Shown: in pieces, positions 1 through 64,000 of the stretch | Position numbering within the stretch: the first letter of the stretch is position 1 | Layout of the letters: every line of letters begins with the position of its first letter | Origin: an uncultured Bacilli bacterium | GTDB taxonomy: Bacteria; Bacillota_I; Bacilli_A; RF39; UBA660 | Length of the DNA stretch: 64,000 nucleotides | NCBI GenBank assembly: GCA_934130405.1 | Contig: CAKOXX010000002.1 | Coordinates: 28,100 to 92,099 of the forward strand | Direction: 5' to 3' | Program-made: the position numbers and the translations under genes | The notes under the pieces: generated by a model | Databases searched by the model: none | Told to the model about the DNA's origin: nothing | Seen by the model: the letters and a program-made list of their open reading frames with translations, nothing else

Positions 1-1
1 T

Positions 2-715
2 TATGAATCAATGAAAGAATTAAAAGAGGAAGGTTTGAAAAGTCGAACAGTAATTACTATTAGTAATAATGATTATTATCCTAAATATAGTTATGCAATT
101 GATGGATTTTACGAAATGGCTAGTAATGGTACTAATCTTGGTTTCCTAGTTTTACCAGATGAAGCTTTAGATAATGCTAGTCCTTATAAATACTTTAAAT
201 TAGCAAATTATAAAGAAGATAAAGAAAAAACAGAAAAGATGATAAATAATCTTATGAAGACTGATTCTTTTTCTAATACTATTTTAAGTTTTAATACTAA
301 AGAAGATATTTATGCTTCTAGTATTGGTATTGGAGCATTAGTAACCTTTATTGGTCTTTATCTAGGAATTATTTTCTTAATATCTTGTGCTGCCATCCTT
401 GCTTTAAAAGAGTTATCAGAGTCAAGTGATAATAAAATGCGCTATAACATCTTGCGTAAAATAGGTGCTAGTGAAGAGATGGTAAATAAAGCTTTATTTA
501 AACAAATAGGTATTTTCTTCTTATTACCATTATCTTTAGCTGTTATTCATTCGGTCTTTGGTATTATGTTCTGCAATAAAATTCTTGTTTTAGTAGGGGT
601 CAATGTTAAGATATCTTCTATTATCATAACGGCATTATTTATTGTTTTAATCTATGAAAGTTATTTCTTACTAACATATTATTGTAGTAAAAATATTATT
701 AAAGATAAAAACTAA
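2..715 (+). CDS. ABC transporter permease, FtsX-like C-terminal part (5' end outside window)
   Basis: ORF open to the window edge; C-terminal multi-helix hydrophobic region typical of BceB/FtsX-type permeases. Confidence 0.55.
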   Translation, partial: YESMKELKEEGLKSRTVITISNNDYYPKYSYAIDGFYEMASNGTNLGFLVLPDEALDNASPYKYFKLANYKEDKEKTEKMINNLMKTDSFSNTILSFNTKEDIYASSIGIGALVTFIGLYLGIIFLISCAAILALKELSESSDNKMRYNILRKIGASEEMVNKALFKQIGIFFLLPLSLAVIHSVFGIMFCNKILVLVGVNVKISSIIITALFIVLIYESYFLLTYYCSKNIIKDKN

Positions 716-734
716 TTTATTACTAAAAAAAATA

Positions 735-772
735 GTCCTATCTATATCAAGTAGATAGGATTATTTGATTTT
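735..772 (+). terminator. rho-independent terminator-like hairpin (TCCTATCTA..TAGATAGGA) followed by TTTGATTTT
   Basis: perfect 9-bp inverted repeat just after the stop of the permease gene. Confidence 0.5.
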
Positions 773-880
773 AACTTTTTGATTAAGCATTCTATTATCG
801 CATTCCTTTGCAAGTATTAAACTACTGATAAAGAAAAGAACTAAACCCAATATAAAAATTAGTAAAAGTAATTCTAACAT
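761..880 (-). CDS. possible 39-aa hydrophobic small membrane peptide (MLELLLLIFILGLVLFFISSLILAKECDNRMLNQKVKIK)
   Basis: ATG preceded by GGAGGT at 7-nt spacing on the minus strand; below the ORF-track length cutoff; no homology claimed. Confidence 0.2.
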   Translation of the reverse strand: MLELLLLIFILGLVLFFISSLILAKECDNRMLNQKVKIK

Positions 881-1090
881 TTAAACCTCCTGTCATAATT
901 ATTATATACAGCGTGTTATCTTTTTATTCTTACTATCATTATAAAATTCTTGATTTACGAAATTTGTCAAAAGATGTCGATAAAATATGTTTTTTCTAAA
1001 TCTTTCATTTTGGAATAAACAAAATCTACGATATACTAAAGTAGAATAGAACGAAAAGAATAGAAACTATTAAATATACTTAAATTTTAA

Positions 1091-1126
1091 TTGACAAGAT
1101 GGTAGTATTAAGTATATTATATATAG
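1091..1126 (+). promoter_or_regulatory. sigma-A-like promoter (TTGACA, 17-nt spacer, TATATT) upstream of the first capsule-locus gene
   Basis: consensus -35 and near-consensus -10 hexamers about 25 nt upstream of the start at 1147. Confidence 0.4.
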
Positions 1127-1146
1127 CGACTGGGAGGGGTAATAAT

Positions 1147-1818
1147 ATGGAAGAAATCAATCTTATGGAGTTTTTTGACTATTATTTAGCAAGAGTTGTT
1201 TATGTTCTAGCAACTATTTTTGCATTTGTACTTTTAGGCAGTATTTACAGTTTAGTTATAAAAACACCATTATATCAGAGTAGTACAACTGTTGTTTTAG
1301 CAAGAGAAAGTGACGATACACAAAAATATACGCAAAGTGATGTTTTATTAAACCAAAACTTAGTTCCAACTTATAGTAACATCATTAAAAGTCGTAGTGT
1401 ATTAAGACAAGTCATCAACAATGAAAAACTAGATTATACAACTGATGAATTATCTAGTTTAATAACTGTTTCAAGCGTTGAAAATACAGAAATAATTAAA
1501 GTAACAGTTAAAAACAAAGATAGGGAACTAGCTAAGAAAATAGCTAATGGTATTGTGCCAGTTTTCTCTAACAAAGTAAAAGGCTTCTATAACATTGATA
1601 ATGTAAGTGTCTTAGATACAGCAGAACTAGCAAGTAAACCTTGTAATATTAACTATTCAAAAGATCTTATTATTTATACAATGTTAGGTTTTGTACTATC
1701 TAGTGGTGTTATCTTTGTAATTTATTACTTTGATACAACTATCAAGAGTACATCTGATATTGAAGATAAGTTAAAATTAACTGTTTTAGGAACAGTACCA
1801 AAAGCGAATAGGGGGTAA
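1147..1818 (+). CDS. Wzz/CpsC/Cap8A-type polysaccharide co-polymerase (chain-length determinant, tyrosine-kinase modulator)
   Basis: Start moved to ATG 1147 (GGGAGGGG SD). N- and C-terminal TM helices flank a periplasmic domain. Sits immediately upstream of the BY-kinase gene as in cpsC/cpsD and ywqC/ywqD pairs. Confidence 0.75.
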   Translation: MEEINLMEFFDYYLARVVYVLATIFAFVLLGSIYSLVIKTPLYQSSTTVVLARESDDTQKYTQSDVLLNQNLVPTYSNIIKSRSVLRQVINNEKLDYTTDELSSLITVSSVENTEIIKVTVKNKDRELAKKIANGIVPVFSNKVKGFYNIDNVSVLDTAELASKPCNINYSKDLIIYTMLGFVLSSGVIFVIYYFDTTIKSTSDIEDKLKLTVLGTVPKANRG

Positions 1819-1823
1819 GTAAA

Positions 1824-2582
1824 GTGATATTTAAAAAGAAAGAATCTTTAAAACCAAAACAAGCTGATTTATTATTGAATTTAAATAAAAAGACTAGTTT
1901 TACAGAATCAATTAAGAGTATTAGAACAAACTTAGCTTTTTCTGAAGTAGATAAGAAAATGCAAGTAATATTAGTAACTTCTGCGCAACCAGGAGATGGA
2001 AAGAGTTTTATTTCTGCTAACTTAGCTCTTGCTTATAAAGATGAAGATAAGAAAGTATTATTAATTGATGCTGACTTAAGATGTGGTAGACAAAATCAAA
2101 TATTTAGAATTGTTAACTCTGCTAATAAAGGTTATTCTAACTTGATTTTAAATTATCAAGAAACTGGTACTAGTAAGAATAAGAAAACAGCACCTTTTGA
2201 TATTAAAGATTATATAGTAAAAACAAAACAAGGAATAGATTTAATTCCTAATGGACCAACACCACCTAATCCAATTGAACTATTAGCAAGTAATAATAAT
2301 GAAAAGGTAATAGCACAATTAAAGAAAATGTATGACATTATTATTATTGATTGTACACCAGTTCTTGGAATAAGTGATGCTATTGTTATGACAAAATATA
2401 GTGATGCAAACGTCTTAGTAGTTTCTAACAAGAAGACAAAATTAGAATTAGTATCAAGAGTTGAAAAGATATTTAGCCAATCGCATGCTAGCTTAACAGG
2501 AGTAGTAATTAACAAAGTTGATGTTAGTGAAGGTGGCTATTACGGATATTATTCTAATAGTTATTATGGAGAATCTGAATAG
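1824..2582 (+). CDS. CpsD/CapB-type BY tyrosine-protein kinase
   Basis: Walker A SAQPGDGKS, Walker A' LLIDADLR, C-terminal Tyr cluster GYYGYYSNSYYGESE. Confidence 0.9.
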   Translation: MIFKKKESLKPKQADLLLNLNKKTSFTESIKSIRTNLAFSEVDKKMQVILVTSAQPGDGKSFISANLALAYKDEDKKVLLIDADLRCGRQNQIFRIVNSANKGYSNLILNYQETGTSKNKKTAPFDIKDYIVKTKQGIDLIPNGPTPPNPIELLASNNNEKVIAQLKKMYDIIIIDCTPVLGISDAIVMTKYSDANVLVVSNKKTKLELVSRVEKIFSQSHASLTGVVINKVDVSEGGYYGYYSNSYYGESE

Positions 2583-3292
2583 TGAAAGATTTACATAATC
2601 ATATTTTACCAGGGTTAGATGATGGATGTAAAAGCGAAGAAGAAAGCTTGAAAATGTTAAATGACTTGATTAATAGTGGCATTAATGAAGTCGTTTTTAC
2701 ACCACATTATGTTTCTGGTACTAAATATACGGCGAATAATAAGAAAAAGAAAGAGGCTTTTCTTAAACTAAAAAAAGTCATTGAAAAGAATAAGTTACCG
2801 ATTAAAGTTTACTTAGGAAATGAGATTTTATTCTGTGATAATATTTTAGAATTACTTGATAAGGGAGAAATATTACCTATTAATAATTCTAAGAATTTAC
2901 TTATTGAATTTCCAATGATGAATTTGCCGCATAATGCAAAAAATGTCTTTGATGAATTAATAAGTGCAGGTTATAATGTAATACTCGCACATCCTGAAAG
3001 GTATTATTTCGTAAGAGAAGACATTAATATATTAAATGACTTTGTAAGTATGGGAGTGCACTTACAAGGAAATTACACGAGCTTATTTGGAAAGTATGGT
3101 AGGACAAGTAAGAAAATTTTAAAAAAGCTTTTAAAAAGAGGAATGATTGATATACTTGCTAGTGATACACATCATGAAGTAAGTGTAGATGAAGTAGCAC
3201 TAAGAAGAAAATTAAAATGGTATTTGAAAGAGGAAGAAATCAATCGACTTCTTTTTGAAAACTTTGATTTGATTGTTAATAATAAAAAATAA
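2582..3292 (+). CDS. CpsB/YwqE-type PHP-domain protein-tyrosine phosphatase (Mn-dependent)
   Basis: N-terminal DLHNHILPGLDDG signature; position after the BY-kinase gene; start overlaps the preceding stop. Confidence 0.85.
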   Translation: MKDLHNHILPGLDDGCKSEEESLKMLNDLINSGINEVVFTPHYVSGTKYTANNKKKKEAFLKLKKVIEKNKLPIKVYLGNEILFCDNILELLDKGEILPINNSKNLLIEFPMMNLPHNAKNVFDELISAGYNVILAHPERYYFVREDINILNDFVSMGVHLQGNYTSLFGKYGRTSKKILKKLLKRGMIDILASDTHHEVSVDEVALRRKLKWYLKEEEINRLLFENFDLIVNNKK

Positions 3293-3316
3293 GAACAGTA
3301 AAGAGGTATTAGGTAT

Positions 3317-3961
3317 ATGTATAAGTATGTAAAACGTGGTATAGATTTAGTAATGGCAGTATTATTATTAATAATTTTCTTAATTCCAATGTTAATCATT
3401 GCGGTATTAATTAAACTTGATAGTAAAGGACCAGTATTATTTAAACAAAAAAGAACAGGGTTAAAAGGTAAGGTATTTAATTTATATAAATTTAGAAGTA
3501 TGGTAACTGATAATGATGTTCACGATTTTAGTAAAGGTGACCAACATACAAAAGTAGGAAACATACTAAGAAAAACTAGTTTAGATGAACTTCCTCAAAT
3601 AATAAACATCTTAAAAGGAGAAATGTCTTTCATTGGTCCTCGTCCTTGGATTACAGATTATTATGATAATATGAATGAAAAACAAAGACATAGAAATGAT
3701 GTTTTACCAGGTATAACTGGATTAGCACAAGCTAAAGGAAGAAATAATATTAGTATTAATGAGAAAATTAATTATGATTTAGAGTATGTTAAAAATTATT
3801 CTTTTAGACAAGATGTAAAAATAGTATTTCTAACTATTAAGACAGTTCTTTCTAAAGAAGGAGCAGATGCTGGTAAAAATACTATTCAAAATGAATTAGA
3901 AGACTTAAAGACACAAAATCTTTCCTTAGATGATATAAGAGAAGCACAAGGTCATATATAG
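3317..3961 (+). CDS. undecaprenyl-phosphate sugar phosphotransferase (small monotopic Bac_transf / PglC-WbaP C-terminal type; priming transferase)
   Basis: single N-terminal TM, KRTGLKGKVFNLYKFRSM and DELPQIINILKGEMSFIGPRP motifs. Confidence 0.85.
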   Translation: MYKYVKRGIDLVMAVLLLIIFLIPMLIIAVLIKLDSKGPVLFKQKRTGLKGKVFNLYKFRSMVTDNDVHDFSKGDQHTKVGNILRKTSLDELPQIINILKGEMSFIGPRPWITDYYDNMNEKQRHRNDVLPGITGLAQAKGRNNISINEKINYDLEYVKNYSFRQDVKIVFLTIKTVLSKEGADAGKNTIQNELEDLKTQNLSLDDIREAQGHI

Positions 3962-4032
3962 TCATTAATCAAAGAAGAAACTGATAGAGATTAATTTTTT
4001 ACCAGTCTTTTCTTTTGTAATAATGATTTTAT

Positions 4033-4062
4033 TGACATAATAAGAAAAAAACGTATAATAAG
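4033..4062 (+). promoter_or_regulatory. internal sigma-A-like promoter (TTGACA, 16-nt spacer, TATAAT) in front of the glycosyltransferase genes
   Basis: consensus hexamers in the 130-bp gap between 3961 and 4091. Confidence 0.45.
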
Positions 4063-4090
4063 TGTAAATTTTAGAGGTGGAGGTAGTAGT

Positions 4091-4930
4091 ATGAAAAAAA
4101 TAAAATTTTCAGTTTTAATGAGTATTTATTATAAAGAAAAGCCAGCAAATTTGAAATTAGCTTTAGATAGTGTTATTAATCAAACGTATAAACCATCTGA
4201 AATTATATTAGTCGAAGATGGTCCACTTACTCAAGAGCTTGATTTATTAATTAATAATTATTGTTTGAAGTATGATTTTATTAAAATTATAAAATTGAAA
4301 AAAAATCAAGGATTAGGCAATGCACTAAATGTGGGATTAAAACATTGCAAATATGAATATGTTGCTAGAATGGATACTGATGATATTTCTTTACCTAATA
4401 GATTTGAAAAACAATTCAAATTTATAGAATCAAATCCAGAATATGATGTGATTGGCTCAAATATAATTGAATTTGATGACTCAACAAATGAGGATATTTC
4501 TGTAAGAAAAGTTCCAGAAATACATGAGGAAATAGTTAGATATTCAAAAAAAAGAAATCCAGTTAATCATGTTAGTGTTACTTTCCTAAAATCTAGTGTT
4601 TTATCAGTGGATAGTTATCAAGACTGTATGTATTTTGAAGATTATTATTTATGGATGCGAATGATAAATCGTGGATTTAAATTTTATAATGTACAAGAAA
4701 ACTTGGTTAGAGTACGCGCTGGATTGAGTTTTAGCAGTAGGAGAGGAAATTTAAAATATATTAAAAATATTATAAATTTTGAAAATAAAGTATTAAAATT
4801 AGGATTAATTCCTGTTCATTTATATTTCTATAATGTCTTTGTTAGAAGTGTTGTTTCATTAATGCCTAATAAATTAAGATATCAGTTGTATCAAAAAAAA
4901 TTAAGAAATGCAAAAATGGAAGTGAAATAA
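4091..4930 (+). CDS. glycosyltransferase family 2
   Basis: FSVLMSIYYKEKPANLKLALDSVINQTY..ILVEDG GT-A N-terminus and DxD-type motif (MDTDD). Confidence 0.8.
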   Translation: MKKIKFSVLMSIYYKEKPANLKLALDSVINQTYKPSEIILVEDGPLTQELDLLINNYCLKYDFIKIIKLKKNQGLGNALNVGLKHCKYEYVARMDTDDISLPNRFEKQFKFIESNPEYDVIGSNIIEFDDSTNEDISVRKVPEIHEEIVRYSKKRNPVNHVSVTFLKSSVLSVDSYQDCMYFEDYYLWMRMINRGFKFYNVQENLVRVRAGLSFSSRRGNLKYIKNIINFENKVLKLGLIPVHLYFYNVFVRSVVSLMPNKLRYQLYQKKLRNAKMEVK

Positions 4931-4932
4931 AA

Positions 4933-5943
4933 ATGATAAATAATAAAGTTTCAATAATTGTTCCTATTTATAATGGTGCAAAAACTTTAGAATTGTGCTT
5001 AAAATCAATTAAAAATCAAACATATAAAAATTTTGAGGTACTATTAATTGATGATGGTTCGACTGACAATTCAAGTGCAATTTGTGAGAAATACTGTAAG
5101 AATGATGAGAGATTTGTTTTGTATATGAAAGAAAATGGTGGTGTTTCGTCAGCTAGAAATTATGCACTAAAAAAAGTAACAGGAACTTATGTATCCTTTG
5201 TAGATTGTGACGATACTATAAGTGATAATTATTTAGAATTTATAATAAAACAAATGGAACTTAATAAAGCAGATATAGGAGTAGTTAAGTTTAATTTGGT
5301 TAATAACTTGACTTTGATTAATACAAAAATTAATTATGAATTTTCGATACTTGATAAGCAAAAATTTTTGATAAATCTTATAAATGGTAAAGGCTTGGCT
5401 TCTGGGTGTATTAATAAAATATATAGGAGGGATATTTTTAAAAATATTAGATTTAGAAAAGTAGCAGTGGCTGAGGATTTATATTTTAACTATGAAATAG
5501 CTGACAGCAATGATGAAATAAAAGTATTTTATTCTGAATCAAAATTGTATAATTATTATATTTCTCATAGTGGTAGTGTTATGCATGGCTCATTTTCTGA
5601 AAAAAATCTGGATGTCATAAAACAATACGAGATACTTTTGAATGAAAGTGAAAACAAATATGTTGATTTTTATTTATCATTAAAGGCTTCATATGTTTTT
5701 ATTGTAATTAAGTTACTATTGAAAATGGTTTCTTCTTCGTACTATGATGAAAAAACTTATAAATTTTGTAATAAAATTATTGATGAAAATAAAAAATATG
5801 TATTTACTTCGAAAAATTACTCGATAGTAAAAAAATTGTTTGTTATTGTTTTTAATTTAAATAAGAATATAATTGAAAAACATTATGCTAATGATGGACT
5901 TACAAAAAAAATTTGTGGATTTTTGAATGAGAAAGTGGGTTAA
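4933..5943 (+). CDS. glycosyltransferase family 2
   Basis: VSIIVPIYNGAKTLELCLKSIKNQTYKNFEVLLIDDGSTDNS. Confidence 0.8.
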   Translation: MINNKVSIIVPIYNGAKTLELCLKSIKNQTYKNFEVLLIDDGSTDNSSAICEKYCKNDERFVLYMKENGGVSSARNYALKKVTGTYVSFVDCDDTISDNYLEFIIKQMELNKADIGVVKFNLVNNLTLINTKINYEFSILDKQKFLINLINGKGLASGCINKIYRRDIFKNIRFRKVAVAEDLYFNYEIADSNDEIKVFYSESKLYNYYISHSGSVMHGSFSEKNLDVIKQYEILLNESENKYVDFYLSLKASYVFIVIKLLLKMVSSSYYDEKTYKFCNKIIDENKKYVFTSKNYSIVKKLFVIVFNLNKNIIEKHYANDGLTKKICGFLNEKVG

Positions 5944-7180
5944 TATGGTTAAAAATAAAAAAAGAATATACTTATTGTTATTACTTTTTGCTATTCTTCC
6001 TTATAATTATTTTTCAATTTTTCTAAATTCATATTCTGGAATTGTTAATGCTTTTATTTATATTGTAAGACTAATTCTATTATTTTATGTAGTTTATTAC
6101 ATTAAGAATATAGAACTTAAGAAATCAGAAAAAAAAGAATTAAAAAATATAACGGTTTATTTTGTATTTATTTTTATGTTAAATATTGTTTCTTCACTGC
6201 TGACAATAGAGTATACAAAAATTAGTAATTTGATGGTTCGTTGTTTTTCTATGTTATATATGTATTGCTTTTATGTTTATATGATTTATAATTATAAATA
6301 TTTTGATGAATTTAATGTAGTTTTAAAAAAAGTATTGTCATTTCTACTGGTTTTTAGTTTATTTTTGTATAATTTCTATCCATCTATAGGTCGCTTTTAT
6401 GAAGGATATAATGTATATCCATTAGTTGGTGTTGCAGCCAATAGAAATTCTTACTATGAATTAATGATGCCATTGATTGTCTCAATTTTTCTTTTAAATA
6501 AGCATAAAAAAATTAATATTTTTAATAAAGTATTGATTTTATTAGTTATATTGACTGTAATAATGACAAAAAGTGTCACGAGTATAATCTCTTTATTTGT
6601 ATTTTTCTTGATAATTATTTTAAGCAATAGTAAAACATTTAATGTAGTTAAAATAGCTCGCTTTTCCATAGCTTTAATATTATTAATAGACGTTATGTTT
6701 ATAGCACTTAATGTTGATTTAGGAAGAATTTCATCGTCTTTTGCAAATAAGTCAACAACTATGTCAGGTAGAACTATCATTTGGCAAAAGGCAATGTACT
6801 ATTTTAAGAAAAATCCATTATTAGGATATGGTTACGATAACAATATAATTGGTCGTACAGATAATTATATTTCTCAAGGAAATAATAGATTTCCAAATGA
6901 TACGCATAATAGCATTTTGTTTCTGCTATTGTCTTCAGGAATAATAGGAACTGTTTACTTAATTTTTATGATAATGCAATCATTGAAATTTGGAGAAATT
7001 ATATATAAGCATGATAAGAGATACGTCTATATATTTGCATATATTTTTTCAATGTTAATTAGAGGATTAACAGAATCATGTTATCATTATCCACACACAA
7101 TTTTTTTCTTATATATGATTTACACATATATAAAATATTATGAAATAAAAGAGGAGAAGGAAGAAAATGAAATCAAATAA
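5927..7180 (+). CDS. Wzy-type polysaccharide polymerase / O-antigen-ligase-like polytopic membrane protein (alternative start 5945)
   Basis: roughly 10-12 predicted TM helices with a loop-rich region near the C-terminus; sits between the GT and Wzx genes. Confidence 0.5.
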   Translation: MRKWVNMVKNKKRIYLLLLLFAILPYNYFSIFLNSYSGIVNAFIYIVRLILLFYVVYYIKNIELKKSEKKELKNITVYFVFIFMLNIVSSLLTIEYTKISNLMVRCFSMLYMYCFYVYMIYNYKYFDEFNVVLKKVLSFLLVFSLFLYNFYPSIGRFYEGYNVYPLVGVAANRNSYYELMMPLIVSIFLLNKHKKINIFNKVLILLVILTVIMTKSVTSIISLFVFFLIIILSNSKTFNVVKIARFSIALILLIDVMFIALNVDLGRISSSFANKSTTMSGRTIIWQKAMYYFKKNPLLGYGYDNNIIGRTDNYISQGNNRFPNDTHNSILFLLLSSGIIGTVYLIFMIMQSLKFGEIIYKHDKRYVYIFAYIFSMLIRGLTESCYHYPHTIFFLYMIYTYIKYYEIKEEKEENEIK

Positions 7181-8300
7181 AAAAATAGGTATATTAACTT
7201 TTCACGCATCACATAATTGTGGTTCAATGATGCAGGCATATGCTATGCAAAATTTACTTACTGAATTAGGTTATGAAAATGAAATAATTGATTTTCAAAA
7301 TGTAGGTCAAAGGGATATGTATGCAGTTATTCATAAAAAAGTGACTGTGAAGAATTTACTAAGAAATTTTGTTACAATTCTTCATTTTAAAAAAATATCT
7401 AATCAGTGGAATGATTATGAAAAATTTATGCATGATAATTTTTCTATGTCATCAAAAATGTATCATGAAACAAATGAATTAGAAGAAATTGATAGTTGTT
7501 ATTCAAAATGTATTTGTGGAGCTGATCAAATTTGGAATATTACTATTCCAGACAGTGATGATGCTTACTTCTTACCTAAAAAATATATTAATATGAAAAA
7601 GATTGCATATGCTCCAAGCTTTGGCTCAAAAAATATAAAGAAATATAGTGATAATCCTGCTAAATACAAAGAATACTTGGAAAATTTTGATTTTTTGTCA
7701 ATTAGAGAAAATAATGGTAAGAAGTGGATAAAGGAGCTAACAGGTAAAGAGGTTCCCGTTGTTTTAGATCCAACATTAATGATTGAAAAAAGTAAATATG
7801 ATGATATATGTGAAAATTCTAATGTTAAAGGAAAGTACATATTTTATTATGCTCCTTCATATTCAAGACAACTAGATAAATTTGTAAAAAAATTGAGTAA
7901 AAAATATAATCTTAAGGTTGTTGTTTGGAATGCATCAGAATATTATTTGAAATCAGAATTTATTAATGGTTTTAAATTACCTAAAAAATTCAATCCTGGT
8001 ATCTATTACGATTTAATAAATAATGCCGAGCTTGTTGTTACTACTTCGTTTCATGGAACAATTTTTTCTACTATATGTAAAAAGAAATTTTGGATTTTGA
8101 AAAATGGTGGGATGTATGGTGATGATGATCGAGTTATAACATTGATTAATCAGTTAAAAATATCTGATAGATTAATAGAACCAATATTTAATGATAACTT
8201 TGATTATCTTAGCAAAGTAGATTATTCTAAATATGATATAAATTTAAAAAAATTACAGAAACAATCTCTAGATTATTTAATTGATAGTTTAAAAAGTTAG
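7167..8300 (+). CDS. polysaccharide pyruvyl transferase family protein
   Basis: N-terminal KKIGILTFHASHNCGSMMQAYAMQ resembles the pyruvyl-transferase (CsaB/WcaK-like) signature. Confidence 0.6.
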   Translation: MKSNKKIGILTFHASHNCGSMMQAYAMQNLLTELGYENEIIDFQNVGQRDMYAVIHKKVTVKNLLRNFVTILHFKKISNQWNDYEKFMHDNFSMSSKMYHETNELEEIDSCYSKCICGADQIWNITIPDSDDAYFLPKKYINMKKIAYAPSFGSKNIKKYSDNPAKYKEYLENFDFLSIRENNGKKWIKELTGKEVPVVLDPTLMIEKSKYDDICENSNVKGKYIFYYAPSYSRQLDKFVKKLSKKYNLKVVVWNASEYYLKSEFINGFKLPKKFNPGIYYDLINNAELVVTTSFHGTIFSTICKKKFWILKNGGMYGDDDRVITLINQLKISDRLIEPIFNDNFDYLSKVDYSKYDINLKKLQKQSLDYLIDSLKS

Positions 8301-8311
8301 GAGGTAATTTA

Positions 8312-9214
8312 ATGAAAAATAAGCATGCTATTTTGATAATGGCTCATAATAATCAATTTACTTTGACTAAGATTATTAAATTGCTTGATAGTGAGTTATT
8401 TGATATATATTTGCATATTGATAAAAAAAGTAATTTGATGCCTTGTGACTTTGAAAAGTTAACTACTAAATCAAGAGTATTTGTCTACAAGGAAATAGAT
8501 GTAAGATGGGCAGATTATTCCCAGACAGAAACAGAAATGTTTTTATTAAAGAAAGCAGTTAATAAAAATTATTCTTACTATCACTTAATATCTGGTAATG
8601 ACTTTATTTTAAAAACACCTCAAGAAATATATACATACTTTGAAAATAGTAAAAAAATATTTGTTCATTTTGCTAGTGAAAAATTACCATCGAATAAGAT
8701 TCCTTGGGTAAAATATTATCATCTATTTATGCCATATTTACGAAATAATTATTTTTGGATTTTTCTTGATAAGTTAACAGTTTATGCACAAAAAATGTTT
8801 GGTGTTAATAGGTTGAAAAAAATTAAGGAAATTGAAATAATGACAGGTGCCAATTGGTTTAGTATAACTGATTCATTTGCAAAATATGTTGTTTCAAATT
8901 CTGACATTGTTGAAAAAATTTTTAAAAACACTAGAAGCTCTGATGAAATGTTTATACAAACTTTACTTTATAATTCTGATTTTTTTGAAAACATCTATGA
9001 TAAAAAATTAAATGATGATTATGATGCCTGTAAAAGATATATAAAGTGGAATGGAAATGTTCCAAAAGTTCTTGAGCTATCTGACTTAGATGAAATGATT
9101 AATTCTGATATGTTTTTTGCTAGAAAGGTAGATGAAAATTTAGATAAAGAACTTATCTGTCAATTGGACAAATATTTATCTTTGCGGAAATTAGGTGGTA
9201 ATTCTGATGAGTAA
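8312..9214 (+). CDS. putative glycosyltransferase (GT14/Branch-like, uncertain)
   Basis: AILIMAHNN ... YLHIDKKS pattern resembles bacterial GT14-like enzymes; weak assignment. Confidence 0.4.
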   Translation: MKNKHAILIMAHNNQFTLTKIIKLLDSELFDIYLHIDKKSNLMPCDFEKLTTKSRVFVYKEIDVRWADYSQTETEMFLLKKAVNKNYSYYHLISGNDFILKTPQEIYTYFENSKKIFVHFASEKLPSNKIPWVKYYHLFMPYLRNNYFWIFLDKLTVYAQKMFGVNRLKKIKEIEIMTGANWFSITDSFAKYVVSNSDIVEKIFKNTRSSDEMFIQTLLYNSDFFENIYDKKLNDDYDACKRYIKWNGNVPKVLELSDLDEMINSDMFFARKVDENLDKELICQLDKYLSLRKLGGNSDE

Positions 9215-10625
9215 TGTAAAAAAGAATTTTATATATAATATAGCCTATCAAATTTTAATGGTAATTATACCATTAATAACTGTACCAATTGTTACTAGAA
9301 GACTTGGTGCTACTAATCTTGGTATTTATTCTTATACAAACTCTATTACAAATTATTTTATGTTATTCAGTTTACTTGGAATTTCAAACTATGGTAATAG
9401 AGAAATTGCTAAGAATCGTAATGATAAAAGTAAACTTTCAAAGACTTTTTGGAGTATTTATGCTGTACAGTTTATTTTTAGTTTTATAGTATTGTTAGTT
9501 TATATATTTTATGCTATTTTTTTTAGTAAATATCGATTGATTGCAGTAATTCAAATACTTTTTATTATTTCAACAATGCTTGATATTAACTGGTTTTTCT
9601 TTGGAATAGAAAAATTCAAAACAACTGTAACTAGAAATGCAATTATTAAAATAGTTAGTCTTTTTCTTATTATATTTTTTGTTAATTGTCCAAATGATTT
9701 ATGGAAGTATACATTAATTCTTTCTTTAGGAACATTTATGAGTCAACTTGTTTTGTGGTTTTTTGTATTCAAAGAAATTAATTTTATATCGCTAAAACAA
9801 ATATCAATTAAAGAGCATATTAATGGTATAATCATATTATTTATTCCAGTTATATCATATAGTATTTATAAGTTGATGGATAAAATTATGATTGGCATGT
9901 TTACTGATGTTTCTAATGTTGCTTTTTATGAGAGCGCAGAAAAAATAATTAATGTTCCAACTCTTATTGTTGCTGCACTTGGAACTGTTATGATGCCAAG
10001 AATTTCTAATTTGATTTCTAATAATAATAGAGCTGATGCAAAAAAATATTTTGATGCTTCAATAGAGTTTGTTTTGTTTTTTTCTATTCCTGTTGTTGTT
10101 GGTTTAATTTTAGTAGGATTTGACTTATGTAAAATATACTTAGGTAATTCTTTTACCAAAAGTGGCCAATTGTTGCAATTATTGAGTATTACAGTTTTGT
10201 TTGTGTCAATCGCAAATGTTGTAAGAACTCAATATTTAATTCCCATGTCAAAAGATAAAACTTATATTATTTCAACAGTTTTAGGCGCGGTCATTAATTT
10301 TATTTTGAATATAATTTTTATACAATTAATTGGTGTAAGTGGTGCTTGTATCGGAACAATTGTAGCTGAATTAGTAGTTATGCTTTATCAAATTATTTCT
10401 ACTAGAAAAGAAATAGATTATACAAAATATTTTCATAAAGTTTTAATATTTAGTATGAAATCATTTATTATGGCAATAGTAATTATCATTTTGCGAAATT
10501 GTAATTTATTTAAAAACGATATAGTAAACTTAATTTTTGTTGTTACTTTTTCTGGCGGTGTTTATTTGTTATTGAATTATAAGTATGTATTTAGTAGTTT
10601 TTTATCATTAGTTAAAAAACAATAG
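9207..10625 (+). CDS. Wzx-type oligosaccharide flippase (MOP superfamily polysaccharide biosynthesis protein)
   Basis: ATG 9207 with AGGTGG SD; about 12-14 TM helices; N-terminal IAYQILMVIIPLITVPIVTRRLG pattern typical of Wzx. Confidence 0.8.
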   Translation: MSNVKKNFIYNIAYQILMVIIPLITVPIVTRRLGATNLGIYSYTNSITNYFMLFSLLGISNYGNREIAKNRNDKSKLSKTFWSIYAVQFIFSFIVLLVYIFYAIFFSKYRLIAVIQILFIISTMLDINWFFFGIEKFKTTVTRNAIIKIVSLFLIIFFVNCPNDLWKYTLILSLGTFMSQLVLWFFVFKEINFISLKQISIKEHINGIIILFIPVISYSIYKLMDKIMIGMFTDVSNVAFYESAEKIINVPTLIVAALGTVMMPRISNLISNNNRADAKKYFDASIEFVLFFSIPVVVGLILVGFDLCKIYLGNSFTKSGQLLQLLSITVLFVSIANVVRTQYLIPMSKDKTYIISTVLGAVINFILNIIFIQLIGVSGACIGTIVAELVVMLYQIISTRKEIDYTKYFHKVLIFSMKSFIMAIVIIILRNCNLFKNDIVNLIFVVTFSGGVYLLLNYKYVFSSFLSLVKKQ

Positions 10626-10643
10626 ATAATTGGGATAAATTGT

Positions 10644-11138
10644 ATGATAAATATAAGTAAATATATATCTTGGTTTTTAGTCTTTCTTTGGATGATACTA
10701 ATCTTTACTTTGTCTAATATGACTGGTGAAGTATCTACTAAAGCTAGTGTTGGTGGGATAGAAAAAACTATTACTGTTGTTGCTAATACTACTAATAAGA
10801 TGAATATAACTAAGAAAGATAAAAATCAACCTAAAAGAATTAAGAAAATATCAAAGAAGTTAAATTATCCAGCAAGAAAATGTTTACATGTTACTGAATA
10901 TCTTATACTGACATTGCTTTTATATAATGCTTTTTGTAAGAGTGGTATTAAAAATAAAAAAACATTATTTCTATGTTTATTAATATGCTTCTTGTATGCT
11001 TGTACTGATGAGTTTCATCAATTGTTTAGAGAAAGAACTAGTAGTTTTATAGATGTATTAATAGATACATCAGGGGGATTAATTGCTGTTTTAATAATAA
11101 AATTAAAAGATTTGACTCCCGTGCGTATAAAAAGTTAG
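10644..11138 (+). CDS. VanZ-like family membrane protein
   Basis: CLHVTEYLILTLLLY and ACTDEFHQLF motifs with four TM segments. Confidence 0.6.
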   Translation: MINISKYISWFLVFLWMILIFTLSNMTGEVSTKASVGGIEKTITVVANTTNKMNITKKDKNQPKRIKKISKKLNYPARKCLHVTEYLILTLLLYNAFCKSGIKNKKTLFLCLLICFLYACTDEFHQLFRERTSSFIDVLIDTSGGLIAVLIIKLKDLTPVRIKS

Positions 11139-11186
11139 AATATACGCACGACAGTAAAATTTTATTAATTAAAAATAAGGGAATCG

Positions 11187-12623
11187 GTGAGTAGGATGTT
11201 AAAAAGATTAAATATTATTTTAAATATAATAGCTATCATATTTCTTTTAGTAGTATCTATTTCTATTACTAAGTTAAATATTTTACCGGGTAAATATTAT
11301 TATCCATCAATTGTGTTAGTACTAGTTATGATGCTATTATTTATACTTAGTATATTTAAAAGTGATAAGAAAGGTCTACTAATTACAAGTATCATTAGTT
11401 CAATAGTTATTAGTATAATATCTTCTTTAGGACTTATTTACTTAAATAGTACTAATAATCTATTAGATAATATAAGTTTCAAAAAAGAAAAAAGTATTTA
11501 CTATGTAGTAGTTAAAAAGAATAGTGATTATAAAGAACTATCTGACTTAGATGATAAAAAACTTGCTATTATGGAAAATGGTTCTACTAACTATCAAAAA
11601 GCTTTGAAAGAAGTTAATAAAAAGATAGATGTTAATACTGTTAAATATAAAAATGTTAATGTCTTAGCTAATGATTTAATTACAGAAAAAGTAGATGGTA
11701 TTTTACTAAATTCAAATAGTAAAAGAATACTAGATGATATATTAAAAGATTTTAAGAATAATACTAGAATAATAGAAAAAATATCTATTGATGTTAAACA
11801 AAGTAAAGAAAATGTAACTGTTAGTAATACTGAGCCATTTAATATTTTAATAAGTGGAATAGATACTGATGGTGATATTAACTCAGTATCAAGAAGTGAT
11901 GTTAATATTGTAATGACTGTTAATCCCAAGAATCATGAAGTACTTTTAACTAATATTCAAAGAGATATGCAAGTACAACTTCATGGTACAACAGGAATTA
12001 AAGACAAATTAACTCATGCTGGTATTTATGGTATTGATATGTCAAGACAAACAATTGAAGACTTTTTGGATACTAAAATACCATATTATATTAGAGTTAA
12101 TTTTGATAGTTTAGTAAAAGTAGTTGATACAATTGATGGTGTTGATATTGATAATGATATTGCATTTAAAGGTTATACTAGAAACTTTGAAGTTGGTAAG
12201 TTACATTTAAATGGTAAAGAAGCTTTAGAATATGCTAGAGAAAGAAAGAAAATGCCATCTGGTGACTATACTAGGGGATTACATCAAGAAAAAATAATAG
12301 AAGCAATTATTAATAAAGTAACTACTAGTAAAAAAATATTAAATAGTTATTCTAAGTTTACTAGTGTTTTAGATGAATTTATTCAAACTAATATTCCTTC
12401 TTCAACTATTAAAGCATATGTAAGAGAACAAATTGATACTATGCCTAGTTGGACAGTTATTAGTAGAGCAGTAGATTCAAGTGGTTCTGCTTTAGTAGAA
12501 ACATACTCTATGCCAGGAATGAATTTATATGTAGCATTTCCAGATGAAAATAGTGTTAGAACTGCTTCTACTATTATTAATGGGATGTTAGAAAATAAAA
12601 AGTATGATACTATAAATAAGTAA
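11187..12623 (+). CDS. LytR-CpsA-Psr (LCP) family polymer-to-peptidoglycan ligase
   Basis: N-terminal TM then ILISGIDTDG ... SRSDVNIVMTVNPKNHEVLLTNIQRDMQV LCP core; GTG start (alternative ATG 11196). Confidence 0.8.
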   Translation: MSRMLKRLNIILNIIAIIFLLVVSISITKLNILPGKYYYPSIVLVLVMMLLFILSIFKSDKKGLLITSIISSIVISIISSLGLIYLNSTNNLLDNISFKKEKSIYYVVVKKNSDYKELSDLDDKKLAIMENGSTNYQKALKEVNKKIDVNTVKYKNVNVLANDLITEKVDGILLNSNSKRILDDILKDFKNNTRIIEKISIDVKQSKENVTVSNTEPFNILISGIDTDGDINSVSRSDVNIVMTVNPKNHEVLLTNIQRDMQVQLHGTTGIKDKLTHAGIYGIDMSRQTIEDFLDTKIPYYIRVNFDSLVKVVDTIDGVDIDNDIAFKGYTRNFEVGKLHLNGKEALEYARERKKMPSGDYTRGLHQEKIIEAIINKVTTSKKILNSYSKFTSVLDEFIQTNIPSSTIKAYVREQIDTMPSWTVISRAVDSSGSALVETYSMPGMNLYVAFPDENSVRTASTIINGMLENKKYDTINK

Positions 12624-12728
12624 AATTAAGCTATTATGATTGATACTTCATAAGGCTTTTTTTTATTTGAAAACTAATTTACTTGCATATTTGATAAAAC
12701 ATATTATAATATAAGCAGGTGAGAGAAA

Positions 12729-13412
12729 GTGCGAAGGTTATTTTTAATTTTATTTAGCTGTATAATTATGATTAGTTGTACAGATGTTTATGCTAATATT
12801 ATGTGTAGAGATGGTTCTGTTAGTAAGACTTGTACTGATTGTCATAGGGGATGTTGTTCTCATCATGGTGGTTGTGCATCAGGTGGAAGCTCCTCTAGTA
12901 ATAATAGTTCTAGCAGTAGTTATAGAAGTAATTCATATGTAAAGTCTTATGTATATGGATGTACTAATGCTAATGCTATCAACTATAATGGTAGCGCTAA
13001 TAAAGATGATGGTAGTTGTATATTAAAAGTACTTGGTTGTACAGATAAAAATGCAGTTAATTATAATAGTAATGCTAATACAGACGACGGCAGTTGTATT
13101 GCTAAAGTGTTAGGTTGTATGGATGAAAAGGCAGATAATTATAATGAAAAAGCAAATACTGCTGATGGAAAATGTTTATATACAACGACTGAAACAGTAA
13201 CTAGAAAGATTAAATATAAAACTAAATATAAATTTAATTTATTCAAGAACGGAAAGGTATATCGAAAAGGAAAAAACGGTAAGAAAGAAATAACTTACAA
13301 AATAACTAGAAATGAAAAAAATAAAGTAGTAACAAAAGAAAAGGTAAACGAAAAAACACTAGTTAAAAAAGTAGATAAAATTGTCTACACTAATAAACTT
13401 GGAAAAAAATGA
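12729..13412 (+). CDS. secreted Cys-rich protein with three tandem about 35-aa GC[TM]D..A.NYN..AN.DDG[SK]C modules and a Lys-rich tail
   Basis: signal peptide; Cys/His cluster CTDCHRGCCSHHGGC; three repeats visible directly in the translation. Confidence 0.6.
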   Translation: MRRLFLILFSCIIMISCTDVYANIMCRDGSVSKTCTDCHRGCCSHHGGCASGGSSSSNNSSSSSYRSNSYVKSYVYGCTNANAINYNGSANKDDGSCILKVLGCTDKNAVNYNSNANTDDGSCIAKVLGCMDEKADNYNEKANTADGKCLYTTTETVTRKIKYKTKYKFNLFKNGKVYRKGKNGKKEITYKITRNEKNKVVTKEKVNEKTLVKKVDKIVYTNKLGKK

Positions 13413-13714
13413 TTGTTCAAGTTTATTGTATGAGATAAGACAAATTATAATGAACTAATCTTTTTGGCTCATATTATAATTAAGTAATCAAAAATAATAG
13501 GTAAATGAGCTTCTTGACAATATAGTTTTTCGGTATATTTCATTTTCTATCTTTCTCTGCATCATAAAGACTGATAGTGTTGATATAAAAGGGTCTTCTT
13601 TCATCTATTTTACTTTTCCTTTTTAAGTTTGCTTATAGTAGTATTTTTTTAGTAACATTTAATAAAATTTTAGCTTTTCCCATTATATCTTTGCCCAATA
13701 GAAAAGGATAAAAC

Positions 13715-14635
13715 CTAAAGTTTTATCGCTTTTACTTCTTTTATTGGTATACCAGTCATTCTAGTAACTTCTTCTTGACTCATTCCGTTATTAAGCATCG
13801 CACTAATTATAGAAATTCTTTCTTTTGTGCTTCCTTGCTCAAGTCCACGTTCAAGTCCACGTTCAATTCCAGCTTTAAATGATATACTTCTAATACCATT
13901 TTCAATTCTTTCTCGCTCCATGTCAGCATCGTAAAGTCCAATAGTATTAATATCAAGAGAAGCTTCTTTTATTCGTCCTACTGCTTCCATTAAGTCATTA
14001 TCTCCTTTCCCTAATTTTTCTAAATCACTAATCTTATCAACTTTCAGTATAAGTAACGCTTTTTCAAGTTTACTTAATCTAGCTCCATTATAATATTTCT
14101 TAGCTAGTTTTGGAAGACTGATATGATATTTTTTAACTTTTTCCGTTTCAATTTGTTTACTTTTTTTATCAGTATAAACAAATTCTAATGTTGAATCATT
14201 ACCTTTAAAGTAAGTAAAATTATTTAGATTAATCTGTAAAAACGAATAAAGGGTACTATAATCATTACCAGAGTTTAAACTTTCTCCTTCAATCTTTCCT
14301 AGATAAGCATCATTTCGCATGAATAACCATTCATAATATTTGCCATTCATTTCGATATTAACTAATAACTTATCAATACCAACAATAAAATCAGAGATTT
14401 TTCTTTTTTCCTTAGCATTACTCAGATTAAGTTCATTATTCTTAATCACTAATTTACGTTTAATATCTTCTTTTGATACACCCGTAAATTCACTAATTAG
14501 AAAAGAAAGATAATTAGGACAAGAAGTCATCACTATCTTAAAGACAGAGTCTTGTGTAGCTGGTATAACCTTATGTTCTCTTAAGAGTTTTTCTTTTAAT
14601 TTTAAAACTCTATCATTATCTAAGTTTACAATATT
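13715..14635 (-). CDS. Rpn-family / PD-(D/E)XK nuclease 'putative transposase' (YhgA-like)
   Basis: Acidic-basic C-terminal repeat AGIERGLERGLEQG (12-bp DNA repeat at 13847-13880) followed by a short tail, matching the family's characteristic end. The ORF-track start is 14533 (the ATG at 14531-14533). The frame stays open upstream to 14635, directly after a GGAGGTG SD (possible ATT start, or GTG at 14534-14536). Confidence 0.65.
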   Translation of the reverse strand, partial: NIVNLDNDRVLKLKEKLLREHKVIPATQDSVFKIVMTSCPNYLSFLISEFTGVSKEDIKRKLVIKNNELNLSNAKEKRKISDFIVGIDKLLVNIEMNGKYYEWLFMRNDAYLGKIEGESLNSGNDYSTLYSFLQINLNNFTYFKGNDSTLEFVYTDKKSKQIETEKVKKYHISLPKLAKKYYNGARLSKLEKALLILKVDKISDLEKLGKGDNDLMEAVGRIKEASLDINTIGLYDADMERERIENGIRSISFKAGIERGLERGLEQGSTKERISIISAMLNNGMSQEEVTRMTGIPIKEVKAIKL

Positions 14636-14691
14636 TTCTCACCTCCTTTCGGTGAGACCTAATCTAACACATATAAAAAAGAAGAGCAAAT

Positions 14692-14797
14692 ACCGAATTT
14701 TTAAAATTCACCCTTCTTTTTTGCCGAATTTGGCATTTTCAGCTATAGAATTTGCTATTTTCAGGAAAATTTAGACCTGAATTTGCAAAATTACCAC
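14692..14797. repeat. four iterated near-palindromic 15-17-bp motifs (GAATTTTTAAAATTC, GAATTTGGCATTTTCAG, GAATTTGCTATTTTCAG, GAATTTGCAAAATTAC) spaced 31/22/31 bp
   Basis: read directly; the last copy matches 16/17 with 62001-62017 upstream of the second Rpn gene. Confidence 0.7.
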
Positions 14798-14837
14798 TTT
14801 TTAAAAAAAATAATTTTTTTTATCACATAGTAAAAGA

Positions 14838-14870
14838 TGAATCGTAAAAATTCATCTTTAATAGTTTTAA
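14838..14870 (-). terminator. hairpin AAAGATGAAT..ATTCATCTTT immediately after the RNHCP gene stop
   Basis: perfect 10-bp inverted repeat with T-rich flank. Confidence 0.5.
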
Positions 14871-14871
14871 T

Positions 14872-15168
14872 CTATTTAGAAATATTAATTATTTCATCTA
14901 AACTATCATCTGTTGCCATTATGTTTTTGTGTTCTTGATTACATTTTTCACACCGATAGAGTATTTTGTAAGTATCCTTAAACTTTTCAATACCAATTGG
15001 TCTTAATAGACCTTTACACGGATTAGCTCTATCACCAGGCATAATATCTATATGAATAGAGTAAAGACAGTAAGGACAATGATCTCTTGTTGTGTATCCT
15101 AAAGGAGAAATTTCTTTTCCACAATGTATACAAGTAAAACCTTCATCTCTTTTAACAAACTGTTTCAT
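14872..15168 (-). CDS. RNHCP-domain protein (zinc-ribbon; motif variant TRDHCPYC)
   Basis: CIHCGK ... RDHCPYC ... CEKCNQ Cys pattern. The ORF track uses TTG 15204; ATG 15168 (MKQFV) is preferred because a TGtTATACT extended -10 lies inside the longer ORF. Confidence 0.55.
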   Translation of the reverse strand: MKQFVKRDEGFTCIHCGKEISPLGYTTRDHCPYCLYSIHIDIMPGDRANPCKGLLRPIGIEKFKDTYKILYRCEKCNQEHKNIMATDDSLDEIINISK

Positions 15169-15247
15169 AAAATCACCATTTAAAGTATAACAATAATTTG
15201 TCAAAAATTCTATTGTTTGTTATGATAAAAATGAAAGAGGTAAGATT

Positions 15248-16372
15248 ATGATTAAATATGAAGCATTAGTTAACAAATATTATTATAATAGTGAAAATCT
15301 TGATAATGTAATAAAGCTACTTAAAGATACTGATTATTATGAAAATTGTAGTAGAGAAAATGTTTCTATTCTTGTAGAATCGGTAAATAAATTCTTAGAT
15401 GATATAAAAGTTCAAAAAGAAAATGTTATTTTAGAACGACATGAAACAGAAGCTGAAGCACGAGCATATTTTGGTGAAGAATTTATTAACAAATTTGATA
15501 AATTACTTACAGAACTTGATCAACAACAAACCATAGTAGCACTTCATGGAACTGCTCCTGATGATTGTCCAAAGATATGTGAAGAAGGTTTGAAATATAC
15601 ATATCCAGCTCTTAATTCTACTGCAATTTCGCAATCAATGGCTTATGGTGAAGGTGAGATGCACTACAATAAATATGAAGGATTGTTAAATTGGAAGCAT
15701 AAGAACTACAAGGGATTAGTAATGATTGCCGTTCCTTATGAATGTTATTATAAAGAAGGACTTTGGAATCAATATCAAGCAACAGATAGAGGTATGATTT
15801 ATTGTCAGGATTATAAAATTAATCCAGATTTTGTTGCTGGCTATATAGATGTAAATGATAAGAAAATAGTAGTTAATCCTAAATATAATAGAAATCATGA
15901 TTATACTGGATTAGTAGAAGATATGGATATTTATAGAGAAAATAAAGAGTTAAATAATGACAAGGTTGCAAGTATAATGAGGACAAGTAAAGAAGAATTG
16001 CAATCATCAGTACCAACAAATGTAGAAGAAAAAAAGAAACAGGAAGAAGAAATTGATATCCAAAAAGTACCAGAATATATAGAAAGTTTAAACTATACAT
16101 TTAATTCAATTAAAATAGGTTATCCTGATGCGATGAGTGAGGAAAAATATAAAGAAATTTTATCAGACTTATCAAAGGGTTTTACTAAAGTTACTAAAGC
16201 ATTACCTTTATTAAAAACGGAAGAAGAACTAAAAAAAACAACAGAACCAATTTCTCCTTCTCCCAGTACTGTTCAAAGTACAAATGATTTTGTTTTTGAT
16301 GATAACTTTTTTGATGATGATATGGAATGGGAAGATGAATCTTCTATGCAACAAGAAAATAAAAAGTTATAA
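15248..16372 (+). CDS. hypothetical protein (374 aa, acidic C-terminus), divergent from the RNHCP gene
   Basis: long ORF with coding-like composition; no recognisable motif. Confidence 0.5.
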   Translation: MIKYEALVNKYYYNSENLDNVIKLLKDTDYYENCSRENVSILVESVNKFLDDIKVQKENVILERHETEAEARAYFGEEFINKFDKLLTELDQQQTIVALHGTAPDDCPKICEEGLKYTYPALNSTAISQSMAYGEGEMHYNKYEGLLNWKHKNYKGLVMIAVPYECYYKEGLWNQYQATDRGMIYCQDYKINPDFVAGYIDVNDKKIVVNPKYNRNHDYTGLVEDMDIYRENKELNNDKVASIMRTSKEELQSSVPTNVEEKKKQEEEIDIQKVPEYIESLNYTFNSIKIGYPDAMSEEKYKEILSDLSKGFTKVTKALPLLKTEEELKKTTEPISPSPSTVQSTNDFVFDDNFFDDDMEWEDESSMQQENKKL

Positions 16373-16398
16373 TTTTATGGCATAGGTGGTTTGTCAAA

Positions 16399-16428
16399 AA
16401 CTTCATTATTTGCTATAATTTCTAATGA
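16399..16428 (+). promoter_or_regulatory. sigma-A-like promoter (TTGTCA, 17-nt spacer, TATAAT) for scpA
   Basis: consensus hexamers 16 nt upstream of the scpA start. Confidence 0.5.
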
Positions 16429-16443
16429 AAGGTTACGATTTAT

Positions 16444-17145
16444 ATGGAGTTTACAATAGAAGGATTTGAAGGACCACTTGACCTTCTTCTTCATCTTATA
16501 AAAGAAAATAAAATGGACATATTTGATATTGAAATAAATCTAATAACAGAACAATATCTAAAATATATTCATAATATGGAAAAAGTAAATCTTGAAGTAT
16601 CAGAGTATTTAGTTTTAGCTAGTGAACTTATTGAAATAAAAGCAAAGATGTTACTTCCTAGAAAACAACAAGAAAGTGAAAAAGAAGAAGAGGACCCAAG
16701 AGAAGAATTAGTTAATAAATTATTAGAATATCAGGCTTATAAAGAAATTAGTAAAGATTTAAAAGAAAAAGAAGAATTAAGAAAAGAAATTTATACTAAA
16801 GCACCAGAAAGATATAGTGATTATCAAGAGGAAGAAGTCACTTTTGAAGGTGGTTCTGTTGATTTACTAGTAGATGCTTTTAAGAAATTTTTATTAAGAA
16901 AACAAGAAGAAAAACCACTTAATACTAAAGTAACTAAAAAAGGTATAACTGTGTCTAGTAGAAGATATGAAATAAAAAACTTACTTAAAGAAAAAGGAAG
17001 AGTTAACTTTTACCAGATGTTTACTGTTCCAACAAAAGAATATATAGTGGTTACTTTTCTAGCTATATTAGAAATGGCTAAAAATAAAGAGTTAATTATT
17101 CATCAAGAAGGTATTTATGATGAAATAATTTGTGAGGGGGTCTAA
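16444..17145 (+). CDS. scpA: segregation and condensation protein A
   Basis: N-terminal GFEGPLDLLLHLIKENKMDIFDIEINLITEQYL is the ScpA signature. Confidence 0.85.
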   Translation: MEFTIEGFEGPLDLLLHLIKENKMDIFDIEINLITEQYLKYIHNMEKVNLEVSEYLVLASELIEIKAKMLLPRKQQESEKEEEDPREELVNKLLEYQAYKEISKDLKEKEELRKEIYTKAPERYSDYQEEEVTFEGGSVDLLVDAFKKFLLRKQEEKPLNTKVTKKGITVSSRRYEIKNLLKEKGRVNFYQMFTVPTKEYIVVTFLAILEMAKNKELIIHQEGIYDEIICEGV

Positions 17146-17146
17146 G

Positions 17147-17713
17147 ATGGAAGCAGTACTTGAAGGATTATTGTTTGTAGTAGGAGATGATGGATTATCT
17201 CTTGAACAAATTAAAGATATCTTAGAAATCGATTTTGAAGAAATTAAAGCATTAATTGCATCTTTACAAGAAGAATACTCAAAAAGTAATAGGGGAATAA
17301 AGATAGAATTTTTAGGTAATAAATTAAAACTTACTACTAAGAAAGAACATCATTTATATTACCAAAAGTTATTAGAAAATAAAGAAACACATTCATTAAG
17401 TCAGGCAGCTCTTGAAACACTTGCTATTGTAGCTTATAATCAACCATTAACGAGAATTCAAGTTGATCAATTAAGAGGAATAGCTAGTGGACCAATGATT
17501 GGAAAATTAGTTGCTAAAGGATTTATTAAAGAAGCTGGTAGAAGTAATTTACCAGGAAGACCTATTCTTTATGAAACAACAAGTGATTTTCTAGATTATT
17601 TTGGACTTGCTAATATTGATGACTTACCAGATATGCGAGACTTTTTAAGTAATAGTGAAGATAAAGATGAAGAAGTAGATTTGTATGAATCTAAATACAA
17701 AGAAACTGTATAA
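17147..17713 (+). CDS. scpB: segregation and condensation protein B
   Basis: LEGLLFVVGDDGLSLEQI and winged-helix repeats; ATG 17147 with GAGGGGG SD; overlaps the scpA end. Confidence 0.85.
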   Translation: MEAVLEGLLFVVGDDGLSLEQIKDILEIDFEEIKALIASLQEEYSKSNRGIKIEFLGNKLKLTTKKEHHLYYQKLLENKETHSLSQAALETLAIVAYNQPLTRIQVDQLRGIASGPMIGKLVAKGFIKEAGRSNLPGRPILYETTSDFLDYFGLANIDDLPDMRDFLSNSEDKDEEVDLYESKYKETV

Positions 17714-17715
17714 TT

Positions 17716-17752
17716 AATGAAACTGGTCAATGGTTTTACTATACCAGTTTTT
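17716..17752 (+). terminator. rho-independent terminator (AAACTGGT..ACCAGTTT + TTTTTCTTG)
   Basis: 8-bp stem and T-run right after the scpB stop. Confidence 0.6.
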
Positions 17753-17985
17753 TCTTGTTGTTAAAAGTCAAGTATTATGATATTATTAAGATGTCAAGAA
17801 TACTGATATTTGATAATAGGAAGGTAGGAGACAGTTGTGGTAGTAGTAGTAAAAGACTGTCAAAAACTAAATACTAATGTAAGAAGTAGTGTACCTACTT
17901 TCTTTTTTCAATGATAGATTAATATCAAAAAGGTATAAATCTATCTTTTTTGTTAAATACTAAAATAGAAAGTGGGTCTTAGTTT

Positions 17986-19848
17986 ATGCGTAATAAGAAC
18001 AAATCTTTTTTATTTATAATACTTATTTTAATCCTATTAATAGCAGTAATTGGTATCAGTTATGCAGCTTTCTCCTATACAGGTACAGGTCAAAAATTGA
18101 ATACTATTACAACAGGTGCAATATCTATGGAGTATGTTGAAAGTACTAATGTCATTTCTATGAATAATGCACTTCCAACGACTGATGCTACTGGAAAGAA
18201 GTTATCAGATTCTGGAGAATACTTTGATTTTACCGTTAAATCATCAATCGCCGGAAACACTGATATCAACTATGAAATAGCAGCAAAAGAGGAAAATGGT
18301 AATACCTTTTCAGGACAAAATGTTAAATTTTATCTAACAAAAGTCAATGCCGATGGAAGTGAAGAAGAAGCAATGCCCCCAAAGACCTATTCCGAAGACC
18401 CAACCGGAAATGTCTATACTGGCAGACCATCCGATATGATGAGTCTATTTGTTGGTAATTTAAATCAACAAGGTGATACCGAAATAAAATATAGATTGAG
18501 ATTATGGGTCGATGAAAATTATAATCCACAAAGTGATAATGGTGGACTAGTATATAAAGTAAAAGTAAATGTCTATGGACAAACAAGTGATACTGTAGCG
18601 GAGGTAGAAGATACCTATTGTAAAGATAATGGATTTAATACTTTATCCGATTGTATGTTAGTAATGAATAATCATGAAGCATCAGTAGAAACAGCTAAAA
18701 CTAATATTAATGCTAAAGGTACCCCAGACTTTTCTAAAACAGCCACCACTGATGAAGGATTATTTATGGCGGAAGATGATGACGGTCCTAGTTATTATTA
18801 TAGAGGAGCAGTTAAGAATAATTATGTATCCTTTGCAGGATACACTTGGAGAATTATCCGTCAAAATGGAGATAGAAGTGTCAGAATGATATATTCTGGA
18901 AAGACAACGAGTGATACAGGTGAAGCAACAATCGGAAATTCACAGTTTGCCAATAAATCTTTGGATCCAACCTATGTTGGCTATAAATATAATGAAAAAT
19001 TTTCACTACATGAAAACAATGATATAACTAAATATACGTCATTTGTAAATACAACAAAATACAACTTTGGAACAGGATACACCTTTGATGAATCAACTAA
19101 GAAATTCACTTTAACTGGAACTATTAAGCAATTAACATGGAATGATAATCATGATGAAATAGTATCAGGAAAATTATATAGTTGTCTAAATAAAGATTGT
19201 AATATTATCTATAAAATAAATGATTATTTTGATGACAGAATAATGATAGTTCAGCCAATATCATATAGTAGTGACAGTTATGTTGATGCAGTAACAAATA
19301 ATGTGAGCTCAACTATGAAAAACACTTTAGATACATGGTATAAAAATAATTTAATAGGTTATTCATCGTACTTAACAGATGAAGTGGTTTGCAATGATCG
19401 AAGTATTTCTACCGGTACAGGATACAAAATAGACAATTATACATTTTATAGCTCATATGATAGACTTGCTAATCATAGATTACCAAGTTTAAAATGTGCT
19501 CAAGATAATGATAAATTTAAAATGTCAAATGATAGTGCTAAATTAGATTATCCAATATCACTTATCACAGCAGATGAGGTGGCAATGGCTGGCGGAGTAT
19601 CAAATATATCTAATAGTAATTATTATTTATACAACGGTCATAGTAATTGGACAATGACTCCTGGCTATTTTGATCCTTATGGAACTTATGCAAGTGTCTG
19701 GGGAGTAGGACAGAAGGGTGAGTTATATCCTTGGGGTAATACTATTTATTATTTTGAAATATGTCCAGTTATAAATCTAAAAGCAGATGTTCAAATCACA
19801 AAGGGAGATGGAACTGCTTTAAATCCATATGTTATTTCAGTTGACTAA
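17986..19848 (+). CDS. hypothetical signal-anchored secreted protein (620 aa)
   Basis: N-terminal hydrophobic segment then a Thr/Asn/Tyr-rich extracellular domain; no recognised family. Confidence 0.55.
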   Translation: MRNKNKSFLFIILILILLIAVIGISYAAFSYTGTGQKLNTITTGAISMEYVESTNVISMNNALPTTDATGKKLSDSGEYFDFTVKSSIAGNTDINYEIAAKEENGNTFSGQNVKFYLTKVNADGSEEEAMPPKTYSEDPTGNVYTGRPSDMMSLFVGNLNQQGDTEIKYRLRLWVDENYNPQSDNGGLVYKVKVNVYGQTSDTVAEVEDTYCKDNGFNTLSDCMLVMNNHEASVETAKTNINAKGTPDFSKTATTDEGLFMAEDDDGPSYYYRGAVKNNYVSFAGYTWRIIRQNGDRSVRMIYSGKTTSDTGEATIGNSQFANKSLDPTYVGYKYNEKFSLHENNDITKYTSFVNTTKYNFGTGYTFDESTKKFTLTGTIKQLTWNDNHDEIVSGKLYSCLNKDCNIIYKINDYFDDRIMIVQPISYSSDSYVDAVTNNVSSTMKNTLDTWYKNNLIGYSSYLTDEVVCNDRSISTGTGYKIDNYTFYSSYDRLANHRLPSLKCAQDNDKFKMSNDSAKLDYPISLITADEVAMAGGVSNISNSNYYLYNGHSNWTMTPGYFDPYGTYASVWGVGQKGELYPWGNTIYYFEICPVINLKADVQITKGDGTALNPYVISVD

Positions 19849-19851
19849 AAA

Positions 19852-19890
19852 TAAAAAGATAGTTGATGGTAATCATTGCTATCTTTTAAT
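19852..19890 (+). terminator. terminator-like hairpin (AAAGATAG..CTATCTTT)
   Basis: 8-bp inverted repeat after the stop. Confidence 0.4.
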
Positions 19891-19966
19891 ATGAAAAATT
19901 TATTGTTAAAGATAGCAATATCTGATATTATCATATTAGAGGGTAAGATATTAGGAGTAATTGATT

Positions 19967-21913
19967 ATGGAAAAAAATAAGAAAAAGATTAAATGGTTGA
20001 TACTAGGTTATTTACTATTATTTGTAATTTTACTATCTTTTTATTTAATAAATTCTACTGCTTTGATGGAAAATTGTTATGAAGTAATATACTTGTCATT
20101 GGTGTATGTTTTAACATTACCATTTATTGTTGGAAGGAAAGTTATTCATAAAAAAGTAATTTATCCTTTGTACTTTTTACTAGCTATTTTACTATCTTTG
20201 TTTGCTTATAAAATTACTTATTTTGGCTATTCTATTGTTACTTTATTTCTATTTGCAGTATCGGTTACTCCCATAATTTATCAAAAACTATCAAAAAATA
20301 ATTTAAAGAAAACATTTAGAGTATTAATTCCATTACTATTATTGATTATAAGTGTAGCTTATATTTTTAACGAAACAGCCATTTTCTATTCACCTTCATC
20401 TCCTGATATTTCTTTTCCTTTTTCTTTCACAAAAGAGGAAAGAGATATTTATGTTGGAAAATATAAAATAAGTGTTATTGATAATCAAAAGGAAAAGACA
20501 GAACTACGTTTAATTGTTACTGATGATATTCATAAATTTAAAACAGGAGTTACTTCTAATTATTATAACTATTATAATACTACATTGGAAGTTTATAAAA
20601 ATGATACTTTAAAACAAAAATATTATTTCATAAATACGAGTGTTCTAGCTGATAGTTTAACTCTTGAATGTCTTGGTAGTAATGATGGTAATCCGACTAG
20701 TAAATTAGATGAAGAGTTAGATGGTACTTATGTTTATCTTTCTTTTAAAGATGATGTTTATGAATTAGATACAGCTTTTATTGATGATATAACTGATAAA
20801 GTTGTTTTAAGTAAAGTAGATGAATTTGAAGATACTCCAAAGAATACTGTAACTAAAGAATTCTATTTTTATGATGATAATCATGGTCACTATGGCATTT
20901 CTTATAGTGAACCATCAGAAGATAAAACAGTACTTAGTCATTATACTTGTACTACTGATGACTGTAGTGCTAACTATGCAACTAATTATTTTTCAGTAAT
21001 TAAAGATAGTCAATATTATGTATTTAATGTTAAGACCGGGAAGATAACTAATACTTTATCAACAACAAAAAAATATGGCATTATGGATCTTGTAATGAAA
21101 GATAATTTACCAGTTGGCTTGCTCCTAGATGATATGGAAACAACAAAATTAAAGATGAGTTATTATGATTTTGCCGCTGATAAAGAAACGATTGATACTA
21201 AAATGTGTGATTATATTCGAATTGATAGCAATGTTAAAGGAAATGATTACTTGTATTGTGCACATGGTAATTATTCAAGTTTAGTAGATACTAATGGTAA
21301 TATTGTTAAAGCAGGAGTTACTGGTTCAATAGGGGATAGTAAAGATAATGTTTATTTCTATGAAAGTGATTATCCAGATGGCATACTACACCTAACTCCT
21401 ACTATTAAGAAACTTTATGATAAGGATTTTAATATAATCTATACTGCTGAAAATAATGATGAAAAACTAAAACTATATAACATAGTAACGGACAAAGATA
21501 GTATAACTTATGGAACGAATAAGAAATTTTATACTTATAAAAGCAATACCAAAACTAATGAAAGTAAAGAAGCGTATAAGGATATCTATAAAATATTTAA
21601 TGATTATGCGATTGTTAATAAAGATGACTATGTCACTATTATTGATTATAAAGAAAAAGTTGTTACTACTTTATGTAAATTAACATCAGAAAATAAAATT
21701 AAAGAAACATTTATGCTTAATGATAATAGTGCTATTGTAATAAGAATAACTGACTCTAATATAACTGTTAGTGATATAGAAGTGACAGAAGAAAATAAAG
21801 ACATTCTTAATGATAAAGAAAAGTTTGAAAAGTATAAGGAAGATCATGCTGTTTATGAATATACTTATTATATTAATGAAGCAAGATTAGAAAAGAAAGC
21901 TGACTTTATATAG
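19967..21913 (+). CDS. hypothetical polytopic membrane-anchored protein with a large extracellular domain (about 648 aa)
   Basis: ATG 19967 with AGGAG SD (track start TTG 19961); four to five N-terminal TM helices. Confidence 0.5.
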   Translation: MEKNKKKIKWLILGYLLLFVILLSFYLINSTALMENCYEVIYLSLVYVLTLPFIVGRKVIHKKVIYPLYFLLAILLSLFAYKITYFGYSIVTLFLFAVSVTPIIYQKLSKNNLKKTFRVLIPLLLLIISVAYIFNETAIFYSPSSPDISFPFSFTKEERDIYVGKYKISVIDNQKEKTELRLIVTDDIHKFKTGVTSNYYNYYNTTLEVYKNDTLKQKYYFINTSVLADSLTLECLGSNDGNPTSKLDEELDGTYVYLSFKDDVYELDTAFIDDITDKVVLSKVDEFEDTPKNTVTKEFYFYDDNHGHYGISYSEPSEDKTVLSHYTCTTDDCSANYATNYFSVIKDSQYYVFNVKTGKITNTLSTTKKYGIMDLVMKDNLPVGLLLDDMETTKLKMSYYDFAADKETIDTKMCDYIRIDSNVKGNDYLYCAHGNYSSLVDTNGNIVKAGVTGSIGDSKDNVYFYESDYPDGILHLTPTIKKLYDKDFNIIYTAENNDEKLKLYNIVTDKDSITYGTNKKFYTYKSNTKTNESKEAYKDIYKIFNDYAIVNKDDYVTIIDYKEKVVTTLCKLTSENKIKETFMLNDNSAIVIRITDSNITVSDIEVTEENKDILNDKEKFEKYKEDHAVYEYTYYINEARLEKKADFI

Positions 21914-21916
21914 AAA

Positions 21917-21952
21917 AAGAAATGTAAATTATCTACTACATTTCTTTTTAAG
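21917..21952. terminator. bidirectional terminator (AAAAGAAATGTA..TACATTTCTTTT) between convergent genes
   Basis: perfect 12-bp inverted repeat. Confidence 0.6.
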
Positions 21953-22486
21953 TACTAAACTTTTAGGTTTCATTTCTGTAACTTGTGTATGATAGAACTT
22001 TTCTCTCATATATTCTGCTACTTGTTCGTCATTAATATTACCATGTTCAAAAATTACTTGATGATATATATTTTGTGCTGTTTCAAATGGAAGTATTAAG
22101 TCAGTATGAGTTCCTTTACTTCTAATTAAGTTATAATCACTATGTAAATGTTCTTTTATATAATTATAAGATGCTAATCTATCAGGAGTAAGCCAACTTT
22201 TATCTTCCCTTAAAGTAGTAGAATCAAGTCCACATTTTACACAAGTACAAAATCTATTGTGTTCATTACCTTCGATAGTATCAACAAATAAGTGTTCACA
22301 ATTTTCAAATTCGTTAAATCTTATTTCTTGAAATATTTGACTTTCTTCTCTAAATAATTCATCTTCCACTTTGCTAAGTGCAAAATATCTTTTAACAGTT
22401 TCATTGTTTGCTAATAGTTCAAGTTCATTTTCTACTCGCATTCTTTTACTTCTTGTTTCTTCATATTTCTTTTCTAATTCATTCAT
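21929..22486 (-). CDS. hypothetical protein with CxH..CxCxxC zinc-ribbon-like motif (185 aa)
   Basis: CEH ... CTCVKCG; coiled-coil-like N-terminus; no family recognised. Confidence 0.5.
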   Translation of the reverse strand: MNELEKKYEETRSKRMRVENELELLANNETVKRYFALSKVEDELFREESQIFQEIRFNEFENCEHLFVDTIEGNEHNRFCTCVKCGLDSTTLREDKSWLTPDRLASYNYIKEHLHSDYNLIRSKGTHTDLILPFETAQNIYHQVIFEHGNINDEQVAEYMREKFYHTQVTEMKPKSLVLKKKCSR

Positions 22487-22539
22487 TTAATATAACCCTC
22501 CTTGCGCTTAGATAGTATACAATAATATTATGCAAAAGT

Positions 22540-23799
22540 CTATTTTTTAATTAACTTTTTGCTATCTTGTTTGGCCATATTAGCAGTAGTTATTTCATTA
22601 GCTAGTGCAGTACCTTTGTCTAATATTTCGCAAATTTGTAATAAAGTATCAGTATTTATTTCTTTTTGTTCACCGTTATTTATTATTACGTAACCACCAG
22701 AAATATTATAATGTAAATCTATTGCAGGCTTTTCCCAAGAATCACCAGAATATTGGAAATTAATTACTTCTCCATAATCTTTATAGGTACCATGATCATC
22801 TGCGATAGGGTACATAACAAATTTATGTGAGTAAAATATAGAAGAGCCATCTTCGTTAAAGTATCTAGAAACATTATATTTAGAGTTAATTCCGCTACTA
22901 GCATAGATTGTTTTTGAATATTCATCTTTTGATTCTATTTTTAATATACAAGCATCTTTACTAGTTTTATCATCAAAATCATCAGAAGGACTGGCGATTA
23001 AATTTATCTTTTCTAAATAATCAGCTGGTTTTTCTAATTCAACATCATCTCTTAAAAAAGGATTAACAGCAACATCGAATTTGTTAAGTAATGGTTGTAT
23101 TAAATCTTTAGCTAAGAAAGGAAATTTAGTGTAACCTTTTTCTAATTTCTTTCTATTTGCTTCTACATTTTGTATTACTTCTTCTTTAGTAATATCTAAG
23201 TTACTATCCTTATAAAGATTTTTAACTTTAGTAACTTTAAGGTCTACAAGGTAATTATTTATTACTTGATTTAAAATAGTTTTATAGTCAGTTTCTGCAC
23301 TTTCATCTTTTCCACTTATTCTTGCATAATAATCTTTTAATTCAGTTAAAACCAAAACTGCATTATTTAGTTCATAGGTATGAAATTCTTCTAAATATTT
23401 GTTTTTACTAACTCTTCTTCGCAATCTCTCTTTAGCTTCAGTGTATACTGTATCGATACTTTTTCTTTCTTCTTCACATTTTCTTTTGACTTCTTTGAAA
23501 TCTGTATCCCTTTTATAAATGTCATCAATAGCATTCTTTTTATCTATATTGTTAGATTCTATCCAAGTTCCATCTGGGTATTTTTTTTGCATATAAGTTA
23601 AAAAGTCTAAAGGAATCTTTCCAGTTAATTCTAGACAAGATAAAAACTCATCAACTCGCATATTTAAATCATTCCAGCCATAGTAAACTATATTATCAAT
23701 GACTCTTTCTTCTGTCTCTATTCCGAGAGCTTTAATTATTTCTTTTAGTCCTAAATAGTTCATAATATTCCTTCTTTCTTTTTCGCTATATTCTATCAT
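22540..23799 (-). CDS. hypothetical protein (419 aa)
   Basis: long ORF co-directional with 21929-22486 and immediately downstream of tRNA-Leu; no motif recognised. Confidence 0.5.
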   Translation of the reverse strand: MIEYSEKERRNIMNYLGLKEIIKALGIETEERVIDNIVYYGWNDLNMRVDEFLSCLELTGKIPLDFLTYMQKKYPDGTWIESNNIDKKNAIDDIYKRDTDFKEVKRKCEEERKSIDTVYTEAKERLRRRVSKNKYLEEFHTYELNNAVLVLTELKDYYARISGKDESAETDYKTILNQVINNYLVDLKVTKVKNLYKDSNLDITKEEVIQNVEANRKKLEKGYTKFPFLAKDLIQPLLNKFDVAVNPFLRDDVELEKPADYLEKINLIASPSDDFDDKTSKDACILKIESKDEYSKTIYASSGINSKYNVSRYFNEDGSSIFYSHKFVMYPIADDHGTYKDYGEVINFQYSGDSWEKPAIDLHYNISGGYVIINNGEQKEINTDTLLQICEILDKGTALANEITTANMAKQDSKKLIKK

Positions 23800-23821
23800 A
23801 AATATACATAAAAGTAAATAA

Positions 23822-23850
23822 AAAACTCGAGAAGTAAAAAACTCTCGAGT
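23822..23850 (-). terminator. terminator for tRNA-Leu (ACTCGAGAG..CTCTCGAGT + TTTTT on the minus strand)
   Basis: 9-bp inverted repeat directly 3' of the tRNA. Confidence 0.55.
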
Positions 23851-23861
23851 AACATTTCAGT

Positions 23862-23948
23862 TGGTGCACATGAAGGGACTTGAACCCATACGAAGAAATC
23901 TTCTGCAGATTTTGAGTCTGCCGCGTCTACCAGTTTCGCCACATGTGC
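23862..23948 (-). tRNA. tRNA-Leu (anticodon CAA), type II with long variable arm, CCA encoded
   Basis: 7-bp acceptor stem GCACATG/CATGTGC; anticodon stem GCAGA/TCTGC with loop CTCAAAA; T-arm GGGTTCAAGTCCC; 3' ACCA. Confidence 0.85.
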
Positions 23949-24036
23949 ATGAATAGATTATATCATAATAGTAATAAAAAAATAAATAGTTTTTGTAAAA
24001 AATCATATTCTAAATTAGGAACATAAAATTTTAAAG

Positions 24037-24066
24037 ACTTGAAGAGCAATTAAAAATAAAGTATAA
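24037..24066 (+). promoter_or_regulatory. sigma-A-like promoter (TTGAAG, 17-nt spacer, TATAAT)
   Basis: hexamers about 25 nt upstream of 24089. Confidence 0.4.
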
Positions 24067-24088
24067 TAGGTGTTGTTGGAGGATAAAA

Positions 24089-24394
24089 ATGGAATATATA
24101 ATTATTTTATTAGTACTTCTAGTTATCTTACTTGCAGTACTTAAAGCTAATAAGAAAGATGCAGAATTAGACTTTAATAAATTAGTAGAATATCTAGGAG
24201 GAAAAGATAACATCATTCAATCAGAAATAAAAATGTCTAGATTTATTGTTACATTGAAAGATGTTAGTAAAGCTGATAAAGAAGCTATTCAAAAGCTAGG
24301 AGCTAAAGGAGTAGTGGAAATCAATAATCAGTTAAAAATTATATTAGGACAAGATTCTAAACAGCTAAAAAAATATATCGATGAAATGAAGTAG
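24089..24394 (+). CDS. small membrane-anchored protein with a PTS EIIB(Glc)-like domain lacking the phospho-Cys
   Basis: GGKDNIIQSEIKMSRFIVTLKDVSKADKEAIQKLGAKGVV aligns by eye to the EIIB consensus GGxENI..HCATRLRF.LKD..KVD...LK.LGA.GVV, with Cys replaced. Confidence 0.5.
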   Translation: MEYIIILLVLLVILLAVLKANKKDAELDFNKLVEYLGGKDNIIQSEIKMSRFIVTLKDVSKADKEAIQKLGAKGVVEINNQLKIILGQDSKQLKKYIDEMK

Positions 24395-24454
24395 TTTATG
24401 CTACTTTTTTTCTTTTCTTTTTGATATACTCTATTATAGAAGGGATATGAGAAT

Positions 24455-27082
24455 ATGAAATATGTTTATGCTTTTAGTGAAGGTAATAAAGATATGCGTA
24501 ATACTTTAGGAGGAAAAGGTGCTAATCTTGCCGAAATGACTAGTTTGGGACTACCAGTTCCACAAGGATTTACTGTATCTACTGATGCGTGTATTAAGTA
24601 TTATGAAGAAAATGAAACAATAAATGAAGAAATTAAAGAAGAAATCTTTAAAGAATTAGCTTATCTAGAAGAGATAACTGGGAAAAAGTTTGGTGATAGA
24701 ACTAATCCTTTATTAGTATCAGTAAGAAGTGGTGCTAGAGTATCAATGCCTGGGATGATGGACACAGTCTTAAATCTTGGAATGACTGATAGTGTAGCTG
24801 AAGGTTTTAGTGAAATAACTAATAATAAAAGATTTGTTTATGATAGCTATCGTCGTTTTATTCAGATGTTTGCAGATGTAGTAATGAACTTTCCGAAGAG
24901 TTCTTTTGAAAAATTATTTGATAAGATTAAAGAAGAAAAGCATGTTTTAAATGATACTGATTTAACTGCTGATGATTTATTAGAAGTAATTGAAAGATAT
25001 AAGATAGAGTATAAAAAATATGCCGGAGTGGACTTTCCTCAAGATGCTAAAGTTCAATTATTAGAAGCCATTAAAGCAGTCTTTAGAAGTTGGAATACGG
25101 ATAGAGCTAAGACTTATCGTCGTCTTAATAATATACCATCTAGTTGGGGAACAGCGGTTAATGTTCAACAAATGGTTTATGGTAATAAAGGGGATAATTC
25201 TGGGACAGGAGTTGCTTTTACAAGAAACCCAGCGACAGGAGAAAAAGCTTTATTTGGGGAGTATCTAATGAATGCTCAAGGAGAAGATGTTGTAGCAGGA
25301 ATTAGAACACCGCAGCCTATCGCTACTTTAAAGGAAGTAATGCCAGAGTGTTATTTAGAGTTTGAACGAATTTGCTCTATCTTGGAAGGCCATTATAAAG
25401 ATATGCAAGATATGGAATTTACGATTGAAGATGGTAAACTTTATATGTTACAGACAAGAAATGGTAAAAGAACTGCTCCTGCTGCTTTAAAAATAGCTGT
25501 TGATATGGTAGAAGAAGGAATGATTAGTAAAGAAGAAGCTTTAATGAAAGTAGATGCTTCTAGTCTTGACCAATTATTACATAAGACCTTTGATTCTGTC
25601 GCATTAAGTAAAGCTAAAGTCATTGCTAAAGGATTAGCTGCTTCTCCTGGAGCTGCTACTGGTAAGATTTATTTTACTGCTCTTGATGTTATGAAAGCTC
25701 ATGAACAAGGAGAGAAAGACTTACTTTTAGTAAGAAGTGAAACTTCTCCTGAAGATATTGAAGGAATGAATCTTGCGCATGGTATCTTAACAGTTAGAGG
25801 TGGAATGACTTCTCATGCTGCAGTTGTTGCTCGTGGAATGGGTACTTGCTGTGTATCTGGTTGTGGAAGCTTAGTGGTAGATGAAATTAATAAAACAGTA
25901 ACAACTTCCGCCGGTATGGTTTACCATGAAGGAGACTATATGAGTTTAGATGGTAGTACAGGTAATGTTTATGGTGAAAAGATTTTAACTGTAGAACCAA
26001 CTATTAGTGGTAACTTTGAAACCTTTATGAGTTGGGCTGATAGTGTTAGAAGATTAAGAGTAAGAGCAAATGCCGACAATCCAAGAGATGCTAAAGTAGC
26101 AAGAGACTTTGGTGCTGAAGGAATAGGTTTATGTAGGACAGAGCATATGTTCTTTGATAAAGATAGAATTTTTAATTTCCGTCGAATGATTACAGCAGAT
26201 ACAACTGAAAAAAGAGAAGAAGCCTTAGCAAAAATTTTACCTTATCAAAAAGAAGATTTTAAAGATTTATTTAGAACAATGAAAGGTTATGAAGTAGTAA
26301 TTAGATACTTAGATCCACCACTTCATGAGTTTTTACCACATACTGATGAAGAAATAAGAGAGCTAGCTCCTACTTTAGATATGAGTTTTGATGATTTAAA
26401 GAATAGGGTAGAGTCTTTGAAAGAATTTAATCCGATGATGGGTCATAGAGGTTGTCGACTAGCTATTACTTATCCAGAGATTGCTGTAATGCAAACAAGA
26501 GCCGTAATTGAAGCAGCAATTGAAGTAATGAATGAGGGAATAGAAGTTACCCCGGAAATTATGATTCCACTTGTTGGAACAACAAATGAACTTTCTTATA
26601 TTAAGAAAATAGTTTGTGAGACAGCTGATGAAATCATTAAAGAAAGTGGTAAGAAACTTAATTATAAAGTTGGTACAATGATTGAAATTCCAAGAGCTTG
26701 TGTTATTGCTGATAAGATTGCTGAAGAAGCTAGTTTCTTCTCCTTTGGTACTAATGATTTAACCCAACTTACTTATGGTTTCTCAAGAGATGATGCTTCT
26801 AAATACTTAAAAGATTATTATGCTAAAAAGATATTTGAACAAGACCCATTTGCTACTATTGACCAAGAAGGTGTTGGTAAATTAGTAGATATGGCAGTAA
26901 AACTTGGTAAAAGTGTAAGACCTGATATTGACCTTGGTATTTGTGGTGAACATGGTGGTGACCCAGCTAGTATTGATTTTTGTCACAGAACTGGTTTGAC
27001 TTATGTTTCTTGTAGTCCATATCGTGTTCCAACTGCAAGATTAGCTGCTGCTCAAGCTGCAATTAATAGTAAAAATAATTAA
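24455..27082 (+). CDS. ppdK: pyruvate, phosphate dikinase
   Basis: 875 aa; phosphohistidine domain GGMTSHAAVVARGMG; PEP-utilising domain CRTEHMF; full-length collinear PPDK architecture. Confidence 0.95.
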   Translation: MKYVYAFSEGNKDMRNTLGGKGANLAEMTSLGLPVPQGFTVSTDACIKYYEENETINEEIKEEIFKELAYLEEITGKKFGDRTNPLLVSVRSGARVSMPGMMDTVLNLGMTDSVAEGFSEITNNKRFVYDSYRRFIQMFADVVMNFPKSSFEKLFDKIKEEKHVLNDTDLTADDLLEVIERYKIEYKKYAGVDFPQDAKVQLLEAIKAVFRSWNTDRAKTYRRLNNIPSSWGTAVNVQQMVYGNKGDNSGTGVAFTRNPATGEKALFGEYLMNAQGEDVVAGIRTPQPIATLKEVMPECYLEFERICSILEGHYKDMQDMEFTIEDGKLYMLQTRNGKRTAPAALKIAVDMVEEGMISKEEALMKVDASSLDQLLHKTFDSVALSKAKVIAKGLAASPGAATGKIYFTALDVMKAHEQGEKDLLLVRSETSPEDIEGMNLAHGILTVRGGMTSHAAVVARGMGTCCVSGCGSLVVDEINKTVTTSAGMVYHEGDYMSLDGSTGNVYGEKILTVEPTISGNFETFMSWADSVRRLRVRANADNPRDAKVARDFGAEGIGLCRTEHMFFDKDRIFNFRRMITADTTEKREEALAKILPYQKEDFKDLFRTMKGYEVVIRYLDPPLHEFLPHTDEEIRELAPTLDMSFDDLKNRVESLKEFNPMMGHRGCRLAITYPEIAVMQTRAVIEAAIEVMNEGIEVTPEIMIPLVGTTNELSYIKKIVCETADEIIKESGKKLNYKVGTMIEIPRACVIADKIAEEASFFSFGTNDLTQLTYGFSRDDASKYLKDYYAKKIFEQDPFATIDQEGVGKLVDMAVKLGKSVRPDIDLGICGEHGGDPASIDFCHRTGLTYVSCSPYRVPTARLAAAQAAINSKNN

Positions 27083-27180
27083 TATTTAATTAATATTTGA
27101 ATATAATAATAATGGTATACCTATTTGACATTTTCAAAAAATTATAGTATATTGTAGTTGCACTGAAGAAGTGTTGTAAC

Positions 27181-27300
27181 TTGAAAATGTTTAGCCGCTT
27201 ATGGATGGTGCGGGTTATAAGTGATTCCAATTGCGAAATGTTAGTCGCTTCCGGGTGGTGCGAGTTATAAATGATTTCGGTCGAAAATGTTAGAAAACTT
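27181..27300 (+). repeat. two to three tandem about 50-bp direct repeats with GAAAATGTTAG cores downstream of a consensus promoter (27125-27153)
   Basis: GAAAATGTTTAGCCGCTTATGGATGGTGCGGGTTATAAGTGATTCC / GAAATGTTAGTCGCTTCCGGGTGGTGCGAGTTATAAATGATTTCGG / GAAAATGTTAGAAAAC. Confidence 0.6.
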
Positions 27301-27398
27301 CTATCAATTGATAGGGTTTTCTTTTGTTTTTTGCTGATATTGATAAAATTAAAGAAAAAATGTTAGAGGAATTAAACAAGTAGTTTAAAGATAAAAAT

Positions 27399-28010
27399 AT
27401 GTTAGAAAATAAATTAGGAATAATTAGTTCAATTGAACTTGCAAATGAAGAAGAAAAAATAACAAAATTAAGAGCACTAGAATTATTTGATACAGGAAAA
27501 CTGCACGAATTAGAAACTGGAAGATTTAATGATCTGGTACTTATTCATAAATTCATGTTTGACGATATTTATTATTTTGCTGGTAAAATAAGAGAAGAAA
27601 ATATTGCTAAAGGAAACTTTAGATTTGCTTCTGCTATGTATCTAGATGAAATTTTAAAAAAAATAGATGAAATGCCTCAAGATACTTTTGAAAATATAGT
27701 TAAAAAATATGTTGAGATGAATATTGCACATCCTTTTAGAGAAGAAAATGGAAGAAGTACTCGTATATGGTTAGATATGATATTAAAAAAAGAATTAAAT
27801 CAGGTGATTGATTGGAGCAAGATAAATAAGAAAGATTATTTACTTGCTATGGAAAGAAGTCCAATAAAAGATTTAGAACTAAGATTATTATTGAAAAATG
27901 CCTTAACTGATAAGATAGACGATAGACAAGTATTTATGAAAGGAATAGATGCAAGTTATCAATATGAAGGTTATGATACCTATTCAATTGAAGAACTTTA
28001 TGATAAATAA
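27399..28010 (+). CDS. Fic/Doc-family protein (class III: C-terminal SxxxEG inhibitory motif)
   Basis: active-site HPFREENGRSTR; C-terminal SYQYEG. Confidence 0.85.
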   Translation: MLENKLGIISSIELANEEEKITKLRALELFDTGKLHELETGRFNDLVLIHKFMFDDIYYFAGKIREENIAKGNFRFASAMYLDEILKKIDEMPQDTFENIVKKYVEMNIAHPFREENGRSTRIWLDMILKKELNQVIDWSKINKKDYLLAMERSPIKDLELRLLLKNALTDKIDDRQVFMKGIDASYQYEGYDTYSIEELYDK

Positions 28011-28126
28011 CCGAATGAATTAATGACATTTAACCGAACAAATTAATGATATTTAACCGAATTTATTGAATTTTATGAAAAATTAATGATATACTAATTA
28101 TATGAAGGGAGGATTAATGAAGTTTT

Positions 28127-29401
28127 ATGAGAGAATATAAATCAAGAATTGCAGATGAAATTTTACAAAAAAAATTAAAAGGAAAAGGCGCAGTATTAAT
28201 TCAAGGACCTAAATGGTGTGGAAAAACAACAACTGCCGAACAAATAGCAGGTAGTATACTTTATATGGCTAATCCAGAAGATAAAAAGCAAAACTTAACT
28301 TTGGCTGATATAAGTCCTAGTTTACTATTAAAAGGAGAAGTTCCAAGACTTATTGATGAATGGCAACTAGCTCCAAAATTATGGGATGCTATTAGGTTTG
28401 AGATAGACCATCGACAAGAAGAAGGACAATTTATTTTGATTGGCTCAGCAGTACCAGCTAATATGGATGATGTTACGCATTCTGGAACAGGAAGATTTTC
28501 TTGGCTTACTATGCGTCCGATGTCTTTATTCGAATCAGGTGAATCAAATGGAGGTGTTAGTTTAGACTCGCTATTCACAAAAAGTGATACTATTTCTGCA
28601 ATAAATGACTTATCACTAGAAGATGTTGCTTATTTGTGCTGTAGAGGTGGCTGGCCAAGAAGTATTTTTATGGAAAAAGAAAAAGCTTTAGAACAGGCTT
28701 TTGACTACTATGATGCAGTTGTTAATTCAGATATTTCTAGAGTAGATGGTGTAAACAGAAATAGTGAACGTGCAAAAAAATTGATGAGAAGCTATGCAAG
28801 AAATATAGGAAGTCAAGCTAATAATGAGACTTTAAAAAATGATATGATTAATAATGACTCATTTTCACTAGATACAGACACGGTATTATCTTATGTAAAT
28901 GCTCTTAAGAAAATATTTGTGATAGAAGAAGTTTCTTCTTGGAATCCAAACTTGAGAAGTAAAATTGCCATAAGAACTTCTGATACTAGATATTATACTG
29001 ATCCTTCCATTGCGGTAGCTGCTCTTGGTATTGGTCCAGATGATTTAATAAATGACCTTAATACGTTTGGTTTAGTATTTGAAAATTTGTGTATTAGAGA
29101 TTTACGTGTTTATGCTGAAAGCATTAATGGTGATGTCTATCACTACAGAGATGCAACTGACTTAGAATGTGATGCTGTTATTCATTTACGTAATGGTTCG
29201 TATGGTTTGATAGAAATTAAGCTTGGTGGTGAACACTTAATTGATGAAGGTGCTAAAAACTTATTGCAATTACAAGATAAGATAGACACTACTAAAATGA
29301 ATAATCCTTCATTTTTAATGGTTTTAACTGCTACAGGTAAATATGCTTATAAAAGGGAAGATGGCATTTATGTAGTACCAATTGGTTGTTTAAAACCATA
29401 A
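28127..29401 (+). CDS. AAA-type ATP-binding protein (COG1373/DUF4143-like)
   Basis: Walker A GPKWCGKTT; size and C-terminal region consistent with the DUF4143 ATPase family. Confidence 0.65.
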   Translation: MREYKSRIADEILQKKLKGKGAVLIQGPKWCGKTTTAEQIAGSILYMANPEDKKQNLTLADISPSLLLKGEVPRLIDEWQLAPKLWDAIRFEIDHRQEEGQFILIGSAVPANMDDVTHSGTGRFSWLTMRPMSLFESGESNGGVSLDSLFTKSDTISAINDLSLEDVAYLCCRGGWPRSIFMEKEKALEQAFDYYDAVVNSDISRVDGVNRNSERAKKLMRSYARNIGSQANNETLKNDMINNDSFSLDTDTVLSYVNALKKIFVIEEVSSWNPNLRSKIAIRTSDTRYYTDPSIAVAALGIGPDDLINDLNTFGLVFENLCIRDLRVYAESINGDVYHYRDATDLECDAVIHLRNGSYGLIEIKLGGEHLIDEGAKNLLQLQDKIDTTKMNNPSFLMVLTATGKYAYKREDGIYVVPIGCLKP

Positions 29402-29403
29402 AT

Positions 29404-29445
29404 TATAATTAAAAAACAGGGCTAGAAGTTATCTAACTCTGTTTT
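29404..29445. terminator. weak bidirectional terminator-like hairpin between convergent genes
   Basis: AAACAG..CTGTTTTTTT. Confidence 0.25.
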
Positions 29446-30254
29446 TTTCTTGTTATATGATAAATAATTCTAACAATAATACCAGCAATGATAAATGTAA
29501 ATCCTAGAAAATAAATCTTACTAGACATATCCAAAATAACTGTTTTAATTACCGAAGAAACATTATCACTCCAAAAGAGAATATTCTTAACATCAATCTT
29601 GTTGAATAGTAAATAATTACCTAAAACTAATAACTCACCAGCACTAGCAAGTGGAATAGTAGCTACATTTTTCTTATAAAAGAAGTGACCAAATATTAGT
29701 AAAAGTAGAGTAGTGATACCTAAGACTATGATTGAAATATCAACTAATTTTACAATCTTTACTAAATAAATACTGAAATTATTAATCTTGGTACTGATAA
29801 TTATTTCATTTGTATAAATCTCTAACATTTGATTAACAAATAAATCCAAAGCTTCTGTTTCTGTTACTACAATATTATGTCTTATTAAATAATTATTAAT
29901 ATTATTCTCTAAATTAGCTTTAACACTATTAGTATCAACACTAACTTCTTTATTATCATAGAAAGCATAGATAGCATTATTTAAACTAGTTCTAATATCT
30001 TCCTTTGTATAGATATCCGTTAAAACTTCATTAGTAAGACCAGACTGGATAAGATAGTTTTGCATTTCTTCATTGATAGAATTATAAACTTTATCATAAT
30101 AATTTATCTTTTTTAAATTATCTATAATATAATCTGGTTTTAGAATAGTTAGTTTCATAGTAAAGATAAGTGTTATACCTAGTACAATAACAGTTAGTAA
30201 TAACAGATAAAAGTAAAATGATAACATCTTTAATTTTTTACTCATAAGTAGCAC
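29433..30254 (-). CDS. hypothetical membrane protein (273 aa), last gene of the sortase operon
   Basis: N-terminal and C-proximal TM helices; overlaps the sortase gene end. Confidence 0.5.
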   Translation of the reverse strand: MLLMSKKLKMLSFYFYLLLLTVIVLGITLIFTMKLTILKPDYIIDNLKKINYYDKVYNSINEEMQNYLIQSGLTNEVLTDIYTKEDIRTSLNNAIYAFYDNKEVSVDTNSVKANLENNINNYLIRHNIVVTETEALDLFVNQMLEIYTNEIIISTKINNFSIYLVKIVKLVDISIIVLGITTLLLLIFGHFFYKKNVATIPLASAGELLVLGNYLLFNKIDVKNILFWSDNVSSVIKTVILDMSSKIYFLGFTFIIAGIIVRIIYHITRKKQS

Positions 30255-30894
30255 CTTCTAACTCTGCATATATTACATATCTTTTAGTTTTAAAACCAAT
30301 TGTATCTACTGGCCAACAAGTATACATCATTAACTCTTCTTTATTAGTTTGAATAGGTAAGCTACTCATATCTTTATAATCAATAACTTTACCTTCTCTT
30401 ACTCTATAAGTAAAAGTTCCGTAACTTGCTTTGATAGTTACAATATCACCAGCTGCTAACTGATAAAGATTCATGAAATGTTGTCTACTATTATGCGCTG
30501 CTAGAATAATAGAACCACCTTCACCAGGAAAGTAACTACCAGAATAATGACCAACACCATATTTAATAATATCTAAGGTGTCTCCGTGATAGACTGGAAT
30601 ACTGACATTAATTTTTGGAATTTCAATTGTTGCCCAAACTGTTCCCCAATTCGGATAAACTGCTAGTCTTTTTTTAACCGAATCAAACTTTAAATCTTGG
30701 GCTTCACTTTGGGTTTTACCAATTGTAATCATATCTATTAAAGAAATATAAGTATCTATCTTCTTTCCAAAACAGAAGAAACAAATTACAACTAGTAAAG
30801 ACGAAATAAAAAAAGAAATTGTTAATTCCTTGGCAATTCCTTTTCCTAATTTGAGAATTCTTTTAAGCATTTGTTCCTGCCATTTTTTTAGCAA
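30238..30894 (-). CDS. sortase-family transpeptidase (class B-like)
   Basis: N-terminal TM; His region ILAAHNSRQHF, Cys region LMMYTCWP, Arg KRYVIYAE. Confidence 0.7.
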   Translation of the reverse strand: MLKKWQEQMLKRILKLGKGIAKELTISFFISSLLVVICFFCFGKKIDTYISLIDMITIGKTQSEAQDLKFDSVKKRLAVYPNWGTVWATIEIPKINVSIPVYHGDTLDIIKYGVGHYSGSYFPGEGGSIILAAHNSRQHFMNLYQLAAGDIVTIKASYGTFTYRVREGKVIDYKDMSSLPIQTNKEELMMYTCWPVDTIGFKTKRYVIYAELEGATYE

Positions 30895-31396
30895 TAACTA
30901 CTACACCAAGTACAGAAATTACACTAGCGATTACTATAACTAAGTAGTTATTATTAGTATTTTGAATTCCATTATCTTTGTCAGTGATAACTGTGAATGG
31001 GGTTTTACCATCTGATTCATAAACAGTTAATTTTCCACCTTTAGTTAAAGTTACTTTAACAGCAGTATTCTTAGAAATATCACTTACAATTGAAACTAAT
31101 TTAGATTTAGCACTATCACTTAAAGCACTATAATCAGTTGCTCCTGATTCTTGAGCTATTGTTAATGCTTCATCAAATTTACTTGCAATATAGTCACAAT
31201 CACTACTAGATAAATCATACTTGTTTAAGTATCTTTCAAGTTCAGTGACAAGGTTTGCTGGTGCACTGACTTGTTTTCCTCCAATTGTGTAAGTATTTGT
31301 TAACTTTGACTTTAAGTCTTGTTTTGTCATAGCACTAACGTTAGTTCCTACTAGGAAAAATACGGCTATTGCTAAAACGTAAAAAACTTTTTTCAT
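30863..31396 (-). CDS. small secreted protein with C-terminal sorting-signal-like tail (candidate sortase substrate)
   Basis: signal peptide; C-terminal GIQNTNNN + hydrophobic VIVIASVISVLGVVVIA + basic KKMAGTNA. Confidence 0.5.
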   Translation of the reverse strand: MKKVFYVLAIAVFFLVGTNVSAMTKQDLKSKLTNTYTIGGKQVSAPANLVTELERYLNKYDLSSSDCDYIASKFDEALTIAQESGATDYSALSDSAKSKLVSIVSDISKNTAVKVTLTKGGKLTVYESDGKTPFTVITDKDNGIQNTNNNYLVIVIASVISVLGVVVIAKKMAGTNA

Positions 31397-31537
31397 AATA
31401 TACCTCCCTACTATATATTAAGTCTATAACATAAATAGCTTAAAAGCAAGGTAATTGTACATTTTTGACAACTAATTATGTAATTTTTTTTAAATAATTA
31501 TGTTATACTATCTGTAATATTTTTTAGGGGGATAAGT

Positions 31538-34500
31538 ATGAATTTAACATATAAAGAATTTTTAAAGTTATTATCAGAAAATACAAGAGAGTATATCGAA
31601 AATGTTATGAATGAGTTATATTATTATGAAAGGTTATCAACTACTAGTGATAATAATCGTTATTTCAATATAATAAGAGCATGTTATATCGGCATGGAAA
31701 AGGATATAGCATATACTGACTTTATAAAAAAGATGAAGTTTGATAGTAGTAATATAGATAATTCTTCTAAATCTCGTATTTATTATGATTTTAAAAAAAT
31801 TCCTGCTTCGTCTAAGGAGGAATTATTTAGAAAATATAATAGTTTTTTCATTTTGCAGGATAGTATTGAAAACTCTAAGTACTTTCAATATTTAAAACCT
31901 AGTGAAATTTTATATGATGCAGTAAAAAACTTTATTGTACGTTGTAACTATAAGGAGGACTACGCCTTTTCTAGGGTAGTTGGAGTAGAAAAAAATAGTG
32001 ACTATCTTGATTTAGTCAGCGAGTTAGTAAAAAGAGATAGGGAACAAGTTAATGTTCAACTTGAAAGAGAACTTTATAAAGATTTAAATTATGAAGTTAT
32101 TTCTTTTGTTGAATGTGCTAGTAAAATAAGAAATAAATTAAGTATATGTTTAGAAAGAAATGTTATTAGGGAAAGTAATTACATTAGAGATACAAGTGAT
32201 TATTTAACACCTTTATCACTATTTCTAGCGATTTTTGAATATGATGGCAAGAAAGTGAATGCTATAGAAAAGATATTTAATGATAAAGGAATAACTCTTT
32301 TTAAAATATATAAAGCTTTAGGAAAGAATCTTAGTAAAGAAATAAAAGAAGAAAAGAAAGATATTCGTGTTATTGATAAATTTTATAGACCATATTTAGA
32401 TAAACATATTAGTGAGTTAGTAAAGAAACTATTTAATAAGGAGTTAGTACCGAATAATTGTGTAGAAAAGTTTATTTCTCAATTTGATGTTGAAGCTTTA
32501 GATATAGTTGACTTGCGAGAATCATTGTTTGCACTTGATGAATTTGATGAGAAACAATTTGATGAATTCTATCATAAGTTAAAACTCCAAACTAAAATAT
32601 CTTTAAATGATACTGCCAAAATATATCAACTATTATTAACACAACTAGATAGTAATTTCTTACTAACTTCTACTGATGATATTGATACTTTAGCTATTTT
32701 AATTTCTTCTTATTATCATAATGGTATAGTTAGTGAATATTTTAAAGATAACGGTATTGCGCTTGAAAATATTTTAGATTTGTTAAATATTAATATCACT
32801 AAAGAAGAACTTAAAAACGTTGCTGTTGATAAAAAAGTATTTATGAAGAAATTTAAGAGACTTATTGTAGATGGTGTTAATAGTGATAGAGATATTTCTA
32901 AAGTTACTCCAACAGATTTTGAGAAGAATTTATGTAATCAAAATTTTAACAAGACAAATATTGTTCAAGGAATATTTGAAAACTTTACCGGTAAGGGGTT
33001 ACCATCTAACTTTATTAAAGAGTTAGATGATTATATTGTTACTAAAAGAAAAGAAAACGCTAAAAAGGAACTAGTTGAATACTTAGAAGAAAAAAACATA
33101 GAAGACGTTGATTTTCTCTTTAAAGTATTAGATGCTTATGAACATTTCCTTTTGAGTAATACTTCTTCCAGTAAAAGACTATTAATGGAAGCAAGTATTA
33201 TTACTGCCTTTGGTATGACAGATATTGGTTCAAAGTATTTAAGTCTGATTCATTTTGATTATGAAAAATTTTTAGTACAAGCTAATATTAAAAATGAAAA
33301 AGTAGAATCAACTGAACTTAGAGATTTAGCTTTCAAAGAAAATCTAGAACCATTTATTAATAATAATGATACAACACTTAGTATTACAGTAAATCTGCTT
33401 AAGAGTCCTGATATTTCTCCTGAAGTTAAAAAGTTTATAGATGATATTAAATATGAAGTTTTAACAGAAGAAGAATTCTATTATCAACAAGAAATAAATG
33501 TAAAAACGAGTGAAGTTAAGGAAAGATTAAAGGAAAATTTGTCAGAAGATATGTTAGGTTTTATTGAATCATCTTTTTGGTATTATCCAAGATTAAGAAT
33601 AGTAGAAGATAGTTGTGATAGAAAATGTATGAGTTTATTCCTAGGAATTATGTCTTCTTTAAAAACCAAAGTACTATTTGAAAAGTATGGTTTTGATTGT
33701 AAAAAAATAATTGATGACTTTGTTGCTGATAGTCCAACATCTAAACAAGTTGCTGATAATCTGTATCTTGATTTTGAATTGTTTTCTAAAGAAAAATTAT
33801 CAGATATTACAATTATTAATGATTTATTTGCAAATAATTATATAAAAAGATTATGTGAAAAAAATAATATATCAATTTATAATTTGGAATATGAATTGCT
33901 TTTAAAAACTGGCAAGTTAGGTAGCCTTAGTATTCCTGAGAAAAAACAATTATTAGAAGCAACCGAACTACCAAGTGTTAATCCATTTAATAATAGTAGT
34001 TTAATTAATTATTCGAATGTCTTAAGTTTTCATTCAAAAAGCATTGAAAAACCATATCAAGAACTTTTAAGTTCTAACTCTATTTCTACTGCTACTAATA
34101 TGATACATGATACGATAAATGATTTATATAAAGAGCAAATAGAGAAGCCAAGTTTCTTTCAACAATTATTTTCACTCATACAAGAAGAAGATAAAGATAT
34201 TGTTTATAATAAAGAAGCAATGATAAAACTTAGAGAAGAATTAGATAAACAAAGTGACAATTTAGAAAAAGAGATTAAAACTTATGCTGAACTAATCGAC
34301 TATATGAAAGCTTTCTATAAGAAGAATGAAGATAGAATAGTAGAGATGGATAGCAAGATGAGAGTAGTTGAAGATTTACAAAATAGTGAAGAAGATGATG
34401 ATACTTTTGGGTTAATTAAATATCAAAGTACTCTAAATATCATGTCTTCTTATAAAAACTCTTTTGTTACTACTGGTAATCTTTGCAAAGCTGAGATAAT

Positions 34501-34843
34501 TAGAGTTTATAATTCGATTGTAAGTCACTTTATGGTTCTTAATTCGATTAGAACTACTAAAGAAGTTTTAGTTCCAATTATTGAATCAGAAAGTATTATT
34601 AGTAAAGGAATAGAAAATGAAAAAGATATTATTGGAGTTATTCATGAGATATCTGATTTATTTAATAATATGGTTGAAAATAATACTGAAGGAATAAGTG
34701 CAAACTTAGCAAAACTAGATAATTTATCCGTTGATAATTATGCTTCTTTAACAAATGGTATAAATAAATTTTTAGAAGATACTTCTAATCTTTCTAGTAG
34801 TAGTGATAAAATAAAAGTAAAATTATATAAGAAAGAGGATTAA
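31538..34843 (+). CDS. large hypothetical soluble protein (1101 aa), no recognisable motif
   Basis: uninterrupted ORF, no TM or signal peptide, no Walker, HATPase or nuclease motifs seen. Confidence 0.6.
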   Translation: MNLTYKEFLKLLSENTREYIENVMNELYYYERLSTTSDNNRYFNIIRACYIGMEKDIAYTDFIKKMKFDSSNIDNSSKSRIYYDFKKIPASSKEELFRKYNSFFILQDSIENSKYFQYLKPSEILYDAVKNFIVRCNYKEDYAFSRVVGVEKNSDYLDLVSELVKRDREQVNVQLERELYKDLNYEVISFVECASKIRNKLSICLERNVIRESNYIRDTSDYLTPLSLFLAIFEYDGKKVNAIEKIFNDKGITLFKIYKALGKNLSKEIKEEKKDIRVIDKFYRPYLDKHISELVKKLFNKELVPNNCVEKFISQFDVEALDIVDLRESLFALDEFDEKQFDEFYHKLKLQTKISLNDTAKIYQLLLTQLDSNFLLTSTDDIDTLAILISSYYHNGIVSEYFKDNGIALENILDLLNINITKEELKNVAVDKKVFMKKFKRLIVDGVNSDRDISKVTPTDFEKNLCNQNFNKTNIVQGIFENFTGKGLPSNFIKELDDYIVTKRKENAKKELVEYLEEKNIEDVDFLFKVLDAYEHFLLSNTSSSKRLLMEASIITAFGMTDIGSKYLSLIHFDYEKFLVQANIKNEKVESTELRDLAFKENLEPFINNNDTTLSITVNLLKSPDISPEVKKFIDDIKYEVLTEEEFYYQQEINVKTSEVKERLKENLSEDMLGFIESSFWYYPRLRIVEDSCDRKCMSLFLGIMSSLKTKVLFEKYGFDCKKIIDDFVADSPTSKQVADNLYLDFELFSKEKLSDITIINDLFANNYIKRLCEKNNISIYNLEYELLLKTGKLGSLSIPEKKQLLEATELPSVNPFNNSSLINYSNVLSFHSKSIEKPYQELLSSNSISTATNMIHDTINDLYKEQIEKPSFFQQLFSLIQEEDKDIVYNKEAMIKLREELDKQSDNLEKEIKTYAELIDYMKAFYKKNEDRIVEMDSKMRVVEDLQNSEEDDDTFGLIKYQSTLNIMSSYKNSFVTTGNLCKAEIIRVYNSIVSHFMVLNSIRTTKEVLVPIIESESIISKGIENEKDIIGVIHEISDLFNNMVENNTEGISANLAKLDNLSVDNYASLTNGINKFLEDTSNLSSSSDKIKVKLYKKED

Positions 34844-34845
34844 TT

Positions 34846-35283
34846 ATGCAAATTTTAGTAATTGATGACAATGAGTTTAAATTTAACAATATTAAAGAAA
34901 TACTTGAAGAAGTAGATGTAGAAGCGGAGATAACTTGGGCAAAATCAAGAAATAGTGGTTTGATAAATATTATGAATCATAACTTTTTAAAAACTGAACT
35001 TCCACCTTATGACTTATTAGTATGTGATAATTATTTACCAGTTACTGATGATGATTACCGGACTGAACCACTTGGAAAAAATATAGTAAGAGAGGTAAGA
35101 AAACGCTTTCGACTTACTGATTTTCCAATATTAATGTGTTCATCAGAACCATTAGAAGAATTTGGTTACAACTATAGTATTACTTATGATTCTTCGGTTT
35201 ATATGAATCCAATGTTTAAAGAAGTAATTGATGATGTAAAAAATAATAAAGCTAAGCAGTTAGTTAAGAGAAAGTGTAATTAA
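34846..35283 (+). CDS. orphan receiver (REC)-like single-domain protein
   Basis: ILVIDDN acidic pair, LLVCDNYLP (phospho-Asp position), ILMCSS, later Lys. ATG lies 3 nt after the upstream stop with an AAGAGGA SD (translational coupling). Confidence 0.5.
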   Translation: MQILVIDDNEFKFNNIKEILEEVDVEAEITWAKSRNSGLINIMNHNFLKTELPPYDLLVCDNYLPVTDDDYRTEPLGKNIVREVRKRFRLTDFPILMCSSEPLEEFGYNYSITYDSSVYMNPMFKEVIDDVKNNKAKQLVKRKCN

Positions 35284-35306
35284 CTATTTAGTAAATGGTG
35301 TAAATA

Positions 35307-36925
35307 ATGGAATATTGGAATTTATTTGATTATGAAGGTAAAAAAAGAAAAAGCTAGCTATTAGGGGAACAAAACTAGCCGATGATGATTTTCATTTAGT
35401 AGTAAATGTTTGGATAATGAATGATAATGGAGAATTTTTAATAACACAAAGAGCAGTCAATAAAAGCCACCCGCTTATGTGGGAATGTACAGGTGGCTCT
35501 AGTTTAATTAATGAAAACTCTAAACAAGCTGCTATACGGGAAGTAAAAGAAGAATTAGGAATAGATATTTCTAAAAGTGAAGGAACGTTAATAGGAAGAA
35601 CAAGAAGATATTATGCTAATTGTCCAGATATCTTAGATGTTTGGTTATTTAAAAGTAATATTTCCTTAAAAGAAGTTGTTATTCAGAAAGAAGAAGTAAA
35701 TGATGTTATGTTTGCTTCTCGTGAAAAAATAAAAGAGTTATTTGATAATGGTCAATTTGAAGCTAATGCTTTATTTAATAGAGTAGTTGATATTGAAAAT
35801 AAAAGTGAAGTTTACTATGTAGGATTTAATGCTAATAATGCTATTTGTAATGAGAATTTCTTTTCATCCATAACACTTAATCCAAATAGAGAAAAAGGAA
35901 ATATTTATTATAAAGAAGAAACTATTGAAGACAAAAATTCTGATAGCTTTCTTAAAGAATATAAAAACTTTCTTATTGAAACAATGACTAATCTTACTAG
36001 AAAAAATGCTAATACTATATTTCTTGCTTTTAATAAAAAAATTAATAACTTGTTAAAGAATCAGAAACAGTTTAATATTATTCACGATAATTATGAATTA
36101 TTAGATAAACTTAATAATAAAAAATTCGCAAGGGAATTAGTAAAAAGTGATGTTCCTGTTATTAAAACTTGTTTTATTGAAAAGAATATATCTTATGAAG
36201 AAGCAACTAGATTAATTAAAAGTAAAAAAATAGTTATTCAAGGAAAAACTGGAGCAGGTGGAAATAATACTTATTATGTAGATGATTTTGAAAAATTCAA
36301 CAAGTATAAAGAAAAGTGTGATAATAAGTATTTTCTTTCAAAATATATTAAACATTTACCTGTTAATATTACACTAGTAATTGGTAAATATGAAACGATA
36401 AGTTTGCCACTTTCTGTTCAATTAATTAAACTTACTGATGATAGATTTAAATATGTTGGAGCAGATTTTATTTATTCCCAAACATTAAATAATACTGTAA
36501 CTGCCAAAATAAGAGATTATACTAGTAAAATTATTAAAAAATTAAAAGAAATTGACTATAAAGGAATTGTTGGAATAGATTATGTTATCGATTCTAATGA
36601 TAATGTTTATTTTATGGAACTTAATCCAAGGTTTCAAGCTTCATCATTTATTATTAATAAATATCTAGAAAAATATTGTTCAACTTGTTTAGCTGAATTA
36701 CATTATTTAGCTATTACTGATAAATGTATTGGTAATAATTACTTAGATAAAATTGATAAAAGTTTTGTGAATTGTTATAATTCAAAAGATTATGACGAGT
36801 ATAAATATGCTAAAAGAGTAGTTAATGGTTATTATGCTAAAAATAAAGATTCTTATTATCGAAAGGTATTTAATTATTCAATATTAAAAAATAGTGAGTT
36901 TGAAAAACGTGCAAAAGATATGTAA
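35307..36925 (+). CDS. NUDIX hydrolase fused to ATP-grasp ligase domain; N-terminus disrupted by a frameshift in an A7 tract (35340-35346)
   Basis: Frame A gives MEYWNLFDYEGKKRKS-stop. The -1 frame continues KKKLAIRGTKLADDDFHLVVNVWIMNDNGEFLITQR into the NUDIX box GGSSLINENSKQAAIREVKEELGI. C-terminal ATP-grasp motifs GIVGIDYVIDSNDNVYFMELNPRFQASS. The track ORF starts only at 35417. Confidence 0.6.
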
Positions 36926-37012
36926 TAGTTTTTAATAATTTGTAAAGTGATTTAATAAATATTGAATCATTGTAGTTAATAGTCTATACTTGATAATAGG
37001 AGGATGATAAAA

Positions 37013-38017
37013 ATGAAGTTTTTAGTAACAGGAGGAGCCGGTTTTATTGGTAGTAACTATTTACATTATGTAGTTAATAAGTATCCTTTTGATGAATTTG
37101 TTTGTTTGGATGCCCTAACTTATGCCGGAAACTATAACAATATTAAAGATTTAGAAGGGAAACCTAATTATAAATTTGTTCATGGTGATATTACTGATAG
37201 AGAATTTGTTTATAAATTATTTGAAGAAGAAAACTTTACTACAGTAATTAACTTTGCAGCAGAAAGTCATGTTGATAATTCAATTAAAAATCCAGAATTA
37301 TTCTTAAGAACAAATATAATTGGTACAGAAGTATTAATGGATGCGTGTTTGAAATATAATGTTTTAAGATATCATCAAGTATCAACTGATGAAGTTTATG
37401 GTGATTTACCGCTTGATCGTAAAGATTTGTTGTTTACAGAAAAGACCCCAATTCATACATCAAGTCCATATTCTACTAGTAAAGCTAGTGCTGACTTATT
37501 AGTAGGTGCTTATCATAGAACTTATGGGTTAAATACTACTATTAGTCGTTGCTCTAATAATTATGGACCATATCAGTTTCCAGAGAAGTTAATCCCTGTA
37601 GTTATTTCCAAAGCTTTGAATGATGAAAAGATTCCGGTTTATGGGACGGGAGAAAATGTTCGTGACTGGATTCATGTAATTGATCACAACATTGGTGTTG
37701 ATTTAATCGTTAGAAATGGTAAGAGTGGAGAAATCTATAATCTTGGTGGTCACTCTGAAAAAAGTAATTTAGAACTTGTTAAGATAATTCTTAAGCAATT
37801 AGGTAAGAGTGAAGACTTGATTGAATTTGTAGCTGATAGAAAAGGTCATGACTTACGATATGCAATAGATTCTAGTAAAGTCGAAGAAGAACTTGGTTGG
37901 AAGAGAACTTATACTTTTGAAAGTGGTATTAAAGAAACTATTACTTGGTATTTAAATAATCAAGAATGGTTAGATGCTATTAAAGACGGTAGTTATAAAA
38001 ATAGTTATAAAGATTAA
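37013..38017 (+). CDS. rfbB: dTDP-glucose 4,6-dehydratase
   Basis: GGAGFIGS Rossmann motif, YHQVSTDEVYGDL, PYSTSKASADLLV (catalytic YxxxK); ATG 37013 with AGGAGG SD at 9-nt spacing. Confidence 0.9.
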   Translation: MKFLVTGGAGFIGSNYLHYVVNKYPFDEFVCLDALTYAGNYNNIKDLEGKPNYKFVHGDITDREFVYKLFEEENFTTVINFAAESHVDNSIKNPELFLRTNIIGTEVLMDACLKYNVLRYHQVSTDEVYGDLPLDRKDLLFTEKTPIHTSSPYSTSKASADLLVGAYHRTYGLNTTISRCSNNYGPYQFPEKLIPVVISKALNDEKIPVYGTGENVRDWIHVIDHNIGVDLIVRNGKSGEIYNLGGHSEKSNLELVKIILKQLGKSEDLIEFVADRKGHDLRYAIDSSKVEEELGWKRTYTFESGIKETITWYLNNQEWLDAIKDGSYKNSYKD

Positions 38018-38028
38018 AAGGGGAAAAT

Positions 38029-38739
38029 ATGAAAAAAAATAATACTTTACTTATAATAATTGTGCTAGTATTAGCAATAATAGTTGTATCTGTTGGAGTA
38101 GGACTTTCTGTTTTTAATAAAACTAAAACAGATAGCAATGAACAACAAAATATTACAAATAACAAAGATACTGTTGATGTTAAAGTTGATTTAGAAAAAG
38201 CTTCTAATAAATTAACAGAATACTTTGCTCTTTACTTAAAAACTAATACTACAGATAGCAATTTAAATAAGAATCTTATGGCGACTGCTGATAATAGATT
38301 AGAAATAATTGATGATTATTTTATGAGTAATGGTGGTGGGGTATCCTTTAATGATAATCAATCTATGTATATCAATATTGATACTTATAAAAATAAATAT
38401 AAAGAGATATATGGTAGTTTAGATAGCTTTGATAGTGATACAAAAACTGTTTCTCCAGCTAGATATTCATTAGCTAATAGTATAGATTCAAGTTTAGCAG
38501 CAAACTTAGTTGCTTGGAATAGTTTACGTAGTGGTGTAATGTACGATAAAGTAGAAATGAAAGTTTCTAATGCTAGTTATGATAGAAGTAGTAAATCATA
38601 TAAATTAACAGGGACAGTTAATTATTCACAATCAGTTAATACGGTTGAATCAGCACCAGTTAGTTTAACTAAAAGTTTCACTATAACTTATGTTAATACT
38701 GGTGATACAAATTATATGACAAGCTTAATTTTAAGCTAA
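38029..38739 (+). CDS. hypothetical membrane-anchored secreted protein (236 aa)
   Basis: N-terminal TM; Ser/Thr/Asn-rich; tightly follows rfbB. Confidence 0.5.
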   Translation: MKKNNTLLIIIVLVLAIIVVSVGVGLSVFNKTKTDSNEQQNITNNKDTVDVKVDLEKASNKLTEYFALYLKTNTTDSNLNKNLMATADNRLEIIDDYFMSNGGGVSFNDNQSMYINIDTYKNKYKEIYGSLDSFDSDTKTVSPARYSLANSIDSSLAANLVAWNSLRSGVMYDKVEMKVSNASYDRSSKSYKLTGTVNYSQSVNTVESAPVSLTKSFTITYVNTGDTNYMTSLILS

Positions 38740-38915
38740 AATAATGACTATTTACAAACTTCAATTTGTAGAGTAGGTGAAAAAACTATACAGGCTTAGG
38801 AAGACAACTTAGCTCTTTCCGACGATAAATAAGTTAAAAAATTATCAAAACTTTATAATGTTATAAAAAATTACTTATTGAGTTTATGTAAGTAAGTTAA
38901 GGAGTAGTGATTTTA

Positions 38916-39611
38916 ATGAAACAAAATTTTATATGTCCATTTTGTGGTTCTTCAGTACCAATTACTTTTGATACTGAAAGAAAAGAATTAATCTATTTTG
39001 GACACGATCAACATAATATGAATGATAGTCGTCCAAAGTATAAAAATGTTTTTGAAATATACATACATCACTGTCCAACCTGTGATAATGTTAATTTTGT
39101 TGCTGAAGGGAAATCCAATCTTAAAGGAATAAAAATACCTATGTATCCTAAATCACTTGCAAAACAATTTCCAAGTTTTATCCCCAAAGCTATAATAGAA
39201 GATTATGAAGAAGCATATTCAATATTGTCATTAAGCCCTAAGGCTTCTGCAACTTTAAGTCGAAGATGTCTGCAAGGAATGATTAGAGATTTTTGGAAAG
39301 TAAATGTTAAATCTGGAAAGTTATATGATGAAATAAATGCAATTAAAGATAAAATTACACCAGCACAATGGAAGGCAATTAACTCTCTTCGTTCTCTAGG
39401 CAATATAGGCGCTCACATGGAGAAAGACGTTAATGAAATTATAGAAATTGATGATGGTGAGGCTGAAAAACTTATAAAACTTATTGAATTATTAATGGAA
39501 AAATGGTACATAGCAAGGCACGATGAAGAAGAACTATTAAATGAAATAGTTGAAATTAGAAATGAAAAAAGTAATAAAAAGACAACTAAACAATTAGAAT
39601 CACAACTATAA
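38916..39611 (+). CDS. DUF4145-like protein with N-terminal zinc ribbon
   Basis: CPFCGS...HHCPTCDN; C-terminal LRSLGNIGAHME matches the R..GN.aAH core of DUF4145; ATG 38916 (track GTG 38907). Confidence 0.5.
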   Translation: MKQNFICPFCGSSVPITFDTERKELIYFGHDQHNMNDSRPKYKNVFEIYIHHCPTCDNVNFVAEGKSNLKGIKIPMYPKSLAKQFPSFIPKAIIEDYEEAYSILSLSPKASATLSRRCLQGMIRDFWKVNVKSGKLYDEINAIKDKITPAQWKAINSLRSLGNIGAHMEKDVNEIIEIDDGEAEKLIKLIELLMEKWYIARHDEEELLNEIVEIRNEKSNKKTTKQLESQL

Positions 39612-39745
39612 AATAATCTATTATATTAGGTTATTTTTCTTTTTTTGAATAGAAAATTTACTTTGCAAATAGAAGTTTACAAAGAAGAGGGTTGTAAATA
39701 GTCTTTTTCTTGTTATATAATTAGGTGAAAGATTTAAGAAGGTTG

Positions 39746-41026
39746 ATGATTATGGCGAAAAAACAGAAAAGTAAAAAAAAGATAGAAACTAAAACAATAA
39801 CCAAGAAAGATATAGATAAGTTATTAGAAGATAATAATATTGTTGTAGATGAAAAAAAAGAAGTAAAACCTGAAGAAAAAAAGGAAAAATTAAAACGAAC
39901 AAAAAGAAATGCTGCTCTTTATGAAAAAGAAGTTAAAGAAGAACAAGAAACTAATGAAGAAGTGGAAATTTTAGATACTAAAGAAACTTTAGAAATACAA
40001 GAAGAAATATTAGAAGATGTTGAAGAAGTAAAAGAATTAGAAGAAGAAATAGAAGAGTTAGATGCTGAAGTAGAAGAAGAAAATCAAGAAATATTAGCTG
40101 AAGAAGTAGAAAATCAGGATAAAAAAATAGATGAAGAAGTAGAAACTGAAGATGAAGAACTAGAGGAAGAAACTACTGAAGAAATCAATAAAGAAGTGGA
40201 AAAGGAACCAAATGAAGAGGTCACTGATTCTTTAGAAACAGAAGATAAAGAAGAAGTTAAAAGTCTTTTAGCTGATGATATCTTAGAACATGAAATGGAT
40301 ACTAGCTTTTTAACTAAGAAAAGTGATAAGAAACATATCAGTACTGTTACTTTTAAAGATAATTATAATGTTTTAATTACCGTTATTTTTGTTTTAATGG
40401 TTATCTTTCTTGGCTTTTTAATTTTTCATTATACAACCTTTAATCATCATAAAGTAAAAGTCGTTACCAAGATTAAAGAAGTGGAAAAAGTACCTGATAA
40501 CTATTTATTTTTAGGTGACTCTATAACTGATTATTATGACCTTGATAAGTACTATCCTGATATGCCGACAGTTAATAGTGGAGTAGGTGGCAATACTACA
40601 GAAGATATTCTAAAAGATATGAAAGAAAGAGCTTATCAATATAATCCTAGTAAAGTATTCCTATTAATAGGAACTAATGATTTGGATACTAAGCATAGTA
40701 AAGAAGACATTGTTAATAATGTTGAAAAGATAATAAGTGAATTAAAAGAAAATAGGCCTAAAGCAGAACTTTACATAGAAAGTATTTATCCAGTTAATCC
40801 TGATGTTAGAAGAAGTAAATCTGGAAATAGAAATAATGATGATATAAAGCAAATAAACAAAGAGTTAAAAAAATATTGCAAGGAAAATAAAATAAATTAT
40901 ATAAATTTATATGACTTGTTAAAAGATGAAGACGACAATTTAAAAGAAGAATATACTAAAGATGGTCTTCACTTATCAGATGAAGGATATAAAGTAGTCA
41001 CGGAAGAAATAAAGAAAAAATTGTAA
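39746..41026 (+). CDS. SGNH/GDSL hydrolase with long Glu-rich low-complexity linker and one TM helix
   Basis: blocks GDSITDYY, GVGGNTT, LLIGTNDL, DGLHLSDEGY; acidic EEVEE repeats at aa 40-180. Confidence 0.75.
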   Translation: MIMAKKQKSKKKIETKTITKKDIDKLLEDNNIVVDEKKEVKPEEKKEKLKRTKRNAALYEKEVKEEQETNEEVEILDTKETLEIQEEILEDVEEVKELEEEIEELDAEVEEENQEILAEEVENQDKKIDEEVETEDEELEEETTEEINKEVEKEPNEEVTDSLETEDKEEVKSLLADDILEHEMDTSFLTKKSDKKHISTVTFKDNYNVLITVIFVLMVIFLGFLIFHYTTFNHHKVKVVTKIKEVEKVPDNYLFLGDSITDYYDLDKYYPDMPTVNSGVGGNTTEDILKDMKERAYQYNPSKVFLLIGTNDLDTKHSKEDIVNNVEKIISELKENRPKAELYIESIYPVNPDVRRSKSGNRNNDDIKQINKELKKYCKENKINYINLYDLLKDEDDNLKEEYTKDGLHLSDEGYKVVTEEIKKKL

Positions 41027-41096
41027 ATTTGTCCATTTTATATTGCGGTTAAAGATTACCTATGTTACACTTCAATTATAGTATAGGGTGGTTAAA

Positions 41097-42236
41097 ATGG
41101 TAAATGACAATAATAAACGACAATCAAACTTTGAATTAATGCGTATAGTATCTATGATGCTAATAGTAGCATATCACTTTGTATATAACACATCTCTTTT
41201 ACAAACGACATCTGGATTTGCTCACTTTGTAATACTTGTTTTTACATATTTTACACTAATCCATGTTAATTCTTTTATTGTTTTAATGGGCTACTTTCAA
41301 TGTGATAAAGAATTTAAAATAAACAGATTAATCACTATGAATAATAGTGGCTGGTTTTATAAAGTGTTATTTCTTATAATATTTTTGTTAATAGGTATTA
41401 AAGTTGAAACTTTAGAAATTGTTCAATTAATATCACCAATAACTTTATTTAAACAATATTGGTATTTAGCAGTATATTTACTACTATACTGTTGCAGTCC
41501 ATTTTTAAACTTTCTAATTAATAACACAACTAAAAAACAATTTCATAAATTATTACTTACTCTATTTTTAATAGGTTCTGTTTTGCCTTGTTGGACAGGA
41601 CAATTAGCATTTGATAATAATAAAGGCTTTTCCTTATTAACATTTTGTTTATTATATTGTTTAGGAGCATATTTAAAAAAATTTCCAATGAAAAAAAATT
41701 ATTTTTTTAAAGTTTTTTCTACTAATGCTAGAAGATTAGTCTTTATTTCAATATTCCTACTATGCGTTTTATTAAATTCCCTATTACATTATCATGGTGA
41801 GGAATTACTACTATCTTCACATAGTATTTTAAGAGAAATTGGTAGACTGTTAACATCTTTACCTGAGTATGATAATCCTATTTTGATAGTTCAGACTTTA
41901 TCATATTTACTTCTTTTTGAAACATTGTCATTTAAAAATAAATTTATAAATAAAATAGCAGCTTGTTCCTTTGGTGTATATTTAATTCATGATAACATTT
42001 TGATTCGAAGATATTTATATAGATTTTTCTTTATAGGAAATTATAGTGCAACACTTTCCCAGATATTCATTAGAATATTAGTTGGAACAATAATAGTATT
42101 TACACTAGGTATAATTATTGAAATGATTAGAAAAAAGCTATTCTTCTATATTAAAAATAGAAAAATATCGAAAAGAATCAGTAATAAAATTAAAGAATAT
42201 TTTATTTCTATAAAAGTTAATACTATGCTCGAATAG
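41097..42236 (+). CDS. acyltransferase family 3 (OatA/OafA-like membrane O-acyltransferase domain)
   Basis: N-terminal NFELMRIVSMMLIVAYHF and about 10 TM helices. Confidence 0.7.
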   Translation: MVNDNNKRQSNFELMRIVSMMLIVAYHFVYNTSLLQTTSGFAHFVILVFTYFTLIHVNSFIVLMGYFQCDKEFKINRLITMNNSGWFYKVLFLIIFLLIGIKVETLEIVQLISPITLFKQYWYLAVYLLLYCCSPFLNFLINNTTKKQFHKLLLTLFLIGSVLPCWTGQLAFDNNKGFSLLTFCLLYCLGAYLKKFPMKKNYFFKVFSTNARRLVFISIFLLCVLLNSLLHYHGEELLLSSHSILREIGRLLTSLPEYDNPILIVQTLSYLLLFETLSFKNKFINKIAACSFGVYLIHDNILIRRYLYRFFFIGNYSATLSQIFIRILVGTIIVFTLGIIIEMIRKKLFFYIKNRKISKRISNKIKEYFISIKVNTMLE

Positions 42237-42274
42237 GCAAGTAAAGTTATGCTATAATAGACTAAGTAGGTGAT

Positions 42275-45200
42275 ATGATGCGGAAGAAAATATTTTTTGT
42301 TTTTTGTTTATTATTAACAGGATTTTTTCTAAATGTTAAAGCTCTTAATAATACACTTTTAAATGTTGATTTTCCTAGGAATAATGCTAGTTTAAGTGAT
42401 GAATTACTAGTACAAGGTTGGGTAATGAGTGAAGTTGATAATAAAGTTTCAATAAGCATTGATGATAAAAAGATAGATTCATTGATAAATCGTAATGAAA
42501 GAATAGATGTCTTAAATGCTATTCCAGGTTATGGGGGAAAGAATAATAAAACACCAGGCTATCAGACCTTTATAGATCTTAGTAACTATAATTATGGAGA
42601 GCATACCGTTACTATAGAAGTATTAAACTCCCAAGATAAAGTAATTGCCAAAGAACAGAGAAAAATTAATATTGCTGCTCCAGCCACTCTTTTAAATGTT
42701 GATTTTCCTAAGAATAATGCTAGTTTAAGTGATGAATTACTAGTACAAGGTTGGGTAATGAGTGAAGTTGATAATAAAGTTTCAATAAGTATAGATAATG
42801 AAAAGATAGATTCATTGATAAATCGTAATGAAAGAGTAGATGTGTTAAATGCTATTCCAGGTTATGGGGGAAAGAATAATAAAACACCAGGCTTTCAAAG
42901 CTTTATAGACATTAGTAACTATAATTATGGAGAACATATTGTTACTATAGAAGTATTAGATTCTGATAATAAAGTGATTATGAAAGAGCAAAGGAAAATT
43001 AATATTTCAGCACCAAAAACATTATTAAATGTTGATTATCCAAGAAACAACAATACATATAAAGATAGTATTTTTGTCCAAGGTTGGGTAATGAGCGAAT
43101 TAACTGACTTTGAAATGGAAGTATTTCTAGATCAAGAAAAAGTAGATGCGTCCATTTTAAGATATGCAAGAGAAGACGTTACTGCTTCAATTAAAGGCTA
43201 TGGAACAGAAAACGTTAATCCTGGTTTTACAACAATCATTGATACTGCTAATATATCTGATGGAGAACACACCTTAAGTATAAAAATAAAAAATAAAGAT
43301 AAAGTAGTTGCAGAAAAAAACATAGCTATCAAAATAGAAAAGTATGTTGCTTTTCTAAATGTTGATTTTCCAGTACAAGAAAAAAATGAGTATTCCAGTT
43401 TGTTTGTTCAAGGCTGGGTAATGAGTGATGATCAGGAAGGAAAATTAAAGTTTTTTATTGATAATAATGAAGTAACTAGCGATATTTTAAAATATGCAAG
43501 AGAAGATGTAGTTAACAATATTAAAGGTTATGGTGGAAAATCTAATCTTAGTCCTGGTTTCACAACTGTTATTGATTTAACATCATATTCATATGGTGAA
43601 CATACCCTAAAAGCTTTATATTATAATAGAAATGACGAAGTAATTGCTACTGCTTCTAAAAAAATTAAGATAATAAAACCCAAAACACTTATTAACCTAG
43701 ACTTTCCTAGTAATAATCAGACAGTAACAAGTGAAGTTTATTTAAATGGTTGGATGTTGAGCGAAGATGCTAAAACAAGTCTAGAAGTGTTAGTAGATGA
43801 TACTAAAGTAGAAACATCAATAGAAAGAGTAGCAAGAGATGATGTTATTTCTGTAATAAAAGGTTATGGTGGAAGAGAAACTAACCAGACACCAGGTTAT
43901 CTTGCTAAACTTGATTTTGGTAATTTATATGATGGAAAACATAATATAACGATAAGAGCAGTAGATTCTCATGGAACAGTAGTTAGTGAAGTTAAGAGAA
44001 AAGTTATTTTGAAAAAATATGATACAAAAGTAGATATTTTTACTCCAAAGGAAAGTGAAGTAACAAAATTATCAATGAATATTACAGGTAAAGTAACTAC
44101 TACTGCCATTAATACAGAAATAGAATTTCTTGTTGATGATAAAAAACTTGCTTCTGGTTTATCTAATAAAGATGGGTTATTTAATGTGACAGTTGACACT
44201 AGTAATCTAACTGATGGTCTACATTTGTTAAAGATTAAACTTCTAACAAAACATCTTGATGAAACTATTTATGAAGTAACAAGAAAAATTACTATAAAAA
44301 AATATGATGGGATAATTACACTAGATTTTCCTAGTAGTGGTTCTTTAAATAAAAATAACGACATATTTGTTCGTGGCTGGGAAATGAGTGAAGATATTAA
44401 TAGTAAGATAAGAGTTTATTATGATGATAGCGAAATTACTGATGTTATTAGAACAGAACGAGGTGATGTGTTAGATTTAATAACTTCTTATGGTGGAAGA
44501 GAAACTAACCAAACACCAGGTTTTCAAACCATAATACCAAGTAAATTATTAACACTTGGTTATCACAATATTACTATTAAATTGTATAATTCTTTTGATG
44601 AACTTATCAGAACATATGAAAAAAAAGTATATATATATGATAAAATGAAATTAGGAATTGATGTCTCACAATATAATGGAAATATTGACTGGACTTCTGC
44701 AAGATATAGTGGAATGGTTGAGTTTGCTTTTATTAGGCTAGGTTTTAGAGGTTATGCTCCTCTTGGTAAATTGGTTACAGATACAAAATTTGTTAATAAT
44801 GCGACGACTTCAATTAAAAATGGCATCACTACGGGAATTTACTTTTTTAGTCAAGCAACTTCCTATGAGGAAGGTAAAAGTGAAGCTGAATATGTTAAAA
44901 ATGTTTTAGCACTTAACCCTTTTATCGCCTCTAACTTAAAATTACCTATTGCTTTTGATGTTGAATATTCAACTGAACCTTCTCATAATGGTAGAGCTGA
45001 TAATATCTCAAGAGAAGCTAGAACAGAAGCTATTAGAGGATTTGTCGAAACAATGGAGAAGTATGGCCTTTCCTCAGTTATTTACATTAATAAAGACTTT
45101 CTTTTCAATAAAGTAGATACCAACAAAATCAGTAATTATGAAATTTGGTTAGCTCATTGGACCTATGATTATAATAATAAGAGTGACTATACTGCACCTT

Positions 45201-45280
45201 ATAAATATTGGCAGTATAGTAATAAAGGCAATGTTTCTGGAATTACAGGAAGTGTTGATTTAGATATTATGTATGAATAA
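42275..45280 (+). CDS. secreted GH25 muramidase (lysozyme) with nine N-terminal about 110-aa Ig-like tandem repeats
   Basis: C-terminal LGIDVSQYNGNIDWTSARYSGMVEFAFIRLGFRG GH25 signature; repeats each contain VQGWVMSE ... KGYGG ... PGF. Confidence 0.8.
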   Translation: MMRKKIFFVFCLLLTGFFLNVKALNNTLLNVDFPRNNASLSDELLVQGWVMSEVDNKVSISIDDKKIDSLINRNERIDVLNAIPGYGGKNNKTPGYQTFIDLSNYNYGEHTVTIEVLNSQDKVIAKEQRKINIAAPATLLNVDFPKNNASLSDELLVQGWVMSEVDNKVSISIDNEKIDSLINRNERVDVLNAIPGYGGKNNKTPGFQSFIDISNYNYGEHIVTIEVLDSDNKVIMKEQRKINISAPKTLLNVDYPRNNNTYKDSIFVQGWVMSELTDFEMEVFLDQEKVDASILRYAREDVTASIKGYGTENVNPGFTTIIDTANISDGEHTLSIKIKNKDKVVAEKNIAIKIEKYVAFLNVDFPVQEKNEYSSLFVQGWVMSDDQEGKLKFFIDNNEVTSDILKYAREDVVNNIKGYGGKSNLSPGFTTVIDLTSYSYGEHTLKALYYNRNDEVIATASKKIKIIKPKTLINLDFPSNNQTVTSEVYLNGWMLSEDAKTSLEVLVDDTKVETSIERVARDDVISVIKGYGGRETNQTPGYLAKLDFGNLYDGKHNITIRAVDSHGTVVSEVKRKVILKKYDTKVDIFTPKESEVTKLSMNITGKVTTTAINTEIEFLVDDKKLASGLSNKDGLFNVTVDTSNLTDGLHLLKIKLLTKHLDETIYEVTRKITIKKYDGIITLDFPSSGSLNKNNDIFVRGWEMSEDINSKIRVYYDDSEITDVIRTERGDVLDLITSYGGRETNQTPGFQTIIPSKLLTLGYHNITIKLYNSFDELIRTYEKKVYIYDKMKLGIDVSQYNGNIDWTSARYSGMVEFAFIRLGFRGYAPLGKLVTDTKFVNNATTSIKNGITTGIYFFSQATSYEEGKSEAEYVKNVLALNPFIASNLKLPIAFDVEYSTEPSHNGRADNISREARTEAIRGFVETMEKYGLSSVIYINKDFLFNKVDTNKISNYEIWLAHWTYDYNNKSDYTAPYKYWQYSNKGNVSGITGSVDLDIMYE
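42357..43022 (+). repeat. near-identical about 333-bp tandem DNA duplication encoding Ig-like repeats 1 and 2 of the GH25 protein
   Basis: long runs identical between 42357-42689 and 42690-43022. Confidence 0.7.
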
Positions 45281-45291
45281 TAACTTTTGCT

Positions 45292-45319
45292 AATAAAGAT
45301 AAAATGTTATAATAATGAA
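45292..45319 (+). promoter_or_regulatory. candidate promoter (TTGCTA ... TATAAT) for the ABC-transporter polysaccharide locus
   Basis: hexamers in the gap before 45334. Confidence 0.35.
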
Positions 45320-45333
45320 AGTGAGGTTTTATT

Positions 45334-46074
45334 ATGGTAAAGAAAAAAGATTATTCAATAAAAGTTGAAAATGTAACTAAAAAATTTAAAATATATTCAG
45401 ATAAACCAAATACATTAAAAGAAAGAATAGTATTTTTTAAAAAAAATAAAGTTGAACAGAGAACGGTACTTGAAGATATTAATTTAACAATCAAAAAGGG
45501 AGAAACAGTTGCTCTTATTGGTGTTAATGGAAGTGGAAAAAGTACCTTGCTTAAGTTGATGACTAAGATTATTTATCCAACTACAGGTAAAATTACAACT
45601 GTTGGAAAACTTACATCACTATTAGAGTTAGGAGCAGGCTTTCATGATGATTTTACTGGTCGTGAAAATATATATTTTAATGCTGCTATCTTTGGTTTAA
45701 CTAAAGAGGAAATAGATGCTAAAGTAGATGATATTATTGCTTTTTCAGAACTTGAAGAATTTATTGATAACCCTATCAGAACTTACTCATCTGGAATGTA
45801 TATGCGTCTTGCTTTTTCAGTAGCTATTAATGTTAATGCAGATATTTTATTAATAGATGAAATATTAGCAGTTGGAGATCAACATTTTCAAGAGAAATGC
45901 TATCAAAAATTAAATGAATTAAAAGAAAGTGATAGAACAATCGTTATTGTTAGTCATAGTTTGGATGCTTTGAAAAAATTGTGTACTAGAGCAGTTTGGA
46001 TTCATGAAGGACATATAAAAGAAGATGGAAATGTTACTAAAGTAATTGATCATTATTTGAAAGAATGTGAGTGA
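45334..46074 (+). CDS. polysaccharide/teichoic-acid export ABC transporter ATP-binding protein (Wzt/TagH-like, no C-terminal extension)
   Basis: Walker A GVNGSGKST; signature YSSGMYMRLAF; Walker B ILLIDE. Confidence 0.85.
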   Translation: MVKKKDYSIKVENVTKKFKIYSDKPNTLKERIVFFKKNKVEQRTVLEDINLTIKKGETVALIGVNGSGKSTLLKLMTKIIYPTTGKITTVGKLTSLLELGAGFHDDFTGRENIYFNAAIFGLTKEEIDAKVDDIIAFSELEEFIDNPIRTYSSGMYMRLAFSVAINVNADILLIDEILAVGDQHFQEKCYQKLNELKESDRTIVIVSHSLDALKKLCTRAVWIHEGHIKEDGNVTKVIDHYLKECE

Positions 46075-46082
46075 GGTATAAT

Positions 46083-46856
46083 ATGCAATTAATTAATAAT
46101 TTATATAATTATCGTGAATTACTGAAAAGTAATGTCAAAAAAGAGATAAGAGGTAAATATAAAGGGTCAATTTTAGGAATTCTTTGGTCTTTTGTAAATC
46201 CTTTATTAATGGTATTAGTATATGCTATAGTTTTTCCTTATATTATGCGTGTTAAAACTGATAATTATCTTGTTTATTTGATTACAGCCATAATTCCTTG
46301 GAACTATTTTACAACAGCTATTAATCAAGGGATGATTACTGTTAGAATGAATGCTGGTATTATTAAGAAAGTTTATTTTCCAAGAGAAATTTTACCAATA
46401 TCTGTAGTTAGTAGTGGATTAGTTAACTTTTTCATTAGTTGTATTATCATTTTAATATTTTGTATTTTTAGTGGAGTTGGATTAAGCTTTCATTTATTAT
46501 TATTACCAGTTATTGCTATTATTCAGTTCTTTTTAACTTTAGGAATTGTATTTGCTTTAAGTGCAATTAATATTTATATAAAAGATACAGAATACATCAT
46601 CCAGTTCTTCCTAAATATGCTATTTTATGCCACTCCAATTTTATATCCAGCCACAATGTTTCCAAAATCAATACGTTGGGTTTTATACATTAATCCAATG
46701 TCACAATTAGTAGATGCTTATCGAAACATCTTCTTATATCATCAACTTCCTAATGCGGTAGGAATGCTATATACTGTTATTGTAACAATGATAATTTTTG
46801 GAATAGGACTTGTCATATTTAGAAAACTAGAAAAGGGTTTTGCAGAGGAGATTTAA
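46083..46856 (+). CDS. ABC-2 type polysaccharide export permease (Wzm/TagG-like)
   Basis: six TM helices; overlaps the ATPase gene; ATG 46083 with GAGTGAGG SD. Confidence 0.75.
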   Translation: MQLINNLYNYRELLKSNVKKEIRGKYKGSILGILWSFVNPLLMVLVYAIVFPYIMRVKTDNYLVYLITAIIPWNYFTTAINQGMITVRMNAGIIKKVYFPREILPISVVSSGLVNFFISCIIILIFCIFSGVGLSFHLLLLPVIAIIQFFLTLGIVFALSAINIYIKDTEYIIQFFLNMLFYATPILYPATMFPKSIRWVLYINPMSQLVDAYRNIFLYHQLPNAVGMLYTVIVTMIIFGIGLVIFRKLEKGFAEEI

Positions 46857-46858
46857 AA

Positions 46859-49012
46859 ATGAAGAAGAAAGAAGTATTTGTTGTAGAAGAACAAAAAATC
46901 TGTGGGATTAATAATCCACAAGTAATTATAAAACTTATAGGAGACGCTTCTAATTGTGAATTTAAAATAAAAGTAGATGGTAAGGAAACTAAATTTGATA
47001 TATTTTCTATAGATAGCGAAACAACAGTGATTAATTTAGCTATTGATAAAAATGCTAAGAAAATAGAATTATATACTTTAAATAACAAGAAGGCTACATT
47101 AGTTACTTCTCTTAATAATAAATTCATTTTAAGATTTAAGGAAAAACTATTAGAAGTTATTAGAAAATTTGTGGCTAAGTTTAAACTTATGATACATGTC
47201 CTATATAAAGGTATTAAATTCTTATGGAAGGAATATCACTTTTTAGTACCACCTAGTATGTGGAAAAAGTATTTAAAAGATTTTAAATCTCGTATTAATG
47301 GTACTACCGATAGATTTTATAATCCATTCTATGCCTCTGAATATAATAAATGGCTAAAAGAGAATTTTAGAGAAACTGAGTATGAAAAACTAAAATATCA
47401 ACCACTTATTTCTATTTTAATACCAGTTTATAATATAGAAAGACGTTATTTAGTAGCTTGTCTTGATTCAATATTGAATCAGTCTTATAGCAATTATGAA
47501 ATTTGTTTGGTTGATGATTGTTCTACACTTGAAGAAACTAAAGATACTTTAAAAGAATATGAAGCAAAAGATAAAAGAGTCAAAGTTAAATATCGTAGTG
47601 AAAACGGCCATATATCTAGAACTACTAATGATGCCCTAAATATGGCTAAGGGAGAATTTGTTGCTTTAATGGATGATGATGATTTATTAACACCAGATGC
47701 TTTATATAAAGTAGTAAGTGTTTTAAATAAAAATAAAGACTTAGATTTAATATATAGTGATGAAGATAAATTAAGTCCTAAAGGTGTTTATTGTGATCCG
47801 AATTTTAAACCTGATTTTTCACCAGACACTTTACTAAGTTTAAACTATATCTGTCATCTTGTAGTACTAAGAAAAAAAATTGTAGAAGAAGTAGATGGTT
47901 TTACAGTTGGGTTAGAAGGAGCACAAGATCATGATTTACTTTTAAAGGTAACAGAAAAAACTAATAAAATTTATCATATACCAGAAGTACTTTATCATTG
48001 GCGTATGGTAGAAGGGTCTACTTCAATGACAATTAGTAATAAAAGTTATGCAACAGATAAAGGAAAAATGGCTATTGAAAATGCTCTTGCTAGAAGAAAT
48101 ATTAAAGGTAGGGTAGAAAAAGATGAACCTAGTACATATTATAGAGTTTATTATACTTATGAAAAAGAGCCTAAGATTTCTATTGTAATTCCTACAAGAG
48201 ATTATGTCGATATATTAAAAACTTGTGTTGACTCTATCTATGAAAAAACAAATTATAAAAATTACGAAATAATAGTTGCTAATAATGATAGCAAAGAACA
48301 AGCAACACTAGATTTTTTTGCTGAGTATAAGAAAAAACATACTAATTTTAAAGTCATTGATTGTATTATGGATTTTAATTATTCTAAAATAAATAATATA
48401 GCTGTTGAGCAAGCAACGGGAGAGTATGTTGTATTACTAAATAATGATACTGAAGTTATAACTGGTGATTGGTTGAAAATAATGGTTGGTTATGCAATGC
48501 AAGACCATGTTGGTGCTGTTGGTCCGAAATTATTATATCCAGATATGACTGTTCAACATGGTGGTGTTATCTTAGGATTAGGTGGAGTAGCTTCACATGC
48601 TTATATAGGAGCTAATCGTGATGATTTAGGAATGTATGGTAGGTTAAGAGTTCCATATGACTATAGTGCTTGTACAGCTGCGTGTCTAATGATTAAAAAA
48701 GAAAAGTTTTTAGAAGTTGGTGGTTTAGAAGAAGACTTGAAAGTTGCTTACAATGATATAGATTTTAATATTAAGCTCTTAGAAAAAGGGTATTATAATG
48801 TATTTTTACCAAATGTAGAATTATTACATTATGAATCAAAATCAAGAGGATTAGATACTACTAGTGAAAAATATAAGAGATTTCAACTTGAAGAAAAATA
48901 TATGTATGATAAATGGAAAACTAAATTGACAAATGACAAATTCTATAATCCAAACTTTAGTAAAAAAGGTTGGTTTATGCTCGATAAAACTGAAAAGAAA
49001 ATGAAAAAATAG
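46859..49012 (+). CDS. bifunctional glycosyltransferase with two tandem GT2 domains
   Basis: ISILIPVYNIERRYLVACLDSILNQSY..LVDD and ISIVIPTRDYVDILKTCVDSIYEKTNY..IVANND. Confidence 0.8.
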   Translation: MKKKEVFVVEEQKICGINNPQVIIKLIGDASNCEFKIKVDGKETKFDIFSIDSETTVINLAIDKNAKKIELYTLNNKKATLVTSLNNKFILRFKEKLLEVIRKFVAKFKLMIHVLYKGIKFLWKEYHFLVPPSMWKKYLKDFKSRINGTTDRFYNPFYASEYNKWLKENFRETEYEKLKYQPLISILIPVYNIERRYLVACLDSILNQSYSNYEICLVDDCSTLEETKDTLKEYEAKDKRVKVKYRSENGHISRTTNDALNMAKGEFVALMDDDDLLTPDALYKVVSVLNKNKDLDLIYSDEDKLSPKGVYCDPNFKPDFSPDTLLSLNYICHLVVLRKKIVEEVDGFTVGLEGAQDHDLLLKVTEKTNKIYHIPEVLYHWRMVEGSTSMTISNKSYATDKGKMAIENALARRNIKGRVEKDEPSTYYRVYYTYEKEPKISIVIPTRDYVDILKTCVDSIYEKTNYKNYEIIVANNDSKEQATLDFFAEYKKKHTNFKVIDCIMDFNYSKINNIAVEQATGEYVVLLNNDTEVITGDWLKIMVGYAMQDHVGAVGPKLLYPDMTVQHGGVILGLGGVASHAYIGANRDDLGMYGRLRVPYDYSACTAACLMIKKEKFLEVGGLEEDLKVAYNDIDFNIKLLEKGYYNVFLPNVELLHYESKSRGLDTTSEKYKRFQLEEKYMYDKWKTKLTNDKFYNPNFSKKGWFMLDKTEKKMKK

Positions 49013-51124
49013 GTGAATGAAAAGATGAAAAGAGAACAAATAGAGAGAATATATATAATTATTTTACAAATATTACTAGCATATTTAAGTTCTGTTTATA
49101 TTGTAAATGATAATATAAATTTTTCAACAATCTTTAAAGTGGACTTTTTCCTCTTTTTACTACTTTTTCTTTTCTTTTTCTTTATTGCTTCTCACTTTAT
49201 GTTTGGTATCAAAAAAGTATATAATTTCTTGTATGAAAAAAGATATATAATTGCTTCCTTAATATTTGTAATATTAGTATTAGGAAAATTTAATGGAAGT
49301 AGTTATGGAATGTGGGATAATTATGTAGAACCAAATTATAAAGTTACTTCTTTTACTCCTTTAATCGGAAGTGCTAGGGGAATAAGAAGTGATGAATGGT
49401 TAGTAAATTCATCATATGTTTTATCTCAAACTAAAACAGGATATAATTATTTCAATCCAGTTATGCGGGCAACAGACACCGATGTTTTTGCTACTATTCC
49501 TGTTCCAGTCAAAAGTATCTTATGCATTGGAAAACCATTTTTAATAGGCTATTTATTCTTTGGCCGTGATTATGGTATGTCAATTTACTGGTATGGAAGA
49601 TTAATTGCTCTTTTTATGGTAAGTTTTGAATTTCTTTTACTACTTACCAAAAAGAATAAGATTGCTTCTTTAATTGGTACCTTACTAATCACTTTTTCCG
49701 CTCCCGTATTTTGGTGGTATTCAGCACAATTAGTAGAAATGTTAATTAGTGGTAGTTTATGTATAATTTTTTTCTATCATTTTTTAAATGCTAATTCGGA
49801 CAAAAAGAAAATCTTGTACTCCATACTTCTCATTCCCACATTCTTTAGTTATGTTGTAACACTATATCCTGCTTGGTTAGTTCCAATTAGTTATCTTTAC
49901 TTGATACTGGCTATCTATTTCTTTATCGAACATAAAGATAAACATAAATATAAAATCAAAAACTTATGGCCACTTGCTATTACAGTTTTTGGTATAATGT
50001 TATTATTTCTTTATTTCTTTTTCTTAAGTAAAGATACATTTAAACAATTAATGTCAACGGTATATCCAGGAGCTAGATTTATAGTAGGTGGTAAATCATT
50101 TGAAAACTTCTTAACATATGCAGCTAATATTTATTTTCCCTACTATGATGTTGGTAATCCTTGTGAATATAGTACCTTTTATTCATTTTTTCCTTTCTCA
50201 ATAATTATTGGTTCATATTATATTTTTAAGAAGAGAAAGAACTTAAAAAATGATGTTTTGATTGTTTCTATATTTTCATTAATAGTTGTTTATTTATTAT
50301 TTGCTTTTTTATCTTTTCCTAAAATCTTAGCTAAAATAACCTTATTATATATGGTTCCAGTAGAAAGATTAACAGTTATTATTTCTTATTTATGTGTTAT
50401 CTTAATGGTCTTACTATATGATAAAATGAAACTTACTGATAAAAAAGAAAAAATAATTTTTATAGTGATAGCTATTGTAAGTAGTTTGTTTAGTAGTATT
50501 ATAGCTCAAAAAATGTTACCAGATAATTATTTATCAAATACTAAAATGTTTGTTTCTTTTGCTATTTTAGCAGTTATAAGTATTTTATGGATAATTAAAA
50601 ATAAAAAAACTAGGACTTGTCTTTTAGTTCTTATCCTATTAATAACAACAGTATCAACTATTTCTGTAAATCCTCTAATGAAAGGCTTTTCTGGTGTATA
50701 TGAAAAACCTATTGCCAAAGAATTAAAGAAATATAAAAATAAAAATGCTAATTGGGTATCATTTGATTCATTTATAATTGCTAATTATTTAGGAACGCAA
50801 GGTTTAAAAGTTTTAAACAGTACCAACTTATATCCTAATATTAATTTGTGGAAGAAGATAGATTCAAGTGGAAAATACAGTGAAGTTTATAATAGATATG
50901 CTCATATAGATATGGAATTAGATTCAGAAAATACCGAATTTAAACTGTTGGCATCTGATCACTTTAAATTAAAAATTACTCCAAATGATTTGTGTAAACT
51001 AAAAGTTAAATATGCAACTTCACTAAAAGAACTAGACGATTACAATAATGATGATGTAACATTTACTTCTAAATATCATAAAGATAATATTTATATATAT
51101 AAAGTTAATTGTATGGGAGAGTAG
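49013..51124 (+). CDS. large polytopic membrane protein (703 aa), putative GT-C-type glycosyltransferase; paralog of 56660-58729
   Basis: more than 12 TM helices; shared GIRSDEW/Y motif and collinear architecture with the paralog. Confidence 0.45.
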   Translation: MNEKMKREQIERIYIIILQILLAYLSSVYIVNDNINFSTIFKVDFFLFLLLFLFFFFIASHFMFGIKKVYNFLYEKRYIIASLIFVILVLGKFNGSSYGMWDNYVEPNYKVTSFTPLIGSARGIRSDEWLVNSSYVLSQTKTGYNYFNPVMRATDTDVFATIPVPVKSILCIGKPFLIGYLFFGRDYGMSIYWYGRLIALFMVSFEFLLLLTKKNKIASLIGTLLITFSAPVFWWYSAQLVEMLISGSLCIIFFYHFLNANSDKKKILYSILLIPTFFSYVVTLYPAWLVPISYLYLILAIYFFIEHKDKHKYKIKNLWPLAITVFGIMLLFLYFFFLSKDTFKQLMSTVYPGARFIVGGKSFENFLTYAANIYFPYYDVGNPCEYSTFYSFFPFSIIIGSYYIFKKRKNLKNDVLIVSIFSLIVVYLLFAFLSFPKILAKITLLYMVPVERLTVIISYLCVILMVLLYDKMKLTDKKEKIIFIVIAIVSSLFSSIIAQKMLPDNYLSNTKMFVSFAILAVISILWIIKNKKTRTCLLVLILLITTVSTISVNPLMKGFSGVYEKPIAKELKKYKNKNANWVSFDSFIIANYLGTQGLKVLNSTNLYPNINLWKKIDSSGKYSEVYNRYAHIDMELDSENTEFKLLASDHFKLKITPNDLCKLKVKYATSLKELDDYNNDDVTFTSKYHKDNIYIYKVNCMGE

Positions 51125-51128
51125 TAAG

Positions 51129-51842
51129 ATGAAAGAAAAAGTATTATTAATTATTCCTGCTTATAATGAAGAGGATAACATTTTAAGAACTTGTAGAGAA
51201 ATAGACAAATATAATAAAGAAAATAAAAAGAAATATGATTATGTTGTCATAAATGATGGAAGTCGTGATAAAACAGGTGTTATTCTTGATGAAAATAATA
51301 TTAACCATATTGATTTAATTCATAATTTAGGAATAGGTGGTGCCGTACAAACTGGTTATAAATATGCCTATTATAACGATTATGATATAGCTGTTCAGTA
51401 TGATGGGGATGGTCAGCATGATGTTAATTATGTTGATAAGGTTATTAACCCTATAATTAAAAATAAAGCTGATTTTGTAATTGGAAGTCGTTTTGTTGGA
51501 GAAATTAGTAAATTTAAAACTACTGGTGCTAGACGAGCAGGCATAAAAGTTCTTTCCTTTTTTATTAGAATGGTTTCAGGCCTAAAAATTTATGATACAA
51601 CAAGTGGTTTTAGAGCTTGTAACAAAAGAATAATTAAGATTTTTGCTAATGAATATCCATTAGAATATCCTGAACCAATAACAACAGTAGAACTTGCTAA
51701 AAAGAAATTTAGAATATCAGAAGTAGCAGTTAATATGCGTGAAAGAACTGGTGGAAAGTCATCTATTCATACTTGGAAAAATGTCTATTACATGTTAAAT
51801 GTTTGTTTGTCAATTATTATTGCTGGAATTAGGAGGGATTAG
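51129..51842 (+). CDS. GtrB/CsbB-like GT2 polyprenyl-phosphate glycosyltransferase
   Basis: LLIIPAYNEEDNI ... VVINDGSRD and DGDGQHD motifs. Confidence 0.75.
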   Translation: MKEKVLLIIPAYNEEDNILRTCREIDKYNKENKKKYDYVVINDGSRDKTGVILDENNINHIDLIHNLGIGGAVQTGYKYAYYNDYDIAVQYDGDGQHDVNYVDKVINPIIKNKADFVIGSRFVGEISKFKTTGARRAGIKVLSFFIRMVSGLKIYDTTSGFRACNKRIIKIFANEYPLEYPEPITTVELAKKKFRISEVAVNMRERTGGKSSIHTWKNVYYMLNVCLSIIIAGIRRD

Positions 51843-51846
51843 TAAT

Positions 51847-52188
51847 ATGTCTAAGAGTTTGATATTAACTGTTTTGTTGTTTGCCTTTATTCTTTTATTT
51901 AGTGTTATTCATTTACTTAGAAAAGGACGAATTCCAGTAAAGTATGCCCTTGTTTGGATACTATCATCATTTGTTGTTGTAATAATATCTTGTATTCCTA
52001 ATTTAATGGAGTCACTTGCTAAATTTTTAGGTTTTGAATTATTATCTAATATGGTTCTTTGTATTTTCATCGGTCTATTATTATTCTTAACCTTGATACT
52101 TACTGTCATGGTAGCAGGTCAAAAGAAGAAAACAACATTATTGATTCAGGAATTGTCATTATTAAAAAAGAAAGTAGAGGATAAATGA
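51847..52188 (+). CDS. DUF2304-like small membrane protein
   Basis: three TM segments with an LLRKGRIPVKYALVWI loop; usual partner of GtrB-like GT2 genes; ATG 51847 with GGAGGG SD. Confidence 0.45.
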   Translation: MSKSLILTVLLFAFILLFSVIHLLRKGRIPVKYALVWILSSFVVVIISCIPNLMESLAKFLGFELLSNMVLCIFIGLLLFLTLILTVMVAGQKKKTTLLIQELSLLKKKVEDK

Positions 52189-52535
52189 TGAAATATTTAT
52201 TAACGGCAATTTATATACTTCTAACAACAGGTGGACTTTATTGTTTTAAACTAGGAGGGGATTCACTATCTTTATCTTTAAAAGGAGGAATATCTTTTAA
52301 GGTTGGTTTTGTTACTTTTTTAGGATTACTTCTATATATTGGAAGCTTTCTACTCTGGCAAAAACTTTTAGCTACTTATGATTTGAGTTACATAGTTCCA
52401 ATTACAACTGGAATAGTCCAAGTAATAGTGCTTATAATGGGATATTTTATTTTCAAAGAAAGTGTATCAGCTCTTAACTTTATGGGAATTATATTAGTAA
52501 TTATAGGAGTTATTTTAATCTCTATAAAACATTAG
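52185..52535 (+). CDS. small EamA/SMR-like four-TM protein (ArnE/ArnF-like candidate polyprenyl-P-sugar flippase subunit)
   Basis: 116 aa, four TM helices. Confidence 0.45.
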   Translation: MMKYLLTAIYILLTTGGLYCFKLGGDSLSLSLKGGISFKVGFVTFLGLLLYIGSFLLWQKLLATYDLSYIVPITTGIVQVIVLIMGYFIFKESVSALNFMGIILVIIGVILISIKH

Positions 52536-52550
52536 AAAGGAATAGTCAAT

Positions 52551-54440
52551 ATGTATTTAGTGTATAGTTTATTTTTATTACTTTCTTTATCCTACTTTAT
52601 AAAAATTAAGTTTAAGATTAATGAATATTATATTCCTCTTATAGTGCTATGTTCAATAGGAATAGAGTTGTTTCTCTTTGGTATAGTTGACCAAATGAAA
52701 ATAGGTTATTATTTGATAATATTATCTGGACTTTTAAGTTTTATTTATTTGATAAGTTTAGTTTTTAAAAGAAAACTGGTAATTAAAGACTTTGTATCAG
52801 CACCAATTTTCTTTTTTACCATTGCCGAAGTACTCTTATATATCGTACTTAGAAATACTCATTATAGTAATTGGGACGAATTTGCCCACTGGGGACCGAA
52901 CTTGAAAGCAATGGTACATTACGATTTATTATGGGCCAACAAGGTATGGACAGGTAATCATATTTCTTACCCACCATTTATTGGAATAATTGAATATTTC
53001 TTTTGTAGATTAAGTGGAGGCTTCAGTGAGAGCGTTTCCTATTTTGGAATCAATTCATTAATACTAGCAGCAGTTTTACCAATACTATCAAATTTCAGAA
53101 AGTCAAAGTTAATATTCTTAAATGGTTTATTAATTTACTTTACCATTTATGTTTTAATGAATGTGTTTGGTTTTTCTATTGCTAGTATCTACATTGATTT
53201 TGTTTTAGGTATTTTCTTCTTTACTGGTATGTATATAGCTAGTTTAAAAGATAGTAAAGAGAAAAAATTATTATTACCAATTATCTTATTTTGTTTACCA
53301 ATAATTAAAGATACGGGACTTATATTTTCTGCTATTATTCTTCTTCAACTAGGTATAAAGAAAGTTATCTGTGAAGTTATCAAAAAAAAGAAAATTGATA
53401 AAGAGATATTATTAACCACCTTATATTTAGTAGCATTGTTAGGAGTAGTTTTTAGTGGATATGGTCTTTGGAAAGTTTATTGTAATAGAAATAATGTTCA
53501 TGTTGATTTTCAACACGATGCTAATAATATAGAAACTTTAAATATAAAAGATTATTTAAAATCAGCAACTTATATAAAAGCTCCTATAGGTAAATTAAAG
53601 GATATTACTACAACGTTTTATACTGCTTTAAACGACAATAATAGTGGAGTTATCGGAAAGGGACTTGTTAGAAGTGCCATTGGTCTATTGATTGTATTTT
53701 TACTAATTTTGTTATTAGAATATAACAAAGCCAAAACAAAAGAAGAAAAAGAGAGAATAATTTCTATTATGATTTCTTATTCAATAGGATTTATTATATA
53801 TGTCTTATTTATGCTATGTATCTATTTATTTGCTTTGCCAGAACACGAAGGAAGGAACCTTGCTAGCTATTCAAGATATATGTCGACATTTTTTATCGCT
53901 GGTTTTATTTTCATATTAGCATATTTGACAGAGAAGAAAAACAAAACAGGCGTAATTGTATTATTATTAGTAGCTTTCTTATCAACTAACGTAATAAGTT
54001 ATCTAAATCCTATTCCTAATAAGCAAGTTATTATTCCTAATGAAATAATTAAAACAGGTGAATTTCTACAGGAAAAGCTAAAGGAAAATGAAAGAGTATA
54101 TGTAATTTATCAAAATACAGATGGTTATGATTTTAATCTTTTAAGGTTTCAAATCGCTCCTATTAGAACAAATCTATTATGGGAGTGGAGTTTAGGTAAA
54201 CCATATAGTGAAACGGATTATTTTACTTATAATATCAGTAAAGAAACTTGGGTGAAAAAACTAATAAAAGAAAATTATGATTATGTCTATTTTGCTAAAG
54301 TAGATGATCAGTTTATGAACAAATATGGTTCTTTATTTATAGATAAATCAAAAGAAGAATTACAAAACTCATTATATAAAGTGAAAAAAAATAAAAATCG
54401 TGTTATATTTAAGTATATAGATAAGGTAGAGGTGAAATAA
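52551..54440 (+). CDS. large polytopic membrane protein (629 aa), family unknown
   Basis: more than 10 TM helices; no motif recognised. Confidence 0.45.
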   Translation: MYLVYSLFLLLSLSYFIKIKFKINEYYIPLIVLCSIGIELFLFGIVDQMKIGYYLIILSGLLSFIYLISLVFKRKLVIKDFVSAPIFFFTIAEVLLYIVLRNTHYSNWDEFAHWGPNLKAMVHYDLLWANKVWTGNHISYPPFIGIIEYFFCRLSGGFSESVSYFGINSLILAAVLPILSNFRKSKLIFLNGLLIYFTIYVLMNVFGFSIASIYIDFVLGIFFFTGMYIASLKDSKEKKLLLPIILFCLPIIKDTGLIFSAIILLQLGIKKVICEVIKKKKIDKEILLTTLYLVALLGVVFSGYGLWKVYCNRNNVHVDFQHDANNIETLNIKDYLKSATYIKAPIGKLKDITTTFYTALNDNNSGVIGKGLVRSAIGLLIVFLLILLLEYNKAKTKEEKERIISIMISYSIGFIIYVLFMLCIYLFALPEHEGRNLASYSRYMSTFFIAGFIFILAYLTEKKNKTGVIVLLLVAFLSTNVISYLNPIPNKQVIIPNEIIKTGEFLQEKLKENERVYVIYQNTDGYDFNLLRFQIAPIRTNLLWEWSLGKPYSETDYFTYNISKETWVKKLIKENYDYVYFAKVDDQFMNKYGSLFIDKSKEELQNSLYKVKKNKNRVIFKYIDKVEVK

Positions 54441-55595
54441 GTGAAATATGATGCAATAGTAGTAGGAGCAGGTTTTGCTGGAAGTGTAATGGCAAGATGC
54501 TTTGCAGAAGATAATAAAAAGGTATTGGTTATTGATAAGCGTAGCCATATTGGTGGAAATATGTATGAGGAAACTAGGACAAATGGGGTAAGGGTTCATA
54601 CTTATGGTCCTCACATTTTTCATACTAACGACCAAGAGGTTTTTAACTATTTGAAAAAATATAGTGGCTTTTATTTTTACGAGCATAGAGTTATTGGTTT
54701 AATAGATGGAAAGTATGTTCCTATTCCTTTTAACTTTAAGTCACTAGAATTATTATTTAATGAAAAACAAAGTAGTATAATAAAAGAAAAATTATTAACT
54801 AGTTATCCAGATACAAAAAAAGTTTCTATTTTAGATTTGTTAGATAGTAGTGATGCAATAATTAAAAAATTTGGTGAATATGTTTATGAGAAAGTATTTG
54901 TTCATTATACTGCTAAACAATGGAATATTCCAATAGAAGAAGTAGATACTTCGGTAATAAATAGAGTACCTGTAATATTGGGATATGATGATAGATATTT
55001 TCAAGATAAATATCAGTTTATGCCTAAAAATGGTTATAATGAGATATTTAATAATCTATTAAATCATAATAATATAGAAGTAAAACTTAATAAAGATGCT
55101 AAAGATTTCTTAGAAATAAAAGATAATAAAATATATGTTGATGGTTTAGAATATAATGGAGAAGTTGTTTATAGTGGAGCACTTGATGAATTATTGAATT
55201 ATCAATATGGAGCATTACCATATCGTTCTTTAAATTTAGTATTTTCTGATTATAAGGAAAACTATTATCAGCCAAGTAGTGTGGTAAATTATCCAAATGA
55301 TGAGAAATTTACTAGAATTACCGAGTTTAAATATCTTTCTAATCAGATAGTTCAAGATAATACTACAATATTAAGAGAATATCCTCTTACATATGATTAT
55401 AAGGATAAAAATCATATTCCTTACTATGCTATTTTAAATGATGATAATAAAAAACTATATGAAAAATATTTTAATTTAGTAAAAGATATTAAAAACTTTC
55501 ATTTATGTGGACGCTTAGCAGAATATAAATATTATAATATGGATGCAGTTATAAAAAGAGCATTAGAATTATATAAAGAAATTAAAGGAGAATAG
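54441..55595 (+). CDS. glf: UDP-galactopyranose mutase
   Basis: GTG start with GAGGTG SD; N-terminal YDAIVVGAGFAGSV..VLVIDKRSHIGGN and GPHIFHTND. Confidence 0.9.
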   Translation: MKYDAIVVGAGFAGSVMARCFAEDNKKVLVIDKRSHIGGNMYEETRTNGVRVHTYGPHIFHTNDQEVFNYLKKYSGFYFYEHRVIGLIDGKYVPIPFNFKSLELLFNEKQSSIIKEKLLTSYPDTKKVSILDLLDSSDAIIKKFGEYVYEKVFVHYTAKQWNIPIEEVDTSVINRVPVILGYDDRYFQDKYQFMPKNGYNEIFNNLLNHNNIEVKLNKDAKDFLEIKDNKIYVDGLEYNGEVVYSGALDELLNYQYGALPYRSLNLVFSDYKENYYQPSSVVNYPNDEKFTRITEFKYLSNQIVQDNTTILREYPLTYDYKDKNHIPYYAILNDDNKKLYEKYFNLVKDIKNFHLCGRLAEYKYYNMDAVIKRALELYKEIKGE

Positions 55596-55599
55596 TAGT

Positions 55600-56640
55600 A
55601 TGGCACAAAAAAAATTAAGTATTATAGTACCTTGCTATAAAGTAGAAAAGTATTTACCAAGATGTCTTGATTCATTAGTTAATCAAACTCTTGAAGATAT
55701 AGAAATTATTTGTATTAATGATGGTTCACCTGATAATTGTTTAAAGATACTAAAAGAATATCAAAAGAAATATAAAGATAAAATAGTTATTATTGATAAG
55801 AAAAATGAAGGCGTTTGGCGTGGCAGAAAAGATGGTATTAAAAAAGCTACTGGTGAATTTATTGGTTTTGTAGATAGTGATGATTATGTAGATGTTACTT
55901 TTGCAAAGAAATTATATAGTAAAGCCAAAAAAGAAAATGCTGATATAGCAGTTTGTGGATTTGATAGAATTGATTTGGATACTGGAAAACGTTTTTCAAG
56001 AGAAATGTGCAAGAGTGAAGATAAGGTTATAGATATATTAAAAGATCCAGGACCTCTATTAGAAATGAATGGAGCACCTTGGAATAAGATATATAAAGCA
56101 AATTTATTAAAAGAACAAGCAGATTTAGAGCATCCTCCTCGAATATTAGATGATATGATGTTTTTACTACTTATTTATATAAATGCTAAAAAGGTAGTAT
56201 TTGTAAATGAAAGTTTAGTTTTTTATATGGTAAGACAAGGTTCAATCATAACATCTATTAAAAAAGAACAAGTTGAATCTACCTACCAAGCAATGATAGA
56301 AGTAAGAAAAGTATACGAAAATAGTGAAAATAGAGTAAGAATGTTGCCACTTTTAGATGCTATGGCTTTTCTACATTTAGGTGTTTCTTTAATGTTTAGA
56401 TTATCTTATGATAAAAATTGTAAGTTGAAAGAAGCAGTTAAAGAAAATAGTGAATTTTTAGATAATTATTTTCCAACTTGGCGATATACTAAATTTGTTA
56501 AGTTAGGATATGTTATTAAAAATCATGTTAATTTTAAACTTTGGATTATAAAGATAGTGTATAAGTTACATTTATTTAGAGCCTTCTTAGCAATTTATCG
56601 TTTTATGATAGATAAACTACATATTGATATTAAATGGTAG
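55600..56640 (+). CDS. glycosyltransferase family 2
   Basis: LSIIVPCYKVEKYLPRCLDSLVNQTLEDIEIICINDGSPD. Confidence 0.8.
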   Translation: MAQKKLSIIVPCYKVEKYLPRCLDSLVNQTLEDIEIICINDGSPDNCLKILKEYQKKYKDKIVIIDKKNEGVWRGRKDGIKKATGEFIGFVDSDDYVDVTFAKKLYSKAKKENADIAVCGFDRIDLDTGKRFSREMCKSEDKVIDILKDPGPLLEMNGAPWNKIYKANLLKEQADLEHPPRILDDMMFLLLIYINAKKVVFVNESLVFYMVRQGSIITSIKKEQVESTYQAMIEVRKVYENSENRVRMLPLLDAMAFLHLGVSLMFRLSYDKNCKLKEAVKENSEFLDNYFPTWRYTKFVKLGYVIKNHVNFKLWIIKIVYKLHLFRAFLAIYRFMIDKLHIDIKW

Positions 56641-56659
56641 TACTACTTTAGAGGTTTTT

Positions 56660-58729
56660 ATGTTAAAAAAATACAAAGAAATTGCTGAAGTATTGTTATC
56701 AATTATTTGTTATTATATAGCTTTATTACCAATATATTTAAAATATTCTCAAAAGTTAGTAGTAGTTTTATTAGGAATTATTGGTTCAATAGTTTTATTA
56801 GTTGATTTTTTTAATCACAAAAAGGTAAAGAAAGTTTGCAATTTTATTATAGATAAGAGATATTTTATTGCTACTATAGTTTTTATTATTTGTCTGGTTT
56901 TTAAGTTACATACATCATCAATTGGTTGTTATCACTACTTATTTAAAGATGAAGCTAATAAAGTTGAAGCTACTACCATATTGGGAATGAGTAGGGGAAT
57001 TCGCTCTGATGAATATATGGTTCACACACCCTATTACTTTTCTCAATATTATAATAATTATAAAAAAATTAGTAAGCAGATGAGCTTAACTGGTCAAGAT
57101 ATGATTATAGGTTATAATGCTCCTGTTAAAGATATTAGTTTATTAGCTAAACCATTAACTTGGGGTTATGTTCTATTAGGAAATGAATATGGTTTATCAT
57201 GGTATTTCTCTTTGAAAATAATTTTACTAATACTAATTTCGTATGAATTTGTAATGATACTCACCAAAAATAATAAGAAAGTATCTATTATGGGAACGTT
57301 ACTAATTTCTTATTCTCCAGCTATTCAGTGGTGGTTTGTGCCTCATATGGCCGATGTATTTTTATGGAGTATGGCCTTATGTGTTATTGCTTATCACTTT
57401 TTTACGACTAACAAAAGATGGCTTAAAAATCTTTTAACTATTATAGCTCCCTTAGTTTTATCTGTTTTCGTTTTAGCTTTATTCCCATCTTGTCAAATTC
57501 CCTTAGGAATTATTGCTTTTTGCTTATTTGTGGGAGCACTTGTTAGAGATAAAGAAAAGATAAATTTTGAGAAGAAAGATATATTTAGAATTTTATTTAT
57601 ATTCTTAGTAGCTATCATTATTTTAAGTTATAGCTTACTAACCTCTTTAGATGCTATTAAACTACTATATGATACTGTTTATCCAGGAAAAAGAGTTTCT
57701 CTAGGAGGGCAATATACCTTTAGAAATCTATTTACTAATTTAACAACTTTATTTTTACCATACAAAGAAAGTAATGTTTTAAATAATTGTGAAGTGAGTG
57801 ATTTCATTCATATTGTAATACCCTGTGTTATTATTTTCCCTTTTATATATAAAAGGTTAAAAGAAGAAAAAGATTCTAATTTAATTATTGGAAAGATTAT
57901 TTTTATATCTTTAATTATTGAAGTAGTATTTATGTTAGTTGGTTTCAATGAGTTACTTGCTAAATTAACTTTATTTTCTTATATAAATAGAATGGAACTA
58001 GTATATGGTTTTACATCGGTACTATTTTCTTTATGGACTATATCTATTCTATGGAAGTATAAAGATATTTTATCGATGAAAATTAAAATTTTTTCTATAT
58101 TGATATTTATAATTGGTTATTATTTAACTATTACACAGCAAAATATTGAGTATTTACCAATTTACGTGTACTTGCTTGAAATATTAGCTTTTTCAATTTT
58201 AGTTTTTTCGATTTATCAAATAAAGCAAAAAAATTCTATTCTAATACTATTTTTCATCTTAGTAGTGTCTTCTTTTACAATTAATCCTATTGCATATGGT
58301 ACGACTGCTATTACTGATTATGAATTAATATCAGCAGTAAAGAAGACAATCACTAAGAACAATCAATATGTTTTAGCAACTGATTCTTTGCAACTGCAAT
58401 CATTATTACTTGCTAATGGTCTAAAAACTATTAATGGTGTTAATTTTTATCCAGATTTAAAAAAATGGAAATTAATTGATCCTAAAGAAGAATATAAAGA
58501 TATTTATAATAGATATTATCATACTGAGGTAAGACTTACTGATAAAAAGACCAATTTTGAGTTAAAACAAGCAGATATGTTTATTTTAAATCTTAATATT
58601 TTAGATATTAAGAAATGGCCTGTTAAAACTATAGTTTCAGGAAAATCATATGATGATTTATTTAAACAAGCAAATATCAAGTTCCAAAAGAAAAAAAGTA
58701 TGGGTTATTTTATCTATATTTTAGAGTAA
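56660..58729 (+). CDS. large polytopic membrane protein, paralog of 49013-51124 (putative GT-C glycosyltransferase)
   Basis: ATG 56660 with AGAGG SD; GIRSDEYMVHTPYYFSQ versus GIRSDEWLVNSSYVLSQ in the paralog. Confidence 0.45.
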   Translation: MLKKYKEIAEVLLSIICYYIALLPIYLKYSQKLVVVLLGIIGSIVLLVDFFNHKKVKKVCNFIIDKRYFIATIVFIICLVFKLHTSSIGCYHYLFKDEANKVEATTILGMSRGIRSDEYMVHTPYYFSQYYNNYKKISKQMSLTGQDMIIGYNAPVKDISLLAKPLTWGYVLLGNEYGLSWYFSLKIILLILISYEFVMILTKNNKKVSIMGTLLISYSPAIQWWFVPHMADVFLWSMALCVIAYHFFTTNKRWLKNLLTIIAPLVLSVFVLALFPSCQIPLGIIAFCLFVGALVRDKEKINFEKKDIFRILFIFLVAIIILSYSLLTSLDAIKLLYDTVYPGKRVSLGGQYTFRNLFTNLTTLFLPYKESNVLNNCEVSDFIHIVIPCVIIFPFIYKRLKEEKDSNLIIGKIIFISLIIEVVFMLVGFNELLAKLTLFSYINRMELVYGFTSVLFSLWTISILWKYKDILSMKIKIFSILIFIIGYYLTITQQNIEYLPIYVYLLEILAFSILVFSIYQIKQKNSILILFFILVVSSFTINPIAYGTTAITDYELISAVKKTITKNNQYVLATDSLQLQSLLLANGLKTINGVNFYPDLKKWKLIDPKEEYKDIYNRYYHTEVRLTDKKTNFELKQADMFILNLNILDIKKWPVKTIVSGKSYDDLFKQANIKFQKKKSMGYFIYILE

Positions 58730-58755
58730 ATATTTAGAGTGAAAGGATAAAATAG

Positions 58756-60357
58756 ATGAAAAAAATAACCAAGGAAATATTTAAATTAAACTATATAAAT
58801 TTCTTTACATTGTTATTTTCAAGTTTTTTAGGAGCCATCTTAATATTTAGTAATAACTTTGTTTATAAGGATAATGTTTATGCTAAATATAGTGAAATTG
58901 TTATAAATAGCATTTCCTTTTGGGAAATAGTTTTGTTCTTAATTATTTCTATTATCATTTATATTTTGCTTAGTATAGTTAGCTTAACAATTTATGAAAA
59001 GCCTTATTTCTTTGAAAAGAGTACTAGAAAAATGTCACAGAGTAAATTTCTTACGCTTTTCTTACTATTTTTTCTAACTTGGTCAGTATATTTATTATCA
59101 TACTATCCAGGTGCAGTCTATTCTGATGCTTTTACTTCTATGACTCAAGCGTTATCTTTTAAAATAAATAATCATCATACTATACTTTATTCCTCTTATC
59201 TTTCTTTATTTGCTTATCTAGGTAAGTTTTTAAATAATTATAATATTGCTATTTTCATTTATATAATTATTCAATACTTATTTATGATATTTGTATTGGT
59301 AACTGTAATAAAGTGGTTATATAATAGGGGACTAAAGTTTAATTATGCCGTGTTTATATCAATAATATTTTTGTTTTGTCCTTTATTTCCTTACTATGCA
59401 ATAACTGTTTGGAAGGATACATTCTTTTCTTTATTCTTACTATTATATGTAATGTTTTTAATAGATTATTTGACTGGTAAAGTTGATTTGAAAAAAAGAA
59501 TAAATATTATTAAATTTCTTTTATTAAGTTTCTTTGTTTGTTTCTTACGAAACAATGGTATTTATATAGTATTATTTACATTACTTTGTATCCTTATGTT
59601 TGATATGAAAAGTATTAAGAAAAATAAACTTTTCTTAATAATTGATATTTCTTTTATAATATTTACTTTTATAATTCAAGGACCAATTTATAGTAAATTG
59701 AAATTAAGTACAGAATATGTAGAGAGAATTGCTATTCCAATGCAGCAAGTTGCAGCTATTGTTAGTAATGGTAAATATAGTACTGATGATGTAAAGACTA
59801 TTTCTAAGATTTGGGATTTAGAAGAAGTAAAGGAAAAATATACTCCATATTTAGCTGATACGATGAAGTGGTATATTACTAGTTTTGATGATAACTATTT
59901 AATAACTCATCGAAAAGAATTTATTATAGAGTGGCTTGGACTAATTAATAAAAATAAAGATATAGCTTTTAAGTCATATCTATTAGAGACACTTGGATTT
60001 TGGAATATTAGGTATGGTTCTAGTATTAGTTATATTCAAGATGGGGTGTGGCAAAATGACTATGGAGTTAGACAACAAGACTACTTTGAAAAAATATTTA
60101 ATTTTTCTTTTGCTAATATTGTAAGACCAGCTAGGTATATAAGTTCTGGATTATTCTTCTTTGTAATACTACTATTTGGTATCATTTCTTTTAGAAAAAA
60201 AGGTTTTAAAGGATTTGTTGCTTTTGCTCCGTTACTTGGAATATGGCTAACGGTAATGATAGCGACTCCAATAGCTTTTAGCTTACGTTATGTTTATATC
60301 TTTGTTTTATTTGTACCACTTAGTTTCCTAGTGCCAGAAATGTTAGATGATTATTAA
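58756..60357 (+). CDS. large polytopic membrane protein (533 aa), family unknown
   Basis: more than 10 TM helices. Confidence 0.45.
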   Translation: MKKITKEIFKLNYINFFTLLFSSFLGAILIFSNNFVYKDNVYAKYSEIVINSISFWEIVLFLIISIIIYILLSIVSLTIYEKPYFFEKSTRKMSQSKFLTLFLLFFLTWSVYLLSYYPGAVYSDAFTSMTQALSFKINNHHTILYSSYLSLFAYLGKFLNNYNIAIFIYIIIQYLFMIFVLVTVIKWLYNRGLKFNYAVFISIIFLFCPLFPYYAITVWKDTFFSLFLLLYVMFLIDYLTGKVDLKKRINIIKFLLLSFFVCFLRNNGIYIVLFTLLCILMFDMKSIKKNKLFLIIDISFIIFTFIIQGPIYSKLKLSTEYVERIAIPMQQVAAIVSNGKYSTDDVKTISKIWDLEEVKEKYTPYLADTMKWYITSFDDNYLITHRKEFIIEWLGLINKNKDIAFKSYLLETLGFWNIRYGSSISYIQDGVWQNDYGVRQQDYFEKIFNFSFANIVRPARYISSGLFFFVILLFGIISFRKKGFKGFVAFAPLLGIWLTVMIATPIAFSLRYVYIFVLFVPLSFLVPEMLDDY

Positions 60358-60404
60358 AATCTATGTTATAATTTAATTGTTATATTTTGTATGAGGAGTT
60401 TGTT

Positions 60405-61343
60405 ATGAAAAAAAATAAAAAAATTGCTGTGTTGATTCCTTGTTATAATGAATCAAAAACTATTAAGAAAGTAGTAGAAGACTATAAAAAAGCGTTACCA
60501 GAAGCAGATATTTATGTTTATGATAACAATTCATCTGACCATACTGATGAAATTGCAAGAGAAGCTGGTGCTATTGTAAGATATGAATATCGTCAAGGAA
60601 AAGGTAATGTTATCAGAAGTATGTTTAAAGATATAGATGCTGATTGTTATTTAATGATTGATGGTGATGATACTTATCCAGCAGAGAATGCTAGAGAAAT
60701 GTGTGACTTAGTCCTTAATAAAAAAGTTGATATGGTAATAGGTGATAGACTTTCTTCTACTTATTTTACTGAGAATAAAAGACCTTTCCATAATTTTGGA
60801 AATCGTTTAGTAAGAGGATTGATTAACTTTTTGTTTGAAAGTAATGTTCGTGATATTATGACTGGTTATCGTGCTTTTAGTTATGAATTTGTAAAGACTT
60901 TTCCTGTGTTATCGAAAGGTTTTGAAATAGAAACAGAAATGACTATTCACGCTCTTGATAAGAATTTCTTATTAGAAGAAGTTAAGGTCGGTTATAGAGA
61001 CCGTCCTGCTGGTAGTGTTTCAAAGCTTAATACGTATCGTGATGGTTTTAGAGTATTAAAAACGATTGGAAGACTATTCAAAGAGTATAAACCAACTATT
61101 TTCTTTAGTTTACTTAGTTTATTATTTTTAATTATTTCTGTTGGTTTTGGTATTCCTGTTTTTGCTGAATATTTTAAGACTGGTTTGGTACCAAGATATC
61201 CAACTTTAATATTCTCTGGCTTTATGTTAATGATTGCTCTTGTGCTATTTGCTTGTGGAGTAGTATTAGAAGTGGTTGTTAAAAAACATCGTCAATTGTT
61301 TGAACTTATGTTAATAAATGTTAATAGAGGAAAAGAAGGATAA
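60405..61343 (+). CDS. GtrB/CsbB-like GT2 polyprenyl-phosphate glycosyltransferase with C-terminal TM helices
   Basis: IAVLIPCYNESKTIKKVV ... YVYDNNSSD; DGDD; two C-terminal TM helices; ATG 60405 with GAGGAG SD. Confidence 0.75.
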   Translation: MKKNKKIAVLIPCYNESKTIKKVVEDYKKALPEADIYVYDNNSSDHTDEIAREAGAIVRYEYRQGKGNVIRSMFKDIDADCYLMIDGDDTYPAENAREMCDLVLNKKVDMVIGDRLSSTYFTENKRPFHNFGNRLVRGLINFLFESNVRDIMTGYRAFSYEFVKTFPVLSKGFEIETEMTIHALDKNFLLEEVKVGYRDRPAGSVSKLNTYRDGFRVLKTIGRLFKEYKPTIFFSLLSLLFLIISVGFGIPVFAEYFKTGLVPRYPTLIFSGFMLMIALVLFACGVVLEVVVKKHRQLFELMLINVNRGKEG

Positions 61344-61795
61344 TGAAAAAGGATAAAGCTAGTTTATTTGTAAAAAAATGTTTAAAATTATTTCATATAA
61401 AAGTAAATGCTAAACAAGAAAAGTTACTTATTCAAATATTTAAATTTGGGATAGTTGGTGGTATTGCTTTTGTAATAGATTATGTTTCTTTGATTGTTTG
61501 TAAAGAAGTTTTTCATCTTAACACGTTATTAGCTGCTGCTATTGCGTTTACTATTTCGGTTATTTATAATTACATTGCTAGTGTAAAATGGGTTTTTGAT
61601 GTTAATAAAGAAAAAAATGAAAAGACTAATTTTGTCATCTTTATTGTACTTAGTATCGTTGGTTTAATTATTACAGAGATAATTATGTGGTTTGGTACTG
61701 ATGTAATGAAGATTAGTTACCTAATAATTAAGATAGTAGCAACAGCAATAGTAATGGTATTTAACTTTATTACAAGAAAGATGTTTTTAGAATAG
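61343..61795 (+). CDS. GtrA-family membrane protein (polyprenyl-P-sugar flippase-like)
   Basis: FKFGIVGGIAFVIDYVSL and four TM helices. Confidence 0.7.
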   Translation: MKKDKASLFVKKCLKLFHIKVNAKQEKLLIQIFKFGIVGGIAFVIDYVSLIVCKEVFHLNTLLAAAIAFTISVIYNYIASVKWVFDVNKEKNEKTNFVIFIVLSIVGLIITEIIMWFGTDVMKISYLIIKIVATAIVMVFNFITRKMFLE

Positions 61796-61826
61796 ACCTT
61801 GTTGGGTCTTTTTCTTTTAGTACGAA
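61796..61826 (+). terminator. rho-independent terminator (AGACC..GGTCT + TTTTTCTTTT)
   Basis: hairpin plus T-run at the locus end. Confidence 0.6.
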
Positions 61827-61910
61827 AAAAGTTGAAATTTTAGATAATTAAGTCAAATCTATGGTTAGTTTGCTTTGTTTATGATATAAATTAATTGAAA
61901 AAAATTAAAT

Positions 61911-62020
61911 TTATACCAATTTTGCATTTTCGGTATAAAAAAATGGCCAATTTGTTAAATTCAACTACTAGAAATGCCATTTTCGGCAATTTTTATGTCT
62001 GAATTTGCAAAATTGCCTGT
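61911..62020. repeat. iterated GCATTTTCGG / GAATTTGCAAAATTGCC near-palindromic motifs upstream of the second Rpn-like gene
   Basis: 62001-62017 matches 14779-14795 at 16/17 positions. Confidence 0.65.
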
Positions 62021-62094
62021 TTGCACAATTAATATCTCCTTTGATATGATGACAGCGTCAACGTTGATTTACACCACAACTAAAGGAGGTCTTA

Positions 62095-63018
62095 ATGACA
62101 AAAGAAAAATTTATAATTCCCTTATATGATACAACTATTAAGTATTTGATTAAAAGTGAAAGAACTGGTCCAATAATTTTTAAATTAATCTATTCTTTAA
62201 CAGGAATTGACTTATCGGATTACATAATGATTGATCAAGAGTTAAATACTGGTAATAATAAAACTAAAGATTATCGTTTGGATTTTCTTTTTAAGAAAGG
62301 TAGGACTTTAGTTAATTTAGAAATTAACTATGAACTTAGCGATTGGTCAAGGAGAAAAGGTTACAATTACTTATGGCGTTTAGCAGGAAGTGGTTATGGT
62401 ACTGGTGGTAAGTATACCGAAAAGGAAGTAATTCATATTGCTATTAATAATGCTAGTTTTAAAGAAGATAAAAATGCTACTTTATTAAAATATCGCTTTA
62501 AAGAAGATGATTGTAACACAGTAATAACTGGTGTTAAAAGTTATGAGATTTATTTAAAGAACTATAGTGGTATCAAATATAATGGAAGTAATGAAATTGA
62601 AACTTTACTATCAATGTTAACAGCGACTAGTAAAGAAGAAATGAAAGAAATAGTAGGAAACTACAAGGAAGGAGAAATAATTATGAGTGAATTGGAAAAA
62701 TTAGCTTTAAATGACGAGTTTAATATTTATTATGACCATGAAGCAATCTATAAGAAAGATCTTAATGAAAAATATGATGAAGGAAGAGAGTCTGGACTTG
62801 TTGAAGGACGAAAATCTGGCTTGGCTGAAGGACGAAAATCTGGCTTGGCTGAAGGACGAAAATCTGGCTTGGCTGAAGGACGAAAATCTGGTTTAGCTGA
62901 AGGTTCTAATAAAGAAAAACTAGCAATAGCTAAGTTAATGCTTCAAGGAAAAGAATCATTAGAGAAAATAGTCAAATATACAGGTTTAAGCATTAATCAA
63001 TTGAACACGCTTTTATAA
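62095..63018 (+). CDS. Rpn-family / PD-(D/E)XK nuclease 'putative transposase' (YhgA-like) with octapeptide EGRKSGLA x5
   Basis: AAAGGAGGT SD; overall architecture like 13715-14635; C-terminal charged repeat then a conserved about 35-aa tail. Confidence 0.7.
   Translation: MTKEKFIIPLYDTTIKYLIKSERTGPIIFKLIYSLTGIDLSDYIMIDQELNTGNNKTKDYRLDFLFKKGRTLVNLEINYELSDWSRRKGYNYLWRLAGSGYGTGGKYTEKEVIHIAINNASFKEDKNATLLKYRFKEDDCNTVITGVKSYEIYLKNYSGIKYNGSNEIETLLSMLTATSKEEMKEIVGNYKEGEIIMSELEKLALNDEFNIYYDHEAIYKKDLNEKYDEGRESGLVEGRKSGLAEGRKSGLAEGRKSGLAEGRKSGLAEGSNKEKLAIAKLMLQGKESLEKIVKYTGLSINQLNTLL
62779..62898 (+). repeat. 24-bp coding tandem repeat, 5 units (three identical GAAGGACGAAAATCTGGCTTGGCT)
   Basis: read directly; produces the alternative-frame ORF 62711-62896 as an artefact. 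Confidence 0.85.
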
Positions 63019-63059
63019 TTTAAATAATTATTTGATTTTTTAGAAAAGGAGAGGTAATT

Positions 63060-63314
63060 GTGGATGAATTAAATATAAATGATGAGTTTAATATTTATTA
63101 TGATCATGAAGCAATCTATAAGAAAGATCTTAATGAAAAATATGATGAAGGAAGAGAGTCTGGACTTGCCGAAGGACGAAAATCTGGTTTAGCTGAAGGT
63201 TCTAATAAAGAAAAACTAGCAATAGCTAAGTTAATGCTTCAAGGAAAAGAATCATTAGACAAAATAGTCAAATATACGGGTTTAAGTATAAATCAGTTGA
63301 ATACACTTTTGTAA
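63060..63314 (+). pseudogene. duplicated 3' fragment of the Rpn-like gene (84 codons, only 2 repeat units) with its own SD and GTG start
   Basis: NDEFNIYYDHEAIYKKDLNEKYDEGRESGL and the tail are near-identical to residues about 205-307 of 62095-63018. Confidence 0.6.
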
Positions 63315-63315
63315 A

Positions 63316-63346
63316 AGAGATGAATAATCTCTTTTTGTTTATAAAT
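63316..63346 (+). terminator. rho-independent terminator (AAGAGAT..ATCTCTT + TTTTG)
   Basis: 7-bp stem with T-run. Confidence 0.55.
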
Positions 63347-63422
63347 AAGTATCTTAATTTAACAATGCCTTTCCTTTTCAGTTAAAAAACGTTATAATAA
63401 GAAACGAAAGGAATTGAGGTCA

Positions 63423-63716
63423 ATGGATAAGTTAACAAAAGAAGAAGTAAATCATATTGCTCATCTTGCACGTATTGGTATGAGTGATAGTGATGTAGAA
63501 ATTTTTCAAGTTGAATTAAAAAAACTATTAGATGAAGTATCTAAAATTACAGATATAAAAGGTTATGATGATGAAATAATGTTTACTCCAAGTGAAAATA
63601 AAGCTACAATGCGAGAAGACATTGAAGGAGAAATGTTAAGTGCTAAAGAAGCTTTAGCTAATGCTCCAAAGAAAAATGGAAATTTTGTGGAAGTGCCGGT
63701 GATGATTAATGAATAG
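63423..63716 (+). CDS. gatC: Asp-tRNA(Asn)/Glu-tRNA(Gln) amidotransferase subunit C
   Basis: MDKLTKEEVNHIAHLARIGMSDSDVE is the GatC N-terminus; ATG 63423 (track TTG 63414). Confidence 0.85.
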   Translation: MDKLTKEEVNHIAHLARIGMSDSDVEIFQVELKKLLDEVSKITDIKGYDDEIMFTPSENKATMREDIEGEMLSAKEALANAPKKNGNFVEVPVMINE

Positions 63717-64000
63717 ATATTTAGATTTAAGCTTAGAAGAAATTCACAATTTATTAGTAGAGAAGACTATAACACCAGTAGATTTAGTTAAAGAATCTCT
63801 TGCAAGAATAGAAGAAAATAAAGACTTAAATGCTTTTATCACAATTAATGAAAAAGCTATTGAAGAAGCCGAAACTTTAGGAGAAGTTGAGAAAGATAAC
63901 TTATTTTTTGGTATTCCCATTGCTATTAAAGATAATATTGTAACTAAAGATTTAAGAACTACTTGCGCATCAAAAATGCTAGAAAATTTTATTCCTATTT
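63707..64000 (+). CDS. gatA: Asp-tRNA(Asn)/Glu-tRNA(Gln) amidotransferase subunit A, N-terminal part (3' end outside window)
   Basis: MNRYLDLSLEEIHNLLVEKTITPVDLV ... GIPIAIKDNI; overlaps the gatC stop. Confidence 0.8.

Follow-up and report, generated by a model that had tools for sequence, protein, structure and literature searches.

A four-box promoter array conserved upstream of Rpn-family nuclease genes in uncultured gut Bacilli is most likely a protein-binding switch

Introduction

Rpn proteins are widespread toxic nucleases that have recently been shown to be toxin-antitoxin antiphage systems, and the control of their expression and the release of the toxin remain open (PMC10400941). They consist of a nuclease domain, a helix with variable four-residue repeats and a C-terminal domain (PMC10400941). 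Their short form, RpnS, is an antitoxin that dimerises and has three helices, with an HHpred resemblance to HTH motifs, and the work in E. coli suggests that a further layer of regulation acts on Rpn expression (Zhong et al. 2023, PMC10400941).

The DNA analysed here, a stretch of 64,000 nucleotides that is called the window throughout, carries two Rpn-like genes, each with a series of AT-rich near-palindromes in front of it, and the locus thereby raises the question of what these repeats are and what acts on them. The window, at about 26% G+C, derives from the genome of an uncultured member of the Bacilli living in the gut; the closest genome records are MAGs from human and animal guts, including 'uncultured Bacilli bacterium' CAKPDM01 and Clostridium sp. 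CAG:451. Comparison with related loci suggests that the repeats belong to a module, conserved in about 60 related loci of uncultured gut bacteria, that is most likely a protein-binding switch controlling putatively toxic defence genes.

Two Rpn-like genes in the window

The genes concerned, with the neighbour of gene 1, are as follows.

13715-14632, minus strand: gene 1, Rpn-family PD-(D/E)XK nuclease (TIGR01784 69.3 bits, cut-off 52.1; PF12784 35.1, cut-off 27.4)
14833-14859: terminator hairpin of the RNHCP gene
14872-15204, minus strand: RNHCP gene (PF12647)
62095-63018, plus strand: gene 2, divergent Rpn-like gene with five GLxEGRKS repeats and an RpnS-like C-terminus (TIGR01784 41.7 bits, cut-off 52.1)
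63060-63314, plus strand: stand-alone 84-aa copy of the gene 2 C-terminal domain, RpnSs-like, with 24 residues of repeats missing

Gene 1 passes the TIGR01784 model and gene 2 alone falls below its cut-off, the two products sharing 24% identity (BLASTP E 4e-15). Several hallmarks of the Rpn family were found, namely the nuclease domain (in gene 1), four-residue G-x-E-x repeats whose number varies among homologues, and a short downstream C-terminal gene. The latter is probably co-transcribed with gene 2, since it starts only 42 nt after it, and a decayed remnant of the same kind lies downstream of gene 1. PADLOC models gave no match for either nuclease gene.

Translation of gene 1 probably starts at an ATT codon (14632-14630) just after AGGAGG, because homologues extend N-terminal of the first GTG (14533), and ATT, TTG, GTG and CTG all occur as start codons among the Rpn homologue loci. 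Candidate internal starts with Shine-Dalgarno sequences are also present, as in gene 2, where AAGGAG is followed by an ATG at 62683.

The four-box arrays and their promoters

Both genes are preceded by four 15-bp dyad boxes of the form GAATTT-N3-AAATTC, spaced 31/22/31 bp, in which a G-AATTT-N3-AAATT-C dyad is bordered by G/C-rich flanks. The boxes are given below with their scores against a weight matrix described in the next section; sequences are in gene orientation.

14777-14795 (core 14779-14793), minus strand: array 1 box a, distal, GGTAATTTTGCAAATTCAG, matrix score 15.5
14746-14764, minus strand: array 1 box b, CTGAAAATAGCAAATTCTA, matrix score 13.0
14724-14742, minus strand: array 1 box c, CTGAAAATGCCAAATTCGG, matrix score 16.1
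14693-14711, minus strand: array 1 box d, promoter-proximal, GTGAATTTTAAAAATTCGG, matrix score 18.8
61915-61933, plus strand: array 2 box a, ACCAATTTTGCATTTTCGG, matrix score 10.5
61946-61964, plus strand: array 2 box b, GCCAATTTGTTAAATTCAA, matrix score 17.9
61968-61986, plus strand: array 2 box c, CTAGAAATGCCATTTTCGG, the weakest box, below the top 30 matrix matches
61999-62017, plus strand: array 2 box d, promoter-proximal, CTGAATTTGCAAAATTGCC, matrix score 20.2, the best match in the window

A sequence-only reading of this DNA had reported GAATTT motifs starting at 14695, 14726, 14748 and 14779, in the stretch that separates the minus-strand Rpn-like gene from the RNHCP terminator hairpin, and both their positions and their placement were reproduced. 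The last copy had been said to recur before the second Rpn-like gene, and the exact 15-mer TGAATTTGCAAAATT does occur at 14778 and 62000, its only two occurrences within the window, the second of them 95 bp upstream of the gene 2 ATG. Further motifs are present at that locus as had been described, but they had been taken for half-sites, whereas they form boxes starting at 61915, 61946, 61968 and 61999; as this second locus aligns without gaps at the same 31/22/31 spacing, it holds a full array and not scattered half-sites. The original observation was thus real and understated.

In gene orientation, the two arrays align gaplessly as 19-nt boxes with spacers of 12/3/12 nt, followed by 3 nt and TTGCnn, despite the 24% identity between their proteins, and they share 61 of 103 positions at the true register as against 13-44 at other offsets. 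When the 111-nt array 1 was slid ungapped over both strands of the window (background mean 32.7 identities, sd 4.8), its best non-self match was array 2, with 66/111 identities forward and 64 in reverse; because the reverse score nearly equals the forward one, the whole array is dyad-symmetric about the gap between boxes b and c. Loose patterns of the kind GAATTTNNNAWWWTTC show no enrichment when one mismatch is allowed, and such IUPAC counts were therefore regarded as uninformative and replaced by a matrix from independent loci. What distinguishes the element from the AT-rich background is a specific 21-nt matrix together with the four-box geometry, not a loose pattern.

Downstream of box d, each array is followed by a predicted promoter, and in the case of gene 1 by a structured leader.

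14661-14689, minus strand: predicted gene 1 promoter, -35 TTGCTC (14689-14684), 17-nt spacer, TGT plus TAGATT as extended -10 (14669-14661)
14637-14657, minus strand: gene 1 5' leader hairpin TCTCACC-GAAAGGA-GGTGAGA enclosing the Shine-Dalgarno sequence (-11.1 kcal/mol, z = -2.9)
62021-62050, plus strand: predicted gene 2 promoter, TTGCAC/TGCACA, 17-18 nt spacer, TGA plus TATGAT (promoter scan TGCACA-17-TATGAT with TG; aligned loci)

Judged from the aligned loci, this is a conserved promoter of predicted sigma-A type with an extended -10. The gene 1 call is based on comparative conservation, since a strict consensus scan (at least 9/12 matches) missed this promoter, which has 8; it recurs in the same position and form across the aligned loci. 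The core of box d ends 5 nt (+/- 1, by eye from aligned rows) before TTGCnn, after which come a 17-nt spacer and the TGn-extended -10, so that four dyad-symmetric boxes lie upstream of the -35 and adjoin the core promoter without overlapping it.

Such tracts of T and A next to a weak -35 may act without a dedicated protein, as UP-element-like contacts for the alpha subunit combined with curved DNA that boosts the promoter. Box d occupies about -55 to -40 and is similar to the TTTT..AAAA pattern typical of UP elements, and all boxes are spaced by whole helical turns. This explanation is nevertheless quite improbable, as boxes a-c, at about -80 to -130, lie outside the normal reach of the alpha-CTD, curvature needs no dyad symmetry in each box, and, in DNA of 26% GC, the outer G and C are among the best-conserved positions of the box, together with the G/C-rich flanks.

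Conservation and distribution of the array

An alignment of gene 1 homologues retrieved 52 loci from one-genome-per-species collections, all of them from gut Bacilli or 'Tenericutes' MAGs and often with three to five copies per genome, and nearly all carry the same four boxes and the TTGCnn-17 nt-TGn-extended -10 promoter. In the gene 1 subfamily the array is kept from 96% down to about 35% protein identity, and in the gene 2 subfamily at 61%, 42% and 40%. Across 37 distinct arrays, the distances are 31-33 bp from a to b, 20-23 (mode 22) from b to c, 31-32 from c to d and 84-86 from a to d.

The 21-nt weight matrix was trained on 101 boxes, all taken from distant loci and none from the window or its orthologues, and its information peaks at G, AA and T and at the mirrored A, TT and C/G. 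With this matrix the two arrays supply the top nine of all positions in the window, and in 304 kb of flanks 99 strong matches fall inside arrays and 2 outside, one of the latter being box a of a decayed second unit. A weak pair at 51467/51498, 31 bp apart, lies inside a GT2 glycosyltransferase gene and was rejected as chance-like. When the four matches were summed in the observed geometry as an array score, 760 kb (the window and the fetched loci) yielded 60 arrays, one per locus with two in the window and none elsewhere, at scores of 47-77 as compared with a maximum of 13 in 700 kb of Markov null sequence.

The sequence-only reading would have failed had the motif been scattered at background frequency. 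All 7 occurrences of the exact 15-mer in the first 64 loci are within arrays, and the exact 19-mer CTGAATTTGCAAAATTRCC has 52 matches in the whole metagenome collection, where 10 are in four-box arrays and 42 are solitary, on unrelated and mostly higher-GC contigs without further boxes nearby. These 42 are regarded as chance, and it follows from the search that the motif is not scattered in this way. A site for CodY or another global regulator was likewise rejected: the CodY box consensus is AATTTTCWGAAAATT and global-regulator sites are spread over many operons, whereas the present boxes have conserved G/C at +/-7 and not at +/-1, and the 760 kb scan shows no arrays beyond the 60.

The array is not general to Rpn genes, because a Leptospira plasmid homologue has no comparable array and it is also lacking at L041, L047 and L052, three loci of other MAGs whose homologues have 28-38% identity. 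No relatives were found in viral contigs. In the sequences sampled, arrays occur in a single clade of uncultured gut Bacilli only.

Within that clade, 58 of the 60 arrays precede Rpn-family genes and the other two precede a UvrD-like helicase. In the locus L101, which is one of the ten 19-mer arrays, and in the related L117, a full array spaced 32/21/31 stands before a 510-aa helicase gene together with a TTGCAT-17-TATAAT promoter and a leader similar to the Rpn leaders, and neither locus has an Rpn gene in cis; a reading of the L101 minus-strand gene as a divergent Rpn gene was rejected, as it is the helicase itself. Helicase orthologues without the array were found in L118 (71% identity, same gene order) and in L119 and L120 (53%). 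Since distant orthologues lack it, array, promoter and leader constitute a portable module that another gene can acquire, and a binder of the boxes has to be capable of acting in trans.

The repeats might instead act as RNA, either as hairpins in a leader transcribed from further upstream or as a ToxI-like repeat antitoxin RNA, given that the array is upstream of a toxin gene and that one subgroup (L021-L051) has a strong extra promoter before the array, TTGACA-17-TGnTACATT, from which the array could be transcribed. The gene 1 subgroup, however, has no conserved promoter upstream of the array, the conserved promoter lies downstream of the boxes, and the 31/22/31 spacing has no constant period. 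An Rfam scan of the whole window returned one tRNA as its sole match and nothing at the array. Over 122 boxes, the half-sites show no more Watson-Crick pairing with each other than shuffled ones do, and a full stem is possible in 14; the half-sites match the consensus without covariation, and the symmetry therefore resides at the level of DNA and not of RNA. These results largely refute the RNA explanation, which is left with a minimal probability.

A putative operator and its binder

From the boxes, their geometry, the promoter register, the conservation and the near-exclusive association with Rpn-family genes, all of which were obtained directly, we infer that a protein quite probably binds the array and controls the adjacent promoter. 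Conservation, exclusivity and geometry also lend strong support to the earlier proposal of a DNA-binding factor common to both paralogous nuclease genes; the first interpretation as a whole is partly supported: of its three suggestions, mobile-element ends are disfavoured, and autoregulation through the HTH-like tail of Rpn and a dedicated repressor both stay candidates.

Each 15-bp dyad box would fit one dimer of a DNA-binding protein, with half-sites about one helical turn apart that would suit an HTH dimer. Centre-to-centre distances of ~31.5/21.5/31.5 bp correspond to 3/2/3 helical turns and would therefore place four dimers on one face of the DNA, which may suit cooperative assembly. In the leading interpretation, which falls somewhat short of an even chance, the four boxes are a promoter-coupled cooperative operator array bound by the HTH-like C-terminal (RpnS-type) domain of Rpn in a toxin-antitoxin-style feedback. 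Cooperative binding would hold transcription of the presumably toxic nuclease low, alongside weak start codons and the leader hairpin over the ribosome-binding site, and the binder would be the HTH-like domain common to the long Rpn and the short RpnS/RpnSs forms, which would serve every paralogue, in cis as well as in trans, in the manner of type II toxin-antitoxin autoregulation.

The direction of control is a separate matter. A protein on the proximal box could occlude or recruit polymerase, because this box sits where the alpha subunit and sigma region 4 make their contacts, and activation is as compatible with the geometry as repression because all four boxes are upstream of the -35. Repression is favoured since the product would be a toxic nuclease, the start codons are weak and the Shine-Dalgarno sequence of gene 1 lies under a predicted hairpin. 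That the binder is the Rpn C-terminal domain and that its effect is repression, taken as a joint claim from sequence comparison, can accordingly be put forward tentatively.

As to the domain itself, the sequence-only reading had assigned an HTH-like tail to the Rpn protein. Its C-terminal profile aligns to the RpnA_S crystal chain 7TH0 with a weak match (E 0.22), and its last 37 residues are matched by the RpnA model NF007361 (E 0.0026-0.022). In the AlphaFold model of the C-terminal domain (pLDDT 81-89), a long helix leads into a helix-turn-helix, the full-length model having a mean pLDDT of 66.6. Fold searches with full-length and C-terminal models gave nothing significant; the weak, sub-threshold matches of the C-terminal domain, both to folds (TrpR, resolvase, IstA, Fis; E at least 0.4) and in Pfam (Trp_repressor, Sigma70_r4, CENP-B_N), are nearly all HTH DNA binders. 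These results hint at the proposed tail. The Rpn C-terminal domain itself, in its long and short forms, would be the most economical binder. Against it stands that DNA binding is not known for E. coli RpnS.

Alternatively, the boxes could be bound by a host regulator that is specific to the lineage and has its gene at another place in the genome; Rpn-type toxin genes would all be under its control, with a DNA-metabolism gene of another kind now and then, e.g. upon phage infection or DNA damage. This is rather unlikely taken alone but is rated nearly as plausible as self-binding by Rpn, because the putative recognition helix differs, the distribution follows host lineage and a helicase gene has been captured. 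One box type serves subfamilies at 24% identity with different putative recognition helices (IPIKEVKAI in gene 1, LSINQLNTL in gene 2), and inspection of the box sequences gave no clear specificity shift in the form of group-specific variants tracking the C-terminal helix. The array is missing from equally distant homologues in the other MAGs and Leptospira, and hence follows host lineage no less closely than it follows the protein, and a complete array also drives the UvrD-like helicase in L101 and L117. Against such a regulator, no array stands before any regulator gene in the 760 kb scanned, and no transcription-factor gene was found to travel with the repeated unit described below; as arrays occur there almost only at Rpn genes, its regulon would consist almost entirely of them. 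We know of no Firmicute regulator whose motif fits, where CodY, ARG, Fur/Zur, Rex and Cheo boxes all differ in half-site spacing.

Duplication of the unit and evidence on mobility

The operator interpretation, with Rpn as its preferred binder, must also be reconciled with signs that the array takes part in DNA rearrangement. In blastn of the window against three related loci (L001-L003), the following repeated unit was delimited.

13633-14819, minus strand: repeated unit of array, promoter, gene and about 80 nt

Units of 1.2 kb with 90-94% DNA identity occupy three sites of one related genome, and a duplicated unit contains no more than the array, the promoter, the gene and sometimes the small C-terminal gene, a point in favour of Rpn as the binder. 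The upstream boundary is sharp, about 25 nt upstream of box a, and varies by subgroup, lying about 190 nt or about 290 nt from the start codon; in the latter subgroup the 5' stretch of the unit holds a terminator hairpin and the strong extra promoter.

It was accordingly asked whether the array is a recombination or mobility site, through which the Rpn nuclease or a host recombinase duplicates, converts or moves the 5' module or the unit in a one-ended manner. The near-identical units with their sharp upstream boundary would be consistent with this, as would the transplantation of array, promoter and leader before a helicase gene, a clean deletion between boxes a and d in L033, a box a fused to a gene remnant in L021, and the metagenome contigs of the source species, which often end at the array start. 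Repeat deletions and assembly breaks are, however, expected of any repeated sequence, and a role in transcription is favoured by how strictly the array keeps its register with the -35. The array is present at one end only, the 3' ends of units have neither a strong matrix match nor a mirrored array copy, no inverted terminal repeats were seen, and the upstream boundary differs between subgroups. An empty site for gene 2, sought by its exact flanking GtrA protein, was found at none of eight places, all of which carry gene 2 or break there, and rpn genes have been reported to have no terminal repeats and no defined ends (Zhong et al. 2023, PMC10400941). A recombination or mobility function is thus improbable; the earlier suggestion that the palindromes are terminal or recognition sequences of a mobile element is disfavoured by the single, promoter-fixed array, and a transposon-type array of terminal binding sites was rejected, as there is one array per unit, at its 5' end, with boundaries that differ between subgroups.

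An equally slim chance is given to a combined form, in which array, promoter and leader are a recombination-mobilised cassette, that is, a one-ended mobile regulatory element without inverted repeats, on which the Rpn nuclease docks via its C-terminal domain, both throttling its own synthesis and promoting RecA-independent exchange that would copy the 5' module to new genes and paralogues. Such a cassette would explain the helicase capture, the deletion between a and d, the sharp upstream boundary and a near-identical 19-mer at 24% protein identity.

Significance

In the array, Rpn control gains a sharply defined, conserved and experimentally tractable cis element, made up of four boxes in constant geometry beside a well-delimited promoter. 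Were the RpnS-type domain to bind there, the 'antitoxin within a toxin' would double as a transcription factor, and Rpn systems would fall in line with the classical autoregulation of type II toxin-antitoxin operons. Binding by a host factor would instead indicate that a little-studied clade of human-gut Bacilli has a regulator dedicated to its defence nucleases.

Comparison with known systems

The element belongs to a familiar class, the multi-operator promoter array, here attached to the Rpn family; the searchable literature describes no operator or repeat array upstream of Rpn/PDDEXK_2 genes.

The TnsB sites of Tn7 and the att sites of Mu form arrays of several ~20-bp sites in ~100 bp, at both ends in inverted orientation, with precise termini and target duplications. 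The arrays in the window likewise place several ~20-bp sites in ~100 bp at the edge of a multi-copy unit, but at one end only, locked to a promoter and with variable unit boundaries. NrdR and ARG boxes are AT-rich palindromes, 21-22 or 31-32 bp apart and adjacent to promoters, that serve oligomeric repressors of metabolic regulons. The window boxes resemble them as AT-rich palindromes phased by whole helical turns and differ in sequence and half-site spacing, with GAA-N9-TTC against TGAAT-N4-ATTCA in the ARG box.

The Fis site has a 15-bp core with G at -7, C at +7 and an AT-rich centre, is degenerate and occurs genome-wide, and Fis itself has a long dimerisation helix followed by a C-terminal HTH. 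The window box shares the 15-bp core with outer G/C and A/T interior, and the predicted fold of the Rpn C-terminal domain is similar, a weak fold match without detectable homology (Foldseek E about 4-5); the window boxes, moreover, are restricted to arrays, and to our knowledge Firmicutes lack Fis.

In hipBA, four palindromic HipB operators over ~100 bp are bound cooperatively by an HTH dimer that is the antitoxin, and they overlap the -35 and -10. The window arrays similarly set four putative dyad operators over ~100 bp at a toxin promoter; they differ in that all boxes lie upstream of the -35, that the putative antitoxin domain is also part of the toxin polypeptide, and that the binder is putative.

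With the RpnL/RpnS/RpnSs systems, the window genes share the N-terminal PD-(D/E)XK nuclease, the repeats and a multi-copy state without inverted repeats (Zhong et al. 2023, PMC10400941; Kingston et al. 2017, PMC5350276). They recall E. coli RpnS and RpnSs in a putative C-terminal three-helix domain that aligns weakly to RpnA_S and in a stand-alone downstream copy of that domain like RpnSs. What sets them apart from the Rpn systems described so far is that gene 2 falls below the family cut-off and, above all, that they have an upstream array, confined to one clade, which would serve as their operator.

Upstream regions and the arrays

In one subgroup of the loci fetched from other genomes (L021-L051), the start of the repeated unit, which comprises the array of four dyad boxes (a to d, with d nearest the promoter), the promoter and the Rpn-family gene, lies further upstream. 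The added stretch, about 190-300 nt before the gene (e.g. L036:2700-2800), carries a conserved terminator-like hairpin, GCAAC..GTTGC followed by a T run. It also contains the strong promoter TTGACA-17-TGnTACATT as well as GATGGGGAAAGGAGG, a purine-rich leader in which a mini-ORF of variable length, from 4 to 10 codons, ends at box a.

The arrays can undergo rearrangement. In L033:1800-1925 an exact deletion runs from box a to box d and one hybrid box remains, while in L021:3925-4080 a mid-gene remnant is joined to box a, and upstream of the genes in L009 and L020 box d is kept and boxes a to c have decayed.

Another feature of array 1, which precedes the minus-strand Rpn-family nuclease gene (gene1), is found where boxes a and b meet:

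14759-14774: box a/b junction of array 1, reading ATTTTCAGGAAAATT

This junction resembles a CodY-box palindrome lengthened by one base at its centre. Only the gene1 subgroup has it, probably as a side effect of adjacent half-sites.

A complete array has also been found in front of a different kind of gene, where a UvrD-like SF1 helicase gene, divergent from a ZIP transporter gene, is preceded by the array, the promoter and an Rpn-like leader (L101:1665-1880, L117:2301-2500). In L118, the helicase orthologue is 71% identical and gene order is kept, with a 97-nt intergenic region that lacks the array.

Contig breaks and neighbouring genes

A search for the exact GtrA protein returned eight places, with breaks seen among L055-L060 at the locus of the second, plus-strand Rpn-like gene (gene2):

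about 61889-61936 (window equivalent), and also inside gene2: contig-break region in L055-L060

Half of the places (4/8) stop 94-141 nt past the GtrA stop codon, exactly where the array begins, and two more break within gene2 or the small ORF downstream. Such breaks would be anticipated for a unit that is repeated or varies between strains.

Large ORFs are also present in the window:

17986-21913, plus strand: two large ORFs, one encoding 620 aa and the other 650 aa

No Pfam match was found for either. Rpn units in other MAGs often have as neighbours large secreted proteins some 620-640 aa long (L036:724-2586; L062:2352-3267), the one in L062 having a weak DUF6273 match.

Translation starts and small C-terminal-domain genes

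Several features bear on translation and on short C-terminal products:

14630-14632, minus strand: apparent ATT start codon of gene1
14637-14657, minus strand: hairpin enclosing the gene1 Shine-Dalgarno sequence (7-bp stem, -11.1 kcal/mol, z -2.9)
13990-14015, minus strand: internal AAGGAG-type ribosome-binding sequence and in-frame ATG (Met213) of gene1
62666-62685, plus strand: internal AAGGAG-type ribosome-binding sequence and in-frame ATG (Met197) of gene2
13543-13584, minus strand: remnant of a second C-terminal-domain gene 3' of gene1, DINTISLYDAEKDRK followed by a stop
63060-63314, plus strand: 84-aa gene, a copy of the gene2 C-terminal domain, 42 nt past gene2

The apparent ATT start is common to gene1 and its close relatives (ATA in L005), and TTG, GTG or CTG is used elsewhere in the family; weak translation of gene1 and its family seems, from these sequences, to be deliberate. 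Met213 of gene1, within a KGDxDLME motif, is invariant across the family, and it and Met197 of gene2 are candidate internal starts for short, RpnS-type C-terminal antitoxin proteins.

At the position of the remnant, an intact C-terminal-domain gene is found in the paralogous units L002, L003 and L004. One strain carries, between gene2 and gatC, an IS605 OrfB/TnpB-type gene (L054:5734-6873) where the small C-terminal-domain gene would otherwise lie. Compared with the C-terminal domain of gene2, the 84-aa gene has 24 residues fewer, equal to six four-residue repeats, such that its repeat number and that of the adjoining long gene do not match. This small gene resembles the stand-alone RpnSs antitoxin genes of E. 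coli.

Follow-up and report, generated by a model that had tools for sequence, protein, structure and literature searches.

Three independently assorting genes in a strain-variable slot between a sortase operon and rfbB

Three tightly packed genes lying on one strand between a sortase operon and the wall-polysaccharide gene rfbB raise the question of whether they form a dedicated system or are separate cargo sharing one site. The first-pass annotation of this 64,000-nucleotide stretch of DNA (hereafter the window) favored a single module, in which a 1101-aa protein, a receiver-like protein, and a NUDIX–ATP-grasp fusion would together process or conjugate a nucleotide-derived signal.

Results

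A variable slot between conserved flanks

When positions 29400–38100 of the window were compared with sister strain L002 by blastn, only 29405–31450 (98.9% identity) and 36961–38017 (97.1%) aligned. The intervening slot, 31451–36960 (no strand assigned), shows no DNA similarity to L002 and holds exactly three genes, whereas its flanks are 97–99% identical to the sister strain at the DNA level. The left breakpoint, at about 31450, lies some 60 nt upstream of the start of a conserved three-gene sortase operon (29433–31396, minus strand; identified from ORFs and from Pfam Sortase matches in homologous loci), the products of which are 97–100% identical in amino acid sequence in L002. The right boundary, at 36961, precedes an rfbB-type dTDP-glucose 4,6-dehydratase gene (37004–38017, plus strand; Pfam GDP_Man_Dehyd/Epimerase), which is the first of the wall-polysaccharide genes and is 90–99% identical in nearly all intact related loci. 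Between the window and L002, the sortase is 100% and RfbB 98.5% identical, compared with 39% for the large protein and 62% for the receiver. The interval is a real accessory cassette, as the first-pass annotation had proposed. No terminator-like site was found between its three genes.

A large helical protein with a remotely TelA-like C terminus

The first gene (31538–34843, plus strand) was confirmed as a 3.3-kb ORF encoding a 1101-aa cytoplasmic, all-helical protein of a large unnamed family. Upstream of it, AGGGGG at 31526–31531 (plus strand), 6 nt 5′ of the ATG, may serve as a Shine–Dalgarno-like site, and TGtTATACT at 31501–31509 is a possible extended −10 element; both are read from sequence, and a promoter scan gave no excess of sites over shuffled sequence. 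The earlier report that the protein has no recognizable motif or transmembrane helix agrees with our searches: the highest 19-residue hydropathy is 1.11, the window copy has no Pfam, NCBIfam, PADLOC, or PHROG match, and no Walker A, H-box, HExxH, GxSxG, or HNH pattern occurs in it. The AlphaFold model (pLDDT 70.5) is all alpha. Profile self-comparison with hhalign resolved five tandem helical repeats of about 165 residues (31550–33997, plus strand; residues 5–175, 176–341, 342–511, 512–661, and 662–820), which align at shifts of one (E 1e-40), two (5e-31), and three (6e-15) repeats. Residues 821–1101 (33998–34840, plus strand) form a C-terminal long-helix bundle domain, modeled as a β hairpin (864–890) followed by helices of 59 and 61 residues, and hold the most conserved residues of the family (Y922, K972, H997, P1013, G1024, and N1049).

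The family comprises at least 240 clusters (50% identity, E ≤ 1e-3), and its full-length members are constant in length, with a median of 1159 aa. Among the contexts sampled, of which only about nine are distinct, members outside this lineage mostly stand alone, with neither a receiver nor a ligase partner. Remote similarity of the C-terminal domain to TelA is suggested by relatives of the window protein: 13 of 42 family members matched PHROG 5890, “tellurite resistance” (best E 2.5e-8), two of the 42 matched Pfam TelA (27 and 22.9 bits) over their equivalent C-terminal stretches, and one member, in L022, adjoins a bona fide TelA gene. TelA models did not match the window protein itself, the C-terminal profile of the family did not recover the neighboring TelA of L022, and reciprocal profile searches failed. 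Structure searches with the large protein returned only generic long-helix bundles, so the functional handle on it is thin.

Like TelA/KlaA (Pfam PF05816; PHROG 5890), the family has a long-helix bundle in its C-terminal ~250 residues, and the large protein is likewise cytoplasmic, with no membrane span; it is, however, about three times longer and carries the five N-terminal helical repeats, which TelA lacks. In contrast to TelA systems, none of the Ter genes TerB, TerC, and TerD was seen in any sampled locus. Listeria TelA, which is under LiaR control, helps the cell to withstand nisin and other drugs that act on the envelope (PMC11765107), and in Ter systems TelA has been proposed to build submembrane structures (PMC7824862).

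A divergent receiver-fold protein and its junction with the large gene

The second gene (34846–35283, plus strand), also confirmed as an ORF, encodes a stand-alone, divergent receiver-fold protein of 145 aa. It falls below the Pfam Response_reg threshold (E 0.002; 18.6 bits versus a cutoff of 30.2), but its AlphaFold model (pTM 0.69) has a (βα)5 fold lacking helix 4, and each of the 50 best PDB matches to this model is a receiver domain (E 8e-5 to 9e-4). The receiver-like assignment is upheld by these matches, and the receiver fold is genuine. D8, D61, and S99/S100 are invariant in the receiver alignment. In common with single-domain CheY-like response regulators and pseudoreceivers (PF00072), the protein conserves acidic residues following strand 1, an Asp following strand 3 that occupies the phospho-acceptor position, and a Ser following strand 4. 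It differs from them in the absence of the conserved Lys after strand 5 and in a 9-residue insertion after the Asp. The window had been described as free of sensor kinases, and tblastn with two histidine-kinase probes indeed found none in it. Members of the receiver family were seen in no other lineage.

The stop codon of the large gene (TAA, 34841–34843) is separated by 2 nt from the receiver ATG at 34846, with GAGGA at 34835–34839, so the close spacing and dedicated Shine–Dalgarno site noted previously are both present. The ribosome-binding site, AAGAAAGAGGA (34829–34839, plus strand), lies within the last codons of the large ORF; because the leader tatata(a/g)aaagaggattaat-ATG also precedes the receiver gene in loci that have no large gene, this site belongs to the receiver gene. 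In the present lineage the large gene has been joined to it, so both genes are probably translated together.

A frameshifted NUDIX–ATP-grasp gene

The longest intact ORF of the third gene (35417–36925, plus strand, 502 aa) does encode a NUDIX–ATP-grasp fusion, as had been noted, but this ORF is truncated at its N terminus by a frameshift. The gene spans 35307–36925 (plus strand) and has suffered a 1-nt deletion in an A7 run at 35340–35346; adding one A fuses the main frame with a short ORF that begins at 35307 (MEYWNLFDYEGKK...) and yields a 540-aa protein that matches intact homologues of 539 to 541 aa. In L014 and L015 the run is A8, and strains whose large protein is 98.5% identical carry an intact NUDIX–ATP-grasp gene. 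The intact gene starts 23 nt after the receiver stop, so the real gap is 23 nt and not the 134 bp described earlier. Given the frameshift, slippage on the poly-A run is the only way in which the window copy can be made; otherwise it is inactive.

Both domain calls hold, each passing its Pfam cutoff. The NUDIX domain (36.5 bits) contains the Nudix box GSSLINENSKQAAIREVKEELGI (35495–35563, plus strand; pattern GX5EX7REUXEEXGU), and the ATP-grasp_3 domain (PF02655; 36149–36643, plus strand; residues 245–409 of the 502-aa ORF; 56.2 bits, E 5.6e-15) contains an ELNPR metal-binding motif. With its catalytic motifs intact, the protein resembles MutT/IPP-isomerase-like NUDIX proteins (PF00293) and ATP-grasp carboxylate–amine ligases (PF02655), and among solved structures it lies closest to IPP isomerase, MutT, and biotin-carboxylase-type ATP-grasp domains. 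It differs from these groups in the frameshift and in that no equivalog model came near its cutoff and no full-length match to the fusion occurred in the plasmid collection. In sister strains the gene travels with a guanylate-kinase-like gene and a glycosyltransferase–kinase fusion, the GT4 domain of which resembles TuaC/BshA-type wall and thiol glycosyltransferases.

Five arrangements among related loci

Typing of 24 related loci gave five arrangements. Only the receiver gene is present in every version of the slot (24/24); the presence or absence of the large gene is independent of that of the NUDIX–ATP-grasp gene. All three genes occur together solely in one near-clonal lineage (the window, L014, L015, and L023). 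Elsewhere, the large gene and receiver occur with no NUDIX–ATP-grasp gene (L016, L002, L003, and L026), or the large gene is missing and the receiver is accompanied by NUDIX–ATP-grasp (L007, L008, L025, and L032) or by NUDIX–ATP-grasp plus the glycosyltransferase–kinase (L009–L013, L024, L027, L028, L030, and L031), the latter arrangement also including guanylate-kinase-like and UvrD helicase genes where the contig reaches. In L029 the receiver stands alone. A decayed glycosyltransferase–kinase remnant lies 3′ of the receiver gene in L002 (E 8e-21), and the N- and C-terminal types in the receiver alignment are mosaic. Cassettes have been exchanged on both sides of the receiver gene and inside it.

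Discussion

The co-conservation across genomes that a three-gene module would show was not found. The ORFs, motif absences, domain calls, and accessory setting of the first-pass annotation stand, while the start of the third gene, its 134-bp gap, and the single-system interpretation do not. Since the three genes come and go independently in sister strains, the cargo is better read as a mosaic than as one machine; we regard this as the best explanation overall and give it about an even chance. One hint against it is the constant 0 to 2 nt adjacency of the large and receiver genes in alleles down to 39% identity, which points to a real functional pair rather than chance. This adjacency, seen in alleles 98–100%, 87%, and 39–41% identical to the window protein, would fit a dedicated two-gene phage-defense or envelope-stress system in which the receiver switches a TelA-like scaffold or effector and NUDIX–ATP-grasp is unrelated cargo. 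Each large-gene allele also has its own receiver allele, the alleles have become hyperdivergent while the flanks around them are nearly identical, a pattern that diversifying selection would produce, and candidate-defense genes lie nearby (PDC-S01 at 28127–29401, PDC-S04 Fic, and a PD-T7-4-like gene at 38907–39611; PDC-S56 in L007). Yet 15 of the 24 loci have the receiver but no large gene, family members in L017/L001, L020, L021, and L022 have no receiver neighbor, the ribosome-binding site is the receiver's own, and PADLOC, phage, plasmid, and viral searches gave no match to the large family; such a pair is a real but somewhat unlikely possibility.

We are more doubtful that the receiver is the first gene of a conserved wall-polysaccharide operon running through rfbB and onward, sensing or regulating for that pathway, with both its flanks serving as insertion hot spots for unrelated cargo. 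It is present in every locus, directly precedes rfbB where cargo is absent (gaps of 70 nt in L016 and 52 nt in L029), and reads in the same direction as rfbB and the wall genes that follow, no terminator-like site being present. However, its identity of 52–100%, against 90–99% for rfbB and 91–98% for PPDK in the same loci, makes it behave like cargo and not core, and it carries no output domain, DNA-binding or otherwise, lacks the conserved Lys, and belongs to a family seen in no other lineage. Least probable of all, already weakened by independent assortment, is the original proposal of one system in which the receiver regulates while NUDIX and ATP-grasp make or destroy a nucleotide-derived signal acting on the large protein. 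The common strand, the gaps of 2 and 23 nt, and the lack of a terminator-like site between the genes speak for it, as do the description of Ter systems as pairing TelA with enzymes making nucleoside-like metabolites (PMC7824862) and a distant subfamily in which genes for an ATP-dependent ligase and for a protein containing a receiver also lie downstream. In that subfamily, however, the ligase is of a generic FadD-like acyl-CoA type and the receiver is part of an ArcB/TorS-like membrane hybrid kinase, other family contexts are without both ligase and receiver, and the one lineage that combines all three genes includes the window, where the third is frameshifted.

Cell-wall polysaccharide loci of Gram-positive bacteria, such as enterococcal Epa and lactococcal CWPS, are known to have strain-variable regions. 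Here, similarly, a conserved rhamnose-pathway gene (rfbB) and UDP-glucose dehydrogenase, acyltransferase, and SGNH genes adjoin a variable segment in which the set of glycosyltransferase and tailoring genes changes from strain to strain. This segment departs from such regions by also encoding products not typical of polysaccharide genes: the giant TelA-like protein, the orphan receiver and, in a subset of strains, a UvrD helicase. No named defense system matched the cassette. The N-terminal 68 to 87 residues of the receiver match PADLOC PDC-M60B and PDC-M60C (E 6.5e-6 and 4e-5), and the NUDIX domain matches PDC-S07 (E 1e-11 to 1e-14), but these alignments are incomplete, extending no further than the generic receiver or NUDIX core, and no other PDC-M60 component was found. 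PDC-M60 and PDC-S07 are themselves candidate systems, not demonstrated defense systems.

Under the mosaic reading, the source, an uncultured low-GC gut Firmicute, would carry a recombination hot spot with the sortase operon on one side and the cell-wall polysaccharide genes led by rfbB on the other, and the slot would be its cargo. The constant anchor is the receiver, which retains its acidic pocket and the phospho-acceptor-position Asp. The large protein, a member of an interesting uncharacterized family, probably acts by itself because the family usually stands alone. As has been proposed for TelA, it would most likely be a scaffold that works in the cytoplasm in association with the envelope and serves in stress or phage resistance, perhaps under modulation by the receiver. 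Judging by its gene neighbors, NUDIX–ATP-grasp would most likely act on an acidic wall polymer or a nucleotide-activated precursor, tailoring it through hydrolysis combined with ATP-dependent amide ligation. A putative role in stress, defense, or cell-surface modification is plausible, and for this organism we infer that the cassette would contribute to envelope stress or phage resistance and to wall-polymer tailoring.

Genomic organization of the variable slot

All three genes are real and lie on the forward strand where the first-pass annotation had placed them: a gene for a large protein (31538–34843, 1101 aa), one for a small receiver-like protein (34846–35283, 145 aa), and one for a NUDIX–ATP-grasp fusion (35417–36925, 502 aa). 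The region is compositionally unremarkable, the G+C content of the window being 23–35% throughout. Its placement in an accessory stretch between a sortase operon and rfbB could be sharpened by a blastn comparison with a sister strain (locus L002), which aligned at 98.9% over 29405–31450 and at 97.1% over 36961–38017 with no alignment between, meaning that the three genes fill exactly one strain-variable slot (31451–36960). At the protein level, the two strains share 100% identity in the sortase and 98.5% in RfbB, compared with only 39% in the large protein and 62% in the receiver. Conservation on the left stops about 60 nt upstream of the sortase operon, and every cargo (that is, the gene set filling the slot) has its own upstream sequence. 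No terminator-like site was found between the three genes or ahead of rfbB; the region contains two such sites, both within ORFs, and shuffled sequence also yields two. The sole Rfam match in the window is a tRNA gene (23865–23948, reverse strand) approximately 500 nt upstream of the PPDK gene.

Typing covered 24 related loci, each with at least part of the PPDK/Fic/sortase to rfbB frame, which were retrieved by protein look-ups and a single metagenome scan; degenerate patterns limited the reach of the genome and metagenome scans. Amino-acid identity in the flanks is 85–100% in nearly all of them, and five cargo arrangements were distinguished. Type A (the window, L014, L015, and L023; one near-clonal lineage) carries the large gene, the receiver gene, and the NUDIX–ATP-grasp gene, and type B (L016, L002, L003, and L026) the large and receiver genes only. 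In type C (L007, L008, L025, and L032), two small unrelated genes precede the receiver and NUDIX–ATP-grasp genes. Type D combines the receiver with a GT4 glycosyltransferase–kinase fusion, followed, where the contig reaches, by genes for a guanylate-kinase-like protein, NUDIX–ATP-grasp, and UvrD (opposite strand); the full set is seen in L009, L010, L011, and L030, and the contig ends inside the glycosyltransferase–kinase gene in L012, L013, L024, L027, L028, and L031. Type E (L029) has the receiver alone, then rfbB. A 163-aa gene of L029 was considered as ToxN/AbiQ, and this idea was set aside, the gene giving no Pfam or PADLOC match.

The L002 locus retains, directly past the receiver gene (11660–12170), what is left of the first ~210 glycosyltransferase–kinase codons, decayed and spread over several frames (tblastn E 8e-21). 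Hence, the cargo arrangements are related by insertion and deletion, and the large-plus-receiver locus of L002 descends from a glycosyltransferase-bearing ancestor.

The proposal that the three genes make up one system is not supported by this distribution: they assort independently over the 24 loci and occur all together only in type A. They do not form a conserved system and should not be catalogued as a single module. That the large protein and the receiver form a pair is a live alternative; the two occur together in types A and B, and the receiver occurs without the large gene in types C, D, and E.

The receiver protein

As described previously, the stop codon of the large gene (34841–34843) precedes the receiver ATG by 2 nt, with GAGGA at 34835–34839. 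The first-pass annotation took this as the receiver's own Shine–Dalgarno sequence and as a sign of translational coupling. The site does belong to the receiver gene: the leader tatata(a/g)aaagaggattaat-ATG is found ahead of it with or without a large gene upstream and thus is simply the receiver's ribosome-binding site, within which the final codons of the large ORF are written. A comparable arrangement was seen in L011, where a 54-codon ORF (2503–2667), corresponding to the truncated N terminus of a DUF2628-like membrane protein (233 aa) of L007, runs into the receiver ribosome-binding site and ends in YRKED, the same ending as that of the large protein; this ORF is the mark of a deletion junction.

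The match of the small protein to Response_reg (PF00072) is below threshold (18.6 bits against a cut-off of 30.2, E 0.002), and its best PDB profile match is a CheY homologue (E 0.05). The AlphaFold model, of moderate confidence (pTM 0.69, pLDDT 67.6), bears out the receiver-like assignment, showing a (βα)5 CheY-like fold with the order β1-α1-β2-α2-β3-α3-β4-β5-α5, in which helix 4 is absent. All 50 of the 50 best Foldseek matches in the PDB are receiver domains (probability 1.0, TM ~0.6, E 8e-5 to 9e-4). The acidic pair D/E7–D8 follows strand 1, D61 follows strand 3 (57–60), and S99–S100 follow strand 4; D8, C60-D61-N62-Y63-L64, D68, and S99-S100-E101 are invariant in 23 receiver sequences. 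In the same 23 sequences, the conserved Lys after strand 5 (110–113) is absent, its place being taken by Y114-D/N115-S116-S117. Consistent with the earlier description, tblastn with two kinase probes found no sensor kinase within the 64-kb window, the part of the genome covered by the search. Judged by sequence and predicted fold, the protein is a divergent orphan receiver, and it is possible that it modulates the large protein. A cyclic-phosphate-processing receiver (cRec; PMC7824862) was also considered and found no support, Response_reg being the sole Pfam family matched.

Homologues of the receiver were found only in this gut lineage, at 53–99% identity. In their alignment, the N terminus is of one of two types (MKILVIDDNEFKF... 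or MNILIIEDDKSKY...), as is the C terminus (EPLEEFDYNYSITY... or EDVGEFDYNYKIRY...), and the types occur in various combinations, which indicates recombination breakpoints inside the receiver gene.

The NUDIX–ATP-grasp gene and its frameshift

Both domains claimed for the third protein score above the Pfam cut-offs, with 36.5 bits (cut-off 21.1) for NUDIX (PF00293) and 56.2 bits (cut-off 23.2) for ATP-grasp_3 (PF02655). In the translation, the Nudix box is complete (GSSLINENSKQAAIREVKEELGI, fitting GX5EX7REUXEEXGU), and the ELNPR sequence (E-x-N metal-binding motif) is intact. The NUDIX match begins at profile position 12, and a full-length NUDIX domain is not intact in the window, since its first 38 residues lie in another frame because of an A7 run where relatives have A8. 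The short ORF from 35307 reads MEYWNLFDYEGKKRKS followed by a stop, and the main frame, extended upstream, reads KKKKLAIRGTKLADDDFHLVVNVWI. Adding one A to the A7 run (35340–35346) joins both frames into a 540-aa protein, the N terminus of which matches intact 541-aa homologues almost residue for residue. In strains with a 98.5%-identical large protein, the run is A8 and the gene is intact (539 aa), beginning 23 nt past the receiver stop; the true intergenic gap is therefore 23 nt, and the 134 bp reported earlier is an effect of the frameshift. Given A7 here and A8 with an intact gene in near-identical strains, the window copy is a pseudogene, a gene that depends on slippage for its expression, or the product of a sequencing error. 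A −1 slip on the A7 run, which lies within 35307–35419, or transcriptional slippage would restore the homologous sequence exactly (GKKKKKLAIRG). Several frame disruptions in the NUDIX–ATP-grasp gene of L023 (1.7x coverage) were disregarded as probable low-coverage errors.

Among solved structures, the N-terminal domain is closest to IPP isomerase and MutT, and the C-terminal domain to ATP-grasp of the biotin-carboxylase type; the protein approached none of the equivalog models. The fusion was not found in plasmids, where no match covered more than ~40% of the protein. Its partners in type D are the fusion of an APH-type kinase with a GT4 domain similar to the TuaC/BshA class, and a guanylate-kinase-like P-loop protein; the conserved genes downstream encode RfbB, UDP-glucose dehydrogenase, an acyltransferase, an SGNH esterase, and a choline-binding lysozyme. 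From this neighborhood, the NUDIX–ATP-grasp protein may have a role in tailoring wall polymers or nucleotide precursors.

A repeat family with a remotely TelA-like C-terminal domain

In agreement with the first reading, the large protein shows none of the simple catalytic patterns that were looked for and lacks hydrophobic stretches (maximum 19-residue Kyte–Doolittle value 1.11). It matches nothing in Pfam, NCBIfam, PADLOC, or PHROG. An exhaustive profile search over 1.8 billion representatives places it in a family of 240 clusters at E ≤ 1e-3 and 146 at E ≤ 1e-30, with full-length members of 1022–1629 aa (median 1159); the loci sampled all have 23–33% G+C. This family is real, sizeable, and unnamed. 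A third homology search with a 42-sequence profile recovered the same 29 proteins again and added none. A mobile-element origin was considered and rejected, as the phage, plasmid, and viral-contig collections gave no match.

Profile self-comparison revealed five tandem repeats of ~165 residues (aa 5–820), with E values of 1e-40, 5e-31, and 6e-15 for shifts by one, two, and three repeats, respectively. The repeats do not match the Clp_N repeat domain (PF02861). The AlphaFold model (pLDDT 70.5, pTM 0.38) is all-helical, apart from a β-hairpin (864–890) that is followed by helices of 59 and 61 residues.

TelA is the only recurrent functional signal in the family. PHROG 5890, annotated "tellurite resistance," is matched by 13 of 42 members (best E 2.5e-8; residues 921–1127 in member P0085), and any other PHROG family by at most one of the 42. 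Two members match Pfam TelA (PF05816) below the cut-off of 30 (27 and 22.9 bits), in each case over the equivalent C-terminal stretch. The window protein itself matches no TelA model in Pfam, NCBIfam, or PHROG. A direct profile link from the family C terminus to the TelA of L022, the only one available, was tried and failed (hhalign E 0.23; not listed by hmmsearch among 474 ORFs), tblastn of this TelA against plasmids gave no sequences for building a profile, and no solved TelA structure exists for comparison. Taken together, the recurrent matches, the lack of a match in the window, and the failed reciprocal searches argue for a remote but real homology of the family to TelA, rather than for membership. 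In L022 (8001–12657), a canonical TelA gene (385 aa, PF05816) begins 17 nt after a family member, and genes for an unknown 410-aa protein and a rhomboid protease come next.

Listeria TelA is regulated by LiaR and helps the cell to resist nisin and other drugs that act on the envelope (PMC11765107), and TelA has been proposed to build sub-membrane structures in Ter systems (PMC7824862). By analogy, the large protein may act in envelope stress or phage resistance.

Genomic contexts of the family

Nine distinct contexts were sampled, and they share no universal partner gene. The receiver gene lies downstream of the large gene in the window lineage, including an 87% allele (L016), and with the 39% allele of the L002 type. 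In L001 and L017 ("uncultured Mollicutes" assembly), the family gene comes after CYTH and TyrRS genes and before genes for an unknown 403-aa protein and a histidine phosphatase. In L004–L006, it is followed by genes for a FadD-like acyl-CoA ligase and a membrane hybrid kinase, and L018 has the same partners with a ligase allele that is only 33% identical. The gene sits on a short contig in L019, alone amid Suf and ABC genes in L020, after SpoIVA in L021, and beside TelA in L022. A recurrent theme of receiver plus ATP-dependent ligase was considered for the distant subfamily and set aside as weak, since the proteins concerned are a generic FadD-like acyl-CoA ligase and an ArcB/TorS-like hybrid kinase.

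The ligase-like genes of L018 (12550–14388) and L004 (11586–13409) are 33% identical amid conserved neighbors (large protein 82%, hybrid kinase 73%), which points to a further case of allelic replacement inside an otherwise conserved block. In L021 (4336–7922), the 1629-aa family member is preceded by two NUDIX genes, a RhuM–Fic gene, and SpoIVA; Fic and NUDIX genes also flank the family member in the window, perhaps by coincidence.

Candidate-defence genes around the slot

None of the three genes matches a named defence system in PADLOC. Searched against PADLOC-DB 2.0 as components of one defence system, the large protein and three relatives gave no match, and the matches of the receiver to PDC-M60B/C and of the NUDIX domain to PDC-S07 were only partial and generic.

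Two small insertions in the window strain have no counterpart in relatives of 98–99% identity. An AAA_14–DUF4143 ATPase gene (28127–29401; PDC-S01, E 3.5e-62) separates Fic from the sortase operon; in L014 and L002 it is absent and Fic abuts the sortase operon, which marks it as a strain-specific insertion of a candidate-defence gene. A zinc-ribbon and DUF4145 gene (38907–39611; PD-T7-4-like, E 2.9e-14) lies between the TarH-like and SGNH/GDSL genes and is absent from the equivalent place in L014 and L015. The neighborhood has a further variable insertion in L007, where a gene for a 640-aa protein (895–2817; PDC-S56, E 1.9e-222) adjoins a recombinase gene and lies upstream of Fic. With the Fic gene itself matching PDC-S04, these matches indicate that the neighborhood collects candidate-defence genes.

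Implications

A more ambitious reading is that the proteins of the large family are envelope-associated effectors of a new class, directed against phages or bacteriocins and placed here under a dedicated kinase-less receiver, the pair being maintained as hyperdivergent alleles (39% identity, with flanks at 97–100%) by diversifying selection at a defence hot spot. We consider this unlikely, and nothing here shows a categorically new mechanism.

TelA is an old and widespread resistance determinant, and the large family, in which five conserved helical repeats are joined to a TelA-like domain, offers a new handle on its mechanism; the family numbers at least 240 clusters, has no Pfam or NCBIfam entry, and merits a name and a structure. 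The locus itself is a clean natural experiment, with near-identical flanks and at least five cargo sets around one orphan receiver, beside wall-polysaccharide genes. Comparison of phage, bacteriocin, and wall-chemistry phenotypes across strains of the different cargo types could assign functions directly.

Follow-up and report, generated by a model that had tools for sequence, protein, structure and literature searches.

A private A8-to-A7 change splits a conserved NUDIX–ATP-grasp gene in an uncultured gut Bacilli genome and is probably a slippage deletion

Phase-variable homopolymeric contingency genes are known from Campylobacter, Haemophilus, Neisseria and Mycoplasma, among others, where they include genes for surface structures. 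Null alleles and pseudogenes that arise when replication slips in a homopolymer are likewise of a well-known kind. Programmed -1 ribosomal frameshifting at A_AAA_AAG has been described for dnaX and for IS3-family elements (PMC5009743; PMC1851650), and in an E. coli over-expression vector the heptamer C_AAA_AAA was found to shift the frame by -1 at a level of 25-60% (PMC1851650). A frameshift in poly(A) can in principle also be corrected in some transcripts by RNA polymerase slippage, as in the A9 tract of Thermus dnaX, in IS elements and in endosymbiont genes; nine is the run length from which many bacterial genomes begin to show selection against A/T runs prone to slippage (PMC1088944).

We analyzed a gene encoding a NUDIX–ATP-grasp protein that is interrupted at a run of seven A in a stretch of 64,000 nucleotides from an uncultured Bacilli bacterium (the whole of this stretch is called the window below). 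The locus resembles each of the systems above in some respects. As in contingency genes, the run stands early in the coding region, surface-polysaccharide genes adjoin the gene, and a change of ±1 toggles the frame (open with A8, broken with A7). Like dnaX and the IS3-family elements, it offers an A-rich slippery stretch, decoding by tRNA-Lys and two frames that a -1 shift would join, and, as in transcriptional-slippage rescue, some transcripts might in theory escape the poly(A) frameshift. With homopolymer frameshift null alleles and pseudogenes it shares the loss of one base from poly(A) within a coding region, an early stop and intact relatives; from these we found no essential difference, except that several other independent lesions are present here in the same gene of the same species.

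The frame that opens at ATG 35307-35309 (frame 0) contains 16 codons, MEYWNLFDYEGKKRKS, and ends at the stop codon TAG 35355-35357; its codons are ATG GAA TAT TGG AAT TTA TTT GAT TAT GAA GGT AAA AAA AGA AAA AGC TAG. The A7 run occupies 35340-35346 and is followed by G and then by AAAAAG. The -1 frame (frame 2) is closed by TAA at 35339-35341, is open from there to the stop at 36923-36925, and reads KKKKLAIRGTKLADDDFHLVVNVWIMNDNGEF...; its earliest start codon is ATG 35417, which opens an ORF of 502 amino acids. When one A is added to the run, the two frames fuse into a single protein of 539 amino acids, in which a NUDIX domain (residues 29-143) and an ATP-grasp_3 domain (residues 282-446) are recognized by Pfam and in which ATG 35417 corresponds to residue 38. 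The 502-residue ORF thus begins inside the NUDIX domain, as the initial annotation had claimed. The features of the gene are as follows, all on the plus strand.

35307-36925, plus strand: whole NUDIX–ATP-grasp gene, frameshifted here; 539 amino acids if the run were A8, 99% identical to the database protein P0001 over its full length
35307-35357, plus strand: upstream frame-0 fragment of 16 codons with the true start codon and the premature TAG; residues up to the frame change, MEYWNLFDYEGKK, identical to the P0001 N-terminus
35339-35345, plus strand: T_AAA_AAA, the sole slippery heptamer that shares the phase of the upstream frame, as read from the sequence
35340-35346, plus strand: A7 homopolymer, the place of the one-nucleotide loss; A8 in 22/22 conspecific assemblies that cover the site
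35390-35734, plus strand: NUDIX domain PF00293, residues 29-143 of the restored protein (Pfam E = 1.3e-11, above the curated cut-off)
35417-36925, plus strand: residual 502-amino-acid ORF from the first in-frame ATG, without the first three NUDIX beta-strands and without a preceding Shine-Dalgarno-like sequence
35495-35563, plus strand: intact Nudix box, G-x5-E-x7-R-E-V-x-E-E-x-G-I, a motif read from the sequence
36149-36643, plus strand: ATP-grasp domain PF02655 (ATP-grasp_3), residues 282-446 (Pfam E = 6.3e-15)

The restored protein is 99% identical to P0001, a protein in public data, over 100% of the length, and about 70 other proteins of 524-549 amino acids are 45-72% identical to it over essentially the whole length. 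In an alignment of 42 homologues, E2, W4, L6, R20, G21, L24, H30, V32, N34 and W36 are invariant, and all of these residues lie upstream of residue 38. Because of the full-length identity to P0001 and the invariance of these N-terminal residues, the match of the upstream segment is not attributable to chance, and on this comparison the segment beginning MEYW is the true N-terminus of the gene. The two proposals made earlier, that the short frame at ATG 35307 is a NUDIX N-terminus and that a -1 change of frame at the A run divides one gene, are therefore borne out, the former by the invariance of E2, W4 and L6 and the latter by the near-identical full-length protein that one added A restores.

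An AlphaFold model built on the homologue alignment (mean pLDDT 92.7) places beta-strands at residues 3-7, 13-19 and 29-38, and the block-mean pLDDT over residues 1-40 is 90-96. A sequence search of the PDB aligned isopentenyl-diphosphate isomerase-type NUDIX proteins with the restored protein from residues 9-21 onward. According to the model, a product begun at 35417 would lack three conserved N-terminal NUDIX strands. Membership of the NUDIX superfamily is indicated by a Pfam score of 45.1 bits against a cut-off of 21.1 and by a Nudix box that matches GX5EX7REUXEEXGU as G64-x5-E70-x7-R78-E79-V-K-E82-E83-L-G85-I86, in which R78, E79, E82, E83 and G85 are invariant in the homologue alignment; in these respects the window gene is like the MutT and IDI-like NUDIX hydrolases. 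The ATP-grasp domain scores 56 bits against a cut-off of 23.2, and a Foldseek search with the model, in which this fold is predicted with high confidence, returned the ATP-grasp enzymes PurK, biotin carboxylase and L-amino-acid ligase (E = 1e-15 to 1e-13), the probability for PurK and biotin carboxylase structures being 1.00. The PDB sequence search, NCBIfam and Foldseek yielded nothing beyond generic NUDIX and ATP-grasp matches, and a limited search of the PDB, NCBIfam and the literature found no characterized protein with a NUDIX–ATP-grasp fusion.

To place the run in its lineage, we compared it between strains and species. Two contigs that encode P0001 (L001 and L002) match the window at 98.8-99.2% identity across 8-18 kb and read GGT AAA AAA AAG AAA AAA CTA at the site, which is A8 and in frame. 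A JGI contig (L086) combines A8 with the window's own neighboring AAAAAG single-nucleotide variant. The contig L106 is 99.88% identical to the window over 6 kb, with 6 mismatches and one gap, the gap being the A run itself, where L106 has A8. Another contig (L107) has 1 mismatch to the window in 5.1 kb; it begins downstream of the A run and so leaves the site uncovered. Altogether, A8 with intact reading through the site was present in 22/22 conspecific assemblies, a count of the conspecific loci that cover the run and a between-strain comparison of assemblies. About 70 orthologous loci of other species likewise remain, without exception, in frame here, and conservation of the A8 run does not extend to them; the nearest species (70-72% identity) have GGA AAG AAA AAG AAA AAG. 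A pattern scan of metagenomes for A5-A12 alleles gave one contig, with A8, from JGI data in which the species is sparsely represented. The in-frame orthologues that the initial annotation had proposed to look for are thus present throughout; they do not start at the position equivalent to 35417, they conserve the upstream MEYW segment, and the split of the window gene stands. Since all 22 conspecific assemblies have A8 and the orthologues are in frame, the window allele is, as judged from these alignments, a derived and private A8→A7 deletion.

Homopolymers were then surveyed across the window and its relatives. The window (26.8% GC) contains 101 A/T runs of at least 7 nt, 21 of them A8 and 5 of them T8, and no run of A or T longer than 8 occurs in the whole window (1-64000). 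An order-3 Markov model expects about 15 runs of A9 or longer, and 0/200 simulations had none. An A run is extended with a probability of about 0.43 at lengths up to 7; the value is 0.26 for the step from 7 to 8 and 0 for the step from 8 to 9. Long homopolymers are sharply avoided in the window, and A8, the longest class tolerated, is presumably also the most slippage-prone. For 38 A/T runs of at least 7 nt, comparison with 37 conspecific loci (229 kb aligned, 310 run-by-locus comparisons) revealed a single ±1 length difference, that of the run at 35340-35346, which was seen in the window only. Neither A9 nor a second A7 allele was seen in the 22 other assemblies, and the window parts examined showed no further split gene. 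As a separate observation, at window position 29444, within a minus-strand ORF (29433-30254), L001 and L002 carry an 11-bp tandem duplication that is absent in the window; it alters the last codons of this 270-275-amino-acid ORF, which has no family match and adjoins a sortase gene.

The same gene is interrupted by other means in conspecific strains. The end of an IS3-family element is joined to it at 35359/35360 in L083 and L084, and at 35992/35993 in seven contigs (L087-L093) from six samples (ENA, Logan). This element is about 1.4 kb long and encodes a 168-amino-acid OrfA with an HTH_Tnp_1 domain and a 269-amino-acid OrfB with an rve domain, between ends that read TGAACCCC...TTGGACA; no copy of this end occurs in the window. 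Its coordinates in the contigs, with the equivalent window junctions, are as follows.

L083, 1-75: element end, junction at window 35359/35360
L084, 1-138: element end, junction at window 35359/35360
L087, about 118-1557: element, junction at window 35992/35993

In L087 the far flank of the element is unrelated DNA, and a deletion or rearrangement may be involved. Codon 43 is changed from GAA to a TAA nonsense codon in L103 (3088-3090) and in L102, the latter also having a 1-nt deletion at nucleotide 706 of the gene, outside any long homopolymer, and this lineage looks like one in which the gene is progressively decaying. The flanking genes are intact in these conspecific loci. Among nine alleles only, pN/pS was 0.36 for the NUDIX–ATP-grasp gene and 0.08 for rfbB. 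Several apparent lesions were set aside: a 502-amino-acid protein (P0131), considered as a second A7 allele, is due to an IS junction that follows the run at a distance of 13 nt; an apparent gene split in L111 reflects a gap of Ns in the scaffold; and junctions in L094 and L095 (window 36317/8 and 36062/3) were not counted, having 1.4-2.7x coverage and unrelated flanks that may be chimeric. Outside the species, an orthologue in another Bacilli MAG (L017, 9x coverage) shifts frame twice, at A9 and A6 runs (3777-3790 and 4115-4118), and is annotated by NCBI only as a 320-amino-acid 'NUDIX domain-containing protein'; this is either a homopolymer-associated break or an error. The several independent disrupted alleles suggest that in some hosts the gene can be spared or carries a cost. 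It is not generally dispensable, being well conserved and intact across species.

To search for the setting in which the gene is found, we examined its genomic context. Related contigs are labelled uncultured Bacilli, 'Mycoplasma sp.' or Clostridium sp. CAG:710, which suggests the RF39-like lineage, and stem from gut metagenomes of humans (e.g., Hadza), goats and rabbits. Upstream of the gene are a 1101-amino-acid ORF without a family match and then a receiver-like ORF of 145 amino acids, whose product is indexed in 550 blocks of the public collection. The 1101-amino-acid ORF (31538-34843, plus strand) has no match in Pfam, NCBIfam or PADLOC; it is conserved and intact in conspecifics and was not detected by tblastn in the upstream flank of the nearest species. 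Downstream of the gene are rfbB and a cell-wall polysaccharide locus of about 23 kb, and candidate defense regions (27399-29410 and 38759-39675) flank the locus. These neighbors include the following.

37004-60357: cell-wall polysaccharide locus with rfbB, a GDSL/acyltransferase pair, a TagGH-like ABC transporter, three GT2 genes, Glf and DUF6020
42353-43099: internal repeats of a 1001-amino-acid GH25 wall protein
49013-51124 and 56624-58729: two paralogous DUF7657/DUF7654 proteins
27399-28010: Fic, candidate defense gene (PADLOC PDC-S04, E = 2.5e-96)
28127-29401: 424-amino-acid AAA_14/DUF4143 ATPase, candidate defense gene (PADLOC PDC-S01, E = 3.5e-62)
38907-39611: 234-amino-acid DUF4145 protein, candidate defense gene (PADLOC PD-T7-4, E = 2.9e-14)

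The AAA_14/DUF4143 and DUF4145 genes are insertions relative to the conspecific contig L001. A PADLOC match of the NUDIX domain itself to the defense family PDC-S07 (E = 8.7e-13) was rejected as generic NUDIX similarity, and a phage origin of the DNA was rejected after a search of a phage collection gave only a 60-nt match at chance level. Orthologues of 48-63% identity lie in a different, conserved cassette (L007, L008, L009, L011, L014, L015 and L019; about 3 kb on each side). There, a GT4 glycosyltransferase (with an APH-like kinase domain fused or next to it) and a guanylate-kinase-like P-loop protein accompany the NUDIX–ATP-grasp gene, together with a UvrD-like helicase. The GT4/APH-like kinase has weak GT4-conflict and TCAD9 matches. 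The cassette suggests a nucleotide- or sugar-nucleotide-linked pathway.

Programmed or transcriptional slippage, phase variation and a homopolymer sequencing error had been offered, with no choice among them, as causes of the split. That programmed -1 ribosomal frameshifting or transcriptional slippage is the normal route of expression for this gene appears extremely improbable. The slippery site of the 'A AAA AAG' type that had been claimed for it, the heptamer at 35341-35347, is in phase with the downstream frame and not with the upstream one, in which (GGT AAA AAA AGA AAA AGC TAG) there is no canonical X_XXY_YYZ heptamer and only the non-canonical T_AAA_AAA. A -1 slip on the latter would indeed yield the exact wild-type peptide, and the frameshifting of C_AAA_AAA in E. 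coli (PMC1851650) provides an analogy; however, conspecific and orthologous loci alike keep the frame, the run lacks conservation, and the 84 nt downstream of it contain no stimulatory structure, folding no better than shuffled sequences (MFE -11.8 kcal/mol, shuffles averaging -10.25, z = -0.66). Nor does a Shine-Dalgarno-like stimulator lie upstream at proper spacing, the only such sequence being GAAGG, which directly adjoins the run. The locus thus differs from dnaX and the IS3-family elements in the phase of its A_AAA_AAG, in structure, in conservation and in an ancestral state that is a plain in-frame gene, and from cases of transcriptional-slippage rescue in that its run, at 7 nt, is short for efficient RNA polymerase slippage when compared with the nine at which selection becomes evident (PMC1088944), in a window that avoids runs of at least 9. 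Given the in-frame relatives, the lack of structure in those 84 nt and the out-of-phase heptamer, programmed frameshifting is not supported. Phase variation, in which A8 would be a contingency tract switching the gene on (A8) or off (A7 or A9) and so altering a cell-surface or a conflict and defense function, also seems very improbable, if slightly less so. It accords with a run at the 5' end of the coding region that is specific to this species, with a gene that sits beside a large polysaccharide locus and candidate defense genes, and with the repeated inactivation of that gene in the population. Unlike the tracts of contingency genes, however, this one is short and typical of its genome, where 8 is the maximum length and none of the other A8 runs varies, and its length is not polymorphic among the 22 other assemblies; the remaining null alleles, by IS insertion and nonsense mutation, are irreversible and fit gene loss rather than a switch. 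Slippage as a designed means of expression is thus left without support, phase variation is weak at best, and a one-off loss of an A is what remains.

Such a loss could have occurred in the cell or in the consensus sequence. An error, by which one A was dropped from a true A8 and an intact gene, is possible but in our view unlikely: a single base in a homopolymer is the commonest class of consensus error, the species is known from metagenome assemblies only, and A7 was seen in the window alone while even near-identical strains have A8, an absence from the 22 other assemblies that is also what a one-off error would produce. Against an error, no gene is split at the other 100 A/T runs of at least 7 nt in the window parts examined, and no other run differs in length from its relatives, from which it follows that the platform was not error-prone at homopolymers. 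The truncated product is moreover on record, since three contigs from two sources (NCBI and ENA) carry the exact 502-amino-acid sequence, which is P0121 in the public collection, although all three may stem from one sample. The gene has also been broken by other routes in other strains, through lesions that homopolymer errors do not explain, while its flanking genes are intact there and its pN/pS exceeds that of rfbB. We consider it probable that the change is a real, private and non-programmed A8→A7 slippage deletion that leaves a null or leaky allele, and judge a real deletion to be about twice as likely as an assembly error.

If the deletion is real, slipped-strand mispairing during replication would be the most likely cause, dropping one A from the A8 tract at codons 12-14. 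Translation from the true start at 35307 would then end after 16 codons, and initiation at ATG 35417 would give a product without the three conserved N-terminal strands of the NUDIX domain. The allele would be null, or hypomorphic if rare -1 slippage restores wild-type protein at a low level. Rescue of this kind might occur through a -1 slip of tRNA-Lys on T_AAA_AAA, which would give exactly the wild-type GKKKKKL, or through RNA polymerase stuttering on A7, and some leakiness is conceivable by analogy with the systems above. We infer all three elements of this course: the biological origin of the deletion, its effect on the protein, and the leaky rescue.

These observations have a direct consequence for annotation. 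The 502-amino-acid ORF from ATG 35417 should not be taken as a native, N-terminally short protein; the gene model should instead begin at 35307, end at 36925 and include a frameshift in the A run, the protein being 539 amino acids long in every relative examined. The event itself, a homopolymer frameshift, is of a well-known kind and has no bearing on any new recoding mechanism. If the deletion is real, the strain would be without, or have very little of, a conserved NUDIX–ATP-grasp enzyme. A further reading is one that we regard as doubtful: inactivation of the gene would be adaptive and would recur in this common, uncultured gut Bacilli species, with A8→A7 as the one reversible, possibly leaky member of a series of independent knock-outs (two IS3 junctions, a nonsense codon and a second deletion). 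If true, the recurrent inactivation would point to a function in conflict or surface modification that is costly and under fluctuating selection. The cluster of lesions across strains hints that loss of the gene is tolerated or favored in some hosts, and could help to assign a function to this family.

What the first reader, a model, noticed from the sequence alone, without database searches (positions are those of the whole stretch)
62095..63314. Rpn-like gene with expandable 24-bp coding tandem repeat and a tandemly duplicated, independently translatable 3' fragment
The gene has five tandem 24-bp units (EGRKSGLA), three of them identical in DNA. This points to recent slippage. Immediately downstream, 63060-63314 repeats the last about 250 bp of the gene (about 98% identical) but with only two repeat units, and it carries its own AAAGGAGAGG SD plus GTG start. 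The parent gene also has an internal SD+ATG (62674-62686) at the equivalent position. The C-terminal 'repeat + tail' domain may therefore be produced on its own, possibly as a regulatory or DNA-binding module. The repeat number is evidently unstable.
Basis: seen in the sequence. Interest (0 to 1): 0.55.

Follow-up and report, generated by a model that had tools for sequence, protein, structure and literature searches.

The report
Rpn toxin gene with spare antitoxin
This is a gut-bacterium copy of the already described Rpn system, in which a DNA-cutting toxin gene carries its own antidote gene inside it, followed here by a spare free-standing antidote copy; it is real and varies between strains, but it is ordinary for this family.

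Summary
ORF 62095-63018 (307 aa) carries five 24-bp units, three of them identical in DNA. ORF 63060-63314 (84 aa, GTG start, own SD) copies the parent's 3' part, starting at the parent's internal SD/ATG (62665-62674 / 62683-62685), but has two units. Identity is 95.4%, not about 98%, and 10 of 11 differences are synonymous.

The parent is a divergent PDDEXK_2/Rpn-type nuclease. Its tail matches the RpnA-S crystal structure (7TH0, E 2.8e-7).

Every element matches the Rpn toxin/intragenic-antitoxin system of Zhong et al. 2023: an internally translated RpnS, hypervariable 4-aa repeats, and a free-standing downstream RpnSs, as in E. coli rpnE-ypaA.

Independent gut metagenome assemblies rule out an assembly artefact:
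- The exact 84-aa protein occurs on 43 contigs.
- Near-identical parents run from 275 to 307 aa in 4-aa steps.
- Ss alleles vary as well (16-36 aa tracts).
- Arrays hold 0, 1 or 2 Ss genes.
- Some single-gene alleles are N-domain/Ss-tail fusions.

Expression, toxicity and phage defence were not tested here. Verdict: a new member of a known kind, of low to moderate interest, mainly as a natural dataset on repeat and cassette turnover.

The parts
61880..62094 (+). Conserved upstream region that travels with the gene. It includes a promoter-like site (TGCACA-17-TATGAT with TG, 62022-62050), two AT-rich palindromes (about 61951-61963 and 62000-62013) and the SD AAAGGAGG (62082-62089).
   Evidence: Conserved among paralogs at other genomic sites with 58-65% protein identity. 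Promoter-like site, although such sites were not enriched over shuffles. No Rfam match. Several contigs break exactly 260 nt upstream of the gene.
62095..63018 (+). rpnL-type ORF, 307 aa: an N-terminal PD-(D/E)XK nuclease domain plus the C-terminal repeat/three-helix module.
   Evidence: ORF list. hhalign against PF12784 members: probability 99.9%, E 2.3e-37, 285 columns. TIGR01784 scores 41.7 bits, below its 52.1 cut-off.
62095..62664 (+). N-terminal nuclease domain (aa 1-190), with D63 and E76 invariant and N78 in the third motif position (L-E-I-N).
   Evidence: D63 and E76 are invariant in 27 sequences. AlphaFold2 model with mostly high confidence in this domain. Best Foldseek PDB hits are McrC 6hz4_M (E 3.1e-4), followed by other PD-(D/E)XK nucleases.
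62665..62685 (+). Internal translation initiation site: SD AAGGAAGGAG (62665-62674), an 8-nt spacer, and ATG 62683-62685 (Met197).
   Evidence: Read directly from the sequence. Met197 is invariant. A purine-rich SD is kept in 20+ paralog loci through the rare codons AAG, GAG, GGA and GGG; window codon usage is AAG 0.23, GAG 0.14, GGG 0.04.
62683..63018 (+). Predicted RpnS (intragenic antitoxin), 111 aa, in frame with RpnL.
   Evidence: Inferred from the internal start plus homology. The A4 profile hits RpnA-S crystal structure 7TH0 at E 2.8e-7. The model shows one long helix through the repeats followed by two short helices.
62779..62898 (+). Hypervariable tract: five 24-bp units (each two 4-aa sub-repeats), of which the three middle units are identical in DNA.
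   Evidence: Population variation in 4-aa steps.
63019..63059 (+). 41-nt linker carrying the SD AAAAGGAGAGG (63044-63054). It has no terminator structure.
   Evidence: Fold z-score is -0.43. The same linker precedes every Ss gene in arrays.
63060..63314 (+). rpnSs: a free-standing small homolog of RpnS, 84 aa, GTG start, with two repeat units (63147-63194).
   Evidence: pN/pS against the parent is 0.03 (10 synonymous, 1 non-synonymous change). The exact protein is on 43 contigs. Ss alleles of 84-104 aa exist.
63313..63341 (+). Intrinsic-terminator-like hairpin (9-bp stem) plus a U-run, closing the rpnLS-rpnSs unit.
   Evidence: Minimum free energy -8.6 kcal/mol, z -4.33, 0 of 200 shuffles fold as well. 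The flank is identical (86/86) to the sequence after the single gene's stop in L002.

Best explanation
The locus is an Rpn-type toxin/intragenic-antitoxin module with an extra free-standing antitoxin-like gene (rpnLS + rpnSs), in an uncultured human-gut Bacilli genome.

Proposed mechanism:
- The full-length product (RpnL, 307 aa) is a PD-(D/E)XK DNA endonuclease.
- Ribosomes also start at the internal SD/ATG (Met197) and make RpnS (111 aa).
- RpnS consists of a long helix containing the 4-aa repeats plus a small helical tail.
- RpnS pairs with the identical segment of RpnL and blocks the nuclease.
- The downstream 84-aa gene (RpnSs) is a duplicated copy of that module. It has its own SD and GTG start, is co-transcribed with the parent, and ends at the shared terminator.
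- Repeat number changes by slippage or unequal recombination in 12-bp and 24-bp steps.
- Recombination between the homologous modules adds, removes or fuses Ss copies.

Shown here: the anatomy, the homology, conservation of the internal start, purifying selection on both copies, and population variation. Inferred from the E. coli and C. difficile experiments of Zhong et al. 2023: translation of RpnS and RpnSs, toxicity, neutralisation and phage defence.
For: Family:
- The profile-profile match to PDDEXK_2 proteins spans the whole length (99.9%, E 2.3e-37).
- The N-domain model matches McrC and other PD-(D/E)XK nucleases.
- The tail profile matches RpnA-S 7TH0 at E 2.8e-7. NCBIfam models for the Rpn family and RpnA hit the tail.

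Internal start:
- Met197 is invariant.
- The SD is kept across paralogs with rare codons.
- The duplicated segment begins at the SD/start.
- Free-standing copies in paralogs L014, L018 and L025 begin at the same position.

The small ORF is functional:
- 10 synonymous versus 1 non-synonymous difference from the parent, pN/pS 0.03.
- The exact protein is on 43 contigs.
- It has its own SD, and the terminator lies only after it.

Repeat hypervariability:
- Parent lengths of 275-307 aa in 4-aa steps within one 90% cluster.
- Parents with 3, 4 or 5 units beside an identical Ss.
- Ss tracts of 16-36 aa.

Cassette turnover:
- Arrays hold 0, 1 or 2 Ss genes.
- L002's single gene carries the window's Ss tail (1 mismatch, against 9 to the parent tail) and the same downstream flank.

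Published model: PMC10400941 describes the internally translated RpnS antitoxin, the 4-aa repeat variation, the downstream RpnSs, and its loss by deletion or fusion. E. coli rpnE-ypaA shows the same layout, with the duplication starting at AAAAGGAGAGATTAATG and one extra 4-aa repeat in YpaA.
Against: - There are no expression, toxicity or phage data for this organism.
- The protein falls below the curated cut-off of TIGR01784 (41.7 vs 52.1 bits). It gets no direct Pfam PF12784, PF04754 or PF14261 hit and no meaningful PADLOC hit.
- The third catalytic-motif residue is N78 rather than K or Q, so nuclease activity is not assured. E. coli RpnE is itself annotated as inactive.
- The neighbours are cell-envelope glycosyltransferase genes and gatCAB, not a defence island.
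- In 13 of 14 readable arrays the adjacent Ss has a different repeat length from its parent. Under the published repeat-matching rule, such an Ss would not neutralise that parent, so its role as a simple spare antitoxin is uncertain.
- SD conservation is partly confounded by conservation of the K-E-G amino acids.
Confidence: 0.8

Rival explanations
1. The downstream 84-aa ORF is a non-functional remnant, a pseudogene fragment left by a duplication or recombination event. It is not translated and has no role.
For: RefSeq annotates the E. coli counterpart ypaA as a pseudogene. The ORF is absent from several otherwise syntenic strains (L002, L003, L005). Its repeat length usually does not match its parent's.
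Against: Since the duplication there have been 10 synonymous and 1 non-synonymous change (pN/pS 0.03). The SD and GTG are intact and aligned to the parent's internal start. The identical protein is found on 43 contigs, and many intact alleles of 84-104 aa exist. Zhong et al. detected tagged YpaA/RpnESs protein in E. coli.
Confidence: 0.08
2. The Ss genes serve mainly as silent or semi-silent recombination cassettes. They would be a reservoir from which the parent's specificity tract and tail are replaced by gene conversion or unequal crossover, rather than acting as antitoxins. This is compatible with the Rpn model for the parent gene.
For: L002's single gene is the N-domain joined to the window's Ss-type tail and flank. 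Arrays carry 0-2 Ss genes with independent tract lengths. In arrays the last module always has the D-type tail and the upstream modules the E-type tail plus linker. Parent and neighbouring Ss tracts differ in 13 of 14 arrays. Zhong et al. report loss of rpnSs by fusion of the N-terminal domain with the rpnSs region.
Against: A pure DNA cassette would not need its own SD and start codon, nor strong purifying selection on its protein sequence. The fusions could simply be deletions with no adaptive role. No directionality or mechanism was shown.
Confidence: 0.15
3. The tandem duplication and repeat count are assembly artefacts, that is, collapsed or expanded repeats.
For: Seven of the ten contigs shown that carry the 84-aa gene start inside the parent gene, and others break exactly 260 nt upstream. 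Assemblers therefore do struggle with this locus. A second near-identical locus appears to exist, in a spoIIIAH-side context.
Against: The parent + Ss arrangement was assembled independently in many samples and by different assemblers (Hadza SPAdes NODE contigs, k141 MEGAHIT-style contigs and MERR22 scaffolds). The two copies differ at 11 positions and have distinct flanks, so they are not a collapsed duplicate. The exact 307-aa parent recurs on long contigs of 56-164 kb.
Confidence: 0.03
4. The gene encodes a transposase or invertase of a mobile element, as the older family names suggest, and the duplicated 3' fragment is a by-product of transposition.
For: Some sources name family members 'PD-(D/E)XK nuclease family transposase' or 'predicted transposase/invertase'. 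The family is multi-copy, with 5-7 loci per MAG. A conserved roughly 215-260-nt upstream region travels with the gene.
Against: No terminal inverted repeats or target-site duplications were seen around the unit (one search found only short AT-rich repeats). Zhong et al. and Koonin argue that PD-(D/E)XK proteins are not autonomous transposases and that rpn copies arise by duplication. The duplication boundary coincides with a translational start, not with an element end.
Confidence: 0.03

Closest known systems
E. coli K-12 rpnE-ypaA (RpnE-LS plus RpnE-Ss; Zhong et al. 2023, PMC10400941)
   Same: An Rpn gene with an internal SD/ATG, immediately followed on the same strand by a small gene that copies the segment from the internal SD/start to the end. 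In E. coli the copy starts at AAAAGGAGAGATTAATG. Parent-S and Ss differ in the number of 4-aa repeats: YpaA has one extra EGKL. The tail is homologous to RpnA-S.
   Different: Here the N-domain is of the PDDEXK_2/TIGR01784 type rather than the YhgA type (PF04754). The repeats are organised as 8-aa (24-bp) units, and the count difference is large (5 versus 2 units). The Ss uses GTG after a 41-nt linker, against a 12-nt gap in E. coli. The population carries arrays of up to two Ss genes. The host is an uncultured gut Bacilli.
Clostridioides difficile Rpn (Gram-positive example in Zhong et al. 2023)
   Same: It comes from the Firmicutes lineage. An internally translated RpnS was shown experimentally after cloning in E. 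coli, and 4-aa repeat variation was reported among strains.
   Different: No direct sequence comparison was made here. Whether the C. difficile gene has a downstream Ss copy was not checked.
PDDEXK_2 (PF12784) / TIGR01784 'Rpn family recombination-promoting nuclease/putative transposase'
   Same: Full-length profile homology, including the D...E-x-(Q/N) core, the (E/A)G-x-x-G repeat region and the TGLS-x-EE tail.
   Different: The window protein itself scores below the curated cut-offs, so it represents a divergent subfamily restricted, as far as seen here, to uncultured gut Bacilli MAGs. The second paralog in the window (13715-14533, minus strand) does pass PF12784.
EcoR124I / EcoR124II HsdS TAEL repeats (cited in Zhong et al. 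2023)
   Same: Specificity of a coiled or helical spacer is tuned by the copy number of a 4-aa (12-bp) tandem repeat that changes by unequal recombination.
   Different: There the repeat sets the DNA target spacing of a restriction enzyme. Here it is thought to set partner specificity between toxin and antitoxin. The proteins are not homologous.

Membership tests
Rpn toxin / intragenic antitoxin (RpnLS; Zhong et al. 2023) | N-terminal PD-(D/E)XK nuclease domain homologous to Rpn/YhgA-like or PDDEXK_2 proteins | tested here: met
   hhalign of close homologs against PF12784-bearing proteins: probability 99.9%, E 2.3e-37, 285 columns. D63 and E76 are invariant. The AlphaFold2 model's best PDB matches are McrC and other PD-(D/E)XK nucleases.
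Rpn toxin / intragenic antitoxin (RpnLS; Zhong et al. 2023) | Passes the curated family models (TIGR01784, PF12784 or PF04754) on its own | tested here: not met
   TIGR01784 scores 41.7 bits against a cut-off of 52.1. There is no PF12784 or PF04754 hit at E <= 1. Membership therefore rests on profile-profile and structural evidence; this is a divergent subfamily.
Rpn toxin / intragenic antitoxin (RpnLS; Zhong et al. 2023) | In-frame internal translation start with an SD ahead of the C-terminal domain | tested here: met
   At the sequence level only. AAGGAAGGAG, 8 nt, then ATG (Met197). Met197 is invariant in 19 homologs. The SD is preserved in paralogs with rare codons. Ss copies start at this position.
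Rpn toxin / intragenic antitoxin (RpnLS; Zhong et al. 2023) | RpnS protein is actually translated from the internal start | not testable with these tools
   This needs ribosome profiling with initiation inhibitors, or tagging and immunoblotting as in PMC10400941.
Rpn toxin / intragenic antitoxin (RpnLS; Zhong et al. 2023) | C-terminal module homologous to RpnS (a long helix plus a small helical bundle) | tested here: met
   The A4 profile hits RpnA-S 7TH0 at E 2.8e-7. A single-sequence search gave only E 0.29. The model shows helices 207-240 and 251-284 plus two short helices, with low confidence in the repeat region.
Rpn toxin / intragenic antitoxin (RpnLS; Zhong et al. 2023) | Four-amino-acid repeats that begin shortly after the internal Met and vary in number among strains | tested here: met
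   The tract begins 34 residues after Met197, somewhat further than the 8-20 residues quoted in the paper. Lengths are 275, 283, 287, 291, 295, 299, 303 and 307 aa within one 90% cluster, while the rest of the protein is at least 92% identical. Parents have 3, 4 or 5 units beside an identical Ss.
Rpn toxin / intragenic antitoxin (RpnLS; Zhong et al. 2023) | RpnL is toxic or nucleolytic, is neutralised by its cognate RpnS, and protects against phage | not testable with these tools
There was no meaningful PADLOC hit, and the neighbours are not defence genes.
RpnSs (free-standing downstream small homolog, e.g. YpaA) | A separate small gene directly downstream of an rpn gene that is most similar to its own parent's S region | tested here: met
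   ORF 63060-63314 is 95.4% identical to the parent's 3' part and has its own SD and GTG. E. coli rpnE-ypaA has the same architecture.
DUF4351 (PF14261), the annotation of some stand-alone RpnS genes | Match to the Pfam PF14261 model | tested here: not met
   PF14261 was not among the hits at E <= 1 for either the 84-aa or the 307-aa protein. Precomputed hits on homologs list PF27070 instead. That model is not in the local Pfam copy, so its name was not verified.

The most novel reading that the evidence does not exclude
The parent gene and its array of 0-2 Ss genes, together with a second near-identical locus, may form a cassette system. Recombination among the modules would continually re-assort the repeat length and tail of the toxin's specificity helix. 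The usually mismatched Ss proteins would then not be spare antitoxins. They would either be donors for this switching or cross-regulators of the other locus. That would make Rpn loci programmed variation systems, comparable to shufflons or antigenic-variation cassettes.
Probability: 0.15. Interest if true: 0.6.

Novelty: new member of a known kind. Interest (0 to 1): 0.27.

Why it matters
The finding shows that a reader working from raw sequence can independently recover the gene-within-gene Rpn architecture.

It also extends that architecture to a divergent subfamily that current curated models miss (below the TIGR01784 cut-off, no Pfam or PADLOC hit), in uncultured human-gut Bacilli.

The metagenome alleles form a natural series: tracts of 12-40 aa, 0-2 Ss copies, and fusion alleles. 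Zhong et al. left open how the repeats expand and contract and how Ss copies arise and are lost, and this series could be used to study that question.

It also shows that assemblers commonly break at this locus and that such genes are left unnamed in annotation.

Tried and rejected
- Direct Pfam, NCBIfam and PADLOC scans did not place the N-domain. A profile-profile comparison and a structure model were needed.
- A single-sequence search of the PDB gave only E 0.29 to 7TH0. The profile search gave E 2.8e-7.
- The sigma-70 promoter scan found no more sites than shuffles did (7 against 9.5 expected), so no internal promoter for RpnS can be claimed.
- Rfam found nothing in 61700-63450.
- I briefly held that the 84-aa Ss is invariant while only the parent varies. 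The search with the 84-aa protein refuted this: Ss alleles with tracts of 16-36 aa exist.
- The assembly-artefact and transposase readings were rejected; see the rival explanations.
- I did not run the second structure job, the representative-protein search or the metagenome-contig scan, because the question was already settled.

Full report
**Observation.** The region reads as described.
- ORF 62095-63018 (+, 307 aa) is preceded by the SD AAAGGAGG.
- Tandem Repeats Finder reports a 24-bp array at 62778-62903 with 5.2 copies and score 194.
- Unit by unit, the array is one EGRESGLV unit, three DNA-identical EGRKSGLA units (62803, 62827, 62851), and a fourth EGRKSGLA unit with two synonymous changes.
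- After a 41-nt linker, ORF 63060-63314 (84 aa, GTG) follows.
- A pairwise alignment shows that homology starts at the parent's internal SD/start and ends at the stop codon: AAGGAGAAATAATTATG in the parent against AAGGAGAGGTAATTGTG in the copy.
- The copy has a 72-nt (three-unit) gap in the repeat tract and a 9-nt gap in the head.
- The internal ATG is at 62683-62685 (codon 197). Its SD, AAGGAAGGAG, is at 62665-62674.

**What the gene is.**
- Direct scans were weak. Pfam gave no nuclease family, and TIGR01784 (Rpn family) scored 41.7 bits, below its 52.1 cut-off. PADLOC gave nothing meaningful.
- A homology search found 81-93% identical proteins, a 57-65% identical group, and distant full-length matches (23-29% identity) that carry PF12784 (PDDEXK_2).
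- A profile of the close homologs aligns with a profile of the PF12784 proteins over 285 columns, with probability 99.9% and E 2.3e-37. The match covers the nuclease core, the repeat region and the tail.
- D63 and E76 are invariant in 27 sequences. The third motif position is N78 (L-E-I-N).
- An AlphaFold2 model (mean pLDDT 79) has a confident alpha/beta N-domain. Its best PDB matches are McrC (E 3.1e-4), followed at much weaker scores by cap-snatching endonucleases, R.BspD6I, FokI and Hjc. All of these are PD-(D/E)XK folds.
- The C-terminal part is modelled as a long helix running through the repeats (low confidence there), followed by two short helices.
- The family profile hits the crystal structure of RpnA-S (7TH0) at E 2.8e-7.
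- The host is an uncultured human-gut Bacilli lineage, and each MAG carries 5-7 loci of this family.

**The published framework.** Zhong et al. 2023 (PMC10400941) made the following points:
- rpn genes encode a toxic nuclease, RpnL.
- From an internal start they also encode a small protein, RpnS, that binds and blocks RpnL.
- Adding a single repeat to only one partner abolishes neutralisation.
- Some loci carry a second, free-standing copy (RpnSs, for example YpaA downstream of rpnE).
- That copy originates from its own parent and can be lost by deletion or by fusion with the N-terminal domain.

Koonin's commentary gives the same picture. I fetched E. coli K-12 rpnE-ypaA for direct comparison. 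There the duplicated segment also begins at the internal SD/start (AAAAGGAGAGATTAATG), and YpaA differs from RpnE-S by one extra 4-aa repeat. The window locus therefore matches the archetype point by point.

**Evidence that the internal start is real (inferred, not measured).**
- Met197 is invariant in 19 homologs down to 47% identity.
- Across more than 20 paralog loci, a purine-rich SD sits 7-10 nt before this ATG. It is encoded with AAG, GAG, GGA and GGG codons, which are rare in this genome (AAG 0.23, GAG 0.14, GGG 0.04 in long ORFs of the window).
- Free-standing copies in divergent paralogs (L014, L018, L025) start at exactly this Met and retain the SD-bearing upstream codons as untranslated sequence.

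**Evidence that the small ORF is a functional gene.**
- The parent and the copy differ by 10 synonymous and 1 non-synonymous change (pS 0.21, pN 0.005, ratio 0.03).
- The linker has no significant structure (z -0.43). A 9-bp hairpin with a U-run follows the small ORF (-8.6 kcal/mol, z -4.3), so the two genes probably share one transcript.
- The exact 84-aa protein is recorded on 43 contigs of up to 164 kb, from several projects and assemblers. This also disposes of the assembly-artefact reading.

**Population variation.**
- The window protein belongs to a 90%-identity cluster of 277 members. Sampled lengths are 275, 283, 287, 291, 295, 299, 303 and 307 aa. All the length differences lie in the repeat tract, while the rest of the protein is at least 92% identical.
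- Next to an identical Ss gene, the parent has 3, 4 or 5 units. These alleles differ only in the number of DNA-identical middle units.
- Ss genes can be recognised by their MDELNINDEF head. They also vary, with tracts of 16, 20, 24, 28, 32 and 36 aa. This corrected my interim idea that the Ss copy is fixed.
- Arrays contain 0, 1 or 2 Ss genes (L002, L003 and L005 have none; L046 has parent + 84 aa + 100 aa; L040 has 100 aa + 84 aa).
- The last module of an array always has the 'D' tail followed by the terminator. Upstream modules have the 'E' tail followed by the linker.
- L002's single gene has the window's Ss tail (1 mismatch, against 9 to the window's parent tail) and an identical downstream flank (86/86). 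It is therefore a fusion or deletion allele of the kind Zhong et al. describe.
- In 13 of 14 readable arrays, the parent and its neighbouring Ss have different tract lengths. These arrays are not all independent strains.

**Mechanism and its limits.**
- The best-supported reading is an RpnL nuclease held in check by an internally translated RpnS, plus a co-transcribed RpnSs.
- Repeat number would change by slippage or unequal exchange, and modules would be gained, lost or fused by recombination between them.
- Translation, toxicity, neutralisation and defence are extrapolated from E. coli and C. difficile.
- Three points are open: whether the N78 variant nuclease is active, why the Ss is usually mismatched to its neighbour, and what the trigger is.
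- The locus is not in a recognisable defence island. Glycosyltransferase and GtrA genes lie upstream and gatCAB lies downstream.

**Verdict.** The finding is real and was correctly interpreted. It is an instance of a system published in 2023, in a divergent subfamily from uncultured gut bacteria. I rate it a new member of a known kind, with low to moderate interest. Its main value is as a rich natural allele series for studying repeat and cassette dynamics.

Noticed in passing
window 13715-14622 (- strand): A second Rpn-like paralog passes PF12784 (34 bits against a 27.4 cut-off). It has 4-aa repeats (GIER GLER GLEQ), the TG-x-P/S tail, and its own internal SD AAAGGAGA plus ATG. Its reading frame and N-terminal homology extend upstream of the first canonical start (GTG 14533). 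The only candidate start with a good SD (GGAGGTGA, 9 nt upstream) is an ATT codon near 14622. This means either a non-canonical start or loss of the start codon.
   Followed up: partly
window 61880-62094; L008, L010, L012, L013, L024 upstream regions: About 215-260 nt upstream of the rpn gene is conserved among paralogs at different genomic sites. Two palindromes there keep their arms while their centres vary: AATTT-GTT-AAATT, and AATTT-GC-AAAATT just before the -35-like TTGCAC. They might be operator sites for a dimeric helix-turn-helix-like RpnS, but this is speculation. There is no Rfam match.
   Followed up: partly
L037-L043, L046, L047, L049: Contigs that carry the locus very often start inside the parent gene or exactly 260 nt upstream of it. 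Short-read assemblers break at this repeated unit, which implies at least two near-identical copies per genome or strain mixtures within samples.
   Followed up: partly
L003, L004, L045-L049 versus window, L002, L005, L034-L041: Near-identical rpn units occur in two downstream contexts (gatCAB, or SpoIIIAH-GerE-Germane) and two upstream contexts (GtrA, or a RecD2-like helicase). L003 joins a GtrA upstream side to a SpoIIIAH downstream side. This is either a real rearrangement through the repeated unit or a chimeric assembly.
   Followed up: no
L001 6913-7461: In one strain, an ORF beginning MKALKGYVFRLYPN sits directly after the rpn gene where gatC is expected. From memory, this resembles the N-terminus of TnpB/IS605-family proteins. 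It suggests an IS insertion at this junction.
   Followed up: no
L009, L013, L015, L030 (and proteins P0022-P0031): In several paralogs the N-terminal domain and the C-terminal module are in different frames or separated by a stop. The result is an N-domain-only protein of 170-215 aa and a separate S-type ORF. These are either decaying copies or naturally split toxin/antitoxin pairs.
   Followed up: no
window 14872-15204 (- strand): An RNHCP-domain zinc-ribbon protein (PF12647, E 1.6e-27) lies next to the second Rpn paralog. Its function is unknown.
   Followed up: no
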